From the IMG/VR virus record IMGVR_UViG_3300047189_000028: a DNA stretch of 10,841 bases; one strand, 5' to 3'. The position numbers and the translations under genes were made by a program. The number at the start of each line of letters is the position of its first letter. Within the stretch, counting starts at the first letter, position 1. Positions 1 through 10,841 of this stretch are shown in pieces. The stretch is from a virus (Duplodnaviria > Heunggongvirae > Uroviricota > Caudoviricetes). Under the pieces are notes generated by a model. The model saw only the letters and a program-made list of their open reading frames with translations, was not told where the DNA came from and did no database searches.

Positions 1-713
1 GTGATAGTGCTGTGTTCAGCGGCCGGGATAGAGAATCCTGCCATCGGTTCCCTATAGAATTCTGCGGCGTCAAGAATGCCTTCCACAGTATCCGAACCCA
101 TGAAGTTCACAAGGTGAGCAGCACCAGCAATACCAGCGCTTTCGAATGAACTTACACCACGCGCACCGAAGTCGTGCAACTTGAATGGGAGAAGAGACGG
201 ATCACCAGTGGATTCCAAGTACGACTTGATCGTCTGCTTCATCGCATACGAATTCGTTGCAACGGTCGTACCGTACCACACCGCACGAAGAAGTGCAGTC
301 TCGAGGTAGGAGACGAGCCAGACAAGGTTGCCGTCAACCTCCGCCTGTTCAGTCAGCTCAACCGAAACGAGAATGTTGTGTGTTGGGACAACAGTGCCTT
401 CAGGTACCGCACAAATGCGGACGGGCATGTAGCCATTGTACTTGTCGAGAATGTGCTGCCAGCCAGCACGATTGAAAATATTCGGACCAACGTGTGCACC
501 GATAAACGTATCGGCCTCATCGATGTCTGCCTGTGTGATTGGTTTCGACAGAACTTCCTTGAGGAAAATCTGGAGGCCAAACATCACGGTTGCGGGATGG
601 TCGCCACCACGAGACTCGATGTATGAGAGCTGGTTGGTTGCACCTTTTGGATACTGCTTCCAATGGGAAGGCTTGTAAGAGTCAGTGTTGAGAATGAGAT
701 TCAAAATGTTCAT
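1..713 (-). CDS. nadV: Nicotinamide phosphoribosyltransferase (Nampt/NadV); 3' end truncated by the window edge
   Basis: Not in the ORF track. Manual translation from the ATG at 713 is open to the edge for 237 codons: MNILNLILNTDSYKPSHWKQYP...ESRGG...GLQ...VPEG...LETALLRAVWYGTTVAT...KLHDFGARGVSS...AHLVNFMGSDT...GFSIPAAEHSTIT. These are hallmark NAMPT motifs. SD AAGGAG (720-725) lies 6 nt upstream. Confidence 0.95.
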   Translation of the reverse strand, partial: MNILNLILNTDSYKPSHWKQYPKGATNQLSYIESRGGDHPATVMFGLQIFLKEVLSKPITQADIDEADTFIGAHVGPNIFNRAGWQHILDKYNGYMPVRICAVPEGTVVPTHNILVSVELTEQAEVDGNLVWLVSYLETALLRAVWYGTTVATNSYAMKQTIKSYLESTGDPSLLPFKLHDFGARGVSSFESAGIAGAAHLVNFMGSDTVEGILDAAEFYREPMAGFSIPAAEHSTI

Positions 714-770
714 AGAAAGCTCCTTTCTACTGTGTAATACTCGCAAGGTCTATCCTCTTGAGCGTCTATC
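713..770 (-). promoter_or_regulatory. Structured nadV leader: GG-AUAGA-CC hairpin, a second GAUAGAC copy and an SD-sequestering hairpin
   Basis: Minus strand CTCAAGAGG-ATAGA-CCTTGCGAG (740-762) can fold into a hairpin. A second GATAGAC sits at 764-770. TAGAAAG-GAG-CTTTCTA (713-729) is a 7-bp stem that covers the SD and the A of the ATG. Confidence 0.6.
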
Positions 771-798
771 TCCGAATACAAATCCTGTATTAGGCGCT

Positions 799-827
799 AT
801 TATATATGATCAACCCACAGAAGACAA
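799..827 (-). promoter_or_regulatory. Sigma70-type promoter for nadV
   Basis: TTGTCT (827-822), 17-nt spacer, TATAAT (804-799), directly upstream of the nadV leader. Confidence 0.7.
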
Positions 828-834
828 CAGCAAG

Positions 835-1023
835 TTATTGGCCCTTTTGGGTACCTTTTCTCATCTTCTTTTGTGGCGCGGCCTTCGTAACGATCACCTT
901 TTGCTTGAGGTGTTCTGATTGTATTTGTGGAATATGTTTGTCTTTTTGACCTGGGTGTTGGCTCGCCATTTCCTTCAACATCTTTTCTAACTCGTCAATC
1001 GATGGGATCTTGTTTTTGGGCAT
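835..1023 (-). CDS. Small basic hypothetical protein (62 aa)
   Basis: ATG 2 nt after the stop of the 446-aa gene, with AGGA upstream. It fills the gap in the co-directional run. No recognisable domain. Confidence 0.6.
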   Translation of the reverse strand: MPKNKIPSIDELEKMLKEMASQHPGQKDKHIPQIQSEHLKQKVIVTKAAPQKKMRKGTQKGQ

Positions 1024-1025
1024 AC

Positions 1026-2366
1026 TTAGATTCCTGTATATTGTTTCAACTCTTGCATGTACTTACCAACATAACCCTCTGCGGTATTACCACTACGGAA
1101 TTCACTCATTCCAACGTTGTACGCAGCAACTGCAGCATCACGATGGCGCAACTTCTTGTAGTACAAATGGAGGATGTCTGAGCCTGTGGAAATCTGCTTT
1201 TCGATGTCACCTTGAAGATCAGCTGCGTCCATTCCCCACACCTTTGGGCGAACTTGCATTAGACCAACTGCTGGGTCGCGTCTTAGACCAGAAACTGCAT
1301 CAGGGTCAAAACTACTCTCGACACCAATGATAGCAAGAATGTCTTCTGCTTTCGGGAATGTTGTCTTTTCGTATTTGTGAGCAAGTCTAACGATCTCAAG
1401 AGCATCGTCTGGATCGACTTTATATTTCGCTGAAATCATTTGAGCCATTTTCTGTTTTTCGGGTGAAGCCTGTGGCTTGGGTGCTGGAAGAACTACAGCT
1501 GGTTCTGGTTTTTGTTGAATTTGTGGAGTAGGGTCCATTTGAGTCTTCATTGGATTGCCCATCAGTGAAGCACCAATAGCACCTGCCGCAACAGCGTGCT
1601 TGAGATTGAACCCTTCAAACTGATCACGTTTTGGTTGCTGGAGCTTAAGATGATATCTACTTGCAAGTGCTCCAGCTGTTGATCCTTTGATATCGTATTT
1701 GAATTTTTCAAATTGATCCTGATTCATTCTACGAATTAGCTGATCAATTTGTTGCATGTCAAAATATCCTTGATTATATGCTTGCTTTGCAGGCATACCA
1801 CGCAATCGTTGCTGCAATCCGTGTTGTAACTTCTGTTGCAACCGTTCGTTCCAGGTTTGGTCTTCTCTTTCCTTGTTTGCTTGACGAACACGATCGGCTT
1901 CAATCTCTTCGGGAGTTGGTGGAGCTGGTGGTACGTATTCTACCCGAGATGGTTCCTTGCGTTCCTTGCGTTCCTTCTTAGGACGTTCCTTCTTCTTTGT
2001 TAGTTCTGGATATTGTTCTTTTGCTTTGTGCCATACAGTACCAGGAAAGAAGGAGGGACCGTTAATGCTATCTTCTTTTTCTTTGCGTAGTTGATTACGC
2101 AATGCCATAGCGAGTGGTTCATTATCAACGATTTGTAAGATTTCGAATTCAATCTTGTCTTCATTACCATCGTTGGCATCGATTAGTTCGTTTGAACCTC
2201 TATTTTGAAGACTGTTTTTGTTTTGGAAAAATGAATGTTTTACAGATTCAACATCTGTTCCACGACGAGCATAGCCGTAATAACTCATATCTGAATCAGG
2301 ACCGTATGCTCGATACAGAGCACAAGGTGGTGAATCATTTTCCGATAATAGTTCGTATACTTTCAT
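1026..2366 (-). CDS. Multidomain protein: degenerate GIY-YIG-like N-terminus, charged linker and C-terminal SLT-type lytic transglycosylase
   Basis: The C-terminus has the SLT motifs ILAIIGVESSF (catalytic Glu), AVGLMQV and AAVAAYNVG. The N-terminus has ALYRAY...YYGY and FEILQIV...SIN, which resemble GIY-YIG. The SLT call is strong; the GIY-YIG-like call is weak. Confidence 0.85.
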   Translation of the reverse strand: MKVYELLSENDSPPCALYRAYGPDSDMSYYGYARRGTDVESVKHSFFQNKNSLQNRGSNELIDANDGNEDKIEFEILQIVDNEPLAMALRNQLRKEKEDSINGPSFFPGTVWHKAKEQYPELTKKKERPKKERKERKEPSRVEYVPPAPPTPEEIEADRVRQANKEREDQTWNERLQQKLQHGLQQRLRGMPAKQAYNQGYFDMQQIDQLIRRMNQDQFEKFKYDIKGSTAGALASRYHLKLQQPKRDQFEGFNLKHAVAAGAIGASLMGNPMKTQMDPTPQIQQKPEPAVVLPAPKPQASPEKQKMAQMISAKYKVDPDDALEIVRLAHKYEKTTFPKAEDILAIIGVESSFDPDAVSGLRRDPAVGLMQVRPKVWGMDAADLQGDIEKQISTGSDILHLYYKKLRHRDAAVAAYNVGMSEFRSGNTAEGYVGKYMQELKQYTGI

Positions 2367-2368
2367 TT

Positions 2369-2402
2369 GGGGTCATAATCCTTTGCTTCCACCCCGTATT
2401 TA
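2369..2402 (-). promoter_or_regulatory. Putative late-promoter core TAAATA followed by a GGGGT/ACCCC stem over the ribosome-binding region
   Basis: Minus strand TAAATA (2402-2397) c GGGGT...AAGGA...ACCCC aa ATG, inside a 39-nt intergenic gap. Confidence 0.4.
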
Positions 2403-2405
2403 CGA

Positions 2406-2753
2406 TTAGTTTTCGATCTCGTCCTTGTGATCACCAGTTACAACCTTTCCATGGAAGAATGCGTCGGGAATAAACTTAGTTTCCTGTTGATCAACAAGAG
2501 GCAGGAAGTGCTTCATCTCTTCGTGTTTGTCGGCTGGAAGCCAAAGGAAATGGGGCCACTTGATGTCTGTTCGACTAGATCTGCACCAACGAATCACTAA
2601 GTAGCTACCTGGAGTATCTACCCAACGACGAACTGCCCAAGTAAGACAATTGTCAATTCGAGGTTTCCTTGTGAGTCTTCTTGTTACCTCAATGTATGGC
2701 CAGATTATCAGAAAGAGTAATCCCCATCCAACTAATCTTACGAATGCCCACAT
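2406..2753 (-). CDS. Hypothetical protein with an N-terminal hydrophobic segment (115 aa)
   Basis: The ATG at 2753 has GGAG (2763-2760) 6 nt upstream, so it is preferred to the track's TTG at 2765. MWAFVRLVGWGLLFLIIWPY looks like a membrane anchor. Confidence 0.7.
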   Translation of the reverse strand: MWAFVRLVGWGLLFLIIWPYIEVTRRLTRKPRIDNCLTWAVRRWVDTPGSYLVIRWCRSSRTDIKWPHFLWLPADKHEEMKHFLPLVDQQETKFIPDAFFHGKVVTGDHKDEIEN

Positions 2754-2767
2754 GGCGATCTCCAATC

Positions 2768-3292
2768 TTACATCATATTAATATGTGACATAATTGTTTG
2801 TAGTGTTTGTTTATCAGCAGGAATCGTTTCGTATTTAACACCTGTCTCGCTTAGTGCATCAAGAATTAAATTGTCTACACGAACGGACTCGCTGAAATCT
2901 TGTACTCTACCAACACTACTAAAGTTTGGTGGACGCGAGATAAAGAAGTTGACGTTGTTGTAGCGATTAAATGTTTCGATCGCGTACTGGTCGAAATGAT
3001 CTCCAGGTGATGTGTTGTAAATCTTTGGATAGATCAACGAAAGAAGCAACGGACTATCGGTAATTGCCCACTCAACTTTATCCTTAAGAATAAACTGACG
3101 AAGGTTTTGCTTGGCAAATACATATTCCTGTTTTGAGTTTAGGAATGTAACACGATCAGAGTACACAAGCTCTTTTGCATATTCGGTGATTAGCTCAACG
3201 TTCATGTGTTTGAGCTTCATCTGATAAAAAAGACCAGCAGCAGTCGTTGATTTGCCAGAGCCAGGTCCACCAAAAAGATTAATCACCTTCAT
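2768..3292 (-). CDS. P-loop NTPase/kinase, NadR/AAA_28-like
   Basis: Walker A GGPGSGKST, then TEYAKELV and WAITDSPLLL, followed by an R-x-Q lid-like segment. This pattern is typical of the phage NadR-kinase-like AAA_28 family. SD GGAG lies 5 nt upstream. Confidence 0.8.
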   Translation of the reverse strand: MKVINLFGGPGSGKSTTAAGLFYQMKLKHMNVELITEYAKELVYSDRVTFLNSKQEYVFAKQNLRQFILKDKVEWAITDSPLLLSLIYPKIYNTSPGDHFDQYAIETFNRYNNVNFFISRPPNFSSVGRVQDFSESVRVDNLILDALSETGVKYETIPADKQTLQTIMSHINMM

Positions 3293-3319
3293 ATAGTCTC
3301 CAGTATATGGAGCTATTTA
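3293..3319 (-). promoter_or_regulatory. TAAATA box overlapping an SD-occluding hairpin upstream of the kinase
   Basis: Minus strand TAAATA (3319-3314), then ATAG-CTCCA-TATAC-TGGAG-A-CTAT-ATG: a 9-bp stem with one bulge that pairs the GGAG SD. Confidence 0.55.
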
Positions 3320-3559
3320 TTCAATCTTCTGATATGTCTCTCGGAAGATGTCATCTTGAACAGGCCAGTATTCACCACGAGCTCCTGGACCAACTATCCA
3401 ACAGCCTGGAGTGAGTTTCAACTGAGCTTCCAGCGAATCAACGACCCAGTAAAACCCATCGCTGTATACTCCAGCGGGAATAACCTTTTCGTTATCATCA
3501 GGGCCATTCCACTGAATGGCCCTGACAGGGATTGGCTTTTTGATGTACATGTCGTTCAT
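3317..3559 (-). CDS. Conserved small phage protein (KKP...AIQW...GE.WP...IF..TY family)
   Basis: Shows the YIKKPIPVRAIQW / SLEAQLKLTPGCWIV / GEYWPVQDDIFRETY pattern common in phage hypothetical proteins. TAATG overlap with the NMNAT stop. Confidence 0.8.
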   Translation of the reverse strand: MNDMYIKKPIPVRAIQWNGPDDNEKVIPAGVYSDGFYWVVDSLEAQLKLTPGCWIVGPGARGEYWPVQDDIFRETYQKIE

Positions 3560-4617
3560 TACACACGACCCAAGAAGTATGAGACGATGTAGTGGTGATC
3601 TTCAAACATTTGATCTTCCATCTTCTCAAAGTCTGACAACGAGACCCATTTTGCCTTGACAGCATCGTCGCTACCCTTAACGGTAGGTAGTGGACCTGCA
3701 GGCAGTTCGATCAAAAACGCGTTCGTAATTGTCCGACCACGAAGCGAACGACCAGGTGCATCAAATACGTGGCGGGCCTTGATGCTGCCACGAAGAACCG
3801 GATCAGGAACCTTGATCTTCGTTTCTTCGCGAAGCTCACGAATCATCCCGTTCTCGATTGTTTCGTTGACATTGACGAACCCACCAGGCATTGCGTAGAG
3901 ACCCTCACCAGGTGCAGAACGACGACGAACGAGTAATACGTGGCCAGACTGTATAACAACAGCGTCACAAGTCTGGAAGATTACTGGATACGGAGAAACC
4001 TCCCACTGCTGTTTGTATTCCTTGATGTGAGTATACTCCCGAACAAGCCGTTCATATTCCTTCTTAGGAAACTTCTTGTAGATGAACGAGTGCACATCTG
4101 TGTTGAGTGCACCGGAAGTAAATGTTGGGGACTGACCACTCAGCCACATATCGCGAACTGTCGATGCATCGATTGTATCAATATAGCTGCGACCGACTTC
4201 AATGAAATCCCACTGCGGAAATGCGTTGAGGTACCAGCTAGACTGATCCTTGTCGTGGCCGATGATGCCAACCTTCAACGGACTCTTGCCCTCGAATGGC
4301 GGCTTGATTGTTGGCATCAGCAAATCAACATGCTTCTGAACTTCCTGCATCCACTTGTTATCGTTGTACAGATAATCGCGGAGCGGGCGAATTGTCAATC
4401 GAGAGAGGTGCTGCGGATCGAGACTCATCTCGATCATCTGACGACGCTCTTCGTACGTGAATGGATTCTTGATTGTTCGCGGCTGATAGGACGAGCCAAC
4501 GAGCACGAGAACTTGTTTTGCCTGTTCCAGTGCGAGTTCAATAACTCGACGATGACCAACGTGGAACGGCTGAAACCGCCCAATGAATACTAATAGATCG
4601 TGTGTTCTTTCTTTCAT
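3559..4617 (-). CDS. nadM: Bifunctional NMN adenylyltransferase / Nudix ADP-ribose pyrophosphatase (NadM-Nudix, NatV-like)
   Basis: GRFQPFHVGH (HxGH), KNPFTYEER, IIGHDKD and DASTVR in the NMNAT domain. Nudix box GGFVNVNETIENGMIRELREET, plus RGRTIT, GSDDA and FEDH. Start placed at the ATG at 4617, with GGAGGA (4630-4625) 7 nt upstream. Confidence 0.95.
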   Translation of the reverse strand: MKERTHDLLVFIGRFQPFHVGHRRVIELALEQAKQVLVLVGSSYQPRTIKNPFTYEERRQMIEMSLDPQHLSRLTIRPLRDYLYNDNKWMQEVQKHVDLLMPTIKPPFEGKSPLKVGIIGHDKDQSSWYLNAFPQWDFIEVGRSYIDTIDASTVRDMWLSGQSPTFTSGALNTDVHSFIYKKFPKKEYERLVREYTHIKEYKQQWEVSPYPVIFQTCDAVVIQSGHVLLVRRRSAPGEGLYAMPGGFVNVNETIENGMIRELREETKIKVPDPVLRGSIKARHVFDAPGRSLRGRTITNAFLIELPAGPLPTVKGSDDAVKAKWVSLSDFEKMEDQMFEDHHYIVSYFLGRV

Positions 4618-4665
4618 TTGGAAATCCTCCAAATTCGACGTTATGCAACAGGTCTATCCCATTGC
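4617..4665 (-). promoter_or_regulatory. Structured nadM leader: GG-AUAGA-CC hairpin and SD-sequestering hairpin
   Basis: GCAATGGG-ATAGA-CCTGTTGC (4665-4645) is an uninterrupted 8-bp stem including two G.U pairs. TTTGGA-GGATT-TCCAAA (4633-4617) covers the SD and the A of the ATG. Confidence 0.65.
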
Positions 4666-4672
4666 GTACTGG

Positions 4673-4703
4673 TATTTATACACCATCCAGGAGGTTTTGT
4701 CAA
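4673..4703 (-). promoter_or_regulatory. Sigma70 promoter whose -10 element lies within a T4-late-like TATAAATA
   Basis: TTGACA (4703-4698), 17 nt, TATAAA (4680-4675). The -10 extends to TATAAATA (4680-4673). Confidence 0.75.
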
Positions 4704-4714
4704 CTCCTGGATGG
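4683..4714. repeat. Perfect 11-bp inverted repeat flanking the -35 box
   Basis: CCATCCAGGAG (4683-4693) and CTCCTGGATGG (4704-4714). The 10-nt loop contains TGTCAA. Confidence 0.85.
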
Positions 4715-4726
4715 GATATGGGTCAA

Positions 4727-5218
4727 TTACTCTTCGGAAGTCAACGGAAACGGACTGACCGTAATTCGATCTTCGATATAGACTGGAGCGACTTCTTCGG
4801 GCTTCTTTGGATTTGCACAGAGAACCCACGTGCCTTCAGCTGAAGCAGGACTGTACAAGCCATTTGGATCAGCCTGGGGAAGTGTGAGATATGCGCCACT
4901 GTAAGGATGGGAAAACATCTGTGGGTTCGTATACTGTGTCGCATACGGAATGCCATAACCGATGCTGTTGCACCGCTTGTGCAGTTTGCCGTTGAGATCC
5001 GTGATGTACGTGATCGTAACAATCTTCGTATCACGAAGCTCAAGGATCTGCTTGAGCACACGCTTTTCCTGGAAGTTCACAATTGCAGGAAGACCAACTT
5101 GCTGAACGCCTTGCATGGTCTGCTGTTCCTGTTTCTGAGCTTCAATCTCCGTTGCCGTCGGAGGACCGCAAGCAGCAAGAAGAAGGACGAGCGGAAGTGA
5201 AAGTAGAATTTTCTTCAT
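4727..5218 (-). CDS. Lipoprotein of unknown function
   Basis: MKK, a hydrophobic stretch and a LAAC lipobox. SD GAGGT. Two further Cys residues in the mature part. Confidence 0.85.
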   Translation of the reverse strand: MKKILLSLPLVLLLAACGPPTATEIEAQKQEQQTMQGVQQVGLPAIVNFQEKRVLKQILELRDTKIVTITYITDLNGKLHKRCNSIGYGIPYATQYTNPQMFSHPYSGAYLTLPQADPNGLYSPASAEGTWVLCANPKKPEEVAPVYIEDRITVSPFPLTSEE

Positions 5219-5230
5219 GGTGTGAATACC

Positions 5231-5554
5231 TCAGTTTGAGTTGGTGAGAGAATCGTAAAAGCTGAGCAGCTCCGGCGTCATTCGATCACGCGGATAACCA
5301 GCAAAGCGATGAAGTATTGTTCCCTTGAGAGCAGCACGCTGCTCAGGTTCAGCCTGCAAGTACATAAGGCGAAGATTCTCGAGATCGCGAACCATACCGT
5401 CGTTGAACTGCTGCGACTGGTGAAACACCTTGTTGTCGATTGCAGTCTGAGCAGGCGCGAAGATGCTGTAGTTCAGCAAACCAACGCCATTGAGGAAAAG
5501 AGTCAATGCAACAATACCGGCCAAAACGGCCAACGTATAACCAACGTACTTCAT
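5231..5554 (-). CDS. Membrane-anchored hypothetical protein
   Basis: N-terminal TM segment (TLAVLAGIVALTLFLNGVGLL) followed by a helical domain. Strong SD AGGAGG. Confidence 0.85.
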   Translation of the reverse strand: MKYVGYTLAVLAGIVALTLFLNGVGLLNYSIFAPAQTAIDNKVFHQSQQFNDGMVRDLENLRLMYLQAEPEQRAALKGTILHRFAGYPRDRMTPELLSFYDSLTNSN

Positions 5555-5562
5555 AGAGCCTC

Positions 5563-5784
5563 CTAGTTAGAACTTTTGGAACTATCACTGTTCCATAAAG
5601 TCATTCCGCCAAAATCATTAAGCCAGGCAGAAGTGATCATACAGCCACAGTAGATATTGTAGAGACTATACACGACCCATTTATATTTGTCAAGGTTAGG
5701 TACTTTATTGATTATCTTGGATGTTAGATCACCAAGAAAATAGAATAGGTAACAAGGAATGAATGCAAGGATTTTCTTAATCAT
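5563..5784 (-). CDS. Small hydrophobic hypothetical protein (73 aa)
   Basis: Start overlaps the upstream stop by 8 nt. The TAG stop overlaps the SD of the next gene. Aromatic/hydrophobic composition. Confidence 0.65.
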   Translation of the reverse strand: MIKKILAFIPCYLFYFLGDLTSKIINKVPNLDKYKWVVYSLYNIYCGCMITSAWLNDFGGMTLWNSDSSKSSN

Positions 5785-6127
5785 GATATGGTTTGTCCTT
5801 ATCAGCTACGATTACAACTCGTAGAGGAACACCATCGAATGTGATTGTCATCGTTCCCTTGGTCCAATCAGCTAACAGTTGTAGTTTTTCTTCTTTTGAC
5901 AGTTCCCTTCCGAGAACAGTTAACCTTGCATCGGCCCCATTGGTTTGAAACTTGTATCTTTGGTGTTGAGTTTCTTTCAACTCACGTAGAGAATTGATCT
6001 CCTCTATCAGGTTTGTTGCCTCTTCGGGTGAAACTTCAACATGCGAAGGGAGACCACCAAGTGTTTTGCCTTTGGTGATCATATCGACGATAGCCATAGT
6101 CCACTTGTTCTTAAACCGTATTAGCAT
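5777..6127 (-). CDS. Hypothetical protein (116 aa)
   Basis: ATG with GAGG 5 nt upstream. First gene of the leftward run after the divergent gap. Confidence 0.75.
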   Translation of the reverse strand: MLIRFKNKWTMAIVDMITKGKTLGGLPSHVEVSPEEATNLIEEINSLRELKETQHQRYKFQTNGADARLTVLGRELSKEEKLQLLADWTKGTMTITFDGVPLRVVIVADKDKPYHD

Positions 6128-6144
6128 AATTTCCTCTGATGGGT

Positions 6145-6209
6145 ACCTTACATAAATGGGGAGCTGGAGTCAAGTCCATGTTGTCAACCTAATTCTAATG
6201 GTTTATGGT
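6145..6209. promoter_or_regulatory. Divergent sigma70-like promoters
   Basis: Plus strand TTGTCA (6181-6186)-N17-TATGGT (6204-6209). Minus strand TTGACT (6173-6168)-N17-TAAGGT (6150-6145). Confidence 0.45.
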
Positions 6210-6217
6210 CCTAACTT

Positions 6218-7501
6218 ATGGGGATACGCGAATCAATACACCGTGCCTTAGCAGAAGCTCAAGGACAAAGTGCACAACGAAATACTCCTCCACCTACTAA
6301 AGCAGGGAAAATAATGTCAGAGAAATTCCAGTTTACATCAGGTCTTGGCCGCGGAAGTAACGACTTTTACCCCTCAGCTCACGAACTCTATTTCAAGCAC
6401 TTCGACGACAATATTTACTTCGTATATCATACAGGGATAACTGACCGCTATAATAGCCCTGCTTATGATGAAGATGACGAGGATGATGACGAGATGCCAA
6501 ATCTCGGTCTTGAGAACCTCGAGAAGGAAATCAAAGGCTTGATGGAGGTCACTGAGAAATACTCAGCATATGGTGGACAAGCCAGTGACGAACTGGCAAC
6601 AATCTACAAGTTTGCAAACTACGAGAATAATGTCTTCGTAGCAAACGTTGTGTTTGTAAACAAAACGCTTGTTCAGATTCGTATTAGCCCAACACGTCGG
6701 CGTACAATGACTGCGTTTACTATTCTGTCTGACAACTTCGAACGTCCAGAGCTTGAAGTACTGAAGACCTACGCTAAGCAGTTTATTGCTCCTCCTCCAA
6801 CAAAGAAGGACAAGATCCACATTATCACACAGAGCAACAATGACTTCTATTTGAAAGACATTCCGCTCACCAGCAAGAAAAAGTCGATGTTCTCATTCGA
6901 GAACTACAACGAAGGGTTCGAGGATATTTCTAATCGCATCATCAACACACTGAAGACAGACAGTGAAAGCGGTCTGGTGTTGTTCCACGGTGATCCAGGA
7001 ACCGGAAAGACCAGCTACCTCAAGCACTTGCTGCACACAATTGATAGCAAGAAGTTGATTTACATGCCACCCGATTTGACCGAGCATTTGAGCTCGCCTG
7101 GTTTCATTACATTCATGATGAGTGAAGCAACAAATAGCATTCTGTTGATCGAAGATGCGGAAAATGTCCTTCGTCATCGCGAAGCTGGTGGCAATCAGGC
7201 TGTGTCAAACATTTTGAATCTGTCGGATGGTATTTTAGGCGATGTGTTGAAGTTGCAGATTGTTTGTACCTTCAATAGCAAGCTCGAAGAAATTGACCCA
7301 GCTCTACTACGTCCAGGTCGTTGCATTGCAGAATACCGCTTTGAACCACTCGCAGCTGATCGTGCTTATCACTTGATGCAGAAATTGCACGGTGATGATA
7401 TTGAAAACGAGGGCAGAGAAATGACATTGGCTGAGGTCTTCAACTATAGAAAGCCAAAAGATCGCACAAAGAGCAAGAAGCAAAAGCTTGGCTTCACCTA
7501 A
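6218..7501 (+). CDS. AAA+ ATPase (classical AAA core) with a large N-terminal domain
   Basis: Walker A GDPGTGKTS, Walker B ILLIEDAE, sensor and second region of homology TFN...IDPALLRPGR. The start may instead be the ATG at 6313 (MSEKFQF). Confidence 0.9.
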   Translation: MGIRESIHRALAEAQGQSAQRNTPPPTKAGKIMSEKFQFTSGLGRGSNDFYPSAHELYFKHFDDNIYFVYHTGITDRYNSPAYDEDDEDDDEMPNLGLENLEKEIKGLMEVTEKYSAYGGQASDELATIYKFANYENNVFVANVVFVNKTLVQIRISPTRRRTMTAFTILSDNFERPELEVLKTYAKQFIAPPPTKKDKIHIITQSNNDFYLKDIPLTSKKKSMFSFENYNEGFEDISNRIINTLKTDSESGLVLFHGDPGTGKTSYLKHLLHTIDSKKLIYMPPDLTEHLSSPGFITFMMSEATNSILLIEDAENVLRHREAGGNQAVSNILNLSDGILGDVLKLQIVCTFNSKLEEIDPALLRPGRCIAEYRFEPLAADRAYHLMQKLHGDDIENEGREMTLAEVFNYRKPKDRTKSKKQKLGFT

Positions 7502-7509
7502 GGAAATAT

Positions 7510-8631
7510 ATGACTACGATTGTAGAAGATGTGAAGCTGGACTTCTCGGATGTATTGTTGATGCCCAAGCGCTCAACACTTGATAGCAGATCAAAGGTTG
7601 ATATTAATCGATCGTTTAAGTTCAAACACTCAAGCGTTGAATACGAAGGTACACCAATCATCGCTGCTAACATGGACACAACTGGTACCTTTGAAATGGC
7701 TAAGGCATTTAAGCCTTACAACATGGCAGTTGCTCTTCATAAGTTTTATACAGCAAAGGCATTGATTGAATATTTCAGTTCATCAGAAAGAAATGACAAT
7801 ACGTTCTACGCTATGGGAATCACAGATAGTGATCTTGATAAGTTTAGAACCGTATACAGTGCTACCAAACCAAGTGGGTTCCTTTCAAATCAGGACATTA
7901 TGCGTCCTATCAAGTACCTGTGCATTGATGTAGCGAATGGTTATTCACGCAAGTTTGTTAACTTCGTAGAAAAAGTACGAGATGAGTTCCCCGATCTTGT
8001 CATTATGGCAGGAAATGTTGTCACAGGAGATATGGTATATGACCTTCTTGAAAGAGGTGCTGACATTGTTAAAGTGGGTATTGGTCCCGGTAGCGTTTGT
8101 ACTACTCGCAGGATTACTGGTGTGGGATATCCTCAACTTTCTGCTATTCTTGAGTGCCAGGATGCTGCACATGGTGCAGATGGGCTAATCTGTGGTGATG
8201 GTGGTATTGCTGTTCCTGGTGATCTATCAAAAGCATTTGCTGCTGGAAGTGACTTTGTCATGTGTGGTGGTATCTTTGCTGGCCACGATGAATGTGGTGG
8301 TGAGAAGATATATTCTACTGACAACTATTCAAAGGATTCACCTGGGGAACCTTTTGGAAAGCCTATTATGATGCGCTTCTATGGAATGTCAAGTCACGAG
8401 GCAATGGACAAGCATTACGGTGGTAAGGCTAACTATCGTGCCAGTGAGGGCAAGGTAGTAGAGGTTCCGTATAAGGGATCTGTAACCGATACAATTGAAG
8501 AGATGTTGGGTGGATTGCGTAGTGCTTGCACCTATGTTGGTGCCCGACGCTTAAAGGATATGCCGAAGTGTGCTACATTTGTACGTGTAAATCGTCAGCT
8601 TAATGACTCATTAACAAGGTATAATGTATGA
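7510..8631 (+). CDS. guaC: GMP reductase (GuaC, type 1)
   Basis: EDVKLDFSDVLLMPKRSTLDSRS, FKFKHS, PIIAANMDTTGTF, CIDVANGYS, KVGIGPGSVCTTR, FYGMSS and YRASEGK. No CBS insert. SD AAGGA. Confidence 0.95.
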   Translation: MTTIVEDVKLDFSDVLLMPKRSTLDSRSKVDINRSFKFKHSSVEYEGTPIIAANMDTTGTFEMAKAFKPYNMAVALHKFYTAKALIEYFSSSERNDNTFYAMGITDSDLDKFRTVYSATKPSGFLSNQDIMRPIKYLCIDVANGYSRKFVNFVEKVRDEFPDLVIMAGNVVTGDMVYDLLERGADIVKVGIGPGSVCTTRRITGVGYPQLSAILECQDAAHGADGLICGDGGIAVPGDLSKAFAAGSDFVMCGGIFAGHDECGGEKIYSTDNYSKDSPGEPFGKPIMMRFYGMSSHEAMDKHYGGKANYRASEGKVVEVPYKGSVTDTIEEMLGGLRSACTYVGARRLKDMPKCATFVRVNRQLNDSLTRYNV

Positions 8632-8807
8632 TAACATTCGAAGATGGAATAGCAGTTCCGGGATTTTGTCTAAAGCCACCATATTCAGATGAGTTAATGG
8701 CTTTGTGTGAAAAGTTAGAAAGAGAAGCTGGACTGAGAAATGGAGCAATAGCTCTGTACTGGCACCTGCAACCAATTTTTGGAATGCATCTCAAAAAAGA
8801 AGATTAA
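8628..8807 (+). CDS. Small hypothetical protein (59 aa), not in the ORF track
   Basis: ATGA overlap with the guaC stop, and AAGGT 8 nt upstream. Translation: MITFEDGIAVPGFCLKPPYSDELMALCEKLEREAGLRNGAIALYWHLQPIFGMHLKKED. Its TAA overlaps the convergent gene's TAA in TTAA. Confidence 0.65.
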   Translation: MITFEDGIAVPGFCLKPPYSDELMALCEKLEREAGLRNGAIALYWHLQPIFGMHLKKED

Positions 8808-9100
8808 GCCTTACCCCAGCCTGTCTTCGCGCGAATAGCAAAATTCTTTTGCTTCACAGCTTTTGTATCACCACGCTTCTTTGCCTTAGCACGTTCGTGT
8901 TTAAGTTCAGCAACACTCTTGTTTGTGTTACGACCCGTGTGCTTTACTTTGGCTTCTTCAGCCCAAGCTTCGTGTACACCATGTTCACGCATTGCTTCTA
9001 CGCATGATTCACATACATCATCAGCATTGCAATCTTTCAACTCACCACATTCTTGGCAATGCACTCTTGTGTCACTCTCAAAGATTTCTGATACTTTCAT
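8804..9100 (-). CDS. Small protein with CxxC...CxxC and a basic C-terminus (98 aa)
   Basis: CQEC and CESC suggest metal binding. Lys/Arg-rich tail. Begins MKVSEIFES. Confidence 0.75.
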   Translation of the reverse strand: MKVSEIFESDTRVHCQECGELKDCNADDVCESCVEAMREHGVHEAWAEEAKVKHTGRNTNKSVAELKHERAKAKKRGDTKAVKQKNFAIRAKTGWGKA

Positions 9101-9103
9101 AGC

Positions 9104-9283
9104 TTATCTCGTGTGATCGGTTTGTGATCCAGGGAATGGCGAAGCATTCCATCCAGTTGGTAGATCGGTATCCATAGGGTTTTGCTTTTTAGCTTTGACG
9201 CGCAACATTTTTGCAATCATCAATGCCTTTTCGCGATTATTTACTTTGCTATCCTTAATAGCAAGCAGATCTTCAACCCTCAT
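9104..9283 (-). CDS. Small hypothetical protein (59 aa), not in the ORF track
   Basis: MRVEDLLAIKDSKVNNREKALMIAKMLRVKAKKQNPMDTDLPTGWNASPFPGSQTDHTR. GGAG SD 7 nt upstream. The stop is 3 nt before the next ATG. Confidence 0.7.
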   Translation of the reverse strand: MRVEDLLAIKDSKVNNREKALMIAKMLRVKAKKQNPMDTDLPTGWNASPFPGSQTDHTR

Positions 9284-9286
9284 AAG

Positions 9287-9317
9287 ATAACTCCCGGATG
9301 TCCGAGAGTTATTTATA
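9287..9317 (-). promoter_or_regulatory. T4-like late promoter TATAAATA overlapping an 11-bp SD-occluding hairpin
   Basis: TATAAATA (9317-9310). The hairpin ATAACTCTCGG-ACAT-CCGGGAGTTAT (9312-9287) pairs the GGAG SD. Confidence 0.7.
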
Positions 9318-10110
9318 CTTCAATACGAAGTACTGGGTCGAAGTTGGTGTTCTCACACGGACCCTGCGGATAAGCATATCCACGGGGGTTCGTCTTGACT
9401 CTGGTTTCTCCAACCATATAGTCAAATGACGTGTGCGTGTGACCATGAACCCAAAGTTTTGGCTCCGTGTCAAGGATCTCATTGCTGAGGTCTGAAACAT
9501 ACGCCCAATTCACGATATCGTTTCCGTATCGTGCGTAGTCGATTGACAACTCACATGGTGCGTGGTGCGTCACTACAACAATTCTCTGACCAGCCGACTT
9601 CTCCGCCACAATCGCATCGAAGATGAACTTCTTTGAGATGATGTGTTCGTTGAAAATGTCATGCGGGCTAATCCGCTTGATGTAAGCATTCTCAAGATTT
9701 GGGCCAGTGCGAATGTAATTGTAGTCATTCAGAGCACGACGAATCGTCTCCATAACCATAGGATTGCCTTTCCTGAAGTCTGTCCACAACGTTGCACAAA
9801 TAAATGACACACCGTCGACACGAACGACTTCATTGTCAGCAAGAATCCAGTTCTTGTGAGCACTCATTGTTTCCTTAATCTTTGTTCTCGTACGAAGCAG
9901 AGAACCATGATAGTACTCATGATTGCCACAGATCTGAATCACCTGACGAAAGCGAGGAGCCCAGGTTTTAACAGAGCTGAACGATGGCAGACTATTAGCC
10001 ACACCAATGTCGCCAGCAAGAATGAGAATATCATCCTTGTCAGTGTCAAGAGGTGGCATATCGAACTCACTGAATTCGCTATGAATGTCTGAGAAAAGTC
10101 TAATGAACAC
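9313..10110 (-). CDS. Calcineurin-like metallophosphoesterase
   Basis: SDIH, LAGDIG, GNHEYY, VVVTHHAP, WVHGHTH and NPRGY motifs. GTG start with GGAG 7 nt upstream. Confidence 0.92.
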   Translation of the reverse strand: MFIRLFSDIHSEFSEFDMPPLDTDKDDILILAGDIGVANSLPSFSSVKTWAPRFRQVIQICGNHEYYHGSLLRTRTKIKETMSAHKNWILADNEVVRVDGVSFICATLWTDFRKGNPMVMETIRRALNDYNYIRTGPNLENAYIKRISPHDIFNEHIISKKFIFDAIVAEKSAGQRIVVVTHHAPCELSIDYARYGNDIVNWAYVSDLSNEILDTEPKLWVHGHTHTSFDYMVGETRVKTNPRGYAYPQGPCENTNFDPVLRIEV

Positions 10111-10159
10111 GGCAAATCTCCATGGTAATCGTTAATTTTCCTACAATTAGGGGAAAAAG

Positions 10160-10309
10160 TCAACTCTTTGCGAGGAAACTTTGAAACGACTTCGCTCTAT
10201 TTAGCTGCACTTTGTGGAGAGGTTTATCGACAGAACGCGATCGTTTCAACACCATCTTTCGGGGGCGTGTCATTAGATTGTATGGATCGAATACTTCTGC
10301 TACTTTCAT
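10160..10309 (-). CDS. Small basic hypothetical protein (49 aa), not in the ORF track
   Basis: ATGA overlap with the endolysin stop. Translation: MKVAEVFDPYNLMTRPRKMVLKRSRSVDKPLHKVQLNRAKSFQSFLAKS. Confidence 0.6.
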   Translation of the reverse strand: MKVAEVFDPYNLMTRPRKMVLKRSRSVDKPLHKVQLNRAKSFQSFLAKS

Positions 10310-10809
10310 TCTGCTGCTCTTGATAACCATCCTTTTAGGAACTTTTGGTCTTCAGGATGTGCAGCAACAACTGCTTGATAGTAGTTTGCTTGTGCTTGAC
10401 GAAATGAGTTTAGTAGGTTTGTTGGATCGCATGAGTTCACTGCTGAGATTGATTTTGGTCCAAGATTACCATCGTCAACAATATCAGGAAAACCATTTAC
10501 CTTGAGACAGCGTTGTAGAATTTTGTGTGTACGACCAGCACCTAAGTTGACAGATGTATCAAATATCTTTGTTGCTAATGAGACATCCACAATCTGATTG
10601 TAGCAAAAGTGTGACCACCAGTCGCGATAGTAAATGTCAGTTGCTTGATCGATAGTCAAGTTTTTGATGTCAAGAGTAGGATATGTTCTCTTTGAAATAC
10701 CGTACTTTGTTTCACCACCAGCATCTTTTGGATCATTGACGTATCCACCCTCATGACGAAGTACTACGAGAATTGCTTGTTGAAACTTTTGATCTGTTGT
10801 GGCGTCCAT
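10306..10809 (-). CDS. Glycoside hydrolase family 108 endolysin with a C-terminal peptidoglycan-binding region
   Basis: HEGGYVNDPKDAGGETKYGIS (GH108 EGGY motif), IFDTSVNLG, DGNLGPKS and FLKGWLSR. SD AAGGA. Confidence 0.93.
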   Translation of the reverse strand: MDATTDQKFQQAILVVLRHEGGYVNDPKDAGGETKYGISKRTYPTLDIKNLTIDQATDIYYRDWWSHFCYNQIVDVSLATKIFDTSVNLGAGRTHKILQRCLKVNGFPDIVDDGNLGPKSISAVNSCDPTNLLNSFRQAQANYYQAVVAAHPEDQKFLKGWLSRAAE

Positions 10810-10841
10810 ATACTATTCCTTTAGAAGGTTAGTAGCACATC

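Follow-up and report, generated by a model that had tools for sequence, protein, structure and literature searches.

The stretch of DNA analyzed here (10,841 nucleotides in its whole length, referred to below as the window) comes from an uncultured freshwater phage, and its NAD-rebuilding genes are nadV and nadM-Nudix. These gene calls, first made in a sequence-only reading of the window, were borne out by Pfam, which finds NAMPT_N and NAPRTase domains in the former and CTP_transf_like and NUDIX domains in the latter. Judged by these domains and by identity to an annotated homologue (47% to the NadM/ADPR pyrophosphatase of Phaeobacter phage MD18), the nadM-Nudix product is a NatV-type bifunctional NMN adenylyltransferase/ADP-ribose pyrophosphatase. 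The genes and the features of their leaders are as follows:

3..713, minus strand: 5′ part of nadV (NAMPT), which extends beyond the window (Pfam NAMPT_N and NAPRTase)
712..730, minus strand: hairpin P2 of the nadV leader (RNAfold; family comparison)
739..763, minus strand: hairpin P1 of the nadV leader (RNAfold MFE and centroid; covariance models R1 and R2)
775..791, minus strand: extra 5′ hairpin P0 of the nadV leader (sequence and RNAfold)
799..827, minus strand: predicted sigma-70-like promoter of nadV (10/12 consensus matches only)
3559..4617, minus strand: nadM-Nudix, 352 aa (Pfam CTP_transf_like and NUDIX)
4616..4634, minus strand: hairpin P2 of the nadM leader (RNAfold; family comparison)
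4635..4644, minus strand: single-stranded linker AUAACGUCGA of the nadM leader (RNAfold; family comparison)
4645..4665, minus strand: hairpin P1 of the nadM leader (RNAfold MFE and centroid; covariance models R1 and R2)
4675..4703, minus strand: predicted sigma-70-like promoter of the nadM-Nudix operon (consensus match only)

Separate promoters for the two genes are predicted from consensus hexamers only. The putative nadM-Nudix promoter consists of a −35 element TTGACA (4703-4698), a 17-nt spacer and a −10 element TATAAA (4680-4675), and its predicted start lies about 4 to 8 nt 5′ of P1. Since our promoter scan demands a T as the sixth base of the −10 hexamer, this promoter was not listed by the scan and was taken from the sequence directly. 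The putative nadV promoter combines TTGTCT and TATAAT, also with a 17-nt spacer.

The sequence-only reading had proposed that both leaders carry a conserved cis-acting RNA centered on a shared 9-mer. This 9-mer, GGATAGACC, indeed occupies positions 755-747 and 4659-4651 of the minus strand and ends exactly 33 nt before the ATG in both leaders (gaps 746-714 and 4650-4618, with the A of the ATG at 713 and 4617). No third exact occurrence was found anywhere in the window; with one mismatch allowed, there were four occurrences in the window against 1.4 expected, which by itself is not above chance. The wider pattern CAA-NN-GGATAGACC-N0-2-TTGC, pointed out in the same reading, is also present in both leaders and merely reflects the partial likeness of the P1 stems.

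Hairpins P1 and P2 make up both the MFE and the centroid RNAfold structure of each leader. As had been claimed, the motif caps a hairpin (P1) with an AUAGA loop, closed by GG/CC in both copies, and the lower stems differ in sequence yet still pair. In the nadM leader, P1 has an 8-bp stem, GCAAUGGG/CCUGUUGC, that includes U.G and G.U pairs, and its pentaloop lies at 4657-4653; in the nadV leader, the arms GCUC-AA-GAGG and CCUU-GC-GAGU enclose a 2×2 internal loop below the apical pentaloop at 753-749. The second hairpin, said to cover the Shine–Dalgarno sequence (SD) and the start codon, is P2, which carries the SD at its tip. The P2 of nadM (stem AUUUGGA/UCCAAAU, pentaloop GGAUU) has its SD, GGAGG (4630-4626), spread over the 5′ arm and the loop, while the P2 of nadV (stem GUAGAAAG/CUUUCUAU, triloop GAG) has an AAGGAG SD at 725-720. 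In both, the 3′ arm ends at the U of the AUG, so that the A and U of the start codon (4617-4615 and 713-711) are paired. In both copies, 25 nt separate the P1 loop from the GGA of the SD.

The nadV leader also contains P0, formed by an AAUACA/UGUAUU stem with a P2-like GGAUU pentaloop, which was not seen in the family at large. A third GATAGAC 7-mer, absent from the sequence-only account, lies unpaired at 770-764, 3′ of P0. P0 and this third GAUAGAC copy may be a remnant of a duplicated leader.

The sequence-only reading had also suggested a comparison with homologous leaders and with Rfam. About 100 different loci of phages and bacteria have the same leader upstream of homologous genes (35–55% protein identity), with the GATAGAC hairpin 30–45 nt before the ATG; because of this recurrence, a chance origin is excluded. 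Among the IMG/VR loci, 79 hairpin instances had an open reading frame, which was NMNAT-Nudix in 38 cases and NAMPT in 30. Covariance model R1 scored the nadM and nadV leaders at 42.7 and 39.2 bits, respectively. Model R2, which was built from bacterial copies alone and hence untrained on the window, gave them 35.0 and 32.6 bits (E about 1e-6), against 7.8 bits for the next-best match in the window. The family can be defined by a P1 with an A-N-A-G-A pentaloop and at least three closing pairs, a P2 whose apex bears the SD GGA and whose 3′ arm stops between −3 and +5 relative to the A of the AUG, and a spacing of 23–26 nt, in sense orientation, directly before nadM-Nudix or nadV; both window copies have all of these.

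In the family alignment, double changes were observed in 8/9 pairs of P1 and 5/6 pairs of P2. The covariation score was 0.754 against 0.205 in shuffles, none of the 500 shuffles reached it, and the signal collapsed once partner columns were slid by 1. Paired cells amounted to 79% against 49% in shuffles, a percentage that is partly circular for P1, whose hits were initially chosen by pairing; the strand, position and slide controls are unaffected by this choice. Matches at E≤1 fell on the gene strand in 88/88, 35/35 and 68/69 cases, and mispairs in P1 were G.U more often than A.C (47 vs 20, p = 0.001). Neither a pseudoknot nor a long-range pairing showed covariation. The idea of a conserved cis-acting RNA in the two NAD-salvage leaders thus holds, with covarying helices on the sense strand.

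Positions 1, 3, 4 and 5 of the P1 loop keep A, A, G and A. The pentaloop, which reads AUAGA in about 90% of members and contains GGA in none, is usually G-C-closed, and even the closing pair shows compensated changes (G-C to A-U or C-G). An internal loop at positions 4-5 of P1 occurs in about 20% of members. Since the stems are fully turned over while the loop is kept at 35–55% protein identity, selection must act on the P1 loop itself. The linker is G-poor, often with a UCAA/UAAC-like motif. P2 was present at 57/71 P1-bearing starts (80%), compared with 60/421 other SD-bearing starts of the same loci (14%; p = 1.5e-28). It is weak (−1.5 to −9 kcal/mol), and its apex reads GGAGU, GGAUU or G[GAG]C in 79/106 leaders. 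The P1 loop and the SD GGA are a median of 24 nt apart (IQR 23–26) despite variable stem and linker lengths.

Phages and some bacteria carry the element, almost exclusively before the gene pair nadM/nadV. Five phage contigs totaling 1.36 Mb gave 11 matches, all at or adjoining NAD genes, one of them at a NAMPT gene 38 kb away from its nadM; in five bacterial genomes, matches were located solely at nadM/nadV, and phage MD18 has exactly two, at nadM and nadV. Whole genomes, whether of phages or of bacteria, contain only one to three copies, an association with two or three genes among several hundred; an occasional further target is NadA in L202. It is carried by phages with widely differing hosts, roseophages and cyanophages among them, and by alpha-, beta- and gamma-proteobacteria, including the chromosomes of Xanthomonas, Stenotrophomonas and Burkholderia. 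In 401 sampled Pseudomonadota, the element was present in four to five of the six genomes with adjacent nadM-Nudix and nadV, and in 0/8 NAMPT-only and 0/11 NMNAT-Nudix-only genomes. In operons it is also located between nadM and nadV, where no promoter is needed, and it therefore acts after transcription. It is missing from 13 NAMPT loci and from about half of the NAMPT-anchored loci; since many homologous cassettes do without it, regulation by the element is dispensable. The NARP2 pathway consists of NadV and NatV of Vibrio phage KVP40 (bioRxiv 10.1101/2024.02.11.579819), i.e., the same two-enzyme NAD+ reconstitution by NAMPT and NMNAT-Nudix as in the window; KVP40 itself gave no match to the leader model.

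A cmscan with all 4227 Rfam 15 families (E≤10) produced no minus-strand match at either leader when the whole window was searched, and no gene-strand match when the 101-nt leader was searched alone. The NAD+-I and NAD+-II riboswitches, which the sequence-only reading did not recognize in the leaders, are accordingly rejected. These two (the nadA and pnuC motifs) likewise act in cis in the leaders of genes for NAD biosynthesis or salvage, and NAD+-II also hides the SD. NAD+-I is built of bulged-stem domains and occurs in Acidobacteria, NAD+-II is a pseudoknot of Streptococcus, and both have many conserved internal positions. In the accessible portions of papers on NARP2 and surveys of viral NAD systems, there was no mention of a leader RNA and no description of how expression of the NARP2 pathway is controlled. 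The element is thus uncatalogued, in Rfam 15 as in the literature searched.

The leader is conserved, covarying, strand-specific, constant in its spacing and gene-specific; its regulatory role, the direction of control and the effector we infer as follows. In our opinion, both sites are likely instances of a conserved two-hairpin leader moving together with the NARP2-type nadM-Nudix/nadV cassette and governing how translation of each cistron is initiated, probably setting the level of the NAD-salvage enzymes. P1 would serve for recognition, with an unconstrained stem and an A-N-A-G-A pentaloop held 23–26 nt 5′ of the SD, and P2 would be a weak gate whose apex carries the SD GGA and whose 3′ arm includes or adjoins the AUG. 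An effector that recognizes the P1 loop, and probably also the P2 apex, would stabilize P2 or block 30S docking and so lower translation; its loss would open the site. That P2 is weak, and that P2-like hairpins are also found at 14% of unrelated starts, counts against this explanation.

Since the leader works across very different hosts and only with the cassette, the effector should be cassette-autonomous. We tentatively favor autogenous control by a dimeric cassette enzyme, NMNAT-Nudix or NAMPT, whose substrate or product would compete for RNA binding. The restriction of conserved letters to hairpin loops favors a protein effector, and so may the ANAGA-type loop that P2 itself bears in L104 and phage phiRSL1, which would offer two like loops to a dimer. 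Comparable operators are those of E. coli thrS, bound by ThrRS, and of T4/RB69 gene 43, bound by the DNA polymerase, as well as IRE/IRP1: like the window leader, they present a sequence-specific loop on a free stem near the SD. In enzyme-autoregulated operators, a dimeric metabolic or housekeeping enzyme controls 30S binding to its own mRNA through a hairpin adjoining the SD or about 25–35 nt 5′ of it. The window leader, in contrast, is carried by two different genes and has an unrelated loop sequence. RNA binding is known for neither NMNAT-Nudix nor NAMPT, which counts against an enzyme operator, and the element may be confined to the cassette through shared descent or through transfer of a single cassette lineage, and not through dependence on a cassette protein.

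Ranked second, and possible though doubtful, is a very small riboswitch class in which a compact pocket arises from the two loops alone or from loops and linker together, e.g., by loop–loop docking, and ligand binding would set P2 stability and hence access to the SD and AUG. An NAD-pathway metabolite would be sensed, with NAD+, NMN or ADPR switching expression off or nicotinamide switching it on after NADase attack; the most attractive candidates are nicotinamide or ADPR from NAD+ cleavage by TIR/SIR2-type defenses, or else NAD+ acting as a corepressor. An SD built into the conserved structure is typical of proteobacterial translational riboswitches, the inter-loop spacing is fixed, function in such different hosts requires a universal signal, and the occasional extra targets, like the NadA above, are NAD genes. 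Guanidine-II (mini-ykkC) is a precedent for two hairpins conserved only in their loops. It also resembles the window leader in its variable linker and in the second hairpin over the ribosome-binding site; its gene context differs, and its ACGR tetraloops kiss through C-G pairs, whereas the AUAGA and GGAGU/GGAUU loops have no obvious complementarity. Guanidine-II itself is rejected, as the window leaders have no ACGR tetraloops (their loops being AUAGA, GGAUU or GAG) and no Rfam match. Against any riboswitch, only about five to seven letters outside the SD are conserved, P1 lacks a conserved internal loop or junction, the covariation expected of a pseudoknot or long-range pairing is missing, and the P2 apex varies (GGAGU, GGAUU, GAG, AUAGA, AGAGA), leaving very little RNA to hold an ADP-containing ligand. 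Terminator-type expression platforms were not seen either, and in the bacterial sample the element was not seen outside the nadM/nadV cassette, while riboswitch classes usually spread over pathway genes.

An unlikely alternative to translational control by an effector is a constitutive expression module, in which P1 is a 5′-terminal or intercistronic stabilizer against RNase E and exonucleases, P2 makes initiation efficient by presenting the SD in a loop, and the whole persists by moving with the cassette. P1 does start a few nucleotides after the predicted start in promoter-proximal copies, SD-in-loop hairpins occur at other phage starts too, and many cassettes function without the element. 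However, a stabilizer needs neither an invariant A-N-A-G-A loop nor a fixed SD spacing, turnover of the stems around a kept loop points to selection on the loop, and restriction to so few genes per genome is hard to explain.

It is quite improbable that the leader is bound by an RNA-binding factor or cut by a nuclease, of host or phage origin, that has nothing to do with the NAD enzymes, as in CsrA/RsmA-type repression, RNase processing or antitermination; this would leave the NAD-gene specificity unexplained. Like CsrA/RsmA operators, the leader has two hairpin loops about 20–30 nt apart, one upstream and one at the SD, with GGA in the P2 loop, and the geometry of the CsrA dimer fits two sites about 25 nt apart. 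A CsrA/RsmA site pair is nevertheless rejected: it requires a GGA core in both loops, and P1 carries A-N-A-G-A and never GGA. The hosts include groups that have CsrA and groups that lack it, and a NAD-gene-only association across hosts is not a Csr property. Pentaloop hairpins close to 5′ ends resemble boxB, but the P1 loop begins with A and not with the G of GNRA-like boxB loops, and there is no terminator 3′ of the leader.

Finally, it is barely credible that the repeat arose by chance or that it serves as DNA operator to a transcription factor, NrtR-like or other: although the site lies immediately 3′ of the predicted promoters in the window and in other bacteria nadM and nadV are under NrtR control (PMC2330246), the core, in which the sequence-only reading had not recognized an NrtR box, is not palindromic, the unconserved arms vary freely yet covary and remain complementary, 191/192 matches are in sense with G.U exceeding A.C, and the copies between nadM and nadV are operon-internal.

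Depletion of NAD+ is a common antiphage strategy, and NAMPT with NMNAT-Nudix (NARP2) is a described phage countermeasure; a link of the leader to NAD depletion by host defenses is plausible. If a riboswitch, it would let cassette carriers turn on NAD+ reconstitution exactly during NAD+ destruction. The element is a useful annotation marker of the nadM/nadV cassette. It would represent one of two novelties, a minimal riboswitch class or a further case in which a metabolic enzyme serves as an RNA-binding repressor, and Phaeobacter phage MD18, Stenotrophomonas maltophilia, Xanthomonas and Burkholderia are tractable systems for its study. A dedicated RNA control element would, if true, fill a gap for bacteria whose nadM/nadV are unassigned to the NrtR, NiaR or NadR regulons and would be the first known regulatory layer for phage NAD+ reconstitution.

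The two NAD-salvage genes of the window are read from the minus strand, and each is preceded by an mRNA leader composed of two hairpins, an upstream one (P1) and a downstream one (P2) that holds the SD and the start of the AUG. The features concerned are as follows.

713-711, minus strand: ATG of nadV (NAMPT by Pfam), the gene extending past the window edge
3559-4617, minus strand: gene for the bifunctional NMNAT-Nudix (nadM-Nudix; Pfam)
755-747 and 4659-4651, minus strand: the two copies of the 9-mer GGATAGACC
just 5' of the nadM leader, minus strand: candidate sigma-70-like promoter TTGACA-17-TATAAA (consensus match)
just 5' of the nadV leader, minus strand: candidate sigma-70-like promoter TTGTCT-17-TATAAT (consensus match)

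The sequence-only reading had singled out the 9-mer shared by both leaders. As can be seen in the sequence, exactly 33 nt separate GGATAGACC from the A of the ATG in either leader, and a scan of the whole window returned no third exact copy. The folds proposed in that reading were reproduced by RNAfold: in the MFE and centroid structures of both leaders the 9-mer caps the P1 hairpin with the loop AUAGA, and P2 holds the SD in its tip, with the A and U of the AUG base-paired in its stem. The covariance model R2, built from bacterial copies of the leader only, gives the two window leaders 35.0 and 32.6 bits, the next best site in the window scoring 7.8 bits. Since the predicted promoters, recognized by their consensus hexamers, are located directly upstream, P1 would begin a few nucleotides from the 5' end of the transcript. 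The AUAGA loop could also pair with UCUAU at the start codon of nadV, but this complementarity is found in the window only, is absent in relatives and was rejected as due to chance.

Several other elements were observed around the leaders. On its 5' side, the leader of nadV contains an additional hairpin (791-775, minus strand) with a P2-like GGAUU pentaloop, followed 3' by a third, unpaired GAUAGAC (770-764, minus strand); together (764-791) they could be what is left of a duplicated leader. A 7-bp inverted repeat, CCAGGAG-N10-CTCCTGG (4687-4710, minus strand), flanks the -35 element of the predicted nadM promoter just past the stop codon of the ORF at 4727-5218, and could be either a terminator-like hairpin of that upstream gene or a protein operator. 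Between nadM and nadV there is a P-loop kinase gene without a leader of its own (2768-3292, minus strand; Pfam AAA_28, PHROG "thymidylate kinase"), which may encode a third NAD-salvage enzyme of the operon because AAA_28 covers the NadR ribosylnicotinamide kinase domain. The opposite strand carries further nucleotide-metabolism genes, an AAA ATPase (6218-7501, plus) and then an IMPDH/GMP-reductase family gene (7510-8631, plus), and the window also encodes an SLT transglycosylase (1026-2366), a metallophosphoesterase (9313-10110) and a GH108 endolysin (10306-10809). No near-identical DNA is present among deposited phages (INPHARED), and the closest match to the window NMNAT-Nudix is 47% identical. 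The window DNA was detected in one sequencing run, a freshwater sediment metagenome that is probably its source, and no RNA run was listed as containing it.

Loci containing relatives of either enzyme were drawn from IMG/VR, bacterial genomes and deposited phages. When 111 viral loci and the window (together 732 kb) were scanned for the plain pattern G-ATAGA-C, 148 occurrences came up, ca. 90 of which have at least seven of nine flanking pairs; apart from about four, the latter lie on the gene strand, 26-43 nt 5' of a start codon. An ORF follows 79 of these hairpins: NMNAT-Nudix in 38 cases, NAMPT in 30 and another ORF in 11, mostly a small one immediately 5' of nadM.

Covariation of the stems was found in an alignment of 47 sequences, where both sides have changed in eight of nine P1 pairs and five of six P2 pairs. 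The covariation score was 0.754 versus 0.205 in shuffles, and none of 500 shuffles reached it. Paired cells made up 79% versus 49% in shuffles, a value that is partly circular for P1, whose instances were chosen by pairing; this circularity does not affect the controls by strand, position and sliding, and a one-column shift of the 3' partners lowered pairing to 44%. At E<=1, the leader covariance model R1 produced 88 matches in 100 viral loci (88 on the gene strand), 35 in 80 bacterial nadM loci (all 35) and 69 in 80 NAMPT-anchored viral loci (68). Across the first seven P1 pairs, G.U combinations outnumber A.C ones by 47 to 20. This excess and the strand bias of the model matches indicate that pairing is selected in sense-strand RNA and not in DNA. 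Judged by recurrence at homologous loci, covariation, gene-strand bias and specificity for NAD genes, the leader represents a real, conserved and presumably cis-regulatory RNA family, in support of the interpretation given in the sequence-only reading.

The anatomy of the family is well defined. In P1, the three apical pairs are almost never broken and the lower stem varies in length, with a small internal loop at positions 4-5 in ca. 20% of members, the window nadV copy included. The loop is AUAGA in ca. 90% of members (variants: ACAGA, AAAGA and GUAGA), and the closing pair, mostly G-C, may be replaced on both sides by A-U or C-G. The linker to P2 is G-poor and often contains UCAA, UCAC or UAAC. 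Among 106 distinct leaders, the P2 apex is GGAGU in 29, GGAUU in 28 and G[GAG]C in 22, and the 3' arm ends between positions -3 and +5 relative to the A of the AUG. P2 is present at 80% of P1-bearing starts versus 14% of other SD-bearing ORF starts of the same loci (p=1.5e-28); it is therefore part of the element rather than something common to starts in these genomes. The P1 loop end and the GGA of the SD are separated by a median of 24 nt (IQR 23-26), and by 25 nt in both window copies; only this narrow total distance is taken as evidence, since the negative correlation between P1 arm and linker lengths is partly an artefact of the chosen stem boundary. A comparison of loop-anchored with AUG-anchored columns, a scan blind to contacts between invariant sequences, detected no covariation attributable to a pseudoknot or long-range pairing (maximum excess 0.16 versus 0.43-0.53 for P1).

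Diverged members carry other loops. In the viral contig L104 (2899-2961 and 4021-4085), the AUAGA loop is found on P2 too, so that both hairpins have the same loop, and the SD (GAGG/GGAG) makes the 5' arm of P2, directly 5' of the AUG. Ralstonia phage phiRSL1 (L206: 2900-2990 and 4540-4626) combines AAGA or UAGA tetraloops on P1 with an AGAGA pentaloop on P2, and Klebsiella phage K64-1 (L205: 2910-3000 and 4050-4140) has GUAG-type P1 loops with a normal GGAGU P2. The leaders of these two phages were missed by the covariance models.

Genome-wide, the matches are confined to few genes. Five large phage contigs (1.36 Mb) contain 11 matches, two to three per genome, all in front of NMNAT-Nudix, NAMPT or an adjoining small ORF; one leader-bearing NAMPT gene is 38 kb away from the nadM of the same contig. 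Phaeobacter phage MD18 (149 kb) has exactly two matches, at nadM and nadV, and five bacterial genomes (3.7-8.1 Mb) have matches at their own nadM/nadV loci only. A random sample of 150 Gammaproteobacteria added two matches, both weak. Bacterial carriers include Xanthomonas, Stenotrophomonas, Lysobacter, Burkholderia, Paraburkholderia, Pseudoalteromonas, Thiothrix, Marinicella and Asticcacaulis. In bacterial operons a second copy is located between nadM and nadV, and the element is therefore independent of a promoter. Occasional targets are NadA (quinolinate synthase), encoded directly 5' of nadM-Nudix in a Burkholderiales MAG (L202:2017-2983), and a 310-aa radical SAM protein in two viral contigs (L058:5300-6290; L095:5131-5326); a weak match precedes an SPFH protein gene (L185). 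The sequence of the MAG thus suggests that the element can also control a de novo NAD gene. In several phage contigs, ORFs of 96-122 aa without a Pfam family stand behind a leader copy immediately 5' of nadM-Nudix and may encode accessory proteins of the cassette.

L050:2708-3001, L058:2699-2986, L049:2294-2998, L098:2648-2998 and L118:1162-1503: small ORFs led by a leader copy

Dependence on the cassette was assessed in 401 Pseudomonadota sampled for NAMPT, NMNAT-Nudix and the leader. The leader is present in four of six genomes with adjacent NAMPT and full-length NMNAT-Nudix genes (plus one weak match), in none of eight with NAMPT only and in none of 11 with NMNAT-Nudix only. Four of five phage contigs with a leader before NAMPT and no nadM within 4 kb encode nadM farther away, and the remaining one, 64% complete, has a weak match only. 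These counts are compatible with a requirement for either enzyme. Many cassettes have no leader: phage KVP40, the experimental model of NARP2, gave no match to the leader model, and neither did 13 NAMPT loci.

The leader is laid out like translational operators and translational riboswitches. P2 is a conserved but weak hairpin with the SD and AUG built in, and P1, presumably a recognition hairpin, is kept at a fixed distance 5' of it. The same leader is found in phages of alpha-, beta- and gammaproteobacterial and cyanobacterial hosts and in bacterial chromosomes, and only with the cassette, so a host-specific factor is unlikely; a universal effector (a metabolite) or one encoded by the cassette is to be expected. 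Our tentative preference is for autogenous control exerted by either NMNAT-Nudix or NAMPT, both of them dimeric enzymes, because conserved letters are confined to the hairpin loops, some lineages bear like loops on both hairpins, and the RNA has no conserved internal loop or junction from which a pocket for an ADP-containing ligand could be built. Substrates or products would compete with the RNA for the enzyme, tying its synthesis to demand; the direction of control by the leader is inferred. That same lack of a pocket speaks against the main rival, a minimal riboswitch, which we consider somewhat less likely; it could operate by analogy with guanidine-II or bind a small ligand, for example nicotinamide. 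A module with a constitutive role only, stabilizing the transcript and displaying the SD, is improbable, as it would leave the invariant P1 loop, the fixed spacing and the gene specificity unexplained. A DNA operator and a chance repeat are ruled out by the strand and covariation data.

In two leaderless sampled bacteria, NAMPT adjoins a Nudix-only ORF of 230-240 aa (G214:C118:13947-15736; G233:C2:144681-146662) that fits an NrtR-type regulator by size and position; if it is one, it would provide alternative control where the RNA leader is absent. The gene pair of the window, NAMPT and NMNAT-Nudix, is that of the known NARP2 pathway. In architecture, the leader comes closest to operators bound by enzymes (thrS, T4 gene 43), to guanidine-II and to pairs of CsrA sites, but in each comparison a defining feature does not agree. 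The comparison with Rfam suggested by the sequence-only reading was made with covariance models and identified no matching family in Rfam 15; for the whole window, and likewise for the leader by itself, only sub-threshold, wrong-strand matches were obtained. In the papers found on nadM/nadV, the regulation of NAD genes, NARP pathways and NAD systems of viruses there is no description of the element; neither the paper on NrtR nor the survey of viral NAD systems reports a leader RNA, riboswitch or hairpin for these genes. The leader family is apparently undescribed; what is new here is the family, while translational leader elements as a kind are already known.
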